The notes under the pieces are model-generated. The model saw only the letters and a program-made list of their open reading frames with translations, ran no database searches and had not been told where the DNA came from. A stretch of DNA of 64,000 bases. Origin: a virus (taxonomy: Duplodnaviria > Caudoviricetes). The translations under genes were made by a program, and so were the position numbers. Location: the IMG/VR virus record IMGVR_UViG_3300025601_000007; one strand, 5' to 3'. Positions 1-64,000 of this stretch are shown in pieces. The stretch's first letter is position 1, and each line of letters begins with the position of its first letter.

Positions 1-293
1 AGCAGTCACAAATACCAGTCGCAGGAGGCGATGATTCTTTTTCTGAGGAAGATATTGTTTCTGATGAAGATGACGAAGACACAATCGACGAACAAGACGG
101 AGAAACTGTGGTTAACGCTGCAAAAGAAGACACCGTTAATGATAACATGAGTAAAGTTGATAACAAGAACGCTGAGGCAGACAAACTCTACGAGGGAGCT
201 GGTAAAGGCAGAGGTTCTAGACTTAATCCAAAAGGAAGTAGGGTTATCAACGAAGAGCTTCAAAGAATGCGAAAACTCGCAAATCTTATTTAA
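1..293 (+). CDS. 3' part of an acidic hypothetical protein (runs off the window start), possibly head-associated
   Basis: Frame is open from position 3 to the stop at 291-293 (QSQIPVAGGDDSFSEEDIV...INEELQRMRKLANLI). The C-terminus resembles that of the scaffold gene (EMKRMKKLAGI). Confidence 0.75.
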   Translation, partial: QSQIPVAGGDDSFSEEDIVSDEDDEDTIDEQDGETVVNAAKEDTVNDNMSKVDNKNAEADKLYEGAGKGRGSRLNPKGSRVINEELQRMRKLANLI

Positions 294-301
294 TAATAAC
301 C

Positions 302-613
302 ATGAAAAAACAGTTTCGGGATATACTGAGAGAGAGTCTACAAGAGCAGGCTATTTCTGCTAATTTCGACTCTAAGATAAGCGAAATTGATATTCTTATA
401 GACGCTCATGAGCGTGCGCTTGAAAAGGCTGATAAGGATATGAATACTGAGGACCAACCTGCACACAGTGAGGCTTTAAATCGTAGAATCTCGGAACTCG
501 AAAAGCTTATTCCTTTATACGCTAGGAAGGAGCAGTTGATGATTCAGACGCTTGATGCAAGCAGGGGAGAGGCAATTGACGCAGTTGACTATGGAGCAGC
601 AGCGGCAGGATAG
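302..613 (+). CDS. hypothetical coiled-coil protein, 103 aa
   Basis: ATG ORF directly after the previous gene, followed by a terminator. Confidence 0.7.
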   Translation: MKKQFRDILRESLQEQAISANFDSKISEIDILIDAHERALEKADKDMNTEDQPAHSEALNRRISELEKLIPLYARKEQLMIQTLDASRGEAIDAVDYGAAAAG

Positions 614-632
614 AACTCTCTTACATGGAAAC

Positions 633-667
633 AAAAAAAAGGCAACCTTTACGGGTTGCCTTTTTTT
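633..667. terminator. bidirectional intrinsic terminator
   Basis: A8-GGCAACC-tttacg-GGTTGCC-T7 between convergent genes. Confidence 0.85.
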
Positions 668-683
668 GTTTGAACAAATTAAC

Positions 684-833
684 TTAGGTCAACAGCTCTT
701 TTCCATCATCAGTGATAATTTTTTCATCACTTCTTTCGACGATGTCGTTGTTTCGTTTTACCTTTTTGGTTATCTTCTTTAGAGAACCAGACTCAATTTC
801 TTCTGGATTTATAAGGTCTTTCTTGTCGCTCAT
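684..833 (-). CDS. small hypothetical protein, 49 aa (not in ORF track)
   Basis: Translated by hand: MSDKKDLINPEEIESGSLKKITKKVKRNNDIVERSDEKIITDDGKELLT. It shares the C-terminal DG(K/R)ELLT with the upstream ORF. Confidence 0.7.
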   Translation of the reverse strand: MSDKKDLINPEEIESGSLKKITKKVKRNNDIVERSDEKIITDDGKELLT

Positions 834-839
834 GATTGT

Positions 840-1052
840 TTATGTTAATAGTTCTCTCCCGTCAAGGGTTTGAATTTTGTAATTTTTCTTCTCTTGTAAC
901 TCTGTTACGGAATGGGCCATTCCAAATGATTTCTCCTTCTGTTCCATCACTCTGTCTTCTTGACTCATTAATCCGTCATGAAGTGTTTTTGCCTTCTCAG
1001 CTTTTTCTGGTTGCTGTTGTCCAGCAAAACCATATGCACCTAAAATGTTCAT
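840..1052 (-). CDS. small hypothetical protein, 70 aa
   Basis: ATG ORF ending IQTLDGRELLT, in line with phoH and the 49 aa ORF. Confidence 0.7.
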   Translation of the reverse strand: MNILGAYGFAGQQQPEKAEKAKTLHDGLMSQEDRVMEQKEKSFGMAHSVTELQEKKNYKIQTLDGRELLT

Positions 1053-1137
1053 GTTGTGTTTTCATGTAAATAGGCTGATTTTCACAAACATTACCTTATA
1101 CCCGTTAGTCTCTACTTCTGTGCTTGCTGGGGCGGAG

Positions 1138-2997
1138 TTAGCTTTTTAATTCAAGTTTATACCTCTTCATAACATCTATTAGAATACCTGAGCGAACGAT
1201 TTCATCTTCTGTGAATTGTATAAAACCAATTTTTGGAAGGCCTTGAAACCTATTAAAAGCATCGTCTAATCCTGAGCGCTGACCATTTCTTAGATAAAGG
1301 TCTGTTTGGTCTGTGTCTCCGATAATTATAAGCTTTGAACTTTCTCCTTTACGAGAAATCCAAAGCTTTAACCCAGCTACTGTTGTATTCTGCGCTTCAT
1401 CAATTATTGCTACTGAATTTTCAAACGTTTCACCACGAAGATATGCAAGAGGAACATATTTAACAACGTCATTCTGAATGAAGTCCTTTGTCTTTGTTGA
1501 GCCTACAAGTTTTTTAAAATTTCCCAAAAATGAGTCCATATAGGGGTCTATTTTTGAGTCTATGTCTCCAGGTAAGAACCCTATTGATTCGCCAGCTTCT
1601 ACAATTGGTTTTGTGAGTATAATCTGGCTATATTCGTTGTCAATTTTCAGTAATTCTAAAGCAGTTTTTAAACTAAGTAAGGTGTTGTGAGTAACATTAT
1701 AATCTCTTGTCACATATAAATGTCTTGGGTGGTCTATGTGAATACAAACACACTCTTCTTCTCCTTGTTTTTCGACACCAGTAATATATTTTATTTTCAT
1801 TCTTTTTTTATCAGAAAATAGTCCTGCTTTTCTTGATAACTTAAAAGGGTTAAGCGTTTCAAATAAAACAGTGACAACATAGCATATCTTTCCTTGCTTT
1901 TTTTCTCCAAATTTATCTGTAAAAAAGGGTTTTTTAGTTCTAATTGAAGAAATACCACCAAGGCTTCTAATTAGCTCCATGACTTGACTAGCTAAAATTT
2001 GCGACGTGGTGTAATATTCAATAGAAGAGCCATTTTTAGGGATATGCCCATCTGTATCCATTAAACCCCTTAGTAACTCCACCCTATCTTCAACAGAAGA
2101 GTAGAGATATTTATCAGGAATTATTTTCTCATGAGATTTTTGACCCATTAAACCTAAATCCCTCATCTCAAAGAGGAGTAAATTATTCGCCTTATTTGAC
2201 CTTGTCTTAGTTGTTATGTAATAATCATAATTATCTCCAGGTTTTTTACTTATCTTAACAGGGTGAGGGAGGCTTTGCTTAAACTCACAAATAATTTCTT
2301 CGTCCGCAGAGCTAAACGAGACAAAATGTTGGCTGTAGCACCCGTCGCCTATTAAACAGCCCATTAGATAAGGGTTAATTATTAGTTCTTTATTTGCAAA
2401 CTGTATAGGATTGCAGATGGGGATTGAGTGGTTTTTCCTGCCTCGGTTAGTCAGTAAGCTCTCTTTTATTTCAAAAGTAGTTTTTACTGCTCCTGACAGC
2501 GGCTCTCTTATTGCAACCCCATTCCTTTTTTTTCTATTATTTCTATCAGCTTCTGTTTGTGTTTCCCATAAATGCTCACCACAGCATAGTGTATGCGTTC
2601 CATCAGAAAAAGACACCTTATAGACATCTTTTTCTCCTTGTGGATGAATAGAGTTGACATTTACAGGTGTTCCATCAACCGAAATTACTTTATCTCCAGG
2701 ACGAATGCTTCCGATTTCCACAAAACCGCCAGGCGTTAATATAGGCTCAGTTAGTGGTTGCGCCTTACCTGTCCCAGCAGCTCCAGCAACAAATGTGATT
2801 TCATTTTCCATGATAGTTTTGCACAGAAGCTTTTGCTTAGCGTTTTTGTGCTTAATATCTTTGTTGATTTGAAAATGAGATATTGCATTAAGCCTATCCA
2901 TCTGAGCTTCCTTATCTCTCTCTAAGCCCATTTTTTCCAAGTCGCTTTGTATCTCACGAGATGTTTTTTGGCGTTGTACTTTTCTGTTTTTATTCAT
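1138..2997 (-). CDS. phoH: PhoH-family ATPase with intein
   Basis: Walker A GAAGTGK, then intein, then PhoH motifs LTKPIVE..GFLPGD, PLAYLRGETF, IIDEAQN, GDTDQTD. Confidence 0.95.
   Translation of the reverse strand: MNKNRKVQRQKTSREIQSDLEKMGLERDKEAQMDRLNAISHFQINKDIKHKNAKQKLLCKTIMENEITFVAGAAGTGKAQPLTEPILTPGGFVEIGSIRPGDKVISVDGTPVNVNSIHPQGEKDVYKVSFSDGTHTLCCGEHLWETQTEADRNNRKKRNGVAIREPLSGAVKTTFEIKESLLTNRGRKNHSIPICNPIQFANKELIINPYLMGCLIGDGCYSQHFVSFSSADEEIICEFKQSLPHPVKISKKPGDNYDYYITTKTRSNKANNLLLFEMRDLGLMGQKSHEKIIPDKYLYSSVEDRVELLRGLMDTDGHIPKNGSSIEYYTTSQILASQVMELIRSLGGISSIRTKKPFFTDKFGEKKQGKICYVVTVLFETLNPFKLSRKAGLFSDKKRMKIKYITGVEKQGEEECVCIHIDHPRHLYVTRDYNVTHNTLLSLKTALELLKIDNEYSQIILTKPIVEAGESIGFLPGDIDSKIDPYMDSFLGNFKKLVGSTKTKDFIQNDVVKYVPLAYLRGETFENSVAIIDEAQNTTVAGLKLWISRKGESSKLIIIGDTDQTDLYLRNGQRSGLDDAFNRFQGLPKIGFIQFTEDEIVRSGILIDVMKRYKLELKS
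1684..2763 (-). mobile_element. intein (Ala1, class 3-like) with LAGLIDADG endonuclease in PhoH
   Basis: GTGK|AQPL...VTHN|TLL, 360 aa. LAGLIDADG motifs LMGCLIGDG and LLRGLMDTDG. Confidence 0.9.
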
Positions 2998-3092
2998 TTA
3001 ACATTATTATCAGGCATGTGTATCAAGAGTAATCAACCCTCTTCTCAATATCAATGGATTATTCCAAGCTATTTAGAAGAAACGTTTTATAG

Positions 3093-4184
3093 ATGTCTGA
3101 AAAAATTAGCAACGAAGAACTTAAACACAAGATTGTTACCACCATAAGAGAGGAAGGTCTTGACGGAATCTTTGGGGAGGAGGTTGTGCTTGCTATTCAA
3201 GAAAAAGTTAAGCACATGTACAAACAGCAGCTTGAGAAGTCTGTATTTGAAGACGTACCGCAAGAAGAGCTTCAAGAGGAAGTTCAGGAAGAGGAAGATG
3301 GGCTTCAAGAAACGGATACTAGACCGCCTGTGCAAGGTGGTCCAAATCAGTTTCCTTATGAAGATGATTTTATTGACTCAAATGCTGTACCAGGGCAAGA
3401 CGTTGAGCAGGAAGATATAGGGATGACAGCTGGAGAGGCTGTGTCAAATGTTCCTTACACTCCTGTTCGTGCAAATACTGCACAAGTTCCCAAGCCATTA
3501 CAAAACCAGGAGCCAGGTGAGATAATTGTGTTTGACTATAATGATGTTGCAGCAGTAAGTGGCGAAGGGTTAGCTAACAAACCATTTAGAACAATGGATG
3601 ACCCAGAGTCTTTGAAGACTATTCACGACTTTTGGATGCAGGAGGGTAAGACTGATGTTAAAGTGTACGCCGCTAAGTTTGAACAAATAGGGATTGTTAA
3701 GTACGATTACCGAAGTGGCACTGCACTGTTTACAGACGACAAAGAAGCTCCAGAAGTGATAAAGCCTTCGTATCAAGAAAATCCTTATGCTACACCTAGC
3801 ACTCCTCATATAGATGAGCCTTCAACAGAAATCGACCTCAGAAAATCTATTGAGTCATCTGTCGATTTGGAGGCTGTTTTGCTAAAGGTAATGAAAGACA
3901 TTTTAAAAGATGGACTAGGTGTTGCGCAAGAGCCGACTGTGCCTACCGAAGTACCAACTGCTCCAGCTGCTCAGCCAGTATATGAGAGACAGACGAAAGA
4001 GAACGTTATTAATACGTTTAAAAAAGTTGAAACACCAGAGGCCATTCAAAATAGACTTCTGGGCGAAAATGATAATCGTGTGGAGTATTTAGGTCAGTCG
4101 TCAGAGTATGCGACGTATTTATTTAAAGATAAAAGATACGTCGTTTTTAATGAGAATGAAAAGACAGCATATCGTCAACCTTGA
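3093..4184 (+). CDS. acidic hypothetical protein, 363 aa
   Basis: Long ATG ORF, E/P-rich; no motif recognised. Confidence 0.8.
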   Translation: MSEKISNEELKHKIVTTIREEGLDGIFGEEVVLAIQEKVKHMYKQQLEKSVFEDVPQEELQEEVQEEEDGLQETDTRPPVQGGPNQFPYEDDFIDSNAVPGQDVEQEDIGMTAGEAVSNVPYTPVRANTAQVPKPLQNQEPGEIIVFDYNDVAAVSGEGLANKPFRTMDDPESLKTIHDFWMQEGKTDVKVYAAKFEQIGIVKYDYRSGTALFTDDKEAPEVIKPSYQENPYATPSTPHIDEPSTEIDLRKSIESSVDLEAVLLKVMKDILKDGLGVAQEPTVPTEVPTAPAAQPVYERQTKENVINTFKKVETPEAIQNRLLGENDNRVEYLGQSSEYATYLFKDKRYVVFNENEKTAYRQP

Positions 4185-4224
4185 TATTAAGAGGATAATT
4201 GACTATTAATTATAAAATAAAAAC

Positions 4225-4500
4225 ATGGAAACAGTTTGGAAAATAACTAACACAGGAAGATTAGACAAGATTAAGTTCACCGTTGCTATCGCATCGAATA
4301 AATCTCCAGGAGTATTCTTAAAGAAAGACGAATTTATTCTTTCACAAAAAAGAATGACTACAATGCTTGATGCCCAAGCCAAGAGAGGCTACGTGGCAAT
4401 TGAAGAATTTGAAAATGTAGACAACATCGTTATCGGAGAGGTAATGAAGATGTCGGATTCTGAGTACGCTCAGAAGCGAGTTCAAGATTACTCTAAGTGA
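4225..4500 (+). CDS. hypothetical protein, 91 aa
   Basis: ATG ORF with A-rich leader. Its stop overlaps the left end of the IS-like element. Confidence 0.75.
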   Translation: METVWKITNTGRLDKIKFTVAIASNKSPGVFLKKDEFILSQKRMTTMLDAQAKRGYVAIEEFENVDNIVIGEVMKMSDSEYAQKRVQDYSK

Positions 4501-4730
4501 ACTACCCACCCACGCCAGAGGCGATGGGATGGGCTTCAAGGGTCAACGCTCCAACTAGTGTTGGCAACTTACCTTGATTTTTTCTGTCAGTTCCTGACAA
4601 AATATTTCTTAATGTACAAAAATACAAAAGTTTAAAGAAATAACAAAATTTATTTAAAATAATTAAGATAAGGTCGCTTACATCCCACCCACACTACGTG
4701 ATGAGTGGGCTTTACGCTCCGTAATGTAAA
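4497..4730. mobile_element. non-autonomous IS200/IS605-family (TnpB-type) miniature element
   Basis: Begins GTGAACTACCCACCC-hairpin-GGGCTTC and ends GCTTACATCCCACCC-hairpin-GTGGGCTTTACGCTCC. These resemble subterminal palindromic ends of IS200/IS605 elements. No ORF inside. Confidence 0.65.
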
Positions 4731-5117
4731 AATGCAATTCAAGGTCAAAAAGAAGGAAGGCTAAAATGTGCTCCAGTATCAAAAGCTGAAAGAGAGATAG
4801 TAAATAGACTCAGAGAAAAAAGCATAAAATCTGAATCTCAGTTTTCGTTAGAATCATTCAAGTTCGACATATACATCCCTGATAAAAATCTTCTTATAGA
4901 ATATAATGGAGACTATTGGCATTGTAATCCTTTAAAATATTTACCTAGTTTTATTCATCCTCATAAAAACAAAACAGCTAAAGAACTTTGGAAAGCTGAT
5001 GATAATAAGAAAAAGCTTGCAATTAAGTCTGGATTCAATCACCTTACTATTTGGGAATCTGAATATAATGCAGATAAAAATAAAATAATAGAATCACTGA
5101 TATCATATGGAGAATAA
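4725..5117 (+). pseudogene. 5'-truncated DUF559/Vsr-like endonuclease
   Basis: Open frame with no start after an in-frame TAA at 4722. It reads FKFDIYIPDKNLLIEYNGDYWHCNP...HPHKNKTAKELW...LTIWESE and closely matches the C-terminus of ORF 46736-47800. Confidence 0.8.
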
Positions 5118-6396
5118 AAGAATTAAATTGCTAGTTTGCCCGTCAGATGTGCAAGGCGTCGGGCATTTTCGCTCAATCTGGATGGCTCAGCAACTTAGGA
5201 AATCCCACAAAGAGGAGCTCCAAATTAAGATTGATGTCACTCCTGATTTTACCAATATAAACTACCTGTCATCATTTGATATAATTCATTTCCACAGACA
5301 GCTTGGGCCATTTGAAGCATCTGAGAAACTATTCGCGGAGCTTCAATCCAAAGGGACTGTGCTGGTGATGGATATTGACGACTTCTGGAGTCCGCCTCCA
5401 ACTCACCCTCTTTATGATTTGGTGAAAGCTGAAAAAATTGACAAGCATATAGAGAACAATTTGAAACTTGTTGATTGGGTCACTACGACCACAGAGATTT
5501 TTGCAGAAAAAATCAAAGAGGTCAATAAAAATGTGGTTGTGATTCCGAACGCTGTAAACCCCGAAGCTAAGATGTGGAGGAGTGAAGCGGTTCCAAACCC
5601 TACTGACCGTACAAGAGTTGCTTGGATTGGTGGGTCATCTCACTTACATGACTTGTTTCTTCTGCGTGACTCAATGGAGATGCTTAATAAGGACCAAGAG
5701 CTGAAGGATAAGACACAGATTGTAATGTGTGGATTTGATACCAGAGGTAATCTGACCAGCATCGACGACAATGGGAACAGGCACGAAAGACCTATCCAAC
5801 CACACGAGACGATTTGGATGCAATTCGAAAGAATATTTACAGCAGACTACCAGCTTCTAAAAGAGGACAAGGAGTATTTTAACTGGCTGTATAAAATTAA
5901 AAATGAAAAGTATCCAAACATGGATGAAAAACCATATTTGAGACGCTGGACTTTACCTTTGAAAACATATGCAACCCATTACGACCATTGTGATGTTTGT
6001 TTAGCTCCTCTAGTAGACCATTACACTCAACAAGTAGGTCAGGGCCAGAAGGCAAAAATAGTTAAGCGACCTCACATTTTCAACAAAGTAAAATCTGAGT
6101 TGAAAGTTATTGAAGCGGGTGTTAAAAGAAAAGCGCTAATCGCGCAAGATTTCGGAATCTATTCTAAGACTATTAAAGACGGCGAGACGGGTATTTTGGT
6201 TAAGAACAACAAAAAGGGGTGGTATAACGCCATTAAGCAGGTTGTCGATGACCCTGGGTACCGACAGGAGCTTGCAGACAATCTTCACGACTGGGTGATG
6301 GATGAATATTCCATCGATAGAATTAATGGAATCAGAGCAAGTTTCTACGAGCAAGTTTACGAGGGAATGAAACAAAAAGACAAAATCATCGTATAG
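5107..6396 (+). CDS. glycosyltransferase (GT-B, family 4-like)
   Basis: GVGHFR, DIIHFHR, MDIDD, VVVIPNA, WIGGSSH, KSELKVIEAG, TGILVKN..W motifs. Confidence 0.85.
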   Translation: MENKRIKLLVCPSDVQGVGHFRSIWMAQQLRKSHKEELQIKIDVTPDFTNINYLSSFDIIHFHRQLGPFEASEKLFAELQSKGTVLVMDIDDFWSPPPTHPLYDLVKAEKIDKHIENNLKLVDWVTTTTEIFAEKIKEVNKNVVVIPNAVNPEAKMWRSEAVPNPTDRTRVAWIGGSSHLHDLFLLRDSMEMLNKDQELKDKTQIVMCGFDTRGNLTSIDDNGNRHERPIQPHETIWMQFERIFTADYQLLKEDKEYFNWLYKIKNEKYPNMDEKPYLRRWTLPLKTYATHYDHCDVCLAPLVDHYTQQVGQGQKAKIVKRPHIFNKVKSELKVIEAGVKRKALIAQDFGIYSKTIKDGETGILVKNNKKGWYNAIKQVVDDPGYRQELADNLHDWVMDEYSIDRINGIRASFYEQVYEGMKQKDKIIV

Positions 6397-6453
6397 TTAG
6401 GTATAACTACATGAGAACAAAGATACAGCTTAGATAAGAAAATAAAATGATTA

Positions 6454-6636
6454 GTGAGAAGAAACTATAAAATAGAAAGGCTGGAGAACGGTGAAACGTT
6501 TACCACAAAAGAACGAGGGAGCTCAATGGTTCCTTTGATTCATTCAAACCAAGAACACGTCCTGGCTCCATTAGAACTAAGTAATGCAAAAGTAGGCGAC
6601 ATTGTCTATTGCAAAGTAAGAGGAGGGCTTTACACA
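6454..6636 (+). pseudogene. 5' half of an interrupted S24/S26 peptidase-like gene
   Basis: RGSSMVPLI...VGDIVYCKVRGGLYT is the S24/S26-like N-half. The apparent continuation lies at 7891-8007 in the same frame. Confidence 0.6.
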
Positions 6637-7055
6637 AATTATCACACTCTCCCCTCTTCTTGTGCGCCGCCCTTCTTCCATCGATGAAAGCTGTACTCTA
6701 AGCTCTCTCTATTTTTTTGGCTTATGAGTTTCATTAAAAACCTTCTTCGATATAGTCCATACTATCGTATATCTCACTTAGATATTCTCTGTTTATAGAA
6801 ATTCCAACTTTCAACTTATCTGAATTTCTTTCACCAACTTCCTCCAGGGTATCCGATAATCTCAACCAGAAGCTCGCACCCTATAAAGAGCAGTACTGTT
6901 AAAATTGTAAATATTAATGTTTTCATGATTTTATTTTAATATACGTGGTTATTAGAAAAAAGTTTCTACGAGTGTAAAAATTTACAGCACTGTTCACTGT
7001 GAAGTACGAGGACGACTACATGTTATTTTTACTTATTTATAGGTAAAATACATGC

Positions 7056-7892
7056 ATGATAATCTACAAAACAACGAACGTAATAAATAAAAAAATCTAC
7101 ATAGGGCAAGACTCAAATGACAATCCTAAATATTTAGGGTCGGGGTTACTTCTTCATAAAGCGATTAAGAAATATGGAAAAGATAATTTTAAAAAGGAAG
7201 TGCTAGAGGTTTGTTCCGACAGAAAGTGTTTAAATAAGCAGGAAATATATTGGATTAAATTTTATAAAGCGACTGACAAGGAAATTGGATACAATATATC
7301 TGAAGGCGGAACTGGTGGTAAATTAGTTCTTGTTGAGGGTAAAAAAGGTAAAACTTATGAAGAATACTATGGAGAGAAGAAAGCGAAAGAGCTAAAGGCT
7401 CTTTTTTCTAAAATTAGAAAAGGAAAAAAAAGAAAATACGTCAATATAACAGCTGAGGAAGTAGGTAAAAAGGTAGGCAAAGCATTAAAAGGGAGAAAAG
7501 TATCCAATGAATGTAAGGGTAAAATTAGTAATACGCTAAAGAAGTATTTTCAAACAGAAAAAGGGATTAAATCAAGAAAAAGCATTAGCGGATTTCACAC
7601 TGGAAGAAAACATAGTGAAGAAAGTAATAAAAAAAGAAGTGACGCCATGAAAGGGAGACGGCCAAAAATAATGGACATTCACCCCAGTGCTCGATATTGG
7701 TTTTTTTATGACAATAAAAATAAACTAATTTTCGAAACACTTGGAGATAAAAAGCATGCCTTAGAAAAGCTAAAAACAAATCAAAGAAAATTAGTGACTT
7801 TTGATAATTTGAACGATTGCTTAAATTATAAATTAGAAGACAGTAAGCATTTTAAAGTTTTTTATAAAAAGTATTATAAAAAGAAAACCTAA
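7056..7892 (+). CDS. GIY-YIG homing endonuclease with NUMOD3-like C-terminal motifs
   Basis: MIIYKTTN..NKKIYIGQ, YLGSG, GYNISEGG, GRKHSEESNKKRSDAMKG. Confidence 0.9.
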   Translation: MIIYKTTNVINKKIYIGQDSNDNPKYLGSGLLLHKAIKKYGKDNFKKEVLEVCSDRKCLNKQEIYWIKFYKATDKEIGYNISEGGTGGKLVLVEGKKGKTYEEYYGEKKAKELKALFSKIRKGKKRKYVNITAEEVGKKVGKALKGRKVSNECKGKISNTLKKYFQTEKGIKSRKSISGFHTGRKHSEESNKKRSDAMKGRRPKIMDIHPSARYWFFYDNKNKLIFETLGDKKHALEKLKTNQRKLVTFDNLNDCLNYKLEDSKHFKVFYKKYYKKKT

Positions 7893-8007
7893 CCTGGTCA
7901 AAGCTTTAGACCCGCAAAAAGGTTGTTTGATTGGAAATAATAAAGGCGGTACAAACGGGTGGACTCGACAAGTATACGGAAAGGTTACTGAAGTTCTTCC
8001 TCAATAG
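7891..8007 (+). pseudogene. 3' half of the interrupted S24/S26 peptidase-like gene
   Basis: Translated by hand: NLVKALDPQKGCLIGNNKGGTNGWTRQVYGKVTEVLPQ*. No start codon of its own. Confidence 0.55.
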
Positions 8008-8299
8008 ACTCTTCCCTCGGCGCTGGCTTATTCAAAAGCACTCTCAGGGCCGAAACGGATTTCATAAACTCTTGCTTATCGTCAGCGTCGCCAGCATCAA
8101 GCATGCTTACGGTATTTTCCTCTAGTTGTCTGTAAAATACATCTGGAGCTTCGAACGTTTTCTGCTCAAACAACTCTCCTGAGACGTGGTCGAAGAAATT
8201 GTTCAGGCACATATTTAAAACTTTCGTCTTATCCTTCCCTTTTTTTCCAGCTATCTCAAGAATCTCTAGAATTTGTTCTGCATGCTTCGTTGCGTCCAT
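7985..8299 (-). CDS. hypothetical protein (likely start ATG 8299)
   Basis: MDATKHAEQILEILE..., preceded by a TATATTTG promoter-like motif at 8318-8325. Confidence 0.7.
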   Translation of the reverse strand: MDATKHAEQILEILEIAGKKGKDKTKVLNMCLNNFFDHVSGELFEQKTFEAPDVFYRQLEENTVSMLDAGDADDKQEFMKSVSALRVLLNKPAPREESIEEELQ

Positions 8300-8335
8300 T
8301 TTTATAATATTAATTTTCAAATATAGCGAAAAACA

Positions 8336-8365
8336 AAAAGGCCTCACATTTCTGCAAGGCCTTTT
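8336..8365 (-). terminator. intrinsic terminator downstream of the VWA gene
   Basis: AAAAGGCCT...AGGCCTTTT inverted repeat with T-run on the minus strand. Confidence 0.7.
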
Positions 8366-8384
8366 ATTTTAAAACTTTTCAACT

Positions 8385-10682
8385 TTAAATCTTGATTGCA
8401 GACATCTTGTCTTCAAGAATAAACTTGCGCTCCTGGTTGTCCACCTCAAGCGTAAGCTCTTTGTCGTCTCTCGACTCCAAATCCGTGAACCAGCTCTTTC
8501 CGACAATAGTCAAGAACTTCGTTCTAGAAATACTGTTCTCCAGGTCACGTTTTTCCTTTCTGATTAACTCCGACTTGTTGTCAATCCAATCTTGAATCAT
8601 GTTTGTGCGCTTTGTGTCATCCATCGATTCAACCATTTTATAGAATTCAGAAAACTCCTTGATGTGTGGTTCGAGAATTTCTTCTCTCTCAGTAAGCGGC
8701 TTGCTTGCCTCAAACTTCTCAACAACTCCCTTAGCGGAAGGAAGAGAAGATAGTTTGTCGATTTTAACCTCCATCGTATTCACCATCGCTTCCTCAGTTG
8801 TTGGAGTCAAAGTTACTTTAGGGTTGAATCCATAAGAACTAATTCCAATCTCTTTCAACCACGCAGTAGCTTCTTCACCATAAGTGTCAGCGAATGATTT
8901 CGATGCACCGTCTAGGTAACACTTCTTGTAGTAGTTGAATACTGAGTTTCTCGCTTTCAACTTGGTAAGAGCGTAATGGTTTCTGAACAACTCCTCGGCG
9001 GATGCTTCTCTAACCATTTTCTGATTGATAACTGGAAGACTTGAAAAGTCTAAGTCATAAACAGAATTAGCGTTGTAGATTTCATCTTTAAGGAGTCCGT
9101 TGTCCTGGAGTTTTTCGAATGTATCCGAATCCAATGATACTGGAAGGATATATGTGTGAATCACTCCGTCTTTAATGATGTTGTAGTTACGAAATATGTT
9201 CGTGTCAAACCTTTCTGGTAAACCAAAACTGTTTGTTGGAAGACTTACGTAGCCTTTATACGTCACTTGAACAGAAAGGTTTGCTCTTTTGTTATTCCAC
9301 GTGAGTGAAGTAATTGGGAAGCCTTTGTCTTTGTCTTCGTTGATGAAGCCAATTTTGTTGTCTTTGATTTTTTGCAACATAGACATTGCATCATCAATCT
9401 TATTCTCAGAGAGAAGTAAGTCAACTTGTTCTCTATCCGTGTCTGAAACGTCTTTGCGCTCAGTTTTTCTAGACATGCGCTTGTACTTCATTTGAGAAGG
9501 ATACCATTTAGCGTCCTCAGAAGTCATTAAGTCGTCAATCATGTCCATGACACAATAAGCATCTTCTGCAGGCTCCAAGTCTGGGTTATATCCATCCCTG
9601 AACATTTTTTCAGGGTCTTGCATCGTTGCCATCAACTCAGCTTCAAGCTCGTTGATTTTCTGAGTACCAAAAGTGTTTGCTTTTCTTACAATGAAATATG
9701 CGTCACCCACTACTCTAAGCATGTCAGAGATTGTGTTGAAGTCGTTACTTCTTGAGTAAGCCATCATACCAGCGTACATCGGTTGTAAGATGTTAGAGTA
9801 CGCATCTGGGGTTCCTGATGCAAGTTTATAGTCCACGGTATCGATTTCCGTCGAAGTACGCGGCGCTGAGCTTGTCATGTAAGATACAGTGCTGATTGAT
9901 TCTGGGTCAACGAAAACTTCGTTGTCAGAGTTTACTTTGTAAGAGATGACATTTCCTTCGTCGTCATACGAGTAAGCAAAGCCATCAATGGCGTTCTCTG
10001 AGAGAGTAACATACTTTCTCGCTGACATCATTTTCTGAGTAAACTGCTTTTCCATGTACGGCTCGTAGTCTTGGAAGTCTTCTGCGAAGATGTGTGCTCC
10101 ACCAACCTCAGTAGCCATCTTGTTTAACAAGTCTTTGTTGCAGTAGTAACCGTACTCAACAATCGTAGCCGAAGCCAGGTTTGGAGCAATTTCACTTACT
10201 GATTCTAGAATTTGGCTCTCGCTCCATCCGTTGTCATAACCATCTGTCAAAAAGAATAGCGAGTAAAGCTTGCCTGAATTTCTCTCTCTATCGTTGTTAA
10301 TTAGGGCCTGAGCTTCTTGTAGTGGTTCACAGAATGTTGTAAGTCCACGTGAAGTAAGTTGTGAATCAATAAGTTTTTTAAGGTTTTTAAGACTTGTGTC
10401 GCTTTTGACCTGGAAGTCTTCAACAAGTACGCCGTACTGCCCTTTTCCAGAAAACCAGATGATTGAGACCGAATCTGTATCTCTTAGTAGGGTTGAGATT
10501 TTGTTGTATAGGTCTTTTCTGATTTCCAATAATTCATTCCACATCGAACCTGAACAGTCGATTATAAAAAGATGGTGAGTAGGCGACGCCGTTGGCTTTA
10601 TGTCCCTGGGTGTGTCTGTTGTGAATTCTTCACTCAAAAGAAATCGACCATCCTTTAATTTAGTGTGTTTATAATTAGCCAT
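8385..10682 (-). CDS. von Willebrand factor A (VWA) domain protein, 765 aa
   Basis: MIDAS motif FIIDCSGSM, conserved T (GLTTF) and FFLTDG. Confidence 0.85.
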   Translation of the reverse strand: MANYKHTKLKDGRFLLSEEFTTDTPRDIKPTASPTHHLFIIDCSGSMWNELLEIRKDLYNKISTLLRDTDSVSIIWFSGKGQYGVLVEDFQVKSDTSLKNLKKLIDSQLTSRGLTTFCEPLQEAQALINNDRERNSGKLYSLFFLTDGYDNGWSESQILESVSEIAPNLASATIVEYGYYCNKDLLNKMATEVGGAHIFAEDFQDYEPYMEKQFTQKMMSARKYVTLSENAIDGFAYSYDDEGNVISYKVNSDNEVFVDPESISTVSYMTSSAPRTSTEIDTVDYKLASGTPDAYSNILQPMYAGMMAYSRSNDFNTISDMLRVVGDAYFIVRKANTFGTQKINELEAELMATMQDPEKMFRDGYNPDLEPAEDAYCVMDMIDDLMTSEDAKWYPSQMKYKRMSRKTERKDVSDTDREQVDLLLSENKIDDAMSMLQKIKDNKIGFINEDKDKGFPITSLTWNNKRANLSVQVTYKGYVSLPTNSFGLPERFDTNIFRNYNIIKDGVIHTYILPVSLDSDTFEKLQDNGLLKDEIYNANSVYDLDFSSLPVINQKMVREASAEELFRNHYALTKLKARNSVFNYYKKCYLDGASKSFADTYGEEATAWLKEIGISSYGFNPKVTLTPTTEEAMVNTMEVKIDKLSSLPSAKGVVEKFEASKPLTEREEILEPHIKEFSEFYKMVESMDDTKRTNMIQDWIDNKSELIRKEKRDLENSISRTKFLTIVGKSWFTDLESRDDKELTLEVDNQERKFILEDKMSAIKI

Positions 10683-10787
10683 GTGATGTATTGATTTTGT
10701 TTAATTTGTGTGTTATAATTCTAACGAAAATCAATATTTTTATCCACAAAGCAGCCCTATTGCTTCAATGGGTTTTCTTTTTCTCTT

Positions 10788-11642
10788 TTGTCAGTTATTT
10801 ATGAAAAACACGCAATGATGAAGATGACTTCACTAAACTTCGGAGTATTAAAGGAATCAATCGCTAAAAAGGCATCTGTCGAACTATCTAGAGGATACGA
10901 GGGTGACACTCTTATGCGATTTATGGAAACTGTAAAAAAGAGTCCTTCTCTGAAAAGACAGCATTTTATTTATAAAAACATTGAGATGGCTAAGCCGTTT
11001 GAGAAAGAGAGTCTTGCTGAGAGGTTTCTTAATCAGAATTTAACTTTAATTAAAAGCCTTAAGTGGCACAAGATTACTGCTGAGAATTTAAAGCTTAGAA
11101 CAAATCTTCTTGGAGCTCCAGATAAATCAACTGTTACAGCACGCGAAGACAAAAGAGGTTTGTATGAGGCAATTAACACACTAATTGAATCTAACACAAA
11201 CACTGCTTTCAACGATTTTGAGTCAGAAGCAAATGCTTACAGTGAAATAATTACCCATCTTACACGAGAAGTAAAAGAAGAATCTTCTAAGAGCGACGAA
11301 ATAGCAACTCATCCTAAACTTGGTAAAGCTTGGGAATACATCACAAAAAATGCTGTATCAAACTTTAACGAAAGATTTTCTCACTTAAATGAAGACGAGC
11401 AACAGTTGTTTAAGGTTCTCACTGCAGAAGGAGAGCAGAGAATAACTTATATAAAAACACTTAGAGAGGAAACTCGAAAAAATCTTCAAAGGAAACTAGA
11501 TGTGTGCACATTAAGAGAAGACATCACTTTGCTTGAGACGTTTAAAGAAAAGCTTATGCGAGAAGTTGGGGCTGAAATTTTAGTGAGTGACGAGTACATT
11601 TTTCACGTAGCAGACTTAAACCAGACGCTTAAGAAATTATAA
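10788..11642 (+). CDS. hypothetical helical protein in the head gene cluster (start may be ATG ~10815)
   Basis: Long ORF after a TATTTAT motif, upstream of the protease gene. Confidence 0.7.
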   Translation: MSVIYEKHAMMKMTSLNFGVLKESIAKKASVELSRGYEGDTLMRFMETVKKSPSLKRQHFIYKNIEMAKPFEKESLAERFLNQNLTLIKSLKWHKITAENLKLRTNLLGAPDKSTVTAREDKRGLYEAINTLIESNTNTAFNDFESEANAYSEIITHLTREVKEESSKSDEIATHPKLGKAWEYITKNAVSNFNERFSHLNEDEQQLFKVLTAEGEQRITYIKTLREETRKNLQRKLDVCTLREDITLLETFKEKLMREVGAEILVSDEYIFHVADLNQTLKKL

Positions 11643-11678
11643 ATTTGATTTTTTAGAAACTCATTACTATATTATGTA

Positions 11679-12200
11679 ATGAGCAGAGTAATTGAAAGAG
11701 CCGCAAGAGAGTTAGCAGTTCCATCAGTGGAATTAAATAATTCTAAAGTAAAAGTAAAGATTGGAGCAACTGAAAAACGTGATGCCCCAACTACGGTTTA
11801 TATTCAAGTAAGTTTTTGGACGAAACCAGCACCAAAGCACGTCAACATGTCAAATCAAGAGTTACATCGACTTATTGATAAAAACATAAACAGAGCTTTT
11901 AAAAGCTCTGCTTCTAAAGAGCTTGAACAGCATTATTATTTTACAAAGCCAAAAGACAATATCACAATTTGGAATATTCCAGATAACTTGAATTATAACT
12001 CTAAAAGAAATTACATCTCTCTAGAGTTGTATCTCCACACACTAAACACCGACAGCAAAAATGAGAGCTATCCGCTCCATTCTAAGAAAGACAGAAGGTT
12101 GTACGAGTCTGCCTTAGACATAGCTAATGTGTTTGCCGACTCAGCTTTCTTCCAAGGTGAGGGAGACTTCCAAATATTCAAAACCGCATCTCAAGTCTAA
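11679..12200 (+). CDS. hypothetical protein, 173 aa
   Basis: ATG ORF; no motif recognised. Confidence 0.7.
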   Translation: MSRVIERAARELAVPSVELNNSKVKVKIGATEKRDAPTTVYIQVSFWTKPAPKHVNMSNQELHRLIDKNINRAFKSSASKELEQHYYFTKPKDNITIWNIPDNLNYNSKRNYISLELYLHTLNTDSKNESYPLHSKKDRRLYESALDIANVFADSAFFQGEGDFQIFKTASQV

Positions 12201-12251
12201 AGGGCTGCATTCTGCGAATTTCCAATCTATTTATGGGAAACACAGAATGCT

Positions 12252-14069
12252 ATGAGCGGACTTATTTCCGATTACCAAGATAAATATATCATTTCCGAGT
12301 ACTATACATTTAATGCTCCAACCCGTGAAATGATTATAGAGGCTGAAAAAAAATATCAGCCTATCGTGATGTCTGGAATTCTTCAGATAGCAGATACGTT
12401 AAATAAAAACGGTCGAATTTACCCATACGAAATTTTAAAGCGCGAGGCTGATAAGTACATGGAGCTCGTAAAGGAAAACGTGGCTGGTGGTGAACTTGAC
12501 CATCCTGATTGCAACTCATTAGACACTAGCATTTTAACCATTAACGGCTGGAAGAAGCTAATAGATATTGCAGAAGATGAGTTTATATATACTTTAAATC
12601 AGGAAACTAATAAAATTGAGGCTCATAAGATTGATAAAAAAATCTTAGAACCCTATAGTGGTAAGATGTATCACTTTAAGGGTAAAGGAATTGATTTGAT
12701 GGTTACTCCAAATCATAGATTTATACTTGAGACATCTGATGGGGTATCTTTTGAGAAGACAGCATCTGAGCTGTCTGAGTATAGAAGCGGAAAGTGGAGA
12801 ATTCCTAAAAAAGGAAATTGGGATGGAATTAATTACGATTCCTATATAATCCCTGGAATCGAAGAGTTTAAACCACACATAAGCAATGAGCTTAAGGATA
12901 AATATTCTCAAAACCTTGTTGTTAATGCAAAAGCGTGGTTTGCTTTTTTAGGTTTGTATCTAGCTGATGGAACTTCTGCTGGAGTGTGTGGGAGCAAAGC
13001 AAAACACAACCTCGTTAAAATTACACAGAAGAAGTCTGAGAATTTTGAGGCAATTAGAAAAATATTTGATGATTTAGGGATAGAGTATAACGAACGTGTT
13101 TATAGAGATGGGAAAATAGATTTTCAAATTTACGATGCACGACTTAAGCAATATCTATTTCCTTTAGGGAATAGTTCTGAAAAATACATTCCAGAAGATA
13201 TAAAAGCAGCTAATTCAGAATTGCTGACTATTCTTTTTGAAAATTTTCACATGGGAGATGGAACATCTAAAACATCTTATCATAAAGACAAAGGATATGT
13301 GTGTAAAAAGATTTTTTCTACTTCAGAAAAGATGATTAAAGACTTTAGTGAGGTGCTGTTAAAAATAGGGCTCCACGGAAATATAACTCAAGAACAACCT
13401 GTAGATAGATATATAAATGATGTAGTCGTTCTTGAAAAAGAAGTGGTGATGTCAGATGGGGCTGTAGAGATGGTTAAAGAAGAAATTTTAAAACCAAGAT
13501 TGATTGAGGCTAAAAATAGTAAAACTAAATTCATCCTTAATGTTAGCACTACAGATTTTATTTACATGGATGAGAGATTTTTAAAAATCTCTCAAATCCA
13601 AAACCCGTTTGATAAAGTAGCTTGTGTCAGAGTTAAAAACGGAAATTTCTTTGTAATGCGTAATGGTAAATCCCATTGGACTGGAAACTCCGCAGTTGTA
13701 TCTCTCGCTAATGTTTCACACCGTGTTGTTGAGATGTGGTGGGAAGGAAAAGAATTATGGGGCCGAGTGCAAATTGCTGAAACAGATGCAGGCAACACGT
13801 TGAAGGGTCTTCTAAAAACTGGATTCAAATTAGGAATTTCTTCTCGTGGAGTAGGAAGTGTTAAGTCTCAGGGTGGACAAGACATTGTGCAAGATGATTT
13901 TGAACTAATCGCTTTTGATTATGTATCAAACCCATCAACCCCAGGGGCTTACCTTTTTAAAGAAGGTTATATGAGACCACTTAAAGGGGTTAAAGAAAAA
14001 GCTAAATCAATAGGAGAGCTTAACCGTTTACAACTTATTTCTCAGAAATCTTTCTGGCAATCAGCGTAA
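12252..14069 (+). CDS. prohead protease (T4 gp21-like) with intein
   Basis: NKNGRIYP, GELDHPD|intein|SAVVSLANVSH, LGISSRGVGS, FELIAFDYVSNPSTPGA. Lies upstream of the scaffold and capsid genes. Confidence 0.92.
   Translation: MSGLISDYQDKYIISEYYTFNAPTREMIIEAEKKYQPIVMSGILQIADTLNKNGRIYPYEILKREADKYMELVKENVAGGELDHPDCNSLDTSILTINGWKKLIDIAEDEFIYTLNQETNKIEAHKIDKKILEPYSGKMYHFKGKGIDLMVTPNHRFILETSDGVSFEKTASELSEYRSGKWRIPKKGNWDGINYDSYIIPGIEEFKPHISNELKDKYSQNLVVNAKAWFAFLGLYLADGTSAGVCGSKAKHNLVKITQKKSENFEAIRKIFDDLGIEYNERVYRDGKIDFQIYDARLKQYLFPLGNSSEKYIPEDIKAANSELLTILFENFHMGDGTSKTSYHKDKGYVCKKIFSTSEKMIKDFSEVLLKIGLHGNITQEQPVDRYINDVVVLEKEVVMSDGAVEMVKEEILKPRLIEAKNSKTKFILNVSTTDFIYMDERFLKISQIQNPFDKVACVRVKNGNFFVMRNGKSHWTGNSAVVSLANVSHRVVEMWWEGKELWGRVQIAETDAGNTLKGLLKTGFKLGISSRGVGSVKSQGGQDIVQDDFELIAFDYVSNPSTPGAYLFKEGYMRPLKGVKEKAKSIGELNRLQLISQKSFWQSA
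12510..13688 (+). mobile_element. intein with LAGLIDADG endonuclease in prohead protease
   Basis: HPD|CNSLDTSILT...HWTGN|S, 393 aa. Motifs FLGLYLADG and FHMGDG; penultimate Gly instead of His. Confidence 0.88.
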
Positions 14070-14113
14070 AACACGTTTTCTGAATTATTTATTCACAAGC
14101 AACCAAATTAACG

Positions 14114-15499
14114 ATGCCACAAAACGAGCAAACATCATTAGAAAAAGCATTCTTGGACTTCAAATCTTTGAAGGACACAGCTAAGGCTGAACTCATGAAC
14201 CAACTCGAAGAAAAAGTAGAAGAACGAATTCTTTCGCTTATGAACGAGGAGATTCAAGAGGACGTTCCTCTAGAGGACAAAGAAATAGTAAGTGAAGGTG
14301 TAACCGTAACAATAAATGTCGATGGCGATGACGTATCAGTAGATGCGGGAAGCGACGAAGATTTGGAAACAGTAACAGCACCAGAAGAAGACGCAGATGA
14401 GATGTTTGAAATCTCAGATGACGCCGAATCATATCAAATTAAAAACGAAATGAATTACCTCGACGAACAAGAGCCATTGGCACCAGAAATGGGGGCGGCT
14501 CCTGAGGCGGCACCAGCACCAGCACCAGCACCAGCACCAGAAGCTGTGCCAGAGCCAGAAATGGGAGAAGGGCAGCCAGAAGACCAAATCATTAGCGGAA
14601 TAAAAGCTTTGATTGCTCAAAGCGGAGGAGAGTTAGGGGCGGACCCAGCAGCGGGTGGAGAAATCGACATCGTAGACGATGCGCCAGAGGCAGCAATGGC
14701 TCCTCCAGTGGCAGAAGAGTTTGACATGGAAGAGATTTTCGAAATCATTGATGAAATGGATGCCGAAGATGATGAATATCTAGGTATGGATGGAAGATTT
14801 GGTGCGAAAGACAGAGTTGGTCCGAATGACGATGATATCACAATGGACGATATCATGGAGGACGAAGACGAGTTATATGAAATCGCTCTTGATTTAGATG
14901 AAGAGGAAGATGAACTCGACGAAGTGAAGATGATGGGACACAGCCATTCAGTGCAAAGAAGTACTGGCACAAGTGCAGGTCCTGAGGTTGCTGTTAAAAA
15001 CAGAAGCCGCAAAGCCGCAGTAAAAGAATCTACTTCCCAAAAGGGAAACAAGAATACAGCTCATAATGAGGCGAATATCGCTGAGCTTAATAAGGAAAAC
15101 GAGAGTTTAAAAGCAAAAGTCAACGAACAGAAAGGTGAAATTAAGAAATTCCATCAGTCGTTTGTTGAACTCAGAAGTCAATTCAACGAGATGCAGACTT
15201 TTAACGCCAAACTTGCTTACGCTAACAAATTGTTTGCAAATGGTGGATTCTCCGAGAAAGAGAAACTTCAAATCGCAGAGTCTTTTGATAAAGCAGCTAA
15301 CGCTGATGATGCAAAGAAGCTGTACAACAGTATTATTTCTGAAAACAAACTAACTGTAAAAGACATCAAGTCTGAGATTTCAGCAACTCCTTCGAGAGCT
15401 GCGAGACCGCAGAACCAGTCTGAGCATGTAGTTCTTCATGAAAGTGCTGAGATGAAGAGGATGAAAAAACTCGCAGGAATCAGTCGTCGCGAATCATAA
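14114..15499 (+). CDS. prohead core/scaffolding protein (gp22-like)
   Basis: Very acidic, PA repeats and a C-terminal coiled coil (NAKLAYANKLF). Lies between the protease and MCP genes. Confidence 0.75.
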   Translation: MPQNEQTSLEKAFLDFKSLKDTAKAELMNQLEEKVEERILSLMNEEIQEDVPLEDKEIVSEGVTVTINVDGDDVSVDAGSDEDLETVTAPEEDADEMFEISDDAESYQIKNEMNYLDEQEPLAPEMGAAPEAAPAPAPAPAPEAVPEPEMGEGQPEDQIISGIKALIAQSGGELGADPAAGGEIDIVDDAPEAAMAPPVAEEFDMEEIFEIIDEMDAEDDEYLGMDGRFGAKDRVGPNDDDITMDDIMEDEDELYEIALDLDEEEDELDEVKMMGHSHSVQRSTGTSAGPEVAVKNRSRKAAVKESTSQKGNKNTAHNEANIAELNKENESLKAKVNEQKGEIKKFHQSFVELRSQFNEMQTFNAKLAYANKLFANGGFSEKEKLQIAESFDKAANADDAKKLYNSIISENKLTVKDIKSEISATPSRAARPQNQSEHVVLHESAEMKRMKKLAGISRRES

Positions 15500-15547
15500 T
15501 TGACTGACGAATTAACTAATTAATAATAAACACAAAAACACAACACA

Positions 15548-17194
15548 ATGAGCGAATTGCTAAGAAGTGGTAAGGTTGGAATGACAACATTCAAGAACCT
15601 TGCTGAACAACGCACAGCTATCGTGAAGAACTGGGATGACTCAGGTCTATTGGAAGGTTTGCGTGGTACACAGAAATCGAACGTAGCACAGCTTCTTGAG
15701 AATCAAGCACAGGCGATGCTTAACGAGGTAACACTCGATGCATCAGCTGGTCGTTTCGACACAGTTGCTTTCCCTATCGTAAGAAGGGTATTCTCTCGAC
15801 TACTTGCTAATGAGCTTGTATCTGTACAACCACTCGCACTTCCATCTGGACTACTGTTCTACATGGATGCTAGAGTTTCCTTTAACAATAGTGACAATAC
15901 ATTTAACAATGAAATCGGTAGAACTGCCGAAGTTGCTGGAGCATCTAAAACTGCACCAAAAAACACAGCCAACCAAAACGTAGGGCCTAATTTTGCTGAC
16001 ACTACTGCATACGAACGTTTTTACAACAATCACGGGTTTGACCTTTCCTTTGGAACGGGTGAAACTGTTACAGGTACGTTTCAAATAATTTCAGGTAGTT
16101 CGTTTGTAGGTGGTCTTTCTAATATAACGTTTGCATTGGACACTGGATTCGACGTGTCGAAGCAGCAATCGTCTGCAACATTACGTTATTCATCTACTAC
16201 GGAAATCTATTACTCTGCTGGTTCTTCGAACACGCTTGTAGTAGCAGCTGGTGGCTCAGTACCATTCTTTAGCCAAATTCAAACTTGGACAGAAGACCAG
16301 TACGCTGGAAACAATGCTGATGTGGTCCTTGACCTTCGTCCAGCAGGTGTTTACGGTTCTGACTTCGCAGTTGCCAACTTGAACTCAGGTGGAACTGAAT
16401 TCGGCGCAGCCGTGAGGTTCACCATCACTCCAGCTTACGAAATCTTCAACGACCTAGAGGCGAAAAGTGAGATGGCTGAAATCACAATCCGTTTCTCTTC
16501 TGTTACAGTTGACACTGTTACTAGAAAGTTGAGAGCACACTGGACTCCTGAGCTTGCTCAAGACCTTGAGGCTTACCACTCAATTGATGCAGAAGCTGAG
16601 CTTACAGCTCTTCTTTCTGAGCACGTTGCAGCGGAAATCGACAGAGAAATCATTATCGACCTTATTAACGGTGCGCCGTTTAAAGCTCGTTGGGATTACA
16701 ACGGATTGGCTAACAACGCCAACTTCTTTGGAACACAAAAAGATTGGAATCAAACTCTCATCACTCGTGTAAATGAGCTATCAGCTCAAATTCACAAGGC
16801 GACATTGAGAGGTGGTGCTAACTGGATTGTATGTTCTGCAGAGGCAGGTGCTATTTTCGATGACCTCGAATACTTCCACGTTGACGGTTCTGCTTCACCA
16901 GAAGCTGAAAAGTACAACTTGGGTGTTGAGAAAATCGGTAACTTGGCTAACAGATATGTTGTCTACAAAGACCCATATTTGCCAGCACAAATCGTTCTTC
17001 TAGGACACAAGGGTAACACCTTCTTGGAAGCAGGTTATATCTACGCGCCGTACATCCCTCTTCAATTGACGCAAACAATTTATGACCCGAACGACTTTAC
17101 ACCTCGTAAAGGTATCATGACTCGTTACGCCAAGAAGATGGTTAACAACCGTTTCTACGGAGTCGTATACGTTGACAATATCAACACTTACTAA
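15548..17194 (+). CDS. major capsid protein (T4 gp23-like)
   Basis: LLENQA, IVRRVFSRLLANELVSVQPL..PSGL, TRKLRAHWTPELAQDL, EIDREII, YAPYIPL, PRKGIMTRY. Confidence 0.96.
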   Translation: MSELLRSGKVGMTTFKNLAEQRTAIVKNWDDSGLLEGLRGTQKSNVAQLLENQAQAMLNEVTLDASAGRFDTVAFPIVRRVFSRLLANELVSVQPLALPSGLLFYMDARVSFNNSDNTFNNEIGRTAEVAGASKTAPKNTANQNVGPNFADTTAYERFYNNHGFDLSFGTGETVTGTFQIISGSSFVGGLSNITFALDTGFDVSKQQSSATLRYSSTTEIYYSAGSSNTLVVAAGGSVPFFSQIQTWTEDQYAGNNADVVLDLRPAGVYGSDFAVANLNSGGTEFGAAVRFTITPAYEIFNDLEAKSEMAEITIRFSSVTVDTVTRKLRAHWTPELAQDLEAYHSIDAEAELTALLSEHVAAEIDREIIIDLINGAPFKARWDYNGLANNANFFGTQKDWNQTLITRVNELSAQIHKATLRGGANWIVCSAEAGAIFDDLEYFHVDGSASPEAEKYNLGVEKIGNLANRYVVYKDPYLPAQIVLLGHKGNTFLEAGYIYAPYIPLQLTQTIYDPNDFTPRKGIMTRYAKKMVNNRFYGVVYVDNINTY

Positions 17195-17234
17195 TCTGCA
17201 AAGATTGGTTGGTTTGACCAACAATACCATAAAG

Positions 17235-17264
17235 AAGGGTTCCCAAAAGGGAGCCCTTTTTTTT
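17235..17264. terminator. intrinsic terminator after MCP
   Basis: AGGGTTCCC-aaaa-GGGAGCCCT-T run. Confidence 0.85.
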
Positions 17265-17266
17265 GC

Positions 17267-17668
17267 TTAAGCCTGTTCGTAATATCCTTCGATTTGTCTT
17301 TTTGCTCCTGCTCCAGCTGTGAAGTCATGCGTGTCTTGGAATACTCCGTCAACACATGCAACCAAATGGTCTGTTGCCAAGGCTGCAATTGTTCTTTTTG
17401 GCATTAATTCATTCTGTGGTGGCACTGGACGACGCATATTTGTCCATTTCCATCCATGCTCAGCCATATACTTATCGAGTACGTGGAACTGAACTCCACT
17501 ACCCTCATGCTTGGGGTCATCATCCAAGCTTAGTTTAAGCAGAACATCATGAACTTTTTGGTATGGCTCCTTAGTAACAATAGCTACAGCTCGATAAACA
17601 CAAGCTCCATCTGTGGGTTCGAAGCCAGCCTCGACTCGACCTCCATCATTTTGATTCCATTTCATCAT
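17267..17668 (-). CDS. hypothetical protein, possible papain-like/C39-type cysteine peptidase fold
   Basis: NDGGR...GACVYRAVA...DHLVACVDG gives a Cys/His pair spaced as in small phage C39-like proteins (recall, not searched). Confidence 0.55.
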   Translation of the reverse strand: MMKWNQNDGGRVEAGFEPTDGACVYRAVAIVTKEPYQKVHDVLLKLSLDDDPKHEGSGVQFHVLDKYMAEHGWKWTNMRRPVPPQNELMPKRTIAALATDHLVACVDGVFQDTHDFTAGAGAKRQIEGYYEQA

Positions 17669-17741
17669 AAACTAGTATTTAGATATGTAACGGGTTGTTT
17701 TTAATAGCATAACCAATATACGCAATAAACCAGAAAAAGTT

Positions 17742-17807
17742 TCAAGTTACATTTTGTTGTGTTGTCGTTTTTAGTCTCATATCAATTTTTGTTGTCTTTA
17801 GTCTCAT
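17742..17807 (-). pseudogene. truncated 12th array unit (MRLKTTKIDMRLKTTTQQNVT*)
   Basis: Two consecutive ATGAGACTAAA starts, then homology is lost. Confidence 0.7.
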
Positions 17808-18067
17808 GCCAATATAAGTCTTATTGTAGTCCAATCCCATTCAATCCAGGGGACAGGCCTAGCGGTCCCCTTGTGGATTTCAACGAACCAATCCCCAGGG
17901 AATCCATCAGGAAACCACACTTCATAAACCTCACCTGGCCTGTTTTGAAGACGCAACGCTACCAAATATGGGTACCGCTTCGTGGGTTCAAACCCACCAC
18001 GAATCAATGCGTCTTTGCATGCATCACTTGCATTACATGCATCTGTTTGTGCTGTTTTCAGTCTCAT
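17804..18067 (-). CDS. array unit 11, 87 aa, unknown function
   Basis: Paralog; ATGA overlap with neighbours. Confidence 0.85.
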   Translation of the reverse strand: MRLKTAQTDACNASDACKDALIRGGFEPTKRYPYLVALRLQNRPGEVYEVWFPDGFPGDWFVEIHKGTARPVPWIEWDWTTIRLILA

Positions 18068-18324
18068 ACCAAACTAAATATTATTGTATTGGTCCAATCC
18101 CAAGAAACAAAGCTGATGGTTTTGGGGCCAACAACGGTCCCTTTGTCGATTCGAACGAATCTATCCCCAAGGTATCCATAAGAATGGAAGTGCGCTCCAT
18201 AAACCACTTCACCTGGCTTATTTTGAAGCCGCAACTGCCACGGGCTGATAGTTTTAAACCCACCACGAATCAATTGTTCTTTGCATGCCTCTGTTGATGT
18301 CGTTTTTGCCGTTTTCAGTCTCAT
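18064..18324 (-). CDS. array unit 10, 86 aa
   Basis: Paralog; ATGA overlap. Confidence 0.85.
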   Translation of the reverse strand: MRLKTAKTTSTEACKEQLIRGGFKTISPWQLRLQNKPGEVVYGAHFHSYGYLGDRFVRIDKGTVVGPKTISFVSWDWTNTIIFSLV

Positions 18325-18584
18325 ACAAATATAAGTGTTATAGGATTAGAAGAATCCCATTCAATAAAGCCACGATGGTCTTTAGAGGCAAGCGTAACTA
18401 AAGACCCTTTATGGATTCGAACGAACCAATCACTGCGGTATCCATCAGGAGAGAGCCACACTTCATAAGCCTCACCTGACTTTTTTTCACCAAGCCACAA
18501 CCGCCAGAGGTGCCTTATCGAGGCTTCGAACCCACCACGAATCAATGCTTTTTGGCATGCATCTGTTGCTGTTTTTAGTCTCAT
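18321..18584 (-). CDS. array unit 9, 87 aa (start ATG 18584)
   Basis: MRLKT start overlaps the stop of unit 8. Confidence 0.85.
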   Translation of the reverse strand: MRLKTATDACQKALIRGGFEASIRHLWRLWLGEKKSGEAYEVWLSPDGYRSDWFVRIHKGSLVTLASKDHRGFIEWDSSNPITLIFV

Positions 18585-18847
18585 ACCAATATAAGTGTTA
18601 TTACATTGGTCCAATCCCAATCAACCCAACCATCGCTGATTTTGGGGCCAGCAACGGTTTCTTTGCGGATTCGAACGAACCAATCCCTTCGGTCTCCATC
18701 GTGAGGAAACCACACTTGATAAATCACTGGACCTGGCTTTTCTCCACCAAGTTGCAAAACCAAACACTGTGGGTTGTTCGCGTCTTCGAACCCGCCACGA
18801 AGCAATGTCTCTTGGCATGCGTTTGCTGTTGTCGTTTTCAGTCTCAT
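18581..18847 (-). CDS. array unit 8, 88 aa
   Basis: Paralog; ATGA overlap. Confidence 0.85.
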   Translation of the reverse strand: MRLKTTTANACQETLLRGGFEDANNPQCLVLQLGGEKPGPVIYQVWFPHDGDRRDWFVRIRKETVAGPKISDGWVDWDWTNVITLILV

Positions 18848-19122
18848 ATCAATTTAAGCCTTATTTCACTGGTCCAATCCCAATCAACCGAACTGTTGGA
18901 GGCAGGCCCAATGGTCCCTTTGTGGATTCGAAAAAATAAATACCAACGGTATCCATCGCGAGGGAACCACACATCATAAGCCTCACCTGGCTTGTCTCCT
19001 CCAAGACGCAACTCAAAAGCCCGCGAGCTGTACGTCGTGTCTTCGAACCCACCACGAATCAATGCCTCTTGGCATGCATCGCTTGCATCGCATGCATCTT
19101 TTGTTGTCGTTTTCAGTTTCAT
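18844..19122 (-). CDS. array unit 7, 92 aa
   Basis: Paralog; ATGA overlap. Confidence 0.85.
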   Translation of the reverse strand: MKLKTTTKDACDASDACQEALIRGGFEDTTYSSRAFELRLGGDKPGEAYDVWFPRDGYRWYLFFRIHKGTIGPASNSSVDWDWTSEIRLKLI

Positions 19123-19370
19123 ACCAATCTAAGTCTTATTGTACTGGTCCAATCCCAATCAACCCCGCTGATGGTTTTGGAGCCCCCAACGGTCCCCTTG
19201 TAGATTCGAACGAATCCGCTCCTACGGTATCCATCGCCAGGAAACCACGCTTCATAAACCTCACCTGATTTGTTTCCAAGACGCAACCGCCACATGTCCC
19301 CATTGTGTTTTTTGAACCCACGACGAATCAGTGCCTCTTGGCATGCATCTTTTGCCGTTTTTAGTTTCAT
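19119..19370 (-). CDS. array unit 6, 83 aa
   Basis: Paralog; ATGA overlap. Confidence 0.85.
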   Translation of the reverse strand: MKLKTAKDACQEALIRRGFKKHNGDMWRLRLGNKSGEVYEAWFPGDGYRRSGFVRIYKGTVGGSKTISGVDWDWTSTIRLRLV

Positions 19371-19636
19371 ACCAATATTAGGATTATTCTATTGGAAAAA
19401 TCCCAATCACCGTTGTCTTTGTAGCCAACAACAGTCCCTTTGTAGATTCGAACAAATTCACCCTCAAGGTATCCATCATTAGGGAACCACAAATCATAAA
19501 CCTCGCCTGGCTTGTCTCCTCCAAGACGCAACTCAAAAGCCTGCGAGCTGTACGTCGTGGTTTCACACCCACCACGAATCAATGCCTCTTTGCATGCATC
19601 TGTTGCGTCTTTTGTTTGTGCCGTTTTCAGTTTCAT
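19367..19636 (-). CDS. array unit 5, 89 aa
   Basis: Paralog; ATGA overlap. Confidence 0.85.
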   Translation of the reverse strand: MKLKTAQTKDATDACKEALIRGGCETTTYSSQAFELRLGGDKPGEVYDLWFPNDGYLEGEFVRIYKGTVVGYKDNGDWDFSNRIILILV

Positions 19637-19899
19637 ACCAATCTAAGTATTATTGTGTTGGTCCAATCCCAATTACCCAAACCGTTGGGGGCAGGCCAAA
19701 TGGTCCCTTTGTGGATTGTAACAAACAAATCCCAACGGTATCCATCAGGAGGGAACAACGCTTCACAAACCTCGCCTGGCTTGTCTCCTCCAAGACGCAA
19801 CAGACGCACGCTGTACGTCACGTTTTCAAACCCACCACGAAGCAATACCTCTTTGCATGCGTCTGTTGCGTCTTTTGTTTGTGCCGTTTTCAGTTTCAT
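19633..19899 (-). CDS. array unit 4, 88 aa
   Basis: Paralog; ATGA overlap. Confidence 0.85.
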   Translation of the reverse strand: MKLKTAQTKDATDACKEVLLRGGFENVTYSVRLLRLGGDKPGEVCEALFPPDGYRWDLFVTIHKGTIWPAPNGLGNWDWTNTIILRLV

Positions 19900-20171
19900 A
19901 CCAATCTAAGTATTATTTTGTTGGTCCTATCCCAAAAAACAAAGCCAATGCTGGTTTTGGAGGCAGCGGTCCCTTTGTAAATTCGAACAAATTCACCCTC
20001 AAGGTGTCCATCACAATAGAACCACACATCATAAACCTCGCCTGGCTTGTCTCCTCCAAGATGCAGCCCCTCTGTGCTGTTCGTCATGGTTTCACACCCA
20101 CCACGAATCAGTGCCTCTTTGCATGCATCTGTTGCATCTTTTGCATTTGTTTTTTCTGTTTTTAGTCTCAT
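19896..20171 (-). CDS. array unit 3, 91 aa (start ATG 20171)
   Basis: MRLKT start overlaps the stop of unit 2. Confidence 0.85.
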   Translation of the reverse strand: MRLKTEKTNAKDATDACKEALIRGGCETMTNSTEGLHLGGDKPGEVYDVWFYCDGHLEGEFVRIYKGTAASKTSIGFVFWDRTNKIILRLV

Positions 20172-20410
20172 ACAAATGTAAGTATTATTGTACTGGAAGA
20201 ATCCCAATCACCGTTGTCTTTGTAGCCAACAACAGTCCCTTTGGTGATTCGAACGAACCAATCCCAACGGTATCCACGAGGGAACCACACATCATAAACC
20301 TCACCTGGCTTGTCTCCTCCAAGACTCAACCACTGCGAGCTGTACTTGGTTTTAAACCCACTACGAATCAATTGTTCTTTGCATGCATCTTTTGCCGTTT
20401 TCAGTCTCAT
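20168..20410 (-). CDS. array unit 2, 80 aa
   Basis: Paralog; ATGA overlap. Confidence 0.85.
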   Translation of the reverse strand: MRLKTAKDACKEQLIRSGFKTKYSSQWLSLGGDKPGEVYDVWFPRGYRWDWFVRITKGTVVGYKDNGDWDSSSTIILTFV

Positions 20411-20667
20411 ACCAATCTAAGTTTTATTGTGTTGGTCCAATCCCAATCATACCAACCGATGCTGTTTTTGGGGCCAGCAGTCCCTTTGTCGATTTCAACA
20501 GACCAATCACTGGGGTATCCATCATTAGGGAACCACGCATCATAAACCACTTCACCTGGCTTGTCTCCACCAAGACGCAAAACCTGCGAGCTGTACTTAT
20601 CGTCTTTGAACCCACGACGAAGCAATTGCTTTTTGCATGCATCTGTTTGTGCCGTTTTCAGTTTCAT
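20407..20667 (-). CDS. array unit 1, 86 aa
   Basis: First complete paralog. It is preceded by a DWTNTIILKLV* remnant (20664-20699) and a CGTATATT motif (20724-20731). Confidence 0.85.
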   Translation of the reverse strand: MKLKTAQTDACKKQLLRRGFKDDKYSSQVLRLGGDKPGEVVYDAWFPNDGYPSDWSVEIDKGTAGPKNSIGWYDWDWTNTIKLRLV

Positions 20668-20753
20668 ACCAATTTAAGTATTATTGTATTGGTCCAATCC
20701 AAACATCGCTGTGTTTATGAAAAAATATACGTTAATTTTCAATAAGGGTTACA

Positions 20754-21950
20754 TTAGTAACTAACGGGAAAAGGAATCACATCGTGAATCTTCTCCGCTT
20801 TCGTCAAGAACATAACCAGGCGCTCAAATCCCATTCCGAACCCAGCATGTGGAACCGTCCCCCATTTACGAGTGTCTAGATACCATTGCATAGATTTTGA
20901 ATCCACGCCAGCTTCTTCCATTTGAGTTTTTAGCGTATCGTGGTCCTCTTCTCGAACAGAGCCTCCAATCAACTCTCCAACTTCTGGGAACACCAGGTCA
21001 AAACAAATTGCCTTTCCACCTTCTCTCTTCATATAAAATGGTTTGAGGTCCTGTGGCCAGTGAGTGATAAACACAGGGCCTTTGTGGTGCGCAACTATTT
21101 CACGCTCTAGTTCAGTTCCTACATCTTCTCCATATGACAAACCAAACTCATCACATACTTCTTGATATGTTATTCGAGAATACCTGGCACCAACCTCAGA
21201 TTTAAGTGATTCCAAGGTTACTCCCAACTCTTTTTGATGGCCACTTTTACCAAGTGAAACAGCCACTTTGGCAATTGTCATTCTCAGCATAGACTCGGCA
21301 AAATCCATTATTTGCTCTAAGTCATAATGAGCCAGCTCAGGTTCAATCATCCAGAACTCAGACAAATGCTTTCTGGTTGATGATTTTTCAGCTCGAAAAC
21401 ATGGACCAAAAGTGTAGATTTTCCCCAACGCCATCATACCAACTTCTCCATGAAGCTGACCCGAAACCGTTAAATGTCGTTTGAGCCATTCTGATTCGGC
21501 TGAAAACTGTTCTCCAGCACCCTCACAATCTGAGCTGGTCATAATCGGTGTGTGATATTGAGATACTGACTCCTCATGCATAAACGAGTGTAATGCAAAG
21601 CTTGTTTCGCTTCGTGCGTGCATAATAGCGCACATGCGTCGGTCTCGCCCTCGTGTCTGAGGAATCGTTCTAAGAAAGCTTGAAGAGTGAAATTTAGGCT
21701 GAACTGGGTAATCTTCTCCAGACTCGCCAAGAACCTCAATTGAAGTTGCTTTGAATTCATAATCTCCCCTGGGGGTTCTCCCATCTTCACCCTGCATTTG
21801 AATAGACGCTCCAGCAGATAACCCTAGGGAGACTTCGCAGTCTGAGTGTTTTATTGTTACTTGAAATTCCTCTTGCCCGTCCGTGACGGCTAAGAATGTT
21901 AATGCTTTGGATTTACGCACGGAACGAATCCATCCTTGTCTTGTTTTCAT
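20754..21950 (-). CDS. asnS: asparaginyl-tRNA synthetase
   Basis: OB-fold start GWIRSVR, HTPI.TSSDCEGAGEQF, LTVSGQLH, FGPCFRAE.S.TRKHLSEFWMIEPE, ELIGGSVRE, PHAGFGMGFER. Confidence 0.93.
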   Translation of the reverse strand: MKTRQGWIRSVRKSKALTFLAVTDGQEEFQVTIKHSDCEVSLGLSAGASIQMQGEDGRTPRGDYEFKATSIEVLGESGEDYPVQPKFHSSSFLRTIPQTRGRDRRMCAIMHARSETSFALHSFMHEESVSQYHTPIMTSSDCEGAGEQFSAESEWLKRHLTVSGQLHGEVGMMALGKIYTFGPCFRAEKSSTRKHLSEFWMIEPELAHYDLEQIMDFAESMLRMTIAKVAVSLGKSGHQKELGVTLESLKSEVGARYSRITYQEVCDEFGLSYGEDVGTELEREIVAHHKGPVFITHWPQDLKPFYMKREGGKAICFDLVFPEVGELIGGSVREEDHDTLKTQMEEAGVDSKSMQWYLDTRKWGTVPHAGFGMGFERLVMFLTKAEKIHDVIPFPVSY

Positions 21951-21977
21951 TTGTTTATTTTAAAAAAGTTTGGGCAC

Positions 21978-22004
21978 AAAAAAAACCGCTTAGTAGCGGC
22001 TTTT
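21978..22004 (-). terminator. attenuator terminator in the asnS leader
   Basis: Minus strand AAAAGCCGCT-acta-AGCGG-T8, about 30 nt upstream of the asnS ATG. Confidence 0.8.
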
Positions 22005-22027
22005 GAATATCGATGTTTTTCTATCCC

Positions 22028-22105
22028 TTAATTGGACATAACAACCTTATTCATCAGCCGATTGGCGATGTTATTAAAATTGTTATTTAGAGAAAATGTT
22101 GTCAT
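22028..22105 (-). CDS. Asn-rich leader peptide, 25 aa (not in ORF track)
   Basis: Translated by hand: MTTFSLNNNFNNIANRLMNKVVMSN*; 8 of 25 residues are Asn. Confidence 0.8.
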   Translation of the reverse strand: MTTFSLNNNFNNIANRLMNKVVMSN

Positions 22106-22124
22106 TGTCTTTTGAAGTCAGTTG

Positions 22125-22132
22125 CAAGTATA
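22125..22132 (-). promoter_or_regulatory. putative Bacteroidota-type -7 promoter element for leader-asnS
   Basis: TATACTTG, one mismatch to TAnnTTTG, 20 nt upstream of the leader ATG. Confidence 0.45.
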
Positions 22133-22185
22133 TAGATAAAATATTACAATACGCAGAATTATTACGATTTTAACCATATAAAGTT

Positions 22186-22566
22186 TCACTTTATAAAGCG
22201 ACGACCCATGATTCTGAAGTCTATTAAGGGAATGTGAAAAATTTCAGTGTTTCTTTTAAAATCTCTATAAGCAGCTCTCCATCTAAAGCCTTGAACTAAA
22301 TGACTTACTAGTAGAGCAAAAAATAGGCTCACAAAATAAGTTATAGAAACCCATAATCCCCACCCTCCAGATTTACCGCTCATATAAAGAATGCTGTCAA
22401 TTAGCCAAATCAAAATAAAAACTGCTTTGACCCAGTTTTTTGCTAGGGTTTTTTTGTAAACTTTGAGTACTGTTTTTTGCCACGGACTGTCATATACATA
22501 AGTTTCAACTGCCTCCTGGATTGCATTTGTATCGTCTTGGTTCAGTATATATGTTGCTTTTTCCAT
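22186..22566 (-). CDS. hypothetical membrane protein (2 TM)
   Basis: Two hydrophobic segments, WVKAVFILIWLIDSILY and WGLWVSITYFVSLFFALLVS. Confidence 0.7.
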   Translation of the reverse strand: MEKATYILNQDDTNAIQEAVETYVYDSPWQKTVLKVYKKTLAKNWVKAVFILIWLIDSILYMSGKSGGWGLWVSITYFVSLFFALLVSHLVQGFRWRAAYRDFKRNTEIFHIPLIDFRIMGRRFIK

Positions 22567-22647
22567 ATTTTTTATTTTACAATTATAATCATTTCCAATG
22601 TTGGAATAACTTACATTACATTTCTTAGCAACTCAGTAATATTTTTG

Positions 22648-23295
22648 CTAGCTTCCAGCAAGGGTATTTTTTTTACCAGCCTCCAATAGTATTTTTCTAA
22701 TTTGATTTCTAATTTGGGTTTCCCAAATAAAAGGATGAGCCTGCACGGCCTTCTTGTAATGAAGCTTTGCTGGGACTTTCATAAAAATCTCATACTCTAT
22801 TGTTAACTTTCTTCCGTCAGCTAAAGTCATATCAATGTATGTACATTGGTCTTTTTTAGATAAGAAAGAAAACATTTTAGGACCCATTTCACGCCCAAGT
22901 TCTAGCGTTTTATTGCAATAGTATTTTTTTAATTTATGAGGAGCTGCATCAAACTCAGCATCAGAAAGTCCTGTTTTTTTTGACAAAACCACATCAATAT
23001 ACAGTTTTTTTAGGTTGAAAGGCAATTGACCGAACTCAGCTATAGATACCCACCGCTTTTTTTCGATGTATTTCTCCATTTGAGAATGAGTAGCAGCTTC
23101 AATTTCGTGGCGTTCAAGCTCTTTTATTTGTGCAATTAAAACATTAATATAGCACTTTTTTTGCGCTTTCGTAGCTGCAACAGTTTCGTCTTTATTCAAA
23201 CGAATGCCCTTTTCTAGGAGATTGTCTATAAAATCCTTTTTTTCCCGCTTAGATTTATTATTAAAATCTTTTCTCTCGAAATGCACCATGTCCAT
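22648..23295 (-). CDS. hypothetical protein (start likely ATG 23295 or 23289)
   Basis: K-rich ORF with internal helical repeats (KK.YI...L). A TATTTAT motif sits at the start. Confidence 0.7.
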   Translation of the reverse strand: MDMVHFERKDFNNKSKREKKDFIDNLLEKGIRLNKDETVAATKAQKKCYINVLIAQIKELERHEIEAATHSQMEKYIEKKRWVSIAEFGQLPFNLKKLYIDVVLSKKTGLSDAEFDAAPHKLKKYYCNKTLELGREMGPKMFSFLSKKDQCTYIDMTLADGRKLTIEYEIFMKVPAKLHYKKAVQAHPFIWETQIRNQIRKILLEAGKKNTLAGS

Positions 23296-23371
23296 AAATA
23301 GGTCAGGTTTTGCTAACGCAAACCCTCTGTAGAAGCTTATTTTCAACCTATTTAATAGAAAGACTTATAAA

Positions 23372-23650
23372 ATGGCACAACACAACGCAAATTACACAAT
23401 AGTCCCTTTTGCTTCAGGGGCAAATGGGAAGCACATCTGCGGAGATGGCGTCTCCGCATCTACTGTGCACCAAGTATACTGCACATCAGGGGGCGCTGTA
23501 ACAATTGTAGCACTCGGAGGAGGAAATTTAACTGTGACTTTAGCTGCTGGACAGTATGTGAATGTTCTATGTAGCAGTGTTAATGTTGGTTCAGGAGCTT
23601 TTGTTGGCTTTAGGGCACTAGCAAATAGAGGAAATAGATTACTAGGATAA
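23372..23650 (+). CDS. small Gly/Ala/Val-rich protein, probably virion-associated
   Basis: Beta-rich composition; first gene of the neck cluster. Confidence 0.65.
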   Translation: MAQHNANYTIVPFASGANGKHICGDGVSASTVHQVYCTSGGAVTIVALGGGNLTVTLAAGQYVNVLCSSVNVGSGAFVGFRALANRGNRLLG

Positions 23651-23660
23651 TAAAAAACAA

Positions 23661-24839
23661 ATGAGCGCATCAATAATCGGCTGCCTAACAGGGGTCACAT
23701 CATCAGAAAAGAGTAGAATATACAACAGGATTAAGATGTTGCTGGGTGCGCCTGTTGTTAAGGTTGAACTTCGTGATGAGCAATTTGAAGCGATGGTATG
23801 TCATAGTATTGAAGAATATTCTGTACACGTTGCAGACTGGTTTCTTCAAAATCAGCTTGCTGAAATTTTAGGTGTACCTAGTGAAATTGATTTGACATTA
23901 AAATATGTAGCAAACACGCAGTATTTTGAACGCTCTTGGGCATCTTCTATTGGTGAACAGATTGGATTAGGTGCTAATGGAAATAGAGAGCTTAAAACAG
24001 GGGTTATAGAGCTTACTGGGGGAACTCAAGACTACCTTATACAAGCGAATCGAGAAGTTATCGAGATTCTTTGGTTTACTCCGTCGTTTATCAATTTGTT
24101 TGGTCTTGACCCGTTCGCTAATACTAATATTGCATTTTCAGAATTCGGCGCATCTTTCGCTGGACATTCAATGTATCACGTAATGCCTGTGTTTGACACT
24201 ATCATGACTGCGCAGGCTGCGGAAATGAGGAACAGGGTTCGTGGGCACGAATACTCGTACAGTATACACCCAGGGCCAGATGGAACAAAACGAGTACGAC
24301 TATATCCAATTCCAAGAAACACATCGACCGCTGGGTCTAGTGTTGGTATTGGAGGTGGTGCTGGAACACCAGGAACATGTTACTATAGATACTACGATAG
24401 GACTTCAGGAAATGGAAACCCAGAATATTCTGGAACTTCAGCAAACCCTGGTTACACTGCATCGACAAGCACTGAACAAGGAAACGGGCTTGTTAGTTCT
24501 TTTGCTGATGCAGGATTCCATAATCTAAATTATGACCAATTAAACGACAAGTCAAAGAAGTGGGTTCTGGATTATACGTTCGCTTTGGCCGCAAGAACAC
24601 TTGGGCCAATGATTCGAGGAAAGTTTGACGGACAATTGCCTATCCCAGACGCGGAGCTCCGATTAAACTCAAATACACTGCTTGACATATCCAATCGTGA
24701 GATGGATAGGTTATATAAAAAACTAGAGGATGAACTCGAAAGACTCTCCTTCCGAAAGATTATGGAAGACAGGGCATCGATTCAAGAAAATCTCAACAAA
24801 TCTCAAAGTTTCGGACCGCTTGATATCTGGATATACTAA
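23661..24839 (+). CDS. neck/head-tail adaptor protein (T4 gp13-like)
   Basis: RIKMLLGAPVVKVEL...WVLDYTFALA..GMIRGKF...LNSNTLL pattern and gene context. Confidence 0.7.
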   Translation: MSASIIGCLTGVTSSEKSRIYNRIKMLLGAPVVKVELRDEQFEAMVCHSIEEYSVHVADWFLQNQLAEILGVPSEIDLTLKYVANTQYFERSWASSIGEQIGLGANGNRELKTGVIELTGGTQDYLIQANREVIEILWFTPSFINLFGLDPFANTNIAFSEFGASFAGHSMYHVMPVFDTIMTAQAAEMRNRVRGHEYSYSIHPGPDGTKRVRLYPIPRNTSTAGSSVGIGGGAGTPGTCYYRYYDRTSGNGNPEYSGTSANPGYTASTSTEQGNGLVSSFADAGFHNLNYDQLNDKSKKWVLDYTFALAARTLGPMIRGKFDGQLPIPDAELRLNSNTLLDISNREMDRLYKKLEDELERLSFRKIMEDRASIQENLNKSQSFGPLDIWIY

Positions 24840-24908
24840 TGGAGCCAGGGGAATACAGCAGGTGGATTGCGGATAGTATCCTTAAAGCATCAGAGAAGGA
24901 AAAAGTTA

Positions 24909-25343
24909 ATGGCAAAAAGAAAGAAGGGCCGCAGGAGGGCGAGCAGGAAGAGTAAAGAAATAGTAGAGATTGATAAATTCAAACGCTATCAGACTCAGCT
25001 TCGAGTTCATCATTTGTACCCTGCAAAAAAAGACGGTTTTTGTGACTGCGGATGCGGACAAGAGCTATCAGGGAGACAGAAACGGTGGGCAAGCACAAAA
25101 TGTACAAACAAGGTCGTTAAAGAGTTTAAGATAATCAAAGGTGACACTAAGGTTATCCGAGAGGAAATACAGAAACGAGACAAGGACGTTTGCGCCGAAT
25201 GTAACGAGCCAGCTGATGTGTGGCAAGCAGACCATATCATTGAGGTTAGACATGGTGGTGGCGGATGCACACTAGATAACTTTCAAACCCTGTGCACTGT
25301 GTGTCATAAAAAGAAAACAAAGGAAAACTATAATAAGAAATGA
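24909..25343 (+). CDS. free-standing HNH endonuclease (start likely ATG 24909)
   Basis: CDCGCG zinc motif and RDKDVCAEC...ADHIIEVRHGGG..TLDNFQTLCTVCHKKKT. Confidence 0.88.
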   Translation: MAKRKKGRRRASRKSKEIVEIDKFKRYQTQLRVHHLYPAKKDGFCDCGCGQELSGRQKRWASTKCTNKVVKEFKIIKGDTKVIREEIQKRDKDVCAECNEPADVWQADHIIEVRHGGGGCTLDNFQTLCTVCHKKKTKENYNKK

Positions 25344-25909
25344 GCGACGATTTAAACGATATTGGAAGAAAACCTCAAGAAGTAGAGGACCATAATTCTA
25401 CCCAGAAAGGTGTAAGAATGTTTTTTGGAAAGGAAGAGGCAGAGTTGTTTTCTTCTTTAGGTCGCGAAATCACAGAGGGATGGTTGCAGGAGAGTTTCTT
25501 GCTCTACAGGATAGACCTGCAGCAAACCTCTGTTCACCCTCTTTATGGTGAAACCAAACATAAAGTTTATAAAGAGTCTGTTGAGGTGTTCGGACGGATA
25601 AATACTCAATCCGAGGATACAACGATGCATATTGATGGGGGACCAATTAAACGTGGTCATGCCACAATGGAAGCTCATTTATACCTTGAACACTTACAAG
25701 AACTTGGTTTAGTTGTTCTAGAGAATGACCAAGATGTCGTTATGGATTTAAAAGTGGGGGACTACCTGGAATTTAAAGGTCAGTTTTTCAAAATTCATGA
25801 GGATGGGTACGCTCAAATAAACAACCAAAACTCTTGGGCTGGTGATAGAAGATTCTACATCACCATAAAAGCAAAAGAAGTCGATGAAGACCAATTTAAC
25901 GCTAGATAA
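25340..25909 (+). CDS. neck/head completion protein (T4 gp14-like)
   Basis: HPLYGETKHK, VGDYLEF and its position between gp13-like and gp15-like genes. Confidence 0.55.
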   Translation: MSDDLNDIGRKPQEVEDHNSTQKGVRMFFGKEEAELFSSLGREITEGWLQESFLLYRIDLQQTSVHPLYGETKHKVYKESVEVFGRINTQSEDTTMHIDGGPIKRGHATMEAHLYLEHLQELGLVVLENDQDVVMDLKVGDYLEFKGQFFKIHEDGYAQINNQNSWAGDRRFYITIKAKEVDEDQFNAR

Positions 25910-26268
25910 TGAAGGTGCCAGAATACATATACAACGCTACGGTTGAAAACGTAGTAGACGGAGACACGATTGACTGCTTGGTTGATTTAGGGTTTAACAC
26001 AACAAACAGAATCAGGTTTAGAATCAAAGATGACGAAGCTTATTTTGACACTCCTGAAACCTGGAGACCTAAAACAGAGGCGGAAGAAGCTCATGGTGAA
26101 GCAGCTAAGGCTAGAGCTAAAGAATTGCTGGAAGGAAAAAAAGTAGTGTTGAGGTCTGCAAAAAAAGGGAAGTATCGATACGTAGCCGAGGTGTTTATGG
26201 AAGACGGAAGCAGTTATACTGACTTAATGATTGCCGAAGGGTTTCAGAAGAAAGACTCTTACAAATAA
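25909..26268 (+). CDS. thermonuclease (SNase-like)
   Basis: VENVVDGDTI.CLVDLGF...RFR...DTPET...GKYRYVAEV. Confidence 0.8.
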   Translation: MKVPEYIYNATVENVVDGDTIDCLVDLGFNTTNRIRFRIKDDEAYFDTPETWRPKTEAEEAHGEAAKARAKELLEGKKVVLRSAKKGKYRYVAEVFMEDGSSYTDLMIAEGFQKKDSYK

Positions 26269-26359
26269 TTAATATTGATTCAATATATAATCCTTTTTTT
26301 TGAGTTATAACGCACATCCGCTTTCTTTTCGCAACCTATTTACAAGAAACACTTTGTAG

Positions 26360-29152
26360 ATGTCAATTCTGGACAATATTGGAGACAACTTAGATAGTCA
26401 GCACGAGAACCATAACTTCCTGCCTCAGAAAATTGAGTTAGAGGATATTGACCTTGGTGTAAAAAACTTTTTTGAAGGTCTCAACATCACGATGATGGAC
26501 CAGAGTGGTCGTCAACGTCGCGTCCCTATTATTTGGCTTAATCAAGAGTTGTTTGCTCAGCGAAAGAATTACTGGGAAAGCTTGACTAATGAAAACGGAG
26601 AAGAAATTCAAAGACCGTTTATAGCAGTATCTAGAAAAGGAATTAAGCAGGGTACATCACCCAACAGAAGAACTATTCCATGGATGAAAAAATTTGGGTT
26701 CACAAGACCTAGGACTTTTGATGGAACCTTAATGGGGTACGACAAGTATATGGTTAGACAAGCTACTTGGGTAGATTGTGACTATGAAATTCGACTTGTC
26801 ACCTCTTACATGGTAGACGTAAACGTTTTCTATCAAGAAATTCTCAGAGATGGCTTCTCAGATGGGCAAGGATATATGAATATTAATGGTCATCAGATTC
26901 GTTCAATCCTAGGAGAACCATCAGAAGACAATCAGGTATCAAGCATTGATGATGAAAGAGTATTTCAGATTTCTGCTCCACTTGTGGTGCATGGAAAACT
27001 TTTTGACCCATCTGACCACGAAAAAAAGACCACAATCAATAAGGTTGTCGTTAAAATGTGTGAGGACGGCTCTGAGAATCAGGGGGTAGCAAAAACTTTT
27101 GGCGGTCAAAGCTCAGCTAGACCATTTAGAAATAGCTGCGACCCAGTTAATGTGTACAGTTACAATAATTTCTTATTATCTTCCGTCGCAGCTGGTCAGA
27201 GCTACATAATCTCAGCATCGACTGTATTAAATGTGTCTGGGACTACTCTTGCAACGCTGGCTCCAGGGGAAATTTATGTTGTGCCTGCAGGCGCTAATGC
27301 GACTGTATTAGATTCTACAGGTGGTACACTAGCTTTAATTTCTGGCGGGCTAAGCGGAACAATTACAGATTCAACAATATTTAATTCCACTGGTGGAACA
27401 GTTGGGACAGTAACGGCACAAGGCGCGTTCCTTGCTCCTGATTCTACTGTTTTCGATTACTCAGGAGGAACTCTTGCGAGCTTGGCGCCGAGTGGAAGAT
27501 TTACAGTGGAAGCTGTTAATATTTTATGGTCATCAGGCGGAACAGTAGCAACACTAGGGCCTTCGAGTTCATACCCGTTAGAGGCTGTTACAGTTCTTAA
27601 TCACACTGGTGGAACAGTTTTTAATGACGCCGAACAGGGTCAGACTAGAAGTTTGTCTGCGGGTGTAGTATTTAATTTTTCAGGAGGAACTCTTGCGAAC
27701 TTGGCTCCAAACGGAGTGTTTACCGTAGCAGCTGCTACAGGTGTTGTATCAAACTCTGCTGGAGTTTTAAAACTCGATACTACGCTTGGTCCTGGTGATA
27801 GCTTTGCATATGTTGTCTCAGATTTAAAAATTTCAAATAACAGACCTAAACAGATATTCTCAATTTCTGGTGGAGGTTCCAGCTTTTTCTTAGATGATAT
27901 ATCATGGATTAATAGCGATGGAGCGTCTTTGTCATTTTTGCCCATCTATTATGATTTAGAAATGACTGCCCCTAATATTGACATAATCGACTCTTCAGGG
28001 ATGTCTGCTAATACGGTTTTGTCTGGAACTGTTTATACAAATTTTTCAGGAATAGTTACAGTAGAAAACTCAAATAGCAGCTTTGTAACTGGGTATACTA
28101 GTTTTGGGACTTATCCATTATCAGACATAAGCATTTTAAATTCTTCTGGTGGAACAGTAGATACGTGGCCAGCAGTTTCTGCTTATACGATTGGAGATGT
28201 AGTTTATAGGAACTCTACTGGTGGAACTTTAGCTTTCATGCCAAGCATTTACCCTTTAAACGGACAAATACAAATCCCTCAATTTTCCATTATAAATTCT
28301 GATGGCCAATCAGGGACAACTTTTGCCTATAATAACCAAGTTCATACTAATTTTTCAGGAGGCGGGAGTGGGACTCAAATAATTTATCAAAGACCCTCTC
28401 CTTTTATAGATGGGACCGTTTATCGAACAGGCGATACGGAGTGGCATGCTAAAAATGGTTCGTATGATTTCAATGCAGTTACCGCTAGCACAGTTGTTGC
28501 TGCTGCTCTAAGTTACACTGCTACCGAGAGTGACGTTAGAGAAACTTATCATGGAACTATAGGAGATGGCACTGACCTTATTGCTCCGACTTATTTGTCA
28601 AACAATAATTTTTTTGGCAACAAGTTTAGATTCACAGATAGTCTTGGAAACAAAAGTGATTCAAGCGCCTCTAGCTTGTGGGCGCATGTTGATTTTAATG
28701 GTCATAATTACACGGGAGCAATAAATAACTATGTTATTGACCATTTTACAGGTGTAGGCATGTATTTAAATTACATAACTAGCGGAAGCGCTTTTAACAT
28801 GAATACAACAACATCAGACGGGGCCAGTTGGGAAAGTTGGATTGATTATTTAAAAGTCTTTTCTTATTCAGGATTTTCAAACTGGAGACCTTACAGCGTT
28901 AATGAGATGACCATAGGTCCTATGGGCGCTTTTCTAACGGCGGGTTTATATGATTGGGCTGGAGAATTCTTTAATGGGGAAAGAAGCGATAACAGAATGT
29001 ATTGCCTTTTAGGTGAAAGCGAAAATGCGACAGAAGCTATGTTTGGGTTTGACAGTTCGGCTCCTGAATTAACTATAGACCAAACAAAAGCGGGTGGCTC
29101 TGGGTTTGGTCACAGAATTACTAATATTTTCGGTATAAGAACTCATTATTAA
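26360..29152 (+). CDS. tail terminator/sheath stabiliser (gp15-like) fused to a long Ser/Gly/Thr-rich repeat region
   Basis: The N-terminal ~230 aa (LEDIDLGV..F, RVPII, RPFIAVSR) resemble gp15-like proteins. About 700 aa follow with repeated (S/T)GGT(L/V)A. Confidence 0.6.
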   Translation: MSILDNIGDNLDSQHENHNFLPQKIELEDIDLGVKNFFEGLNITMMDQSGRQRRVPIIWLNQELFAQRKNYWESLTNENGEEIQRPFIAVSRKGIKQGTSPNRRTIPWMKKFGFTRPRTFDGTLMGYDKYMVRQATWVDCDYEIRLVTSYMVDVNVFYQEILRDGFSDGQGYMNINGHQIRSILGEPSEDNQVSSIDDERVFQISAPLVVHGKLFDPSDHEKKTTINKVVVKMCEDGSENQGVAKTFGGQSSARPFRNSCDPVNVYSYNNFLLSSVAAGQSYIISASTVLNVSGTTLATLAPGEIYVVPAGANATVLDSTGGTLALISGGLSGTITDSTIFNSTGGTVGTVTAQGAFLAPDSTVFDYSGGTLASLAPSGRFTVEAVNILWSSGGTVATLGPSSSYPLEAVTVLNHTGGTVFNDAEQGQTRSLSAGVVFNFSGGTLANLAPNGVFTVAAATGVVSNSAGVLKLDTTLGPGDSFAYVVSDLKISNNRPKQIFSISGGGSSFFLDDISWINSDGASLSFLPIYYDLEMTAPNIDIIDSSGMSANTVLSGTVYTNFSGIVTVENSNSSFVTGYTSFGTYPLSDISILNSSGGTVDTWPAVSAYTIGDVVYRNSTGGTLAFMPSIYPLNGQIQIPQFSIINSDGQSGTTFAYNNQVHTNFSGGGSGTQIIYQRPSPFIDGTVYRTGDTEWHAKNGSYDFNAVTASTVVAAALSYTATESDVRETYHGTIGDGTDLIAPTYLSNNNFFGNKFRFTDSLGNKSDSSASSLWAHVDFNGHNYTGAINNYVIDHFTGVGMYLNYITSGSAFNMNTTTSDGASWESWIDYLKVFSYSGFSNWRPYSVNEMTIGPMGAFLTAGLYDWAGEFFNGERSDNRMYCLLGESENATEAMFGFDSSAPELTIDQTKAGGSGFGHRITNIFGIRTHY

Positions 29153-29202
29153 TATAAAGTCTTGGTGCTTTTCTGTCCTATTTATAGGAAACTTAATTAG
29201 AA

Positions 29203-29493
29203 ATGAAAATCACCAACAACAGGTCTACAGCTGCTATTTTTATGTACAAATGGAGCAATACGACTCAAAAAGAAAAATTTGCTGCATATGAAAAGCGAAC
29301 ACTTCCTAATTTAACGCATGCGGACCAGGTTTTATCTCGCCAATACATTGTGAATAGGACCACTTCTGGTACTGGTACAGCAGAATCTAATTTTATAGAG
29401 GTTACTACTCCAGGGCTAGCTAACAATCACGTGGTTAATTCATTAAAAGAAGTCGGAAGACAAACTAATGGGACTTGGGAGATTGAAGCTTAA
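29203..29493 (+). CDS. hypothetical protein, 96 aa
   Basis: ATG ORF after a TATTTAT motif. Confidence 0.65.
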   Translation: MKITNNRSTAAIFMYKWSNTTQKEKFAAYEKRTLPNLTHADQVLSRQYIVNRTTSGTGTAESNFIEVTTPGLANNHVVNSLKEVGRQTNGTWEIEA

Positions 29494-29787
29494 AAACGAA
29501 CAACAAGTTAAAATGTGTGGTTTTTAATACCATGCAGATGGTTGCTGAAAGTTACAATTCTTACCCCTTTAGGAGCTCACAACTAAATTCTCTGACTATT
29601 TATACAACACAGGGCAATACAATCACTAAAGTAAGAGTGAAAGTAGCTCAATAGCATAAAGAGTTTACACTTATAACTATAATGGCACTAATAAAATATC
29701 AGCGTGAAGTATGCGCTTTTGTTTTCGTAACAAACGCTGGAAGATAAGGAAAACGACAAAAAAATACAACACGACAAACTATAAAAA

Positions 29788-32184
29788 ATGGCAACAATTT
29801 TCGTATCACCTGGAGTTTACACAAGAGAACAAGACTTTACAGCATTTGCTTCTAGAATTGGTCTGACCAGACTTGGAATTGTTGGCAAGACTCCAAAGGG
29901 TCCCGCAGGCGAAGCGATTCGTGTTAATGGCGGAGATGAATTCCTTTTGAGATATGGTGCAACGGATTTTAAATATCCTTCCACCTATGTTGCCAATGCA
30001 TTCTTAAGCCAGTCCAATGACCTTACCGTGACAAGAGTTCTCGGTGAAGGTGGGTTCACAAATGGTCCAGCTTGGATTATTACAGCTGATTTCAGTAATG
30101 GCACTTCTGGGAGTAAATCAGGAACAACGCTAGCGGTTTTGCGTTCAAAGAAGTCAAACGCTGGCGTAGCATTTTATGACACGCAAACAGACATTATAAT
30201 AGGTAACACTACCTCTGGTTCAACGTCGGCTTCATTTACTCTTTCTGCGACAACTGGGCCACTTACAGCTCTAACAAACTCAAGTATTACTGTATCTTTA
30301 GATGAGACTAAAAATGACTACATCGCTAAACTTCTTGGAAAATCTCCTGAGGTTGCAGTTGGTGCTTATGATTTTTATGTTGAATCTATCTATCCTCACT
30401 TTATTAGAGAGGCAAAGGCTAGAGCAGAAATATATGGAATCCACCCAGAGCTTATTTATAACTCAACTTCTGCGTGGACAGATTACGCAAGCGACTACAC
30501 TCACGCTGTAACTCCTTGGATTGTATCTGAGGTAATTGGTGGAGATGTTCATAATTTATTTAAGGTTCACACTATCTCAGATGGTAACTCGTCAAACAGA
30601 GAAGTTAAAGTTTCAGTTGCTAACCTCGACACAACAAATAGTTTGTTTGACCTAATTATTAGGAAATACGAAGACAGTGATGCTAATAGCTTTAGTGTGT
30701 TGGAACGGTTCTCAAGGCTATCTATGAATCCTGCTTCAAGTAGGTATTGTGGGAAAATAGTTGGAACGCAGGACGGAAATTACCCATCTAGGTCTATGTT
30801 TATCAAATTAGAACTTGCAGAGAGCTATCCAGGCGATGCTCTTCCAGCAGGGTTTAAGGGGTACTCGTTGAGAAGTATGGCTTCTGGCTCAACTACAGTT
30901 GCACCAAATATATACTTCAAAACCAGTTATCTTTCTGATGACACAGTTTCTAAAACATATATGGGTGTATCTGAATTAGGATACACATCTATTACAGCTT
31001 CTCAGGTTTCTGTAAAAAATGCTGCTCAAAACGTTGAACATGATATTTTTCAATACCCAGGAGGAACAGCAACAAGCAAAACTACTACTCTTGGATTCCA
31101 CATGGAGAGCACAGCTCCTGCTGCGCTTTATTCTTCTGGAGACAAAGCAGCGCTTTCAGCATACACAAAGACAAACTCAACAGTTGTTGACAGAGCTAAA
31201 TTGAAATTTACAGTTCTTCCTTATGGTGGTTTTGATGGATTTAACAAGTACTTAACTTTTGATTCAAGTTCATTGTACTCTGAATTCACAGATGCTTATA
31301 CAAGCAATGTGTCCGCATTTAAAACAGCAATTGACACGATGGAGTCGTCAGAAGCTGTTGATATCAACTTGATTACCACACCAGGAATTGATTATTCTAA
31401 TAACGAAACACTTGTTAAGTATGCGCTTAACCTTGTTGAAGATAGAGTTGATTTGCTCTACGTTATTGACGCACCAAGACTTACTGTAGACACAGTGAAA
31501 GGAGACCCTGAAACCGCTGTTTCTAACTTAGAATCAACTGGAATTGATAGCTCATATGCAGCTACATACTGGCCTTGGATTCAAGTTGAAGACATCAACA
31601 CTGGACGTTACGTATACATGTCTCCGACATACGCTGTAGTACGTGCAATGGCCTTTACTGATAACAAATATCAATCATGGTTTGCACCAGCAGGTCAGAT
31701 TAGGGGTGTTATGCCAGGAAACGTTATCAGAGCAGACGTTAAGCTTACAAAGTCTCAGCGTGATACTCTATATGCAGGTAGAATCAACCCAATCGCGACA
31801 TTTACTCAGAGTGGAGTTCAAATTCAAGGCCAGAAAACATTGCAAGTTAGAGAGTCTGCACTTGACAGAATCAATGTAAGAAGGCTGATGTTGAGAGTTC
31901 AGAGGCTTGTAGCAGCTGCATCACTTACACTGTTGTTTGAACAAAACGACCAGACAGTAAGAGACCAGTTCTTAGCGAAAGTTGAGCCGATTTTGCTTCA
32001 AATACAAAATCAAAGAGGTATCTCAGCTTTTAAAGTCACAATGGATGATTCTAACAATACGTCAGACACAGTCGATAGAAACATGTTAATTGGTAAGATT
32101 CAAATCAAGCCAACAAGAGCGGTAGAGTTCATAGACTTAATATTCCAAGTCCTTCCGACTGGGGCCCGATTTGAGGATTTTTGA
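29788..32184 (+). CDS. contractile tail sheath protein (gp18-like)
   Basis: FVSPGVYTREQD, GIVGKTPKGP, SYAATYWPW, WFAPAGQIRG, RDTLYAGRINPI, GQKTL, RINVRRL, IKPTRAVEFI. Confidence 0.95.
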   Translation: MATIFVSPGVYTREQDFTAFASRIGLTRLGIVGKTPKGPAGEAIRVNGGDEFLLRYGATDFKYPSTYVANAFLSQSNDLTVTRVLGEGGFTNGPAWIITADFSNGTSGSKSGTTLAVLRSKKSNAGVAFYDTQTDIIIGNTTSGSTSASFTLSATTGPLTALTNSSITVSLDETKNDYIAKLLGKSPEVAVGAYDFYVESIYPHFIREAKARAEIYGIHPELIYNSTSAWTDYASDYTHAVTPWIVSEVIGGDVHNLFKVHTISDGNSSNREVKVSVANLDTTNSLFDLIIRKYEDSDANSFSVLERFSRLSMNPASSRYCGKIVGTQDGNYPSRSMFIKLELAESYPGDALPAGFKGYSLRSMASGSTTVAPNIYFKTSYLSDDTVSKTYMGVSELGYTSITASQVSVKNAAQNVEHDIFQYPGGTATSKTTTLGFHMESTAPAALYSSGDKAALSAYTKTNSTVVDRAKLKFTVLPYGGFDGFNKYLTFDSSSLYSEFTDAYTSNVSAFKTAIDTMESSEAVDINLITTPGIDYSNNETLVKYALNLVEDRVDLLYVIDAPRLTVDTVKGDPETAVSNLESTGIDSSYAATYWPWIQVEDINTGRYVYMSPTYAVVRAMAFTDNKYQSWFAPAGQIRGVMPGNVIRADVKLTKSQRDTLYAGRINPIATFTQSGVQIQGQKTLQVRESALDRINVRRLMLRVQRLVAAASLTLLFEQNDQTVRDQFLAKVEPILLQIQNQRGISAFKVTMDDSNNTSDTVDRNMLIGKIQIKPTRAVEFIDLIFQVLPTGARFEDF

Positions 32185-32227
32185 TAACTAACTTGTAATA
32201 ATCCACTTAAGATTACATAATATACAG

Positions 32228-32257
32228 GGGCTTGCCATCACGGTGAGCCCTTTTTTT
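32228..32257 (+). terminator. intrinsic terminator after sheath
   Basis: GGGCTTGCC-atcac-GGTGAGCCC-T7. Confidence 0.75.
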
Positions 32258-32274
32258 GTGCGTGCAGCTTTTCC

Positions 32275-32823
32275 CTAATCTGTGTTGAGATTTTTTTCCG
32301 CTATATTTGCATATATCTTTTCGAACTGAGCCAGTCTACTCATTGGGGTAAAAAGAGTTTTGTACCAACGAAGTGAAAACTGGTATGGTGAGTCTTTCAA
32401 AATCCTCTCAAATTTTTCCTGAGTAACTTTGGTCGGCAAGATATCTTGTATCTCCTCCGAAGTCAGCGTGGTGTTGACTTCAATCTCTCTATAGGTGATG
32501 TCTTCAGTCAGATTGTCCACAAACACAAATGTTTTCATAAAAGGAGCTAGGTGGAGAAAATTAAGAATGTGATGGACTTCATCTGCAAGCCTATCTTTGG
32601 GGTACGACTTTGCTTCTCCAAAAGGTATTTTGAAACTATCTTCCATTCTTTTTTTCGCGAGCTCTAATGCTTCGCCTTTATATCCATGCTCAGACAGTAT
32701 GGAGGCGATTGTGGATATTGTAACATCTTTCGGTATCCTCTTGCGATTTGACGCAAGAGAGTCGAATACGCCAGGTACAATGGAGGCGATTGATTTAACG
32801 GTTTCTCTAGATATTGGATACAT
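32275..32823 (-). CDS. hypothetical protein, 182 aa
   Basis: ATG ORF directly preceded by CGTATATT. Confidence 0.7.
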   Translation of the reverse strand: MYPISRETVKSIASIVPGVFDSLASNRKRIPKDVTISTIASILSEHGYKGEALELAKKRMEDSFKIPFGEAKSYPKDRLADEVHHILNFLHLAPFMKTFVFVDNLTEDITYREIEVNTTLTSEEIQDILPTKVTQEKFERILKDSPYQFSLRWYKTLFTPMSRLAQFEKIYANIAEKNLNTD

Positions 32824-32895
32824 GCTTTAATATACGGGGAAAACAAATAAGAGTTACATGAAACCAAACTCTCAATCTTGCGTATATATGGTAAC

Positions 32896-33477
32896 ATGAA
32901 AATTATTAGCAAGTATAAAGACTATTATGATTATCTTGTAGACCATTACGGGATAGATGAAAAAGTCACAATCGACCGAACCAAAGGCTTTGTGCCTTTT
33001 GTTTCAAACCCAACGCGAGAAGGCGAATTCAGCGTGGCTCAAGTAGCTGTGTGCGGAATGCTTCACTCAGGGCTTATTGACCATAAAGGTGTAATTCACT
33101 GGGGAGACAGTGCTATTCCTTTCGGAAAAATGCGTTCAAAAAGTTGGCTGGATGATGGGTTGAAAATGCTTTATTTTGATGCTGGTTTAAAACGGAAAGA
33201 CCGAATTGACCCCAAACCAGCTCCAACTGACCTTAACGCGAGAGAAAATTGTGCTGTTGTTTGGGTTACGGGCTATAGTAGTCAAGATACTAAGAATTGG
33301 CCAAAACTTGAGGTTGTGAATTTCGCTGGTTATATTCCTGCAGAAGAGATGTTTCAAGAAATTTATAGTTGGATGAGTGCTCGCAACGAACCCGACACCA
33401 CCGACACACGAGATGATGCCACAAAATTATTGAACGCAGGGTTCGATAAAAAGAAATCTTTTAGACACAGAAAATGA
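32896..33477 (+). CDS. hypothetical phage protein (start ATG 32896)
   Basis: MKIISKYKDYYDYL...GFDKKKSFRHRK. Confidence 0.75.
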   Translation: MKIISKYKDYYDYLVDHYGIDEKVTIDRTKGFVPFVSNPTREGEFSVAQVAVCGMLHSGLIDHKGVIHWGDSAIPFGKMRSKSWLDDGLKMLYFDAGLKRKDRIDPKPAPTDLNARENCAVVWVTGYSSQDTKNWPKLEVVNFAGYIPAEEMFQEIYSWMSARNEPDTTDTRDDATKLLNAGFDKKKSFRHRK

Positions 33478-34367
33478 GAAAAGCATATAGTGAAGTCACA
33501 GTGATTGGCGAAGATAGTAAAATACAAGGCTTATGCCTTGGATATGACCATTGCTCCGAACATGAATGGGGAATAAAGGGCATTCGAAGAAAACTAGAGC
33601 AAAACGACAGGGTTTATAATAAAACCCTGGGTATTGTCACTAAAAGTGTTTTAGGGGCAGAAACCAGGATGGTTCACAACTACGAAAACATTGTGTTGGG
33701 TAAGTTTGATTATTGGCATCGAAAAGGGACTCAAATAAGTCACGAGAAAAAAAATGGATACAAAAAGAAAATTGCTTTTTTTCTCGAAACAAAAGGCATA
33801 TCGATTTATGCTGATGACCAAGAAAGTGCTTTAAGGGAAGGGCGATGTAATATGCTTTCTTATTATGAACTAGAAAGAGAAGAGCCACCAGAAGGGTTTC
33901 TTTGGTCTGAGTGGGATGAAAACAATCTCAGAGCAGTGTTTACCAATGAAGATATTTTTGACGCCCTAAAGGATGTGATTAAATCAAAAAATTTACTTGT
34001 AGGATTAGGAGGTAGTTTAAACCCATTTGCAGGAGCGGGATTATATATCTTGGATTTTAGAGCTTATTCAGAAGATGATGTTAAGGAAATGGCTCAAGCA
34101 GACCTGAACCACATCAACATGTTAGAATATGCGCGACTCACAATGATTGAAAAGCGTTTGAAGAAAGCTGGTAAGAGTTGGTTTGCTTTATCTCCAAAAA
34201 AACTGAATAAGGAGGATATGGAAAAACATAAAACCAAATTCAGCGTCATTTTTTGGCTGAATCCAACTGAACAAAGAATTGTTAATTATGGCTGGTTTAC
34301 TGTTGAGGAGTTGAGGATGTGGATAAAAGGAAAAGGGCCTATAGTCAAGCAGGATGAAGTGGCATAG
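33474..34367 (+). CDS. hypothetical protein, 297 aa
   Basis: Long ORF, ATGA-coupled to the previous gene. Confidence 0.75.
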   Translation: MRKAYSEVTVIGEDSKIQGLCLGYDHCSEHEWGIKGIRRKLEQNDRVYNKTLGIVTKSVLGAETRMVHNYENIVLGKFDYWHRKGTQISHEKKNGYKKKIAFFLETKGISIYADDQESALREGRCNMLSYYELEREEPPEGFLWSEWDENNLRAVFTNEDIFDALKDVIKSKNLLVGLGGSLNPFAGAGLYILDFRAYSEDDVKEMAQADLNHINMLEYARLTMIEKRLKKAGKSWFALSPKKLNKEDMEKHKTKFSVIFWLNPTEQRIVNYGWFTVEELRMWIKGKGPIVKQDEVA

Positions 34368-34683
34368 AAAAATAGATTTAGAAACCCTAAGGAATTCAGT
34401 TTTTGTCGTGTCTATAAATATTTTGGCATATAATACATTGCTTGATAAAGGTGGAGATAATGTAGAAAATCTTATACTAAATTCTCAAAAAACTCTTTCG
34501 GAAGGGCTAGGAATTGACAGCAATGAATATCTTCCAAGTATTCGTCTCAGCTTTTTTGAAGAGGACCGAAAAAAAACTCAAATAAGTTTTGGGTTTTATA
34601 AAAAAGTTGACGGGCTTAGGAGTGTGGCGACTCATTTTATATTCAACTCAGATTATATTAAGACGTATCTTAATTTGGAATGA
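34354..34683 (+). CDS. hypothetical protein, 109 aa
   Basis: ATG ORF overlapping the previous stop. Confidence 0.55.
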   Translation: MKWHRKIDLETLRNSVFVVSINILAYNTLLDKGGDNVENLILNSQKTLSEGLGIDSNEYLPSIRLSFFEEDRKKTQISFGFYKKVDGLRSVATHFIFNSDYIKTYLNLE

Positions 34684-35029
34684 TGTCTGGCGGTATTTCG
34701 ATGTTGATGTATCCTTGCTGAGGAATGGATAATCTATTTCCACCGTTGTAATAAAGCTGAAATTCTCCTCTGTATTTACCAGCTTCGTTTGTATCCACAG
34801 CCGCCCAATTGTATTGGATTGTTCCGCCTGATATAGATTGTAGCGAGCCAGCGGCTCCAGCTACTTTGTAATTCCCATGTCTATCCACCATTGAAAATGT
34901 AACAGCGGTAGCCCCAGTCATGTTGAATGGTATCCTAGTCGTGAGATTGGAGTAATCAAACACACAAATTCGCAACACTGGCAGAGTATCGTTTTGCTTG
35001 ATGATGAAATCTCTTTGACTTAAAGGCAT
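34670..35029 (-). CDS. BppU N-terminal-like virion protein
   Basis: IIKQNDTLP...GTIQYNWAAVDTNEAGKYRGEFQL pattern. Confidence 0.6.
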   Translation of the reverse strand: MPLSQRDFIIKQNDTLPVLRICVFDYSNLTTRIPFNMTGATAVTFSMVDRHGNYKVAGAAGSLQSISGGTIQYNWAAVDTNEAGKYRGEFQLYYNGGNRLSIPQQGYINIEIPPDIIPN

Positions 35030-35430
35030 TATGACGTTGTGAATTGGTTACTAACTACTGTAAAATCTAGTGGTTTGTTGTTAAGCATTTCTACTTCTAT
35101 TTCTCGTCCCACTGTCGGAGACATCTTAAACTTGAATCGGGTATACTGTAACTTTACTGGGGAATCAGCAGTGTACTTAACTCTCCAATAAATCTCGTAA
35201 TTATCATCTGTGTTATAGAGAATCTCGTCGAGGTCTGCGAAATAGAATCCTACTTCTTGATTTGTTATTGTTGCTCCTGATTCCACAAGGGAATCACCAG
35301 TCGATGCGTTGTATACATCAGCAGTAAGAGATGCTGGGTTTATAACTGTATATGACTCGATGTTTGTACCCCCACTGTTTGAAAACGTGAGTACTCTGAA
35401 TCGTCGGTATATCTTTATAACTCCAGCCAT
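35029..35430 (-). CDS. hypothetical beta-rich virion protein
   Basis: ORF downstream of the tail tube gene; GFYFADL...YEIYWRV. Confidence 0.6.
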   Translation of the reverse strand: MAGVIKIYRRFRVLTFSNSGGTNIESYTVINPASLTADVYNASTGDSLVESGATITNQEVGFYFADLDEILYNTDDNYEIYWRVKYTADSPVKLQYTRFKFKMSPTVGREIEVEMLNNKPLDFTVVSNQFTTS

Positions 35431-35442
35431 AATATATCACAC

Positions 35443-35467
35443 AAAAAACCCTACTGTGAGGGTTTTT
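35443..35467. terminator. intrinsic terminator after the tail tube gene
   Basis: AAAAACCCT-actgtg-AGGGTTTTT inverted repeat. Confidence 0.65.
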
Positions 35468-35488
35468 GTGTGTTTTGTTGTGAATTTC

Positions 35489-35977
35489 TTAATTACTGAG
35501 AATACACCTGTCTGGTTGGAGGGTCAGGGTAGGCATAATCAAATCATCAGAACTATAATCGTAATCTCCAAAGCTTGCGTCTACTATTTGGCATCCGATA
35601 AGGGTCCATTTTTGAATTTCAACTCCAGGTCCGTCTACCCCTTTCAGTACAAGGTTCTTTTTGTATCCAACTGCGTATCCGCCACGTCCCGTAGCTGATT
35701 CAAAGTGAAGTCGTACCCACTCCATCAATTTTTGAGTCGTAGAGGGACCAATCACGTCAATGAATGAAACCTCCATTGTTTGCCATACGGCTCTACCAGC
35801 GACGAATGTCGAAGTATTCATGTATGGTATCTCAACTGATTTGATGTTCAGTGAAGGCGCTTTCGTAGTTTGAACCATATACGAATCGATAGCAAGCTCC
35901 GTTGGGAACTCTAGCACAAATCGATTTTTTAATTTTGGTTCCTGCTCGATAGGAACAGGTCGAAACATATCTGCCAT
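35489..35977 (-). CDS. tail tube protein (gp19-like)
   Basis: EPKLKNRF, EIPYMN...AGRAVWQ, GYAVGYKK, KWTLIGC..DASFGDYDYS. Confidence 0.88.
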   Translation of the reverse strand: MADMFRPVPIEQEPKLKNRFVLEFPTELAIDSYMVQTTKAPSLNIKSVEIPYMNTSTFVAGRAVWQTMEVSFIDVIGPSTTQKLMEWVRLHFESATGRGGYAVGYKKNLVLKGVDGPGVEIQKWTLIGCQIVDASFGDYDYSSDDLIMPTLTLQPDRCILSN

Positions 35978-36173
35978 TATTGTAGCTTTTATTGTTATTT
36001 CCTATAAATAGCTGGCAGAAAAAAGTTTTGTAGCGGCTTGAGATATTAGTTTACCTATTTATTAAAAAGAGTACTTAAGAGTGTGTTTATAATACATTTT
36101 TAGATTAATCTAAATAGGTATTTACCATTATCATTTTTAAGCTTATATAAGCAAGGTTTTAATAGTTACACAA

Positions 36174-37097
36174 ATGGAACGTAAAATAAAAAGAGCTCTT
36201 TGTCTTTCTGGTGGAGGTTCAAAAGGAGCTTGGGCAGGAGGTGTGATTCAATATCTTACTGAGGACTTAAAGCTCGACTACGACCTTTACGTCGGAACAT
36301 CCACTGGAAGCTTGTTAGCTCCGCTTACTTCTATTCGTGAAATAAGCACTTTAAAAGAAGGTTACACCAGCGTAAGCGCTGATGACATATTCTCTTATAA
36401 TCCATTTAGAAAAGACGGAAGTCCCAGTTATCTTAAAATGGCTTATAGAATAGCTACTTTAAAAACAACTTTAGGCGAGAGCGAGGGTTTATTAGAACTT
36501 ATTAAAAAGTTTTTCAAAGAAAAACACTATGACAAACTCACTAGTGAGGGAAAGGAAGTAATTGCTGCAGTCGCAAATATTACTGATGAAAAAATTGAAT
36601 ACATGTCATCAAAAGATTGGGGATATGAAATGTTTTGCAAGTGGTTGTGGGCATCCGCCAATACCCCTCCTTTTATGACTCTTTTTGAACATCAAGGGAA
36701 GGAATATGTTGATGGTGCAATTTTGCAACACATCCCTATACAAGCTGCTATTGATGCGGGAGCCACTGAAATAGATGTTATTGTATTACGTCCTGAAAAA
36801 TTTGGTGCAACAGCTAAAAACAAGACAAAAAATGTCATTCATCTCTCAAATAAACTAATTCGAATGATGCAACGTAAAATATCACAAACGAATGTTGAAA
36901 TGGCTCAATTAGAAGCTAATAAGAGAGATGTTAAAATAAACATTATATACACGCCTTATCGACTAACTGAAAATTCGCTCGTTTTTGACAAAGAACAAAT
37001 GTTAAAATGGTGGGAAGAAGGTTATGAATTCGCAAAGGAGGGGAATATGAGACAGTATAAACTTTCTAAACGGAATGTAATACGTGAGATAGAATAA
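36174..37097 (+). CDS. patatin-like phospholipase
   Basis: LSGGGSKGAW (oxyanion hole), GTSTG nucleophile elbow and YVDGA. Confidence 0.9.
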   Translation: MERKIKRALCLSGGGSKGAWAGGVIQYLTEDLKLDYDLYVGTSTGSLLAPLTSIREISTLKEGYTSVSADDIFSYNPFRKDGSPSYLKMAYRIATLKTTLGESEGLLELIKKFFKEKHYDKLTSEGKEVIAAVANITDEKIEYMSSKDWGYEMFCKWLWASANTPPFMTLFEHQGKEYVDGAILQHIPIQAAIDAGATEIDVIVLRPEKFGATAKNKTKNVIHLSNKLIRMMQRKISQTNVEMAQLEANKRDVKINIIYTPYRLTENSLVFDKEQMLKWWEEGYEFAKEGNMRQYKLSKRNVIREIE

Positions 37098-37126
37098 CTC
37101 GCCTATTTATAAAAAAAGCTCTTAAA

Positions 37127-37435
37127 ATGGCATATAGAACAGGAGACACTATCTATCAAAACATTGTTTCAACCGATTCCAGTAATAATGTGGAGTCTGG
37201 GGCAACTTTCGTTAACAAGCTTTATCGAAATGGCTCTTTATATGCTGGCGCCACTCTTAATTTTGCCATATCTGATGCTCCAAGAGGAGTTTATACAGCA
37301 AGTTTTTCAGCTTCAACCATTGGAGAATATCAAATATATTTTAATAACATCACAACAAACACAATTTACATGTCTGGTATATTCAGCTTTAAATCTTCTG
37401 AAAATATATCGACAAGCATCTATATAGGTTCCTAA
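37127..37435 (+). CDS. hypothetical Ig-like/beta-rich virion protein
   Basis: GVYTASFSASTIGEYQIYF; follows a TATTTAT motif. Confidence 0.55.
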   Translation: MAYRTGDTIYQNIVSTDSSNNVESGATFVNKLYRNGSLYAGATLNFAISDAPRGVYTASFSASTIGEYQIYFNNITTNTIYMSGIFSFKSSENISTSIYIGS

Positions 37436-37477
37436 TAGCTGAAAGTAAGGCAAAAATGACTAATTCTAAGCTATTTA

Positions 37478-39253
37478 GTGTTGATACAACCCTTTATGGA
37501 ACAAACTAAGATATTAGACAAGGAAGCTGAATTAATGGAGTGTTCGATGGACCCTATTTACTTTATTAACAGTTTTTGTTATGCCTATGATGTACTAAAA
37601 GACCAGCAAGCCAACATTAAGTGTTTTGATTATCAAGAGAGAGTTCTGGATTCATACATGGACCACAAATGGAATGTGATTTTAAAGTCACGTCAAACTG
37701 GTTTATCAGTAATTACCGCATGTTATGTTGCCTGGAGAATGATATTTGGTCTGGATGAGACAATCGTAATTATCGCCAACAACCAAGACGGCGCAGTTAG
37801 ATTTCTAAAACACGTCAAGAATGTTTTTATCAATCTTCCTGATTTTATTTATAGTAAAAACCGCGATGAAGTTTCTATGGCTACGATGAAAATCGAGCAC
37901 GCCAATGGGAATATTGCAATCGCTAAGGCAGCTGGTAAAAACGCAGGTCGTGGAGACGCTCCTACTCTCTTAATATTAGATGAGTGGGCGTTTGTTAAAG
38001 ACGACGATGATATCTGGACAGCCGCAGCCCCTTCTTTATCGCAAACAGAAGGAGACTGTATTGTTATTTCAACACCAAACGGAACAGGTAATCTATATCA
38101 CAAGTTCTGGGTCGACGCCGCACGCGGAGATGGTGCCTTCAACCCAATTAAGGTTCACTGGACCGAAAACCCAAAATCAGCTATTGATTTAGAGTATAGA
38201 GAAGACTCAAAAGGTATTTTAAAACCTTGGAGCCCTTGGTATGAAAAGCGATGTAAAGAAGTTCAGTATGATGGAGTTAAAATAGCACAGGAGCTTGACT
38301 TATCATTTGAAGGTTCCAAGTTGTTAGCGTTGGACCCAGATTTAATTGCCAGACAACGACAGCGAATTGAGACTGAAAACATCAGGCCCGTCGTGTATTT
38401 TGATGTGACAGCAGAAAGTCATAATCTAGTTGGGACTGTCCAGCCTTGTCATATTTTCGAAGCACCAAAACTACAGGCTAAATATATTGTGGCTTGCGAC
38501 GTTGCTTATAGAGGAGATGATTATTCAACTATTCAAGTTTTAGATGTAGACACTCTTAATCAAGTAGCGGAATACCAGGGTAAATGTGACCCAGATGTGT
38601 TCGCTCGTTACATTGAGAAAATTGCAATGTACTACAATACGGCGTTTGTGGTTGTCGAGGCCAACAATCACGGCCTCGTAACATGTTTTGAACTGAGAAA
38701 TCAACTTAAATATCCAAGACTTTATGAATCAAAATCTATCAAAGAAATCCATGTTCGATGGATTGATTATAAAGTAAATCCAGGCGATGGGATTCCAGGG
38801 TTTCAGACGACAGCACAATCTAGACCAGGATTAGTAAACGCTATGCGTGAAGCATTTAGAGAAACCACAGCCACTGTGAACTCAATTCGGTTAATTGGCG
38901 AGATGGAAACGTTTGTTAGAAATCTCAAAAAGAACGGAAAAGAGGAAGCTGAGAAAGGATATCACGATGACTTAGTTATGGCTTATGGTATTGCCCTTTA
39001 TATTAGACAGACAGAGTATTATAATGTGGTTAATGCTAAGAATATGTACAAATCTATGCTTGAAGCCATGACTTTCAACGCTAGTTCTTCCGAAGGGGCA
39101 GAAGAAACTCCAGACGAGAAAACACAAAGGTTGCGGGATAAAAAAGATTTTGATGAAAATTTTATCCCTCCAGGAGCAGGAGGATTATGGTTAGGAAGCG
39201 ACGATGAAGCTGATGAAGACGACCCAAACGACCTTTCATGGCTGGTTGGGTGA
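37478..39253 (+). CDS. terL: terminase large subunit (gp17-like; likely start ATG 37496)
   Basis: ILKSRQTGLS Walker A, LLILDEWAF Walker B, ISTPNG, nuclease VACDVA, VVEANNHG, HDDLVMA. No intein. Confidence 0.95.
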   Translation: MLIQPFMEQTKILDKEAELMECSMDPIYFINSFCYAYDVLKDQQANIKCFDYQERVLDSYMDHKWNVILKSRQTGLSVITACYVAWRMIFGLDETIVIIANNQDGAVRFLKHVKNVFINLPDFIYSKNRDEVSMATMKIEHANGNIAIAKAAGKNAGRGDAPTLLILDEWAFVKDDDDIWTAAAPSLSQTEGDCIVISTPNGTGNLYHKFWVDAARGDGAFNPIKVHWTENPKSAIDLEYREDSKGILKPWSPWYEKRCKEVQYDGVKIAQELDLSFEGSKLLALDPDLIARQRQRIETENIRPVVYFDVTAESHNLVGTVQPCHIFEAPKLQAKYIVACDVAYRGDDYSTIQVLDVDTLNQVAEYQGKCDPDVFARYIEKIAMYYNTAFVVVEANNHGLVTCFELRNQLKYPRLYESKSIKEIHVRWIDYKVNPGDGIPGFQTTAQSRPGLVNAMREAFRETTATVNSIRLIGEMETFVRNLKKNGKEEAEKGYHDDLVMAYGIALYIRQTEYYNVVNAKNMYKSMLEAMTFNASSSEGAEETPDEKTQRLRDKKDFDENFIPPGAGGLWLGSDDEADEDDPNDLSWLVG

Positions 39254-39282
39254 TGCAAAGAGGCATGAAATAAAAAATAAAA

Positions 39283-42200
39283 ATGGCACAAGAAAGCAAT
39301 AATAGTATATTTCAAAGAGTCTATGACGCTGTTAACAATAACAAGCGACGCACTCCTCCTATGGACGCACAAGGGCAACCGCCTGGAATATCCACTCCCT
39401 CGCAAGGTCTTTTTGGTTCATTAGAGGATTTTCAACAGCAGTACCTTGATTGGCAAGTAAATAAAATCAGTCATGACCTATACACCAGAACTATTTATTA
39501 TGACACAGACCGTGTCAATTCTTATCATGATTATCGTGCAATGGACCAGTCTCCAGAGGTGTCTGCCGCATTAGATATAATTCGAGACGAATGTCTCACA
39601 AGAAACGAGCGTGGAAACATTTTAGAGGTTTATAGCTCCAATGATAGAATCAAATCTAAGTTAGATGATTTATTCCATAACAGAATGAATATCGATTACA
39701 ATTTGAGTTTATGGATTAGAGACCTTATTAAGTATGGAGATTATTTCGTTCACTTACATGTCCATAAAGACGAAGGTATTTATGACTTCATGACTCTTCC
39801 TCAAGAAGAAATTCACCGTGAAGAAGGATTCGATGGAACAGCAAGTTCTGTACGTTTCCGCTGGGAAACAACGCAAGATTACTTTGAATCGTGGCAGGTT
39901 GCCCATTTCAGGCTTATTGAGGATACTAGAAAACTTCCTTACGGACGGTGCTTGAAGCACGACACTTATATAGAGACAAGTACAGGGTATAAGTTTATAA
40001 AAGATATAGAGAAAGGAGATTTAGTTTTTTCATTTAACTCTGACACACAAAAAAAAGAAGTCACAAAAGTCTTAGATACAATTTGTTCTGGTGAAAAAGA
40101 AATTATAAAGATTAGAACAAAGAATAATGAAATAGAAACCTCTGAGGAGCACAGTTTTATGGTGTACGAGGATGGTGGGTTCGTATACAAACAAGTTGAC
40201 GATTTAAGATTAGGAAATCTGCTTGTTATAGATTCTGGAGAAAACCCTTCAGGGGTAGATATTTTTTTAAATAAAGAACTAAAAGAAGAGAGAAACTTCA
40301 ACGGATATAAAAACAACATTGATTTAATCCCTGATGTTGTTGATGTTGATTTTGCAAGGCTATGGGGTTTTTTACTAGGAGATGGATGGGTTTTTAACGA
40401 TTCTGTTTTTTTTGCACGAGGTATTGACGAATCTTTAAATAAAAAATACGCTTCACTTTTGAAGAAGTTTTCAGGAAAAGACACTATAAACCTTAAAAAC
40501 GCAAATTTAGAGGGTAGTTTAGAATTTTCTCAAACAGTATGTAACTCAAAGTTGCTTTCTTATATTCTCGAAAATAACGGGTTTAAAGGAAATGTTTATA
40601 TTAAAAGATTGCCTAGTTGGATTTTTGAGGCGTCATTAGAAATAAGAGAAGCTTTAATAGAAGGCATTATAGACGCTGATGGTTCTGTAAATATTGACGA
40701 GTGGAACTGTAAAAGATACACAATAGAATTAGCAAATGAAATTTTAGTAAAAGACTTAAAAACGCTATTACAATCAATAGGTAGAAAGACTGGCAAAATC
40801 TGTTCAAGAGATAGAAGTTCTGTTGTTTTTTGGGGAAAAGAATACAAAAGAAAGAAAAGTTTCTACTTCTACTTTTATGACTCTAAAATTAAACAAGCAG
40901 CAAAACATGAGTTATCAAATAGGATTAATAGTGGTTTCATCTTATCTCCAATCATCTCTATTGAGAACTCTGAAAAAGCAGAGCAGGTTTATGATATCCA
41001 CGTAGAGCATGAACACCATAATTTCTATGCGAATGGGATAGTCGTTCACAACTCTATCTTAGACCCTGCTAGAAAACTTTGGAAGCAACTACAGCTCGCT
41101 GAGGACTCAATGTTGGTCTATAGAATCACAAGAGCTCCAGAGCGTAGAATATTCTACATTGAGGTAGGCAACTTGGAGGATGCTGATGTTAAGCAATACA
41201 TGCAGCGTATCCAAAAGCAAGTTAAAAAACAGCCTATTGTGAATCAGAACGACGGCAATATGAGTTATCGTTATGACCCAATGAATATCTCGGAAGATTA
41301 TTTTATTCCAGTTCGTGGTGACAAGAGCACAAAAATTGACACACTTCCTGGAGCTTGTTTGGCTCTAGATACTAAAATCAACCTTCTTGATGGTCGAAGC
41401 CTTGAGCTTCAGGAAATCATTAAAGAGCGTGATGAAGGAAAACAGCTTTGGACTTACAGTATAAATCCAGAAACTGGAGTAATAGTTCCAGGAAAAATTA
41501 CATGGGCTGGAGTTACTCGTAAAGACGCTAAAGTAATGAAATTGACTTTTGACAACGGAGAGTCTGTTATTGTTACACCTGACCACAAGTTCCCTACTCG
41601 TTTTAAAGGTATACAAGAAGCACAAAATCTTGAAGAAGGAGATTCTATGTGGAGTTTTGAGAAGAGGTTTCAGAAGATTTTCAAAAACAAACCTAAAGCT
41701 AAAACATATGAACAAGTGTGGGACCACCAAAGCAAATCCTGGGAGTATACACATCGTATGGTTCATAATTACATGTATGAGCGCAATTTGCACAAGGAAC
41801 ATGTTTATCAAAAAAATGTGGAAAACAAAAACGTGATTCATCATTATGATTTTGACCGATACAATAATTCTCCAGAGAATTTAAAATTAATGAATTTCCA
41901 TGACCATGTTATGCTTCATCAATCTATGTATGCTTCTTATAAAAAAGAGCGTAAAGAAGGTAGAAATAAGTATTGGGATAATATCTCTGAGAAAGAATTA
42001 GAATCTAAAAGAGTAGTAGCACGAATCAACTTAGAAAAAGCAACAGAACGAATTCAAGAGCTACTGCAAGATGAAGATTTTAAAGCTGATTTTGAAAAGA
42101 AACGAATAGCTGGATATCGTAAAGCAAGAAAAACATCTTCTTCTCGTCTAAAATCATCTATTGCCGCTTCTAAACAATGGGCCGATGGTTCTCTGCGTGA

Positions 42201-43746
42201 AGCCATTCAAGAAAAACAAGAAATAAATTACAACGATGTAATGTTGGAGTTTGTGGTCTCTCGTTTTCAAGACGGCATGAGTGCCACCAACATTCTACGA
42301 GACATTAATGTCTCTAATTCTGGGTTTATGTCTGAATTTAACAACATAAACAAAGGGAACAAGCAATTGAAGAAAATGTCATCTTTCACCCACAATAACT
42401 TAGTGAAGATGATGAAGTCATTTGGGTATTCTAACTGGAGAGATTTCACGAAAAAAGCCGAATTATTTAATCATAAAGTGGCATCGATTGAGTGGCTAGA
42501 AACACCTCAAGACACAGGCACAATAACTGTAGATGGAAATCATGAACTACATGACCACCATAATTTTGCACTTTCTGTCGGAGTTTTTACACAAAATAGC
42601 AATCTAGGTGACATTCAAGATATTGAATATTTAGAAAATAAACTATTCGCGGCGTTAAAGGTTCCAAAAACTTATTTGAATTATGCTGAGAATTTACCTG
42701 GGGGGCCAACACTGTCTCAAGCAGATTTAAGATTTGCTAGGACCATTAATAGAATCCAGGAGCAAGTTCTAATGGAACTTCGTCGAATTGGTAAAATTCA
42801 CTTAGCGTTTCTTGGGCATGAAGACGAGATTAATGATTTTGATTTAAAACTCACAAACCCTTCTACTCAACAAGAGCTGTTGAAGCTAGAGACGATGAAA
42901 TCTCGACTTGAAGTATTTACATTGTTTGTGTCACAAGATATCTACTCACCTGCTTCTTACACTTGGGGTATGAAATACATTCTTGGATTTTCTGAAAAGG
43001 ATATCAAGAAAATGCTTCGTCAGAAAAAAGTTGAAAGGAAACTGTTTACGGAGATTGAATTTGCTCCGCAGACATACAAAAAGATTGGATTGTTCAAAGA
43101 TTTGGATGATAAATTTGAAATCCCAGGAGCAGCAGAAGCACTCCAAAACGCTGAGAACGAAGATTTAATGGGAGATGACGGCGGCGGCGGCGGCGGAGGC
43201 TTTGGCGGAGGAGGAGACTCGCTGGCTGGAGACCCATCTGGAGACCTTGATATGGGAGGTGGAGATGAAGTTGGAGGCGATGCAGGAGGAGCGCCTCCAG
43301 TAAGTGATAGCGAGCCTATATCAGAAACTAAAAGAGAACGCATTTGGGAAGGTCACAACAAGCGTGTTGATAGTGCAATTGATGACTTGCTTAAAGAGCT
43401 TGAGGAAACCGATGAAGAAGTATTTACGGAAGAAAGCGAGGAAGAAAAGAAAGACAGAGAAAAAAACGTTTTGTTTAAATCAAACGAAGAATTTATCAGT
43501 CAGACTGATAAAATGATTAGTGAGATAAAGGGAAATTTAAAAGAATCTGAGAAAAATATTGAAAATTACATTATACCAAAAGGAGTAATAAAAGAAAGAG
43601 TTCAAGGAAACCCTCTTGTCTCTACCAGTAATGATTTAGCAAGAAAAGCTAGAGATATAATGGATGAGATTGACCAAATAATATCTGAAACTGGGCAAAA
43701 TTCTGATATGGAAATAATTGAAGAAGACTATGACGAGGAAGAGTAA
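39283..43746 (+). CDS. portal protein (gp20-like) with two inteins
   Basis: EVSAALDIIRDE, PYGR|intein|SILDPARK.WKQLQLAEDSMLVYRITRAPERRIFYI, EDYFIP, IDTLPGA|intein|SNLGDIQDIEYL..KLFAALKVP. Confidence 0.95.
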   Translation: MAQESNNSIFQRVYDAVNNNKRRTPPMDAQGQPPGISTPSQGLFGSLEDFQQQYLDWQVNKISHDLYTRTIYYDTDRVNSYHDYRAMDQSPEVSAALDIIRDECLTRNERGNILEVYSSNDRIKSKLDDLFHNRMNIDYNLSLWIRDLIKYGDYFVHLHVHKDEGIYDFMTLPQEEIHREEGFDGTASSVRFRWETTQDYFESWQVAHFRLIEDTRKLPYGRCLKHDTYIETSTGYKFIKDIEKGDLVFSFNSDTQKKEVTKVLDTICSGEKEIIKIRTKNNEIETSEEHSFMVYEDGGFVYKQVDDLRLGNLLVIDSGENPSGVDIFLNKELKEERNFNGYKNNIDLIPDVVDVDFARLWGFLLGDGWVFNDSVFFARGIDESLNKKYASLLKKFSGKDTINLKNANLEGSLEFSQTVCNSKLLSYILENNGFKGNVYIKRLPSWIFEASLEIREALIEGIIDADGSVNIDEWNCKRYTIELANEILVKDLKTLLQSIGRKTGKICSRDRSSVVFWGKEYKRKKSFYFYFYDSKIKQAAKHELSNRINSGFILSPIISIENSEKAEQVYDIHVEHEHHNFYANGIVVHNSILDPARKLWKQLQLAEDSMLVYRITRAPERRIFYIEVGNLEDADVKQYMQRIQKQVKKQPIVNQNDGNMSYRYDPMNISEDYFIPVRGDKSTKIDTLPGACLALDTKINLLDGRSLELQEIIKERDEGKQLWTYSINPETGVIVPGKITWAGVTRKDAKVMKLTFDNGESVIVTPDHKFPTRFKGIQEAQNLEEGDSMWSFEKRFQKIFKNKPKAKTYEQVWDHQSKSWEYTHRMVHNYMYERNLHKEHVYQKNVENKNVIHHYDFDRYNNSPENLKLMNFHDHVMLHQSMYASYKKERKEGRNKYWDNISEKELESKRVVARINLEKATERIQELLQDEDFKADFEKKRIAGYRKARKTSSSRLKSSIAASKQWADGSLREAIQEKQEINYNDVMLEFVVSRFQDGMSATNILRDINVSNSGFMSEFNNINKGNKQLKKMSSFTHNNLVKMMKSFGYSNWRDFTKKAELFNHKVASIEWLETPQDTGTITVDGNHELHDHHNFALSVGVFTQNSNLGDIQDIEYLENKLFAALKVPKTYLNYAENLPGGPTLSQADLRFARTINRIQEQVLMELRRIGKIHLAFLGHEDEINDFDLKLTNPSTQQELLKLETMKSRLEVFTLFVSQDIYSPASYTWGMKYILGFSEKDIKKMLRQKKVERKLFTEIEFAPQTYKKIGLFKDLDDKFEIPGAAEALQNAENEDLMGDDGGGGGGGFGGGGDSLAGDPSGDLDMGGGDEVGGDAGGAPPVSDSEPISETKRERIWEGHNKRVDSAIDDLLKELEETDEEVFTEESEEEKKDREKNVLFKSNEEFISQTDKMISEIKGNLKESEKNIENYIIPKGVIKERVQGNPLVSTSNDLARKARDIMDEIDQIISETGQNSDMEIIEEDYDEEE
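39949..41052 (+). mobile_element. portal intein 1 with LAGLIDADG endonuclease
   Basis: CLKHDT...IVVHN|S, 368 aa. Motifs LWGFLLGDG and LIEGIIDADG. Confidence 0.9.
41356..42597 (+). mobile_element. portal intein 2 with HNH-type endonuclease
   Basis: CLALDT...TPDHKF...VFTQN|S, 414 aa. YTHRMV...VIHHYDFDRYNNSPENL...DHVMLH; penultimate Gln. Confidence 0.88.
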
Positions 43747-43984
43747 GTTTGATGAACACTCAAATGTTAATGACACGTACAGTGTAAAGCGTAAACTAGC
43801 GAAGATTATAGAGGAACTAGAGGACCTTTATTCCACTGATGTAACTAAATTTTACAGCTACCGAAAAACGAAATCGGCGGGAACGAGAAGTCGTTCCCGC
43901 CTTCGGCGTATACATGCTGCTTTAAAAGATTTATCTAGAGACATTCTGAAGCAACGACAAGACTACGACTCAGATTACGAATAA
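43730..43984 (+). CDS. histone H1-like (Hc1-type) small basic protein
   Basis: KF...K.KSAGTRSRSRLRRI...LK pattern resembles the KAAGTRARK family (recall). Confidence 0.55.
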   Translation: MTRKSKFDEHSNVNDTYSVKRKLAKIIEELEDLYSTDVTKFYSYRKTKSAGTRSRSRLRRIHAALKDLSRDILKQRQDYDSDYE

Positions 43985-44186
43985 CTTGTCAATCAACGTC
44001 GGTATGATTATGTTGATGAATGACAACACGAGCTCCAAACTGGGATTACAACGGCTATCCAACAATAAATTTAAGTAGTCTCACGACAGGCTAAACAGCT
44101 GTTAATTAGTATAATTAACCCTTCAATCCTCATAGATTCAATGAATTAGTTTTAAACTAAAGTTGGATTATAACTTAAAATTGAAT

Positions 44187-44194
44187 TATATTTG
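44187..44194 (+). promoter_or_regulatory. Bacteroidota sigma-A type -7 element upstream of dnaE
   Basis: TATATTTG matches TAnnTTTG, with TTG(G) upstream and the ATG 26 nt downstream. Confidence 0.55.
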
Positions 44195-44220
44195 CTTCGG
44201 CAACACACTAATTCAACAAC

Positions 44221-46410
44221 ATGTATATAGTCTTCGATACAGAGACTACTGGCAGGCCAAAACGGTTTAACGCACCTTGGACAGATGCAGATAACTGGCC
44301 TCGACTAGTACAGTTAGCCTGGGTTGAATATGCACAAGACGGCAGCGAAATATCCAGGCACGACCTTATAATTAAACCTGAAGGATACAACATTCCTCAC
44401 GAAGTCGTTCAAATACACGGCATATCAAACGAAAAGGCGCACGCAGAAGGAATTTCTATGCTTGATGCCTTAAATCAGTTTAAAATTGCTCTAGAGCGTA
44501 ACTATTACCTCATAGCACATAATATCAATTTTGACCTTGGAATTATGGGGTGTGAATTTCATCGAGCATCGATGAGTCACAATCTAGCTTCAATATTTCC
44601 CGTTGACACGATGAAGCTTACAATTGACTTTTGTAAATTAAGGGGTCGTCGGGGTTATAAATTTCCAAAACTTATTGAGCTCCATAATAAGCTTTTTGGG
44701 AAAGACTTTTTAGGTGCTCACAACGCATTTTTCGATGTGCAAGCAACCGCTAAATGTTTTTTTGAACTTCAACGGCTTGGCATTTTCGGATTTAAAGAAC
44801 TTCCTTCCGATTCCTCTAATGGGTTTTCTTCTGAGAGTGTTGCCCACGTATCGGTATCCCCAGAAGAGGAAGCTAAGCCGTTAGTTCATTTCTCTTGTCA
44901 CACTCACTATAGCTTGCTTCGTGGCTCAGGTAGTATTGATAATTATCTTAAGCGTGCTAAAGAACTAGGGCACACATCTCTCGCTGTTATTGATGTCGAA
45001 ACCATGTCAGGCAGTCTAGAGTTGTCACAGAAAGCTGAAAAATACGGAATCAAGCCAATATTTGGAATTGAAATCTATCTCAACGATACTGTTGGCTCCG
45101 AAGAGTCAGAAAAAGGTGGATACCCAATAAAAATCATTGTTAAAAACCAAGTGGGTTTTGTAAACCTTAATAAGCTGATATTTAAATCTCATTCAGAAGG
45201 TTTTGATGGGATGTATTCTCGTATTCACACTGATTGGTTAATTGAGAACAAAGAAGGTTTGATTGTTACCACTGGAAACTACCAAGGATATCTCGCAAGT
45301 TTGTTTTTTAAAGGACAAAAGACGGCAGCTTCTAAATATTGGGAACGATTACAAAAAGCATTTGGCCCAGATTATATCGCAGAAATTAAGTTTTCAGAGA
45401 TTGGTGAGCAAAAGCGATTTAACAACTTTGTTTTAAAAATGGCATCCGCCACGAAGGCAATGGTGATTTTAGATAATGATGTTCATTATGTTAAGCAAAA
45501 AGAAGCGTCTTTGCAAGACACTGTTTCCGCTATAAAACAACAAATAGGGATGGATAAGTGTCGTTTAGAGGAACGAAGAAATCTGTATTATTTGTCGAGA
45601 AAAGACTACTATGTTCTGAATTCAAAATTTGGATACAATTACCCGCACAACATTCTACAGATATTCATGGATAACACTTTGAAGCTGGCTGAGCGTTGCA
45701 ATTTTGAATTTGAAGTAGGGGTTGAAAAATACCCTCGTTACGAACCAACGAAAGACATTATAGATTGGGCAGGAGCAGAGGACACGGAAACCATTATCAC
45801 AAAGATGGCTTTTGCGAAACTCAAGCAAAAGCTCGGACGTAAGTTTACCAAAGGAAAATTACAACAAACACAAGAGGTTGTAGATGAGTACACAAATAGA
45901 CTCCATTACGAGTTAAAAGTAATTAAGGACAAGAAGATGCTTGACTACTTCCTTGTAAACTGGGAAATTATTCGAGATTATAAGAAAAGAGGTTTTGAAA
46001 TTGGAAGTGGAAGAGGCTCTGCAGCTGGTTCTTTATTAGCATGGTGTCTTGACATCACTAAGATTGACCCTATTCAATTCGGGCTGTATTTTGAGCGTTT
46101 TTTGAATCCAGCACGTAATTGCGTTACTGAAGATGGGCTGGTGTTGATGAAAGATGGCTCACTGAAACCTATCGGAGATATTGTTCCTGGGGACCCAGTT
46201 GAAACAGAATCAGGCAACGGCGTTTTGGTTCAAGTGCATAAGCGAGATATCACACCAGCTGATGAGGTGTTTGAGATTGAAACTGAAGATTCCATCATTG
46301 TAAAATTGACGGGGAATCACATTGTACCTGTGATGCGCAAAGGAGAGCGTGTTGATATTCGCGTGGATGAGTTATTAGAGACAGATAAAATGTTAATACG
46401 AAAATTATGA
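44221..46410 (+). CDS. dnaE: DNA polymerase III alpha part 1 (DEDDh exonuclease + PHP + start of catalytic domain) ending in split intein N-half 1
   Basis: VFDTETTG...AHNINFD...AHNAFFD; HFSCHTHYSLL; GSGRGSAAGSL; LYFERFLNPARN|CVTEDG...stop. Confidence 0.95.
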   Translation: MYIVFDTETTGRPKRFNAPWTDADNWPRLVQLAWVEYAQDGSEISRHDLIIKPEGYNIPHEVVQIHGISNEKAHAEGISMLDALNQFKIALERNYYLIAHNINFDLGIMGCEFHRASMSHNLASIFPVDTMKLTIDFCKLRGRRGYKFPKLIELHNKLFGKDFLGAHNAFFDVQATAKCFFELQRLGIFGFKELPSDSSNGFSSESVAHVSVSPEEEAKPLVHFSCHTHYSLLRGSGSIDNYLKRAKELGHTSLAVIDVETMSGSLELSQKAEKYGIKPIFGIEIYLNDTVGSEESEKGGYPIKIIVKNQVGFVNLNKLIFKSHSEGFDGMYSRIHTDWLIENKEGLIVTTGNYQGYLASLFFKGQKTAASKYWERLQKAFGPDYIAEIKFSEIGEQKRFNNFVLKMASATKAMVILDNDVHYVKQKEASLQDTVSAIKQQIGMDKCRLEERRNLYYLSRKDYYVLNSKFGYNYPHNILQIFMDNTLKLAERCNFEFEVGVEKYPRYEPTKDIIDWAGAEDTETIITKMAFAKLKQKLGRKFTKGKLQQTQEVVDEYTNRLHYELKVIKDKKMLDYFLVNWEIIRDYKKRGFEIGSGRGSAAGSLLAWCLDITKIDPIQFGLYFERFLNPARNCVTEDGLVLMKDGSLKPIGDIVPGDPVETESGNGVLVQVHKRDITPADEVFEIETEDSIIVKLTGNHIVPVMRKGERVDIRVDELLETDKMLIRKL
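46120..46407 (+). mobile_element. split intein 1, N-fragment (96 aa)
   Basis: Cys1, GD.V, LTGNH block B, then a stop codon. Confidence 0.9.
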
Positions 46411-46739
46411 TAGTACAAGGAAGTAGAGATATTAATTTTAAAGGTATGTGTCAAGAAGGTTCTAAACTTATAATTCCAGCTTGGCAAAAACCAACAGAAT
46501 GGGATAAGCAGGTGAGAATATTCTTAGACCACATTATAATGTCAATGTCTTCCAATAAAGGCTCTCATGATATTGGAAGAATTAACGCGAGAGATACCCA
46601 CAAAATACCCTCTAATGAGAAGGGGTGGTTTGACAATATTGATGAAAGAGGAAATGAGATTGCAGAAGCGCTTTGGGGGCTGTATGAACTGGAGTTTAAA
46701 AATCCGAGCCTATCTATAGATAAAGACTTTCTAAAATGA
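46407..46739 (+). CDS. hypothetical protein inside the first dnaE split, 110 aa
   Basis: ATGA-coupled on both sides; no motif recognised. Confidence 0.7.
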   Translation: MIVQGSRDINFKGMCQEGSKLIIPAWQKPTEWDKQVRIFLDHIIMSMSSNKGSHDIGRINARDTHKIPSNEKGWFDNIDERGNEIAEALWGLYELEFKNPSLSIDKDFLK

Positions 46740-47800
46740 TAGATTTATTATTAAGCATAGAAGATATTACAAAAGCGGAACTCGACCAAAGACTTCGTGA
46801 GACTTCTCTTATTCATGCTGTTCCAACAAAAAAAGAAATCAAAGAGTGGCCATATAAGTGTGGTTTAGCTGTTTCTCCTTCTTGCATTATTGGAGCTATG
46901 TTAATTAGAGATAATAAAAAAACTGGTGTCATCACTGGTTTTCATTACATCATTGACCGTGGTAAGACGCAGATGAGATTGGAGGTGGATACTAAAAACT
47001 ACCCTTTAACTGGGAGTCAAGTTGAATATTTTACAAAAATTTATAACAAAAAAATACGTCACAAACTCCATCCTTCTAGAGGGGGAAAGTTTTTTTGGGA
47101 GCATGGGTTTTATATGAAGCACGGTGATTACAAAAAAATATACTATCGAACAAAAGGTTATAGAGAAAAATATCAAAAAGGATTAAATGAAACTTATGGA
47201 ACAACAGGGTTAACTTCTCCAGTACAAATACAAGAAGTTAGAGATAAGATATCTAAATCCATTCAAGACAAATACGGGGTGCCTTGGTTTTTAAACAGAG
47301 GAAGTCATTATAGTGCTGTGACTGAAACAATGATGGAAAAATATGGAGTTGAGAATATATTCCACAGTGATAATGTGCAACATGAAATCCAAGTCAACTT
47401 TGGAAGTGGGAGTTCTAAAAAAGAGCAAAAACTCGTTGAATACCTTGTTTCTGATTTAAAGCTTATTGATTCGAGTTTTTATGATGAAAGTGAAAATCAA
47501 CAAATTATAGTTGCTGATGTTGAAAACAAAAAAGCATATCATGTAGATTTTTATAATCCTAAAAACCGTATTATAGTAGAATTTTATGGAGACTATTGGC
47601 ACTGTAATCCATTAAAGTTTAAAGCAGATTACTTTCATCCTCATAAAAAGAAAACAGCAGGACAACTTTGGGAGATTGACGAACAGAGAATTAAGCAAAT
47701 TAAAAAGATAACAGGATATCGTGTTTTTATCATATGGGAACATGATTGGGACAAAAACAGAGAAGAAGTAAAAGCTACCTTAAAAAAAGCAATTCAATGA
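46736..47800 (+). CDS. free-standing DUF559/Vsr-like homing endonuclease
   Basis: KYGV repeats, then SKKEQKL...HVDFY...IVEFYGDYWHCNP...FIIWEHDW. Confidence 0.8.
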   Translation: MIDLLLSIEDITKAELDQRLRETSLIHAVPTKKEIKEWPYKCGLAVSPSCIIGAMLIRDNKKTGVITGFHYIIDRGKTQMRLEVDTKNYPLTGSQVEYFTKIYNKKIRHKLHPSRGGKFFWEHGFYMKHGDYKKIYYRTKGYREKYQKGLNETYGTTGLTSPVQIQEVRDKISKSIQDKYGVPWFLNRGSHYSAVTETMMEKYGVENIFHSDNVQHEIQVNFGSGSSKKEQKLVEYLVSDLKLIDSSFYDESENQQIIVADVENKKAYHVDFYNPKNRIIVEFYGDYWHCNPLKFKADYFHPHKKKTAGQLWEIDEQRIKQIKKITGYRVFIIWEHDWDKNREEVKATLKKAIQ

Positions 47801-47949
47801 AGACAGTCAGCATAAAGTCAATACGCAAGATACAGTACGACGGGCCAGTTTATGACTTATCTTTTGAAGGGGACCCATATTTTATGGTCAAATCTACTTC
47901 TAGTAAAGCTTTAAATAAAGAGTGTAACTCACTGATAATCATACACAAT
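47797..47949 (+). mobile_element. split intein 1, C-fragment (51 aa)
   Basis: VYDL block F and IIHN|S block G. Confidence 0.9.
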
Positions 47950-49419
47950 AGCCCTCCCGATTTAGATATTGATTTTCAAACAGGAACAGACCATGAAACT
48001 GATGACTTCCTTTACAAAAAATATGGTAGAGAACGAGTAATGAGTGTTGGTACTTTTTCTAAATGGAATGAAAGAGGATGTTTGAAGGACGTTGTTCGTG
48101 CACACCGTGGGCCAGAAGCAACAGGAACTGAATCGGATGTAGCTCAAATCACTAAAGAGATGCCGAAGTTCGACAAAGTCGAATACAACTTGGCTTGGTG
48201 GTTAGAAAACCATGCTCAGTCAGATGATTGCAGTCCACTCGTACAAAGATGGCTTACTGATTCATCCAACAAAGTAATTATAGAACAAACACTGGCTCTT
48301 CAGGGTCAAGTGAGAGGTTTTGGTAAACACGCCGCTGGAGTTGTTATTACTCCTGGGCCTTCTTGGGACTACCTCCCAACAAATATGATTGTCTCTAATA
48401 AATCAATTGTATCAGCATATCAAGAGGGGGACCGCTCTGGAAAAGACTTGAGTTATCTTGGGATATTGAAGCTTGACCGTTTGAAAGTGTCAACAATTAA
48501 TATCATCATGGATTGTATCAAGATGGTTAAGGATGGTGAAAAGATTGATTTGTTCGATACAATAATGAATATTGATGAGCAGTTTGATGACCAAAACCTT
48601 TACAAGGAGTTAATGCTTGGTCAGAACCACGGTATATTCCAATTTGAATCGCCAGGCATGAACGCTTTGATTCGAGGACTCAACGTTGAGAACTTTGAAG
48701 AAATGGCTGCTTGTAATGCTCTTTATCGACCAGGCCCAATGGGAATTGGAGCCCACCGTCAATACGTTGATAACAAGAGGTTCCCAGGACAGATTGAATT
48801 TCCATCTGATTTGATAAAGCCAATATTAGAAAAAACTAACGGTGTACTGGTGTTTCAGGAGCAAATTCAATTTATCGCAAAAGAGATAGCGGGAATGGAT
48901 TTAGGAGAGGGTGATAACTTGCGTCGTGCACTTGATAAAGCTGCGAAGCTTATAAAAAAAACAAACCAAGGAGAAGAACTCACTCAGGACGAAAAGGAAA
49001 GTAAGAACTATAAAGCTTACGAAGAGTATTGGAGTAAGTTTGTATCTGGAGCAGAGGAAAATGGTGTTCCGAAAGAAGAGGTTGATAAAATCCTTTTATA
49101 CCTTTCTGATTATCTAGGGTATTCGTTTAACAAATGTTTATCTGAAAACTGTGAAGTCACAGAAAAGGAAAAGGGAAAAATATCTCTTTTAAAAACTAGG
49201 CCAGGAGATATGATTTTAGGTTATAATCCAGACACGAAAAAAAATGAATGGGTTCCAGTGAAAGCTCGTCATAACAACGGTAAAAAGAAAGTTTATCGAA
49301 TTAAGACAAGTAGTGGGAAAATTTTAGAATGCACTTTGGACCATAAAATAATGACTGAACAAGGTATGTTACCTCTGAAAGATATTATTGAACAAAAGCT
49401 TTCTGTAAAAATAAACTAG
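47797..49419 (+). CDS. dnaE: DNA polymerase III alpha part 2, flanked by split intein C-half 1 and N-half 2 (start ATG 47797)
   Basis: MKTVSIKSIRK..VYDL..IIHN|SPPDLDIDF, GKHAAGVV, LKLDRL, GIFQFES, NALYRPGP, GVLVFQEQ, GYSFNK|CLSEN...stop. Confidence 0.95.
   Translation: MKTVSIKSIRKIQYDGPVYDLSFEGDPYFMVKSTSSKALNKECNSLIIIHNSPPDLDIDFQTGTDHETDDFLYKKYGRERVMSVGTFSKWNERGCLKDVVRAHRGPEATGTESDVAQITKEMPKFDKVEYNLAWWLENHAQSDDCSPLVQRWLTDSSNKVIIEQTLALQGQVRGFGKHAAGVVITPGPSWDYLPTNMIVSNKSIVSAYQEGDRSGKDLSYLGILKLDRLKVSTINIIMDCIKMVKDGEKIDLFDTIMNIDEQFDDQNLYKELMLGQNHGIFQFESPGMNALIRGLNVENFEEMAACNALYRPGPMGIGAHRQYVDNKRFPGQIEFPSDLIKPILEKTNGVLVFQEQIQFIAKEIAGMDLGEGDNLRRALDKAAKLIKKTNQGEELTQDEKESKNYKAYEEYWSKFVSGAEENGVPKEEVDKILLYLSDYLGYSFNKCLSENCEVTEKEKGKISLLKTRPGDMILGYNPDTKKNEWVPVKARHNNGKKKVYRIKTSSGKILECTLDHKIMTEQGMLPLKDIIEQKLSVKIN
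49135..49416 (+). mobile_element. split intein 2, N-fragment (94 aa)
   Basis: Cys1 CLSEN, GDMILG, CTLDHKI block B, then a stop codon. Confidence 0.9.
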
Positions 49420-49452
49420 TTTTAACAAATCTCAGTCTATATACTATATATT

Positions 49453-50442
49453 ATGAAAGTAAAAATCGATTTCAAAAAGGATATAGTGAATGGCGAAGAT
49501 ATTGATATGAAAAAATGGAGGGCAAAGTTGTCATTAGTTTTAATTAGACAAAACAACAACTACTACAATTCTGAGATATCAAATTATTATCACAAAAGTG
49601 TTTATGGGAAGAGTTTGGTAGATTTGCTTCCAGAATCCATTACAACTCCTTTGTGTCCGATTACAGGAGATAAGCCTAGTTACAAACTTCAAGGCTCTAT
49701 TGTTTTCGGTAAATTTTCGAATAATTGTACTACAACAGAAACTGCTAAGTACGTGGCGGAAAATAATAAAGAATATAAACTTCACGTCGAAAGAATGAAG
49801 GAAGAACGCAAAGGAAAAGGAAACCCTATGTACGGTATAAAAGCTTGGAACAAAGGAAAAACTAAAGATAATAATGAAGTCATGAAAAAGCTTTCTGAGC
49901 GCAGAAAAGGCGTTGAATTCAGCAATGAAACACTTGAGCGCATGTCAGAGAGTGCTAAAAAAAGAGAAATACATGGTCATACTGGATTTAAACATTCAGA
50001 AGAAACTAAACAGCGCCTTAGAGATATAACGATAGCTAGATACAAAAGTGGTGTCTATTCTCATGGTCAATCAAAACCTCATCTTGAGGTAAAGAGAATG
50101 CTAAGTGAACGATTTGGAAAAGATACTTATTCTGAATCAAATCACGCTAAAGAATTCAAAGGTACATGGGAAGAAGAGTTTTCTTGTTATGGTTATTCTT
50201 TTGACTTTAGAATAGGAAGCATTTTAATAGAAGTACAGGGAGATTTTTTTCATAGTAATCAAAATACAAGACATAGCGGGTGTACTCATGATGTTCAAAT
50301 AAAGAACAAGAAAAGAGATATAAAAAAAAGGCATGCAGTTGAAAGTGACGGGAGTTTTCAGCTTATAGAATTGTGGGAGAATGATATAATTAATAACGAG
50401 TCAATTATAAAAAACAAAATAAAATGTTTGAATCTATTATAG
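49453..50442 (+). CDS. free-standing endonuclease (NUMOD3-like repeats + DUF559/Vsr-like domain)
   Basis: GNPMYG.KAWNKG, GFKHSEETKQRL, FDF.IGSILIEVQGDFFH, IELWEND. Confidence 0.8.
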   Translation: MKVKIDFKKDIVNGEDIDMKKWRAKLSLVLIRQNNNYYNSEISNYYHKSVYGKSLVDLLPESITTPLCPITGDKPSYKLQGSIVFGKFSNNCTTTETAKYVAENNKEYKLHVERMKEERKGKGNPMYGIKAWNKGKTKDNNEVMKKLSERRKGVEFSNETLERMSESAKKREIHGHTGFKHSEETKQRLRDITIARYKSGVYSHGQSKPHLEVKRMLSERFGKDTYSESNHAKEFKGTWEEEFSCYGYSFDFRIGSILIEVQGDFFHSNQNTRHSGCTHDVQIKNKKRDIKKRHAVESDGSFQLIELWENDIINNESIIKNKIKCLNLL

Positions 50443-50534
50443 AAGTTGAAGAAATAGGAGTGGTAGATACTTACGATTTAGAAATCGATAATGAACATCA
50501 CAACTTCTATGCAAATGATATCTGTGTTTCAAAT
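50424..50534 (+). mobile_element. split intein 2, C-fragment (37 aa)
   Basis: TYDLEI, HNFYAN and VSN|S (penultimate Ser). Confidence 0.9.
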
Positions 50535-51515
50535 AGTCACTCGGTTTCATACGCATACATCGCTATGCAAACTTTATACTTAAAGCATTACTACCCAGTA
50601 TACTTTTATACAGCGCTATTGAACGAGCAAAAGTCTTCAAACGCTGGAAAGGAGAAAGAAAAACAATGGCTGACTCAGACAATCACCGCTGCAATATCTA
50701 GAGGAATCACTATAAAACCTCCGACTAGATTCTCAATATGGAGATGGTCGATGACTGGCCCCAACGAAATCACAATGGGTTTCTCTAGCATGACTGGGAT
50801 GGGAGATATTGCTTATAAAGAGTTGAAAGATAATTTAGCAATAAAAGGGAAGAAATTTAGCGAAATATCTATGGCTGCTTTTTTTGATATACCCTTCACT
50901 AAATTCAACAAGACTTCTTTTCGTTCTTGTTTACAAGCGGGAATGTTTGATGACTGGAGCACTTCTAGAGAATATTTAATGTTTCTAAGAGATAAAAACA
51001 GGAAGAAAAAACCTAAAGACGCTTCGCAGTTTGCAATGTTCGACATGGATGATATCGAGTACACTCATAGAATAGACCATTTAAAATACGCAGCAACTTC
51101 CGATATTGAAAAGCAAGATGAATTTATGGGAGTATGTGGTTTTGATATGGAAGAAATTAATCGAGTTTCAATTATTCACACCCGAATGGGGGAAATGAGT
51201 GACAAGTCGAAAGAAGCTATTCTTCCACTACCACATTATGCTGAAGAAGGTTTTTACTGGTTTATTATCAATGATATCTTATTTAAGAAAACTAAAAAAG
51301 GAAAAGACTTTATCTCTATACATGGAAGCGATGGTATTGACACTGTAAAGTTCAATATATTTTCTCCAATTAGTGAAAAACTTCTTCCTCAGCTACAGAA
51401 ACAAGCTGTATACGTAGGCAAATTCAAACGAAACGAAAAAGGATTTTTAAACTTTAACGGAAGAGTTAAATTAACAACAGTAATGCATGCATATGAAGAA
51501 ACATTATTGGTTTGA
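50424..51515 (+). CDS. dnaE: DNA polymerase III alpha part 3, starting with split intein C-half 2
   Basis: MFESIIEVEEIGVVDTYDLEI..HNFYAN..VSN|SHSVSYAYIAMQT.YLK.YYP..FY.ALL; C-terminal OB-fold-like region. Confidence 0.93.
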   Translation: MFESIIEVEEIGVVDTYDLEIDNEHHNFYANDICVSNSHSVSYAYIAMQTLYLKHYYPVYFYTALLNEQKSSNAGKEKEKQWLTQTITAAISRGITIKPPTRFSIWRWSMTGPNEITMGFSSMTGMGDIAYKELKDNLAIKGKKFSEISMAAFFDIPFTKFNKTSFRSCLQAGMFDDWSTSREYLMFLRDKNRKKKPKDASQFAMFDMDDIEYTHRIDHLKYAATSDIEKQDEFMGVCGFDMEEINRVSIIHTRMGEMSDKSKEAILPLPHYAEEGFYWFIINDILFKKTKKGKDFISIHGSDGIDTVKFNIFSPISEKLLPQLQKQAVYVGKFKRNEKGFLNFNGRVKLTTVMHAYEETLLV

Positions 51516-51849
51516 CAAACACCTCTTGAATAACTTGGAGGAATCAAAAGAATCAGGCGGTATAATCGCATCAATAGGGACAACTCGGCGAATGCGAGCC
51601 AATGGCACGTTATTGTACAAAAACAGCATGATGCAAGACGGATGGGATTATTTTCCTCTTCGACTTGAAATCGACGGACAACCAACATTTAGATACGTTT
51701 GTGAAAATGATTTTCATAAGCTTTGTCGAGAATATAAGATGTACGATTTAGGAGCTATGATGAGGGTGTTAAATGTTTTACAACAGACCATCGTCGTGTG
51801 CCCACATATAAAACAACAAGAGGACAACTCTCAATTTTACGACAATTAG
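51487..51849 (+). CDS. hypothetical protein, 120 aa
   Basis: ATG ORF overlapping the end of dnaE part 3. Confidence 0.6.
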   Translation: MHMKKHYWFDKHLLNNLEESKESGGIIASIGTTRRMRANGTLLYKNSMMQDGWDYFPLRLEIDGQPTFRYVCENDFHKLCREYKMYDLGAMMRVLNVLQQTIVVCPHIKQQEDNSQFYDN

Positions 51850-51928
51850 GAAAACGAGATATTATATCAAGACAAATGAAGGCGTTATAGGTCATTTCCA
51901 TTACAGGAATGCTTTAGACGCTCTGGCT

Positions 51929-52651
51929 TTGTATTACCTAATTCGAGGGCGATTCAAAAAATCCCCTGTAATTTATAATTTTTCCTGGAGGTCTGCTTCG
52001 GAAAAGCTTGGTATATCCGTTTCAATCCTTAGGAGATGTGTTCCAACGATGATTAAATGGGGTCTTGCTAAATTTCACCACGGCAACCTCCAAATGGTCT
52101 CTCATAACAAAGTAGAAAAGCCAATTAACGGGCTCATAGTTAAACATCGATGCACGATAGATACACAAGGTAGAAATATCACCACTGTGTCTGAAATGAA
52201 GAAGCTGCTGCTTCTAAAATTAGTTGAGTACAAAGCAAGACAGATACATCACGTCCACTCTAGCCTTAAGAACGAGATTAGCAACCGCTTCAATGAAGTG
52301 AATAAAGAAAATCGTACTGAAATTAAGGGAGAATTTGTGAGCATGTCTGTAACGCTTATTTCCAATGAATTAGAAATTAGCAGAACCCAATCTCAAACGC
52401 TAATACAATGGTGGGAGAAGATGAATTACATTGAAAGAATAAAAGGCCGAAAAAGAGCTGCACACATAATTGAGGGCACTTCTGTAAAGACTGTAATAGT
52501 ACCTAAAAAAGCTAGGAAAGTTGTGGGAGAAATAATGAAAGAGAAATTCGGATACGGATACTGGTGGAAAAACTTATTCATTACCGTTGAGCCAAACTTT
52601 TTAGCATTCCTCTCATTTCCACTCAAAGCAAAGAGCGGCCCTGGTTGCTAA
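51929..52651 (+). CDS. putative HTH DNA-binding protein (start uncertain)
   Basis: Two HTH-like segments (SASEKLGISVSILRR; ISNELEISRTQSQTLI). The frame is open upstream to ~51812 without an ATG. Confidence 0.5.
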   Translation: MYYLIRGRFKKSPVIYNFSWRSASEKLGISVSILRRCVPTMIKWGLAKFHHGNLQMVSHNKVEKPINGLIVKHRCTIDTQGRNITTVSEMKKLLLLKLVEYKARQIHHVHSSLKNEISNRFNEVNKENRTEIKGEFVSMSVTLISNELEISRTQSQTLIQWWEKMNYIERIKGRKRAAHIIEGTSVKTVIVPKKARKVVGEIMKEKFGYGYWWKNLFITVEPNFLAFLSFPLKAKSGPGC

Positions 52652-52701
52652 GAATCATACGCTATTCAACACACTGTGGTTTTAGTCAAAGACGACAAAT
52701 A

Positions 52702-53139
52702 TTAAGTGATAGAACCCCAGTCAAAAAGCGCTAATACTGATATAATAAAGGTTATTATTATACCGACAGCAACTCCAATCCCTACTATGTAGCTTTTGTA
52801 GTCTTCAAGTTTAGAAATTCTTTCAATGAGGCTGTCTGTTGAATTTTTAACTTCAACTACATTTTCGTTAATTTCTTTAATCAGAGTCTTTATTCTTTCA
52901 TCTACACGGGCTTGAAATTTGTAAGAGGATTTTTCTATCTCATTTTTAATTGACGTTACTCCTGATTTTAGCTCAACAATTTCTTTCTCTAGTCCTTTAA
53001 GTTTTGTTATCTCTAAATTACTATCTTGAATGCCTTCACGAAGTTTTTCAGAGCTTTCATTTAAACGTTCTAATTCACGAATGATGTGCTTTGACCATTC
53101 GTTCCATCCATTTTTTTCTTGGTTATCCGACATCTTCAC
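52702..53139 (-). CDS. coiled-coil protein with C-terminal TM helix (XhlA/holin-like architecture)
   Basis: Heptad-rich body and IVGIGVAVGIIITFIISVLAL at the C-terminus. Confidence 0.6.
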   Translation of the reverse strand: MKMSDNQEKNGWNEWSKHIIRELERLNESSEKLREGIQDSNLEITKLKGLEKEIVELKSGVTSIKNEIEKSSYKFQARVDERIKTLIKEINENVVEVKNSTDSLIERISKLEDYKSYIVGIGVAVGIIITFIISVLALFDWGSIT

Positions 53140-54358
53140 TGTTATGTTTATCGTTATTTAACTCTTGGATTACCTTGCTAGACAAAACAATATAGCTCAC
53201 TTCTCCCTCTTCATTCAATATTGGACTTACTATGCTGCTTGCTAGCTTATAACCTTTTGTTTTATGCTTCCCTCTGTACTTTACAATAAGTGTTTTTTTT
53301 GTATTCAAAACACTTAACATTTTTTTCATTGTTTTTTCTTCATCTTCTGGATGAATCAATTCTGATAAACTTTGTTTTACATGCTCTTCAGGAGCATATC
53401 CAGTATATTCTAAACAAGAGGGAGATATGTAAACCAAAGACGGAGGGCCATCGTTTATTTTATACACTTTCACAAGTTCACGAGTGTTATGAAGAATTTT
53501 CTCATATATTTCCCTGTTTATAAAAGCTTCTTTTTCAGATTTTATAACTTCTGTAATCACCTTAGTGCTAGTCCTTATTTCAGTAATTTCTCCATTTTCA
53601 AGTATCGGCTTCGAACAAGACTCTACCCACACATAATACCCTTTTTTATGTCGAAGTCGAAACCTTGCAATTTGAAAATCTTTATTTTTCATCAAAGGTT
53701 TGTGTGATTCTTTTTTTATTCTTTCAACATCTTCAGGCAACACAAAATCATAAGCATTTTTTTCAACCATGTCACTTTGACTGTATCCAAAAAGCTTTTC
53801 GTAAGAAGGAGAAACGTATATATAATTTCCTTTGGTGTCATGCAAGCAAATAGCTTCGTGACTACTTTCAGTTAAAACTTTGTAAATTTTATCTTGTTTA
53901 CTAATTTTTATAGCTTGTTGAATTTCTGTTGTTATGTTCGCACAAACGCTGTAATTAATCCCATTATTATCAGGAATTGAAGAATTCCATTTTAACCAAA
54001 CGCTATGACCATCCTTATGGAGATATTCATTCACAAATCCTTCAATAACACTCTCAATACCTTTTTTTAGCTTAGTCAAAACAGCTTTAGTTTTATCAAC
54101 ACTGTTCGGAGAAATAAAAGACAATATAGGAGATGATAGCAATTCCTCTTCAGAGTATCCTAACCACTTGCAAAAAACAGAATTAACTTTAATAAACATT
54201 TCATCTTCAACATTTGCTATACACATTCCAGCTGAAGAGTTTTCAAAAAAACCTCTAAACATTTTTTCTGAATCAAGAATATCTTTGTCGCGTCGATTAA
54301 GTTTTTCCGTGAGTGATTTAAGAAGTTCTATGTTAATATTGCTCTCCATAAACGGCAA
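53123..54358 (-). CDS. protein made of three PAS/PAC domains, no output domain
   Basis: Three repeats of F..FE/S...I...N/SP....LGYS.EE......F/I.P.D...Y..R/H.HK.G..VW. Confidence 0.85.
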   Translation of the reverse strand: MPFMESNINIELLKSLTEKLNRRDKDILDSEKMFRGFFENSSAGMCIANVEDEMFIKVNSVFCKWLGYSEEELLSSPILSFISPNSVDKTKAVLTKLKKGIESVIEGFVNEYLHKDGHSVWLKWNSSIPDNNGINYSVCANITTEIQQAIKISKQDKIYKVLTESSHEAICLHDTKGNYIYVSPSYEKLFGYSQSDMVEKNAYDFVLPEDVERIKKESHKPLMKNKDFQIARFRLRHKKGYYVWVESCSKPILENGEITEIRTSTKVITEVIKSEKEAFINREIYEKILHNTRELVKVYKINDGPPSLVYISPSCLEYTGYAPEEHVKQSLSELIHPEDEEKTMKKMLSVLNTKKTLIVKYRGKHKTKGYKLASSIVSPILNEEGEVSYIVLSSKVIQELNNDKHNSEDVG

Positions 54359-54435
54359 ACTATTTTTTAATTTAAAGGTTTATCATAAATAGGCAAACGA
54401 AACCATTTTGCCCTATTTATGATAAACACAGAACG

Positions 54436-54894
54436 ATGAGCATGCAGAAGAAAGCCGCGTGGTTAAAGAAGCAGATGTATAAAGACTTGTATAAAGACCA
54501 GCATGAGATAAACAAGAAAAAATATATGGAAGGGCAAGCTGCGGCAATGACCAAAAAGATGACCGCCCCAGAAAAGAAATTTGAAAAGATGATGAAGAAG
54601 ATGGGTGTGAATTGCGAACCTCAAAGAATTCTTAACGATGTGATTTATGATTTTTACCTACCAGACTATAATGTTTTAGTGGAGATTGATGGAGATTACT
54701 ACCATGGAAATCCAAAAGTCTATACCGAGGGGGAGCTAAATCATATGCAAATTAAGAACAAAAAGAACGACCTCTATAAAGACAGCCTTGCACGGGGGTT
54801 GGGTTACGTTCTGGAAAGAGTATGGGAAAAAGACATCAATGAAAATTACAGTTCTGTGTGTGAGCATTTTGAACAATACAATAAAGAACAATAA
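54436..54894 (+). CDS. DUF559/Vsr-like endonuclease
   Basis: TAPEKKF..M...IYDFYLPDYNVLVEIDGDYYH...LERVWEKD. Confidence 0.8.
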   Translation: MSMQKKAAWLKKQMYKDLYKDQHEINKKKYMEGQAAAMTKKMTAPEKKFEKMMKKMGVNCEPQRILNDVIYDFYLPDYNVLVEIDGDYYHGNPKVYTEGELNHMQIKNKKNDLYKDSLARGLGYVLERVWEKDINENYSSVCEHFEQYNKEQ

Positions 54895-55316
54895 TGAACA
54901 ACGAGTCATACATACGAAGCGAAATTCGCAAATACTTATTGGAGTATTCTAATATTGGGGCAGATAATGGCGAGGAGCTAGAATATTCTCCAGAATCAAT
55001 TGAGGATTTAATTGCTGTGGCTCAGCAGCGAAAAAAAGACCAAGAAAAAAGTCTCAACAGCTTAAAGAAGCAGCAGGGTATTCAAGTGCATCCAGATAAG
55101 TCAATCAACACAATGATGAAAAAAACTGATAAAACAAAAATGGATGGCATTGAAGACGAAATTGAGTCAACTGATGACCAGGAAGAAGAACTTGGCAGAG
55201 TTCTTGCCACAATGGGGAAGATGAATCAGCAAAATAAAGACTATAAAGACAGGGTCAACCAGATGTCACAAACATCTTCTCAAGTAGATTTGGATTCAAG
55301 TATAACCAATACTTAA
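54894..55316 (+). CDS. hypothetical coiled-coil protein, 140 aa
   Basis: Coupled to the previous gene; N-terminal ESYIRSEIRKYLLE. Confidence 0.7.
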   Translation: MNNESYIRSEIRKYLLEYSNIGADNGEELEYSPESIEDLIAVAQQRKKDQEKSLNSLKKQQGIQVHPDKSINTMMKKTDKTKMDGIEDEIESTDDQEEELGRVLATMGKMNQQNKDYKDRVNQMSQTSSQVDLDSSITNT

Positions 55317-55378
55317 AAAACCTTTATTTTATTTTTTTTAGAACTCCATATTTATAGCTGAACATAAATATTCAATTA

Positions 55379-56434
55379 ATGAGTGAGAAAATAGAAATTG
55401 GCAAAAGAAAAGACAACCCTGTCAAGACCGATGATACATTTGAAAATCTCTCTGAAAGAAATGTTGACCCAGGAGAGGTTAGAGCTATAATTCAAGCTTT
55501 AAAAGACCAAGGAACAGAAGACAAAGACATTCCTACTTTGTTAACCAAAATGGGAATCCCTAAAGACCAAGCTGAAAAGTATCTAATGATTTCAAAAGCG
55601 GAGTCAGCAGATAAGAAACAAGAGGAAGAGGCGGAAAAAGCACAGGTCGCAACTAGAAACAACATTCGAGCAGAAGACGTTGGGGATTTCTTCCAGGCAC
55701 CAACCGAAGAAATTGACCTCCCGTCTCGTGGATACTTTTACAAAGGAGGAAAATCTACCGTCACAATAAAGCATCTTACAGCAACAGAAGATGACATCCT
55801 TTATGATATAGGTTTGATTCGAGCTAACGAACAATTAGATGCGCTCCTCGATGCATCTGTCATAGATAAAGACATCAGACCAATAGACATGCTAACGGGC
55901 GACCGCAATTATGTTTTGATTCAACTTAGAAGAACTGGACTTGGCGACGATTATGAGCCAGGCCCAAGAGCATGTGGCAGCTGCGGCAAGGCACATGCTC
56001 CAATAGTGGATTTATCAAAGTTAAAAGCAAACGAAGTAAAACATAAGCCAGATGATATGGGAGAGTTTTCACTTCAAATGAAGCAACTTAAAGTCCCAAT
56101 CAAGTTTAGACTGTTGACAGGAGCAGATGAATCCATAATCAACAAGTATGCACAGCAGGATTTTAAAAAAGGTAGATTTAAGATTTCAAAATCACTTACC
56201 CACAAATATCTTCTTCACATCATGGAAGTAAATGGGAAGCGCGACAAGGTGTATATCAAAAGCTATGTGGAGGCTATGCCAATGCAAGACTCTAAGTATT
56301 TCCGAGATGAACTCAAGAAAATTGAGCCAGGACTAAATATGGATTATGATTTCGAATGCCCAAGTTGTGGAACAGTAGAAACCAAGCCAATCCCAATTAC
56401 TCTTAAACTATTTTATCCAGACGCAGAATTCTAA
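55379..56434 (+). CDS. baseplate hub assembly protein (gp26-like), copy 1
   Basis: IDLPSRG.FY, LTATEDDIL, GDRNYVLIQLRRTGLG, C..C, FRLLTG.DE, FECPSCG, LFYP. Confidence 0.8.
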   Translation: MSEKIEIGKRKDNPVKTDDTFENLSERNVDPGEVRAIIQALKDQGTEDKDIPTLLTKMGIPKDQAEKYLMISKAESADKKQEEEAEKAQVATRNNIRAEDVGDFFQAPTEEIDLPSRGYFYKGGKSTVTIKHLTATEDDILYDIGLIRANEQLDALLDASVIDKDIRPIDMLTGDRNYVLIQLRRTGLGDDYEPGPRACGSCGKAHAPIVDLSKLKANEVKHKPDDMGEFSLQMKQLKVPIKFRLLTGADESIINKYAQQDFKKGRFKISKSLTHKYLLHIMEVNGKRDKVYIKSYVEAMPMQDSKYFRDELKKIEPGLNMDYDFECPSCGTVETKPIPITLKLFYPDAEF

Positions 56435-56436
56435 CG

Positions 56437-57324
56437 ATGGAAAATTATCGACCATACTCTATGGTGAATGTTCCATCGCAAGGATTATATTACCCAGAAA
56501 ATAAATCATTCTTTTACGTCAGATACCTTTCGTATGAAGAAGAGTACATTCTTACAGACCAAACCATCATGGAAAATGGAGATGGTCTTAGAAAAGTTCT
56601 TGAAGCGGTAATAATAGATGATTTTGATATAAACAAACTTGTCCCTGGAGATGTGCAAGCCATTTCTATGTTTTTAAGGTCCACAGCTTTTGGAGATAAG
56701 CTTGACCTTAATATTCGTTGCCCTAAATGTAAAAAAGAACAAGAGGCAAATGCTTACATCTCTCAATTTAAAATGAAAGAGGTTGAGCAATTTCCAGATA
56801 AAGGTCAGATTTTCAATTTAGAGCTCCCCGTTTCTAAAAAGAATGTAAAGCTTCGAGTTCCAACATACGTCGAAGAGGTAGAGGCTGAGCGCGAAGGAAA
56901 AATAGGGTTTACTAATAAGCTCGGACGAATTATAGTGGAGATTGGAGGCCTCAAAGACCCTCGTGAAATAAAAGGAGTGGTTCCCAACATGCCTATAAAG
57001 GATTCTAGGTTTCTAAAAGACTTTTTAGAGAAAAACACACCAGGCGTAAAAACAGAAGTGGACCATGAGTGTGAAAGTTGTCATCACGAGTTTAAACAAA
57101 AATTTTCTACAGACCATAATTTCCTTAAATTACCAAACAGTTATCGTCAAGGAATGATGGAGCAAATATTCAATATTTCCTACCATTCCCAGGGCGGGGT
57201 TTCTTGGTCAGAGGCAGTAAAAATGCCGACAGTTGAGCGTATGTGGCTGATGAATAGATTGAAAAAGGCAATTGATGACAGAAATTCACAAGAAAGAAAG
57301 GCTGCAAGCAAAAGCAATCGCTAG
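56437..57324 (+). CDS. baseplate hub assembly protein (gp26-like), copy 2 with C-terminal extension
   Basis: VNVPSQG.YY, GDVQAISMFLRSTAFG, CPKC, LPVSKK, CESC; tail QIFNISYH..SWSEAVKMP..ERMW. Confidence 0.75.
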   Translation: MENYRPYSMVNVPSQGLYYPENKSFFYVRYLSYEEEYILTDQTIMENGDGLRKVLEAVIIDDFDINKLVPGDVQAISMFLRSTAFGDKLDLNIRCPKCKKEQEANAYISQFKMKEVEQFPDKGQIFNLELPVSKKNVKLRVPTYVEEVEAEREGKIGFTNKLGRIIVEIGGLKDPREIKGVVPNMPIKDSRFLKDFLEKNTPGVKTEVDHECESCHHEFKQKFSTDHNFLKLPNSYRQGMMEQIFNISYHSQGGVSWSEAVKMPTVERMWLMNRLKKAIDDRNSQERKAASKSNR

Positions 57325-57449
57325 AGCTAGTTTTATTCGTACAATTCGTTGGTTTCAATTCAAAACTATTTATGATAAACTTATAAAATCTTTGTATTGT
57401 AACAAAATACAGATTCTGCCGTATATTGTTAATAAGACAAACATAAATT

Positions 57450-58442
57450 ATGGGATTCATTCAACGTATATTAGAGAAGGTTTTAAGCGATACAGAAGCT
57501 CCAGTAGTTGAACCAATCAATACCAATGCGGTTGTTCAAGGAGACTCTATAACAATAGGTGATAATCAAACTAAAACTGTTCGTTTTGTAAATGGGGCGG
57601 ACTTAAAAGGTTTTGTAGCGCATGACTTTGATAACGGTTCATTAGCTTTTCTAAAGAACGGAAAATACTCCGCACATAGAATGACTATTGCGCCTATTGA
57701 GCATGGTTCTTCCGAATATAAAGTTAAAATGTTTAATGGTGTGTGGGAGCAAGGAAATCTTGTTTGTGATAATTTTGTCGACACAATCAAAGGAGGAACT
57801 GTTGAGGGAGTGATTAATAATTCTTCTATATTTGACAAAATCAGTCCTGGAGCATCTGTTTCAGGGACTCTAGGAACTCCTAGCATGTTTTCATTGAAAG
57901 ATGAAATAGCATTCACTGAAGGGACATATGAGGCCAAGAACATAAAGTCATTCCCTGCGTCAAGAGTTGCTCAAATGCTCAATCGTCAAATGAATCTCTC
58001 TACATTTGGGATTCCAGTATCTGGAGTTAAGAAAGTAGACAATAGGTCTTCTAACTTAATAGTGTCAATGTTTAGCTTGAATTCAGGGCAGTATGTAACA
58101 TTTAAAGACACCGAAGAAAGAGTGTTTTCTTTTCGAGTTCTACAGTCTTATAAAAGCTCTGGGAAATCAATTGCTCTAAAAGAATTAACGCACGATGGGA
58201 ATGAGGTTAAGTTGACTTGGAATCATTTTAGAGTAAGCACGATTTCAGATTATAACCCCATAGACTTCGAAGCTCGCTCTAGCATCCGAATAGGAGCGGA
58301 GATGAGAATCCCAAAACTGTTTCAGGATAACATTATGAATGATATCCAAGAGATTGTTATATCAAACGATAAGCCTGAGTTGCCAACTTTAAAAGCTGTA
58401 GACAAAGAGTCAGGATTTGTTCCACAAAAAATCAAATTTTAA
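57450..58442 (+). CDS. hypothetical protein, 330 aa
   Basis: Long ATG ORF; no motif recognised. Confidence 0.75.
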   Translation: MGFIQRILEKVLSDTEAPVVEPINTNAVVQGDSITIGDNQTKTVRFVNGADLKGFVAHDFDNGSLAFLKNGKYSAHRMTIAPIEHGSSEYKVKMFNGVWEQGNLVCDNFVDTIKGGTVEGVINNSSIFDKISPGASVSGTLGTPSMFSLKDEIAFTEGTYEAKNIKSFPASRVAQMLNRQMNLSTFGIPVSGVKKVDNRSSNLIVSMFSLNSGQYVTFKDTEERVFSFRVLQSYKSSGKSIALKELTHDGNEVKLTWNHFRVSTISDYNPIDFEARSSIRIGAEMRIPKLFQDNIMNDIQEIVISNDKPELPTLKAVDKESGFVPQKIKF

Positions 58443-58443
58443 T

Positions 58444-59001
58444 ATGATGCCTTTAAGCTGGAGAATAGAAAAGTTTATTTACGCACTGTGGCATGCCGCC
58501 GTAGTCGGGATTTGGCTGTTTTGGATGGGCCCTGTTGAGCATTACAAACTAGACAAATGGCTCACTGGAACATTCGGGGACTTAGCAGGAGAAATGATTC
58601 GTCATGGCTTAACTCTTTACGTAGTTTGGCAAATTGTAATTTTTTTTCTACATATAAATAACGCTTTGACAGGTAAGTTTCATATTTATTTTAATCAGGG
58701 CTCATTTGGAAACTTTATAAGAAATCAGGCAATGATGTTACAACAAGGCTCAGGTAGAAACTTAGGACCAACTTCTTATTACAACATTAATCGAGTGATT
58801 GCTTTTAGAGAGTCAAAAATGGGTGCGGTGAGTCAAAGTGAGGCTGCGGAAATATTAGTTAAAACATCAATGCTAGATGCTATATCATCTGGAGCTTATC
58901 AAGGGCATAATTCTAAGAGAGCTGCTTCAAATCTAAATTCTAGATTAGGAGCAATGGGGCAGAGCGATGGTTTAAAGTTCTTGATGAATCAAAAAGATTA
59001 A
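58444..59001 (+). CDS. hypothetical membrane protein (2 TM; start ATG 58444)
   Basis: Two hydrophobic helices, then a soluble C-terminus. Confidence 0.7.
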   Translation: MMPLSWRIEKFIYALWHAAVVGIWLFWMGPVEHYKLDKWLTGTFGDLAGEMIRHGLTLYVVWQIVIFFLHINNALTGKFHIYFNQGSFGNFIRNQAMMLQQGSGRNLGPTSYYNINRVIAFRESKMGAVSQSEAAEILVKTSMLDAISSGAYQGHNSKRAASNLNSRLGAMGQSDGLKFLMNQKD

Positions 59002-59003
59002 AC

Positions 59004-59210
59004 ATGAGTCGACTAACGATAGACTGTATTAAAAAAGAATGTGCTGATAATGAGCTAGCTTTTCGCCGTGGTAAATTTAAAAACGGCAACAAATACAGAG
59101 TTAGTATTTTGATGAATACTCAAAAGCTTGTGTGGCCCTGCAGAACACTTAAACAGTGCAAGGAAGCTATTATACAAGCTATGTTTTTAAAAGAAATAGA
59201 ATTCGCTTAG
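59004..59210 (+). CDS. hypothetical protein, 68 aa
   Basis: ATG ORF directly after the previous gene, followed by a terminator. Confidence 0.55.
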   Translation: MSRLTIDCIKKECADNELAFRRGKFKNGNKYRVSILMNTQKLVWPCRTLKQCKEAIIQAMFLKEIEFA

Positions 59211-59231
59211 TGAAAATGTTTACGTGAAAAG

Positions 59232-59263
59232 AAAAAAGGCTACCCTCCAAGGTGGCTTTTTTT
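59232..59263 (+). terminator. intrinsic terminator
   Basis: AAAAAAGGCTACC-ctccaa-GGTGGC-T7. Confidence 0.7.
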
Positions 59264-59296
59264 CTTTATTGGTTATTTATAGCAAAGAGCTACAGA

Positions 59297-62200
59297 ATGG
59301 CCGACAACACGGGAGAAGTATTTAACGAAGATAGTTTCAAAAAGTATGAAGAGTTTCAGCGAAAGCAGAAACAGGACTCTAACGCTTTATTGAATGTATG
59401 GAAGTCGATTACAAGTGAGGTGTTCGGTGTTTCTGGGGCTGCTTTTTTTGGCGAAATAGAGCGCTCTGCTGAAACGATGGAGACACTTGCAAAGGAGTCT
59501 AACAAACTAAAAGGCAACCTAGAAGACGCTAAACTAGCTCTAGGCAGGGATATTACGGCTCAATTGCAAGGCAGTCTAAAAGTCATATCTGATAACTCAG
59601 CTAGTCTTTTATATGACGCTGGTGCGCTTGGTGAAAAGTTTGAAGATGTTAACCTAACTAAGCTTCAGGATGAGATTGACAAAATATCTAGAAGCGGAGG
59701 CTCATTAGCGGAAACTCTTGAAGGATTTAACACCCTAGAGGAGCAGTTTAGAGTGCTTGAAGACCTTGCTAGCTCAAATGGAGAAGCTATTGCAGGTTAT
59801 TCTGAAGAGACAAGAGAGTCCATACTTTTAAACACGGGCCTACTAAGTTCTTTGAGTAATGGGCACGAAAACTTAATCAACGTTCAACTTGAGTACAATG
59901 AAGCACTTTTAGAGGCAAACAAGACCAGCGAGAAAGGGCTAGACATAATGGGTGGACTCAATGAGATGTCTGAGAATTTCAGAAACTCAATGATTAAAGG
60001 GTTGTTTGAGTGGGACAAAGTCTCAAATGGCATCCAGAGAGATTCTGGTATACTGCTTTCTGAAATGGATTCAGTAGCCAATGCTGATTTCACATCAGGT
60101 ATGGCTGAGTTTGGAATGTCTTTAGCAGATGCAGGCCAAATGGTTGGAGAAATCGGGGAGGAGCTTCAAACCACTAGCATGGCCACTAAGGACATGGCGC
60201 TTTCTTGGGGAGCAATCTCTATGGCTACAGGAGTAGCTACAAAGGAAGTAGCCGAGCTGGGAGCTAACCTAATCAAAATGGGTTATAGCACAGAAGGGGT
60301 AAAAGAATATTTTGAAGAAGCAAACAGCGAAGCTAGGATGCTTGGGGTTAATTCAAAAAACGTGCTTCAGTCTATTAATAAGAATCTCACAAAAATGAAG
60401 TCTTTTGGCTTTACTGACGGAGAAGAGTCTCTTGCAAAAATGGCTGCAAGAGCTGAACAATTAAGAATTAGTGTTGATAGCATTTTTAATGTTGCAGAAA
60501 AAGCAAGAACAATAGAGGGAGCGATGCAAATGGCGGCTGACTTACAACTTGCTGCTGGCTCATTTTCAAATTTAAACCCGATGGACTTGTTGGCTGCGTC
60601 GCGTAAAGGGCCAAAAGAGTTGCAAAAAATTATTGCAACAATGGGCGCGGACATTGGAAGAGTGAATAACGATGGTAAATTCAGTCTTGACCCAATTGAT
60701 GGAGACAGGCTAAGGATAGCAGCTCAGGCTGTTGGTTTAGAATATGAAGAAATGTTTTCTATAATCGAAAGAAACGCTCTTGATATGGAGAAGCTTAAAA
60801 TGTTTAACGGTGGATTAGACTTTACTGAAATGGCTAAAGGCTTAGATATGGACCCAGAAGCGTTAAGAAGCTCTTTTGCCGACATGATGGAATCAGACGG
60901 TAAAGGAGGGTTTAAATTAACAACTGATGGTCAAGCATTTTTGGATAAGAACGATATCAATAGCTTAGCTAATGTAAACTCTACAAATTTAGCAGCGGCT
61001 TTCCAGCAAAAGAAAGAAGACCAAAAAAACATTGACGCCCAAGCAGCTTCTAATATGTCTTTCAGACAGTCAATGGACGCTTTTATTGCAAGCCTGACAA
61101 ACACTATAACCGTGTTTCAACCAATGCTGGAATGGATGACTCAAGCTATTAGCTGGTTTAGCTCTTTAGGTGGCACTTTTACAAAGTCAATTACAGCAGC
61201 TCTTGTGGTAGCAGTGCCGTTGATTGGCTTAATCATAGGAAGAGGTATAAGTATTGCGTTTGCTGGCAAGATGTCAAAAAGCGCTGGCTCAGGTATAACA
61301 GCGCTAGCTAAAAGTCTTGGCGCACTTTCAAAAGTTAAAATTAGTATACCAGGCGTAGCGAGGTTTGCTCTTGCTGTAGTCTTAATTGGCGGCGCTGTTG
61401 TTGGTTTTTCAGCAGCAATGGCTCAATGGGGCGGGGAGGCATCTGCAGACCAAATGGCTACATCTGCTGTATCTCTTTTGATACTGGCGGGAGGTGTAGC
61501 TGCGATGGCTGCAATTGGTGCAAAGACTGACATGAAAGGAGTTGTTAGAGGTTCTTTGGCGATGTTTATAATCGGCGCAGCTATGGTACCGTTTGCATTT
61601 GCTCTACAAATGATGAGTGATGTGAAATGGCCCGCTGTGATAGCATCTCTTGTTTTTATGGCTGCATCAATAGGGATGGTATTTGCCATAGGAGCTCTAT
61701 TAGCAGGTCCTCAAGCAATCCTTTTAGCAATAGGGATAGGGGTGATTCTCGCTATTGGCGGAATGATGGTTCTTATGGCTGTGTCTTTAATGATAGCTGC
61801 GGTAGCATTTGAGCGATTAGCAAATGTAAATTGGGATGGCATCTCAGCAATGGGCGGTGCATTATTGAGTGCAGCCCCAGGAATAGCTGCGTTTGGTCTT
61901 GCTTCTTTAGTTTTTGCTAACCCATTAGTGTTATTAGGTATGATGGCAATGGCAGGTAGTATATTAATGATGGGCCATGCGCTGGACCCGTTGGCTACAA
62001 ATCTAGAAAGAGCAGCCGAAGCAATGAGTAAGTTTGCAGATTCTATGAAGGAATTAAAAGCCACTTTGGGCCAAATTGACACAAAGAAGCTTGAGGAAAT
62101 GCAGAAAATAGCAGATGCAATGTCGACATCGTCTAGCGCAAACTCTTTAAACGCTTTAGCTGCAGCACTTAGTAGTGCTGTGTCTGGAGGCTCTGGAGGA

Positions 62201-62305
62201 GCTAGTGGAGATGTTAGAAAAATCGAAATTAAACTCATTGGAGAAAATGGTAGAGAAATTAAACACAAAATCCTTAAAGACACTGCTACTCAAAGTGGTC
62301 GATGA
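59297..62305 (+). CDS. tape-measure-like protein (start ATG 59297)
   Basis: About 1000 aa, helical and A/G/M-rich with many hydrophobic helices in the C-half. Follows the baseplate hub genes and a TATTTAT motif. Confidence 0.75.
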   Translation: MADNTGEVFNEDSFKKYEEFQRKQKQDSNALLNVWKSITSEVFGVSGAAFFGEIERSAETMETLAKESNKLKGNLEDAKLALGRDITAQLQGSLKVISDNSASLLYDAGALGEKFEDVNLTKLQDEIDKISRSGGSLAETLEGFNTLEEQFRVLEDLASSNGEAIAGYSEETRESILLNTGLLSSLSNGHENLINVQLEYNEALLEANKTSEKGLDIMGGLNEMSENFRNSMIKGLFEWDKVSNGIQRDSGILLSEMDSVANADFTSGMAEFGMSLADAGQMVGEIGEELQTTSMATKDMALSWGAISMATGVATKEVAELGANLIKMGYSTEGVKEYFEEANSEARMLGVNSKNVLQSINKNLTKMKSFGFTDGEESLAKMAARAEQLRISVDSIFNVAEKARTIEGAMQMAADLQLAAGSFSNLNPMDLLAASRKGPKELQKIIATMGADIGRVNNDGKFSLDPIDGDRLRIAAQAVGLEYEEMFSIIERNALDMEKLKMFNGGLDFTEMAKGLDMDPEALRSSFADMMESDGKGGFKLTTDGQAFLDKNDINSLANVNSTNLAAAFQQKKEDQKNIDAQAASNMSFRQSMDAFIASLTNTITVFQPMLEWMTQAISWFSSLGGTFTKSITAALVVAVPLIGLIIGRGISIAFAGKMSKSAGSGITALAKSLGALSKVKISIPGVARFALAVVLIGGAVVGFSAAMAQWGGEASADQMATSAVSLLILAGGVAAMAAIGAKTDMKGVVRGSLAMFIIGAAMVPFAFALQMMSDVKWPAVIASLVFMAASIGMVFAIGALLAGPQAILLAIGIGVILAIGGMMVLMAVSLMIAAVAFERLANVNWDGISAMGGALLSAAPGIAAFGLASLVFANPLVLLGMMAMAGSILMMGHALDPLATNLERAAEAMSKFADSMKELKATLGQIDTKKLEEMQKIADAMSTSSSANSLNALAAALSSAVSGGSGGASGDVRKIEIKLIGENGREIKHKILKDTATQSGR

Positions 62306-62346
62306 TTTTTTCTCCCAGTTATTTATGGGAAAGATATTAGCAAGGC

Positions 62347-64000
62347 ATGTACAACACACTTTGGGACCCAAACGACGATAAGGAAAGATTATTCGAGAAA
62401 TTCACTAAGTACTATGGTGAGTTTTCAGACGATGTTCGCGAGGATATGCAGTCAAGAAATGTGCAGATACCAACGTCTGTATATGACGTTTTGTATCCAG
62501 AGGCGAGAGAAAATCTTCTTTCTAAAAACGTACCAAAAAACACAGATATCATTGAAGATACTGAGGTTTATCGTCAAGCAGCTTTAGCTAAAATTGTTCC
62601 AGCTATCTCCGATATTAAAGAGTTGTCTGAAACATATCGAGCAGCTCAGCTTACAAGGAACATTATTAGCGAGACCTCTGTTTTAGAGATATCTAAAAAA
62701 TATCGACTTGAACAACTCGCTAAAAATGAAACAATTAGCACAGAACCTCATTTAAAAAAATCAAAAGACTTTAGAGAGCAAATGCTGTCTAAAAATGTTC
62801 CGTTGGAATCAGACTTAGAAGCAGACACAGCATCGCTTCGAGATGACCAACTTGCTAAGAATGTGTCGAACACATCAGATGTAATCGAGGATACTCAAGA
62901 CTTTAGAGATGGACAGCTATCAAAAAATGTTTCGTCAGAATCAGACCTAGAAACGGACTCAGTTCCCTTCCGAGAAGACGGCTTATCGAACAATGTTCCG
63001 TCAGAATCAGACCTTGAAGCAGACACAGCATCGCTTCGAGATGACCAACTCGCTAAGAATGTTCCGTCAGAATCAGACCTTGAAGCAGACACAGCATCGC
63101 TTCGAGATGACCAACTCGCTAAGAATGTTCCGTCAGAATCAGACTTGGAAACGGACTCAGTTCCCTTCCGAGAAGACGGCTTATCAAACAATGTTCCGTC
63201 AGAATCAGACTTGGAAACGGACTCAGCTCCCTTCCGAGAAGACGGCTTATCAAACAATGTTCCGTCAGAATCAGACCTTGAAGCAGACACAGCATCACTT
63301 CGAGATGACCAACTCGCTAAGAATGTTCCGTCAGAATCAGACTTGGAAATGGACTCAATTCCCTTCCGACAAGACGGCTTATCGAACAATGTTCCGTCAG
63401 AATCAGACTTGGAAACGGACTCAATTCCTTTCCGACAAGACGGCTTATCGAACAATGTTCCATCAGAATCAGACCTGGAAACGGACTCAATTCCCTTCCG
63501 AGAAGATGATTTATCGAACAATGTTCCGTCGGAATCAGACTTGGAAACGGACTCAATTCCCTTCCGACAAGACGGCTTATCGAACAATGTTCCATCAGAA
63601 TCAGACCTGGAAACGGACTCAATTCCCTTCCGAGAAGATGATTTATCGAACAATGTTCCGTCGGAATCAGACCTGGAAACGGACTCAGTTCCTTTCCGAG
63701 AAGATGATTTATCGAACAATGTTCCGTCGGAATCAGACCTGGAAACGGACTCAGTTCCTTTCCGAGAAGATGACTTATCGAACAATGTTCCGTCGGAATC
63801 AGACTTGGAAACGGACTCAGTTCCTTTCCGAGAAGATGACTTATCGAACAATGTTCCGTCGGAATCAGACCTAGAAACGGACTCAGTTCCTTTCCGAGAA
63901 GATGACTTATCGAACAATGTTCCGTCGGAATCAGACTTGGAAACGGACTCAGTTCCTTTCCGAGAAGATGACTTATCGAACAATGTTCCGTCGGAATCAG
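62347..64000 (+). CDS. large repeat-containing protein, runs off the window end (not in ORF track)
   Basis: ATG 62347 MYNTLWDPNDDKERLF...; the frame stays open to 64000. Confidence 0.85.
   Translation, partial: MYNTLWDPNDDKERLFEKFTKYYGEFSDDVREDMQSRNVQIPTSVYDVLYPEARENLLSKNVPKNTDIIEDTEVYRQAALAKIVPAISDIKELSETYRAAQLTRNIISETSVLEISKKYRLEQLAKNETISTEPHLKKSKDFREQMLSKNVPLESDLEADTASLRDDQLAKNVSNTSDVIEDTQDFRDGQLSKNVSSESDLETDSVPFREDGLSNNVPSESDLEADTASLRDDQLAKNVPSESDLEADTASLRDDQLAKNVPSESDLETDSVPFREDGLSNNVPSESDLETDSAPFREDGLSNNVPSESDLEADTASLRDDQLAKNVPSESDLEMDSIPFRQDGLSNNVPSESDLETDSIPFRQDGLSNNVPSESDLETDSIPFREDDLSNNVPSESDLETDSIPFRQDGLSNNVPSESDLETDSIPFREDDLSNNVPSESDLETDSVPFREDDLSNNVPSESDLETDSVPFREDDLSNNVPSESDLETDSVPFREDDLSNNVPSESDLETDSVPFREDDLSNNVPSESDLETDSVPFREDDLSNNVPSES
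62794..64000 (+). repeat. 66 bp (22 aa) tandem repeat, 18 full copies plus a partial
   Basis: Unit NVPSESDLETDSVPFREDDLSN or NVPSESDLEADTASLRDDQLAK. AAT starts fall at 62794+66k (checked at 63784, 63850, 63916, 63982). Confidence 0.95.

What the first reader, a model, noticed from the sequence alone, without database searches (positions are those of the whole stretch)
46120..50534. The two split inteins have opposite charge polarity, a possible orthogonality code
Counted by hand (D+E vs K+R): IntN1 20 vs 12 (net -8), IntC1 5 vs 7 (+2), IntN2 12 vs 19 (+7), IntC2 10 vs 0 (-10). Established: split intein halves associate electrostatically, usually acidic IntN with basic IntC (Npu DnaE). Pair 2 is reversed. 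Inference: this disfavours IntN1+IntC2 (skipping the middle) and IntN2+IntC1 (circularising the middle fragment). It would make a natural orthogonal pair for three-piece protein ligation.
Basis: partly seen in the sequence, partly recalled or inferred. Interest (0 to 1): 0.72.

Follow-up and report, generated by a model that had tools for sequence, protein, structure and literature searches.

The report
Opposite-charge split inteins in phage dnaE
A large T4-like phage encodes its DNA polymerase in three pieces joined by two split inteins whose halves do carry opposite charge patterns, but each pattern is an inherited trait of a known intein type, and related phages combine same-charge split inteins in one gene, so it is not a special orthogonality code.

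Summary
The four intein halves lie exactly where stated and the hand counts are exact: IntN1 -8, IntC1 +2, IntN2 +7, IntC2 -10. The contrast also holds on the two strands that pair.

1. Both polarities have been described since 2009. The reversed gp41-1 pattern and charge engineering for orthogonality are published. Opposite-polarity pairs such as gp41-1 with NrdJ-1 are already used for multi-piece ligation.
2. Across about 120 relatives of the middle piece, each intein family keeps its polarity whether or not the other intein is present. The site-2 intein also keeps it when contiguous.
3. Related phages carry two same-polarity split inteins in one dnaE (11 clusters of 163-166 aa mini-pieces). 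One locus has a four-piece gene with three split inteins, and one has a charge-neutralised site-2 intein.
4. The two inteins here are only 25% identical, a divergence at which tested inteins are nearly always orthogonal.

Charge most likely drives capture of the cognate half. N- and C-strand charges covary (rho -0.60), and split forms are more charged than contiguous ones. The opposite polarity is then a by-product that may help but is not required.

This scan had already noted the mini middle piece on other DNA.

The parts
44221..46119 (+). dnaE N-extein: DnaQ-like exonuclease, PHP domain and the start of the Pol III alpha catalytic domain. It ends ...FERFLNPARN.
   Evidence: Pfam RNase_T, PHP and DNA_pol3_alpha. 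It aligns to the intein-less relative L003 up to the junction.
46120..46407 (+). IntN1, 96 aa. It has Cys1 and a TGNH block B. Net charge is -8, with an acidic strand (DEVFEIETED).
   Evidence: weak Pfam Hint hit; homologous IntN1 in L011 and L013-L016.
46407..46739 (+). 110-aa ORF of unknown function. It is coupled by ATGA overlaps to both neighbours.
   Evidence: no Pfam or PHROG hit.
46736..47800 (+). Free-standing homing-endonuclease-like gene 1, 354 aa. It has a DUF7487 region and a C-terminal GDYWHCNP motif like the Vsr-like family.
   Evidence: Pfam DUF7487; PHROG homing endonuclease families; syntenic gene in L011-L016.
47797..47949 (+). IntC1, 51 aa. It has a basic N-terminal strand, ends ...IIIHN, and is followed by Ser+1.
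   Evidence: the ATG overlaps the stop of gene 1.
47950..49134 (+). dnaE middle extein, 395 aa: the rest of the catalytic domain plus the fingers. It starts SPPDLDIDF and ends ...GYSFNK.
   Evidence: Pfam DNA_pol3_alpha and DNA_pol3_finger; 59% identity to the intein-less L003 and L004.
49135..49416 (+). IntN2, 94 aa. It has Cys1 and a TLDH block B. Net charge is +7, with a basic strand (GKKKVYRIKTSSGK).
   Evidence: Pfam Intein_splicing; best solved relatives are Npu DnaE inteins, E = 1.4e-7.
49453..50442 (+). Free-standing homing-endonuclease-like gene 2, 329 aa. It has a weak NUMOD3 hit and a C-terminal GDFFHSN motif.
   Evidence: syntenic gene in L011-L015; its 3' end overlaps the IntC2 gene by 19 nt.
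50424..50534 (+). IntC2, 37 aa. It has 10 acidic and no basic residues, ends ...ICVSN, and is followed by Ser+1.
   Evidence: 62-78% identical to IntC2 of the related loci.
50535..51515 (+). dnaE C-extein, 326 aa. It starts SHSVSYAYIAMQ.
   Evidence: It aligns to L003 from the FNK|SHS junction onward.

Best explanation
Two unrelated split-intein lineages invaded the dnaE gene of a T4-like phage independently. Each brought its own free-standing endonuclease gene.

The site-1 intein sits at RN|S, just before the PDxDxDF motif, and belongs to a family that is acidic on IntN and basic on IntC. The site-2 intein sits at FNK|S. It is a relative of the cyanobacterial DnaE split intein, but with the strand charges reversed as in gp41-1: basic IntN and acidic IntC.

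Within each pair, the complementary charges on the long IntN strand and the N-terminal IntC strand drive rapid capture of the cognate half. This is the published capture-and-collapse model. Two trans-splicing reactions then rebuild an intact polymerase of about 1350 aa.

The opposite polarity of the two pairs is inherited from the two families. It was not tuned to their co-residence. It probably adds some repulsion against the two wrong pairings, but overall sequence and fold divergence (25% identity) already provides specificity.

Shown here: the anatomy, the junctions, the charge pattern, its conservation, and its independence from context. Inferred: actual trans-splicing, actual orthogonality, and the size of the electrostatic contribution.
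For: - Junctions: the intein-less relatives L003 and L004 read straight through both sites, with no residue missing.
- Catalytic motifs are intact: Cys1, TxxH, terminal Asn and Ser+1.
- The layout of N piece, endonuclease gene, middle piece, endonuclease gene and C piece recurs in L011, L013, L014 and L015.
- Polarity is a family trait. The mean IntN2 strand charge is +4.8 with a split site-1 intein, +4.1 with a split site-0 intein and +4.25 when it is the only split. Double against single split gives p = 0.27 (n = 30 and 4).
- IntC1 and IntC0 charges do not differ with or without a split site-2 intein (p = 0.18 and 0.98).
- Contiguous site-2 mini-inteins in 14 clusters keep the same N+/C- pattern, only weaker. 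Split against contiguous gives p = 0.001.
- N-strand and C-strand charges covary across 20 site-2 inteins, Spearman rho -0.60, p = 0.005, not corrected for relatedness.
- A contiguous homologue folds as a HINT domain (pLDDT 85), with both charged segments in long strands. TM is 0.77-0.83 to gp41-1, Ssp DnaB and Npu DnaE inteins.
- The closest relative of the middle piece (P0002, 86% identical) has IntC1 but no site-2 intein at all.
- Same-polarity pairs exist. There are 11 clusters of 163-166 aa pieces made of a basic IntC0, 34 extein residues and an acidic IntN1. The loci L015 and L016 confirm them.
- The two inteins here are 25% identical.
Against: - No experiment shows splicing or orthogonality for these inteins.
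- The two most common double-split combinations in my sample (site 1 with site 2, 22 clusters; site 0 with site 2, 8 clusters) are opposite-polarity pairs. A selective filter in favour of opposite polarity therefore cannot be excluded.
- The counts come from truncated hit lists (the best 120 of 2171) and from two searches of different reach. They cannot give real frequencies.
- The statistical tests are not corrected for relatedness.
Confidence: 0.75

Rival explanations
1. Opposite charge polarity is a selected orthogonality code. It prevents skipping of the middle piece (IntN1 with IntC2) and circularisation of the middle piece (IntN2 with IntC1).
For: - Both wrong pairings would be like-charged.
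- Charge swapping over whole Npu DnaE fragments is reported to suppress cross-reactivity, as cited.
- Charge changes made NpuDnaB-derived split halves orthogonal.
- Opposite-polarity combinations account for 30 of the 41 doubly split middle-piece clusters I saw.
Against: - Polarity does not depend on co-residence.
- The 164-aa middle pieces carry a basic IntC0 and an acidic IntN1 on one short chain. That is the arrangement most prone to electrostatic mis-capture, yet it persists in 11 clusters and in the four-piece gene of L015.
- L012 pairs an N-/C+ site-0 intein with a neutralised site-2 intein.
- gp41-1 and gp41-8 are both N+/C-, NrdJ-1 and IMPDH-1 are both N-/C+, and all four are mutually orthogonal.
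- Charge-swapped Npu DnaE IntN still spliced with wild-type IntC.
- Three inteins in one gene cannot be told apart by a two-state code.
Confidence: 0.15
2. The charge clusters serve mainly to keep the separated fragments disordered and soluble before assembly. They contribute little to partner recognition of any kind.
For: - Beyer et al. suggest a role for the strand charges in solubility.
- Recent work stresses the aggregation propensity of IntN fragments.
- Split forms of the site-2 intein are more charged than contiguous forms.
Against: - The N-strand and C-strand charges covary with opposite sign, including a lineage where both are neutralised together. Pairing predicts this; solubility alone does not.
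- Solubility would not require the two halves to have opposite signs.
Confidence: 0.07
3. The pieces are decaying remnants. The phage relies on the host polymerase, no trans-splicing occurs, and the charges have no function.
For: None found beyond the lack of direct expression or splicing data.
Against: - All splicing motifs and polymerase domains are intact.
- The genes are translationally coupled.
- The layout and the catalytic residues are conserved at 47-59% identity across dozens of clusters.
Confidence: 0.03

Closest known systems
gp41-1 naturally split intein (Dassa 2009; structure 6QAZ, Beyer et al.)
   Same: IntN is basic and IntC acidic on the two pairing strands. The split is at the canonical endonuclease insertion point, the +1 residue is Ser, it comes from phage-like metagenomic DNA, and a free-standing endonuclease gene lies between the halves. 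A contiguous homologue of the site-2 intein superposes with TM 0.77-0.83 at 28% identity.
   Different: The host protein is DnaE, not the gp41 helicase. By sequence, IntN2 is nearer to Npu DnaE inteins (E = 1.4e-7) than to gp41-1 (E = 0.31). The site-2 intein ends in Ser-Asn rather than His-Asn.
Cyanobacterial Npu/Ssp DnaE split intein
   Same: The host enzyme and the region of it are the same. These inteins are the best sequence match to IntN2 among solved structures. The penultimate residue is Ser, giving a ...SN end, and the block F motif is DHNF-like. The halves are charge-complementary.
   Different: The polarity is opposite: Npu has an acidic IntN strand and a basic IntC. By my recollection of the native AEY|CFN junction, the insertion point here (FNK|S) lies four residues downstream, with Ser rather than Cys at +1. 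The halves here are adjacent with an endonuclease gene between them, not at separate loci.
NrdJ-1 and IMPDH-1 split inteins, used with gp41-1 as orthogonal sets
   Same: Their polarity is N-/C+, like the site-1 intein. Combined with gp41-1, they already give opposite-polarity orthogonal pairs for multi-piece ligation.
   Different: The host genes differ and there is no detectable close sequence relationship to the site-1 intein. Those sets were assembled by people, whereas here the pair occurs in one natural gene.
Fractured dnaE loci DnaE-1 to DnaE-3 of Dassa et al. 2009
   Same: They are phage-like dnaE genes with a split intein and a Vsr-like free-standing endonuclease gene, at three insertion points that differ from the cyanobacterial one. 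DnaE-1 also carried the C part of a second intein.
   Different: Those were short metagenomic reads showing one complete split each. I could not obtain their sequences to test whether their sites are the same. Here the complete three-piece gene is seen, and relatives show a four-piece gene.
Engineered charge-swapped Npu DnaE and charge-engineered NpuDnaB split inteins
   Same: They rest on the same idea, that reversing strand charges reduces cross-reaction.
   Different: The engineered pairs differ only in charged residues, whereas the two natural inteins here differ at 75% of positions. The strand-only swap did not make Npu DnaE orthogonal.

Membership tests
Naturally split intein (HINT splicing domain split at the endonuclease insertion point) | Nucleophile (Cys or Ser) at intein position 1 and a TxxH block B in the N half | tested here: met
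   IntN1 has Cys1 and TGNH. IntN2 has Cys1 and TLDH. C1, T67 and H70 are invariant in 14 site-2 homologues.
Naturally split intein (HINT splicing domain split at the endonuclease insertion point) | Terminal Asn of the C half followed by a Ser, Thr or Cys +1 nucleophile | tested here: met
   IntC1 ends HN followed by S. IntC2 ends SN followed by S. Both are conserved in homologues.
Naturally split intein (HINT splicing domain split at the endonuclease insertion point) | Removing the intein halves restores a contiguous, conserved host protein | tested here: met
   The intein-less 1169-aa DnaE of L003 and L004 reads FERFMNPTRK-SMPDIDVDF and GYSFNK-SHS across both sites.
Naturally split intein (HINT splicing domain split at the endonuclease insertion point) | HINT fold | tested here: inconclusive
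   Met for the site-2 family through a contiguous homologue: pLDDT 85 and TM about 0.8 to solved inteins. For site 1 there are only weak sequence hits: Pfam Hint at 21.6 bits, below its cut-off, and distant PDB hits. The window's own halves could not be folded as one chain.
Naturally split intein (HINT splicing domain split at the endonuclease insertion point) | Protein trans-splicing activity | not testable with these tools
   Requires expression of the three genes.
Fractured gene arrangement (Dassa et al. 2009) | The two intein-bearing gene halves are adjacent on one strand with a free-standing endonuclease gene between them | tested here: met
   The ORF map shows this twice in this gene. 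The same order is seen in L011-L016.
Fractured gene arrangement (Dassa et al. 2009) | The intervening gene is a GIY-YIG or Vsr-like homing endonuclease | tested here: inconclusive
   There are PHROG hits to homing endonuclease and HNH endonuclease families, plus DUF7487. A Vsr-like GDYWH/GDFFH motif is visible by eye in the translations. There is no solved-structure hit and no Pfam Vsr hit for these two genes.
Fractured gene arrangement (Dassa et al. 2009) | The 3' end of the endonuclease gene overlaps the start of the C-half gene | tested here: met
   There is an ATGA overlap at 47797-47800 and a 19-nt overlap at 50424-50442.
Charge-complementary (capture-and-collapse type) split intein | Opposite local net charge on the long IntN strand and the N-terminal IntC strand | tested here: met
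   Pair 1 is -5 and +2. Pair 2 is +5 and -6. The same signs occur in five further loci, except in the neutralised L012.
Charge-complementary (capture-and-collapse type) split intein | The two strands' charges co-vary across homologues | tested here: met
   Spearman rho is -0.60, p = 0.005, n = 20 site-2 inteins, not corrected for phylogeny.
   Site-0 and site-1 inteins are both N-/C+, and both are split in one dnaE in L015, L016 and 11 protein clusters. L012 has a neutral site-2 intein.
   There is no difference between contexts for IntN2, IntC1 or IntC0.

The most novel reading that the evidence does not exclude
Charge polarity may act as one layer of a natural compatibility filter. It would bias which split inteins can settle together in one essential gene.

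This phage dnaE clade then offers a ready-made natural set of three split inteins that must be mutually orthogonal. Two share a polarity and one is a charge-reversed relative of the Npu DnaE intein. Together they assemble one enzyme from up to four polypeptides.

That would be a natural system in which the relative weight of electrostatics and fold complementarity in intein specificity could be measured.
Probability: 0.15. Interest if true: 0.55.

Novelty: new member of a known kind. Interest (0 to 1): 0.3.

Why it matters
Orthogonal split inteins are working tools for assembling proteins from several pieces, so a natural pair that assembles an essential enzyme is a useful source of parts.

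The comparative result is the more useful message. Nature runs two or three split inteins in one gene, including pairs with the same charge polarity. Net charge alone is therefore a poor predictor of orthogonality and should not be used as a design rule on its own.

The family also gives a natural series of split, contiguous, charge-reversed and charge-neutralised forms for studying how much electrostatic capture contributes to speed and specificity.

Tried and rejected
- A megablast of the locus against deposited phage genomes found nothing.
- A scan of IMG/VR with the middle extein gave only two loci, both intein-less. They were useful as junction controls but not for charge statistics.
- No supplementary sequences of Dassa 2009 are held. 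I could not test whether their DnaE-1 to DnaE-3 sites equal sites 0 to 2 here.
- Literature searches for a described natural gene with two or more split inteins returned only the partial DnaE-1 remark. This is absence in the searchable library, not proof of absence.
- The second endonuclease-like protein has no sequence relative among solved structures.
- I did not run a complex prediction. The cognate pairs are textbook cases that would pass by likeness to solved inteins. A pass or a fail for non-cognate pairs would say nothing reliable about electrostatic discrimination.
- I did not try to estimate true co-occurrence frequencies of the three inteins. The hit lists are truncated and come from searches of different reach.
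- I considered that the +2 of IntC1 might be an artefact of start-codon choice. The upstream TTG would add six basic residues, but homologues support the ATG.
Full report
**What is there**

Window 44221-51515 (+) holds a phage dnaE gene in three reading frames. Endonuclease-like genes lie between them, and all are on one strand and tightly coupled.
- Piece 1 (44221-46410) carries a DnaQ-like exonuclease, a PHP domain and the start of the Pol III alpha catalytic domain. It ends in a 96-aa intein N half that starts with Cys at 46120.
- Piece 2 starts at ATG 47797 with a 51-aa intein C half ending ...HN, followed by Ser. It continues through the rest of the catalytic domain and the fingers, and ends in a 94-aa intein N half starting with Cys at 49135.
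- Piece 3 (50424-51515) starts with a 37-aa intein C half ending ...SN, followed by Ser.
- Between the pieces lie a 110-aa ORF of unknown function, a 354-aa endonuclease-like gene and a 329-aa endonuclease-like gene.
- Three junctions are ATGA overlaps, and the second endonuclease-like gene overlaps piece 3 by 19 nt.

**The junctions are real**

Two related viral contigs, L003 and L004, are 59% identical in the middle extein. Each encodes one uninterrupted 1169-aa DnaE that reads straight across both sites...FERFMNPTRK-SMPDIDVDF... and ...GYSFNK-SHS.... Removing the four intein halves from the window's pieces therefore restores a normal polymerase with no residue missing.

Site 1 lies just before the PDxDxDF motif. 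From general knowledge of Pol III alpha, that motif holds catalytic aspartates.

By my recollection of the native AEY|CFN junction, site 2 lies four residues downstream of the well-known cyanobacterial DnaE split-intein site.

**The observation**

In known split inteins, the segments that pair are the long strand before block B in IntN and the N-terminal strand of IntC. On those segments the local charges are -5 and +2 for pair 1, and +5 and -6 for pair 2.

Compared with sliding windows of this window's own ORF products, only IntC2 is a clear outlier, in the lowest 2%. IntC1 is unremarkable. What makes the pattern meaningful is its conservation in relatives, not the raw numbers.

**Relatives**

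A search with the middle piece returned 2171 hits, of which the best 120 were listed. Parsing them against the intein-less reference shows three intein insertion points in this dnaE clade:
- site 0, GRG|SAAG;
- site 1, RN|S;
- site 2, FNK|S.

All of the following combinations occur:
- site 1 split together with site 2 split, as in the window (22 clusters);
- site 0 split together with site 2 split (8 clusters);
- site 0 or site 1 split together with a contiguous site-2 mini-intein of 129-150 aa (14 clusters);
- site 0 or site 1 split alone;
- site 2 split alone.

The closest relative of the window's middle piece is P0002, at 86% identity. It has IntC1 but no site-2 intein at all, so that intein is gained or lost on a short time scale.

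Four fetched contigs show the same order of genes. L011, L013 and L014 are split at sites 1 and 2, and L012 at sites 0 and 2. Their neighbours include T4-like portal and baseplate genes.

**Polarity is a family trait**

- Every site-1 and site-0 IntC has a basic N-terminal strand, whether or not a site-2 intein is present (p = 0.18 and 0.98).
- The site-2 IntN strand is basic in all contexts. Its mean charge is +4.8 with a split site 1, +4.1 with a split site 0 and +4.25 as the only split. Double against single split gives p = 0.27, on 30 and 4 sequences.
- Contiguous site-2 mini-inteins have the same N+/C- pattern, only weaker (mean about +3; split against contiguous p = 0.001).
- Across 20 site-2 inteins, the N-strand and C-strand charges covary with opposite sign (rho -0.60, p = 0.005, not corrected for relatedness).

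These results fit the published view that charge complementarity serves capture of the cognate half and is stronger in split inteins than in cis-splicing ones. They give no sign that the charges respond to a second intein in the gene.

**Natural counter-examples**

A search with the last 130 residues of piece 1 found 11 clusters of 163-166 aa proteins. Each consists of a basic site-0 IntC, 34 extein residues and an acidic site-1 IntN.
- Locus L015 shows the whole gene in four pieces with three split inteins and three endonuclease-like genes. Net charges of the halves are -16 and +4 at site 0, -11 and +3 at site 1, and +3 and -11 at site 2.
- L016 has sites 0 and 1 split.

Two split inteins of the same polarity therefore work in one gene. 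In the mini-piece, an oppositely charged non-cognate IntC and IntN even sit on one short chain. If charge were the main discriminator, that is the arrangement most exposed to mis-capture.

In L012 the site-2 intein is neutralised (local -2 and +1) next to an N-/C+ site-0 intein.

A two-state code also cannot separate three inteins.

**What is already known**

- Dassa et al. 2009 described fractured genes, including three dnaE loci. One of those carried part of a second intein.
- Beyer et al. described the reversed charge of gp41-1 relative to Npu DnaE.
- They also showed that a strand charge swap of Npu DnaE IntN still splices with wild-type IntC.
- In the same work, charge changes in NpuDnaB-derived halves did give orthogonality.
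- Pinto et al. found 15 of 16 distinct inteins mutually orthogonal. [quoted passage not shown] Same-polarity natural inteins are therefore orthogonal, and opposite-polarity pairs are already in use.

The window's two inteins are 25% identical, which is as diverged as those.

**Placement of the two inteins**

IntN2 matches Npu DnaE inteins best among solved structures (E = 1.4e-7; gp41-1 has E = 0.31). The alignment puts its basic strand opposite the acidic strand of Npu.

A contiguous homologue was modelled from a 14-sequence alignment. It is a confident HINT domain (pLDDT 85) with both charged segments in long strands. It superposes on Ssp DnaB, gp41-1 and Npu DnaE inteins at TM about 0.8.

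The site-2 intein is thus a DnaE-intein relative with gp41-1-like charges. IntN1 has only distant hits.

**Verdict**

The mechanism most likely at work is ordinary charge-assisted capture within each cognate pair, with orthogonality coming mainly from divergence of the two families. The opposite polarity is a by-product that may help a little.

I rate it as a new member of a known kind, of modest interest.

The multi-piece polymerase genes of this phage clade, with up to four pieces, are the more striking feature. They are the subject of a separate finding on this stretch, and this scan had already noted the mini middle piece on other DNA.

Noticed in passing
L015:5809-14727: A related phage contig encodes dnaE in four pieces, with three split inteins (sites 0, 1 and 2) and three endonuclease-like genes between them. 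The second piece is only 164 aa: an IntC, 34 extein residues and an IntN.
   Followed up: partly
L011:3718-5862: The N piece of this relative contains a contiguous intein at site 0 (...HN|SAAG inside the ORF, with Pfam Hom_end_hint and Intein_splicing). This comes in addition to split inteins at sites 1 and 2, giving three inteins in one dnaE.
   Followed up: no
L012:7001-10672: The site-2 split intein of this relative has lost the family's charge pattern. Its IntN2 net charge is -8 and its IntC2 net charge is -1, and both strands are near neutral.
   Followed up: partly
P0002 (772 aa): The closest relative of the window's middle piece is 86% identical. It keeps IntC1 but has no intein at site 2, so the site-2 intein was recently gained here or lost there.
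   Followed up: no
window 46407-46739 (+): This 110-aa ORF has no family hit. It is wedged by ATGA overlaps between the IntN1 gene and endonuclease-like gene 1. Its IPAWQKPTEW segment resembles the start of L016:6119-6505, where the endonuclease gene is itself broken in two. It may be a detached or duplicated N-terminal piece of the endonuclease.
   Followed up: no
window 39283-43746 (+): The T4-like portal protein gene (1487 aa) carries two contiguous inteins, one with a LAGLIDADG domain. Together with the prohead protease intein near 12555-12779, this phage fragment holds at least five inteins.
   Followed up: partly
L003:4376-7885 and L004:103-3612: The intein-less relatives also lack the N-terminal DnaQ-like exonuclease domain that the window's piece 1, L013, L015 and L016 have. 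The exonuclease fusion therefore varies within the clade.
   Followed up: no
window 49135-49416 and 50424-50534: The site-2 intein ends in Ser-Asn rather than His-Asn, as cyanobacterial DnaE inteins do. By my recollection of the native AEY|CFN junction, it sits four residues from their insertion point. That suggests a shared origin, with a shift of site and a reversal of charge.
   Followed up: partly
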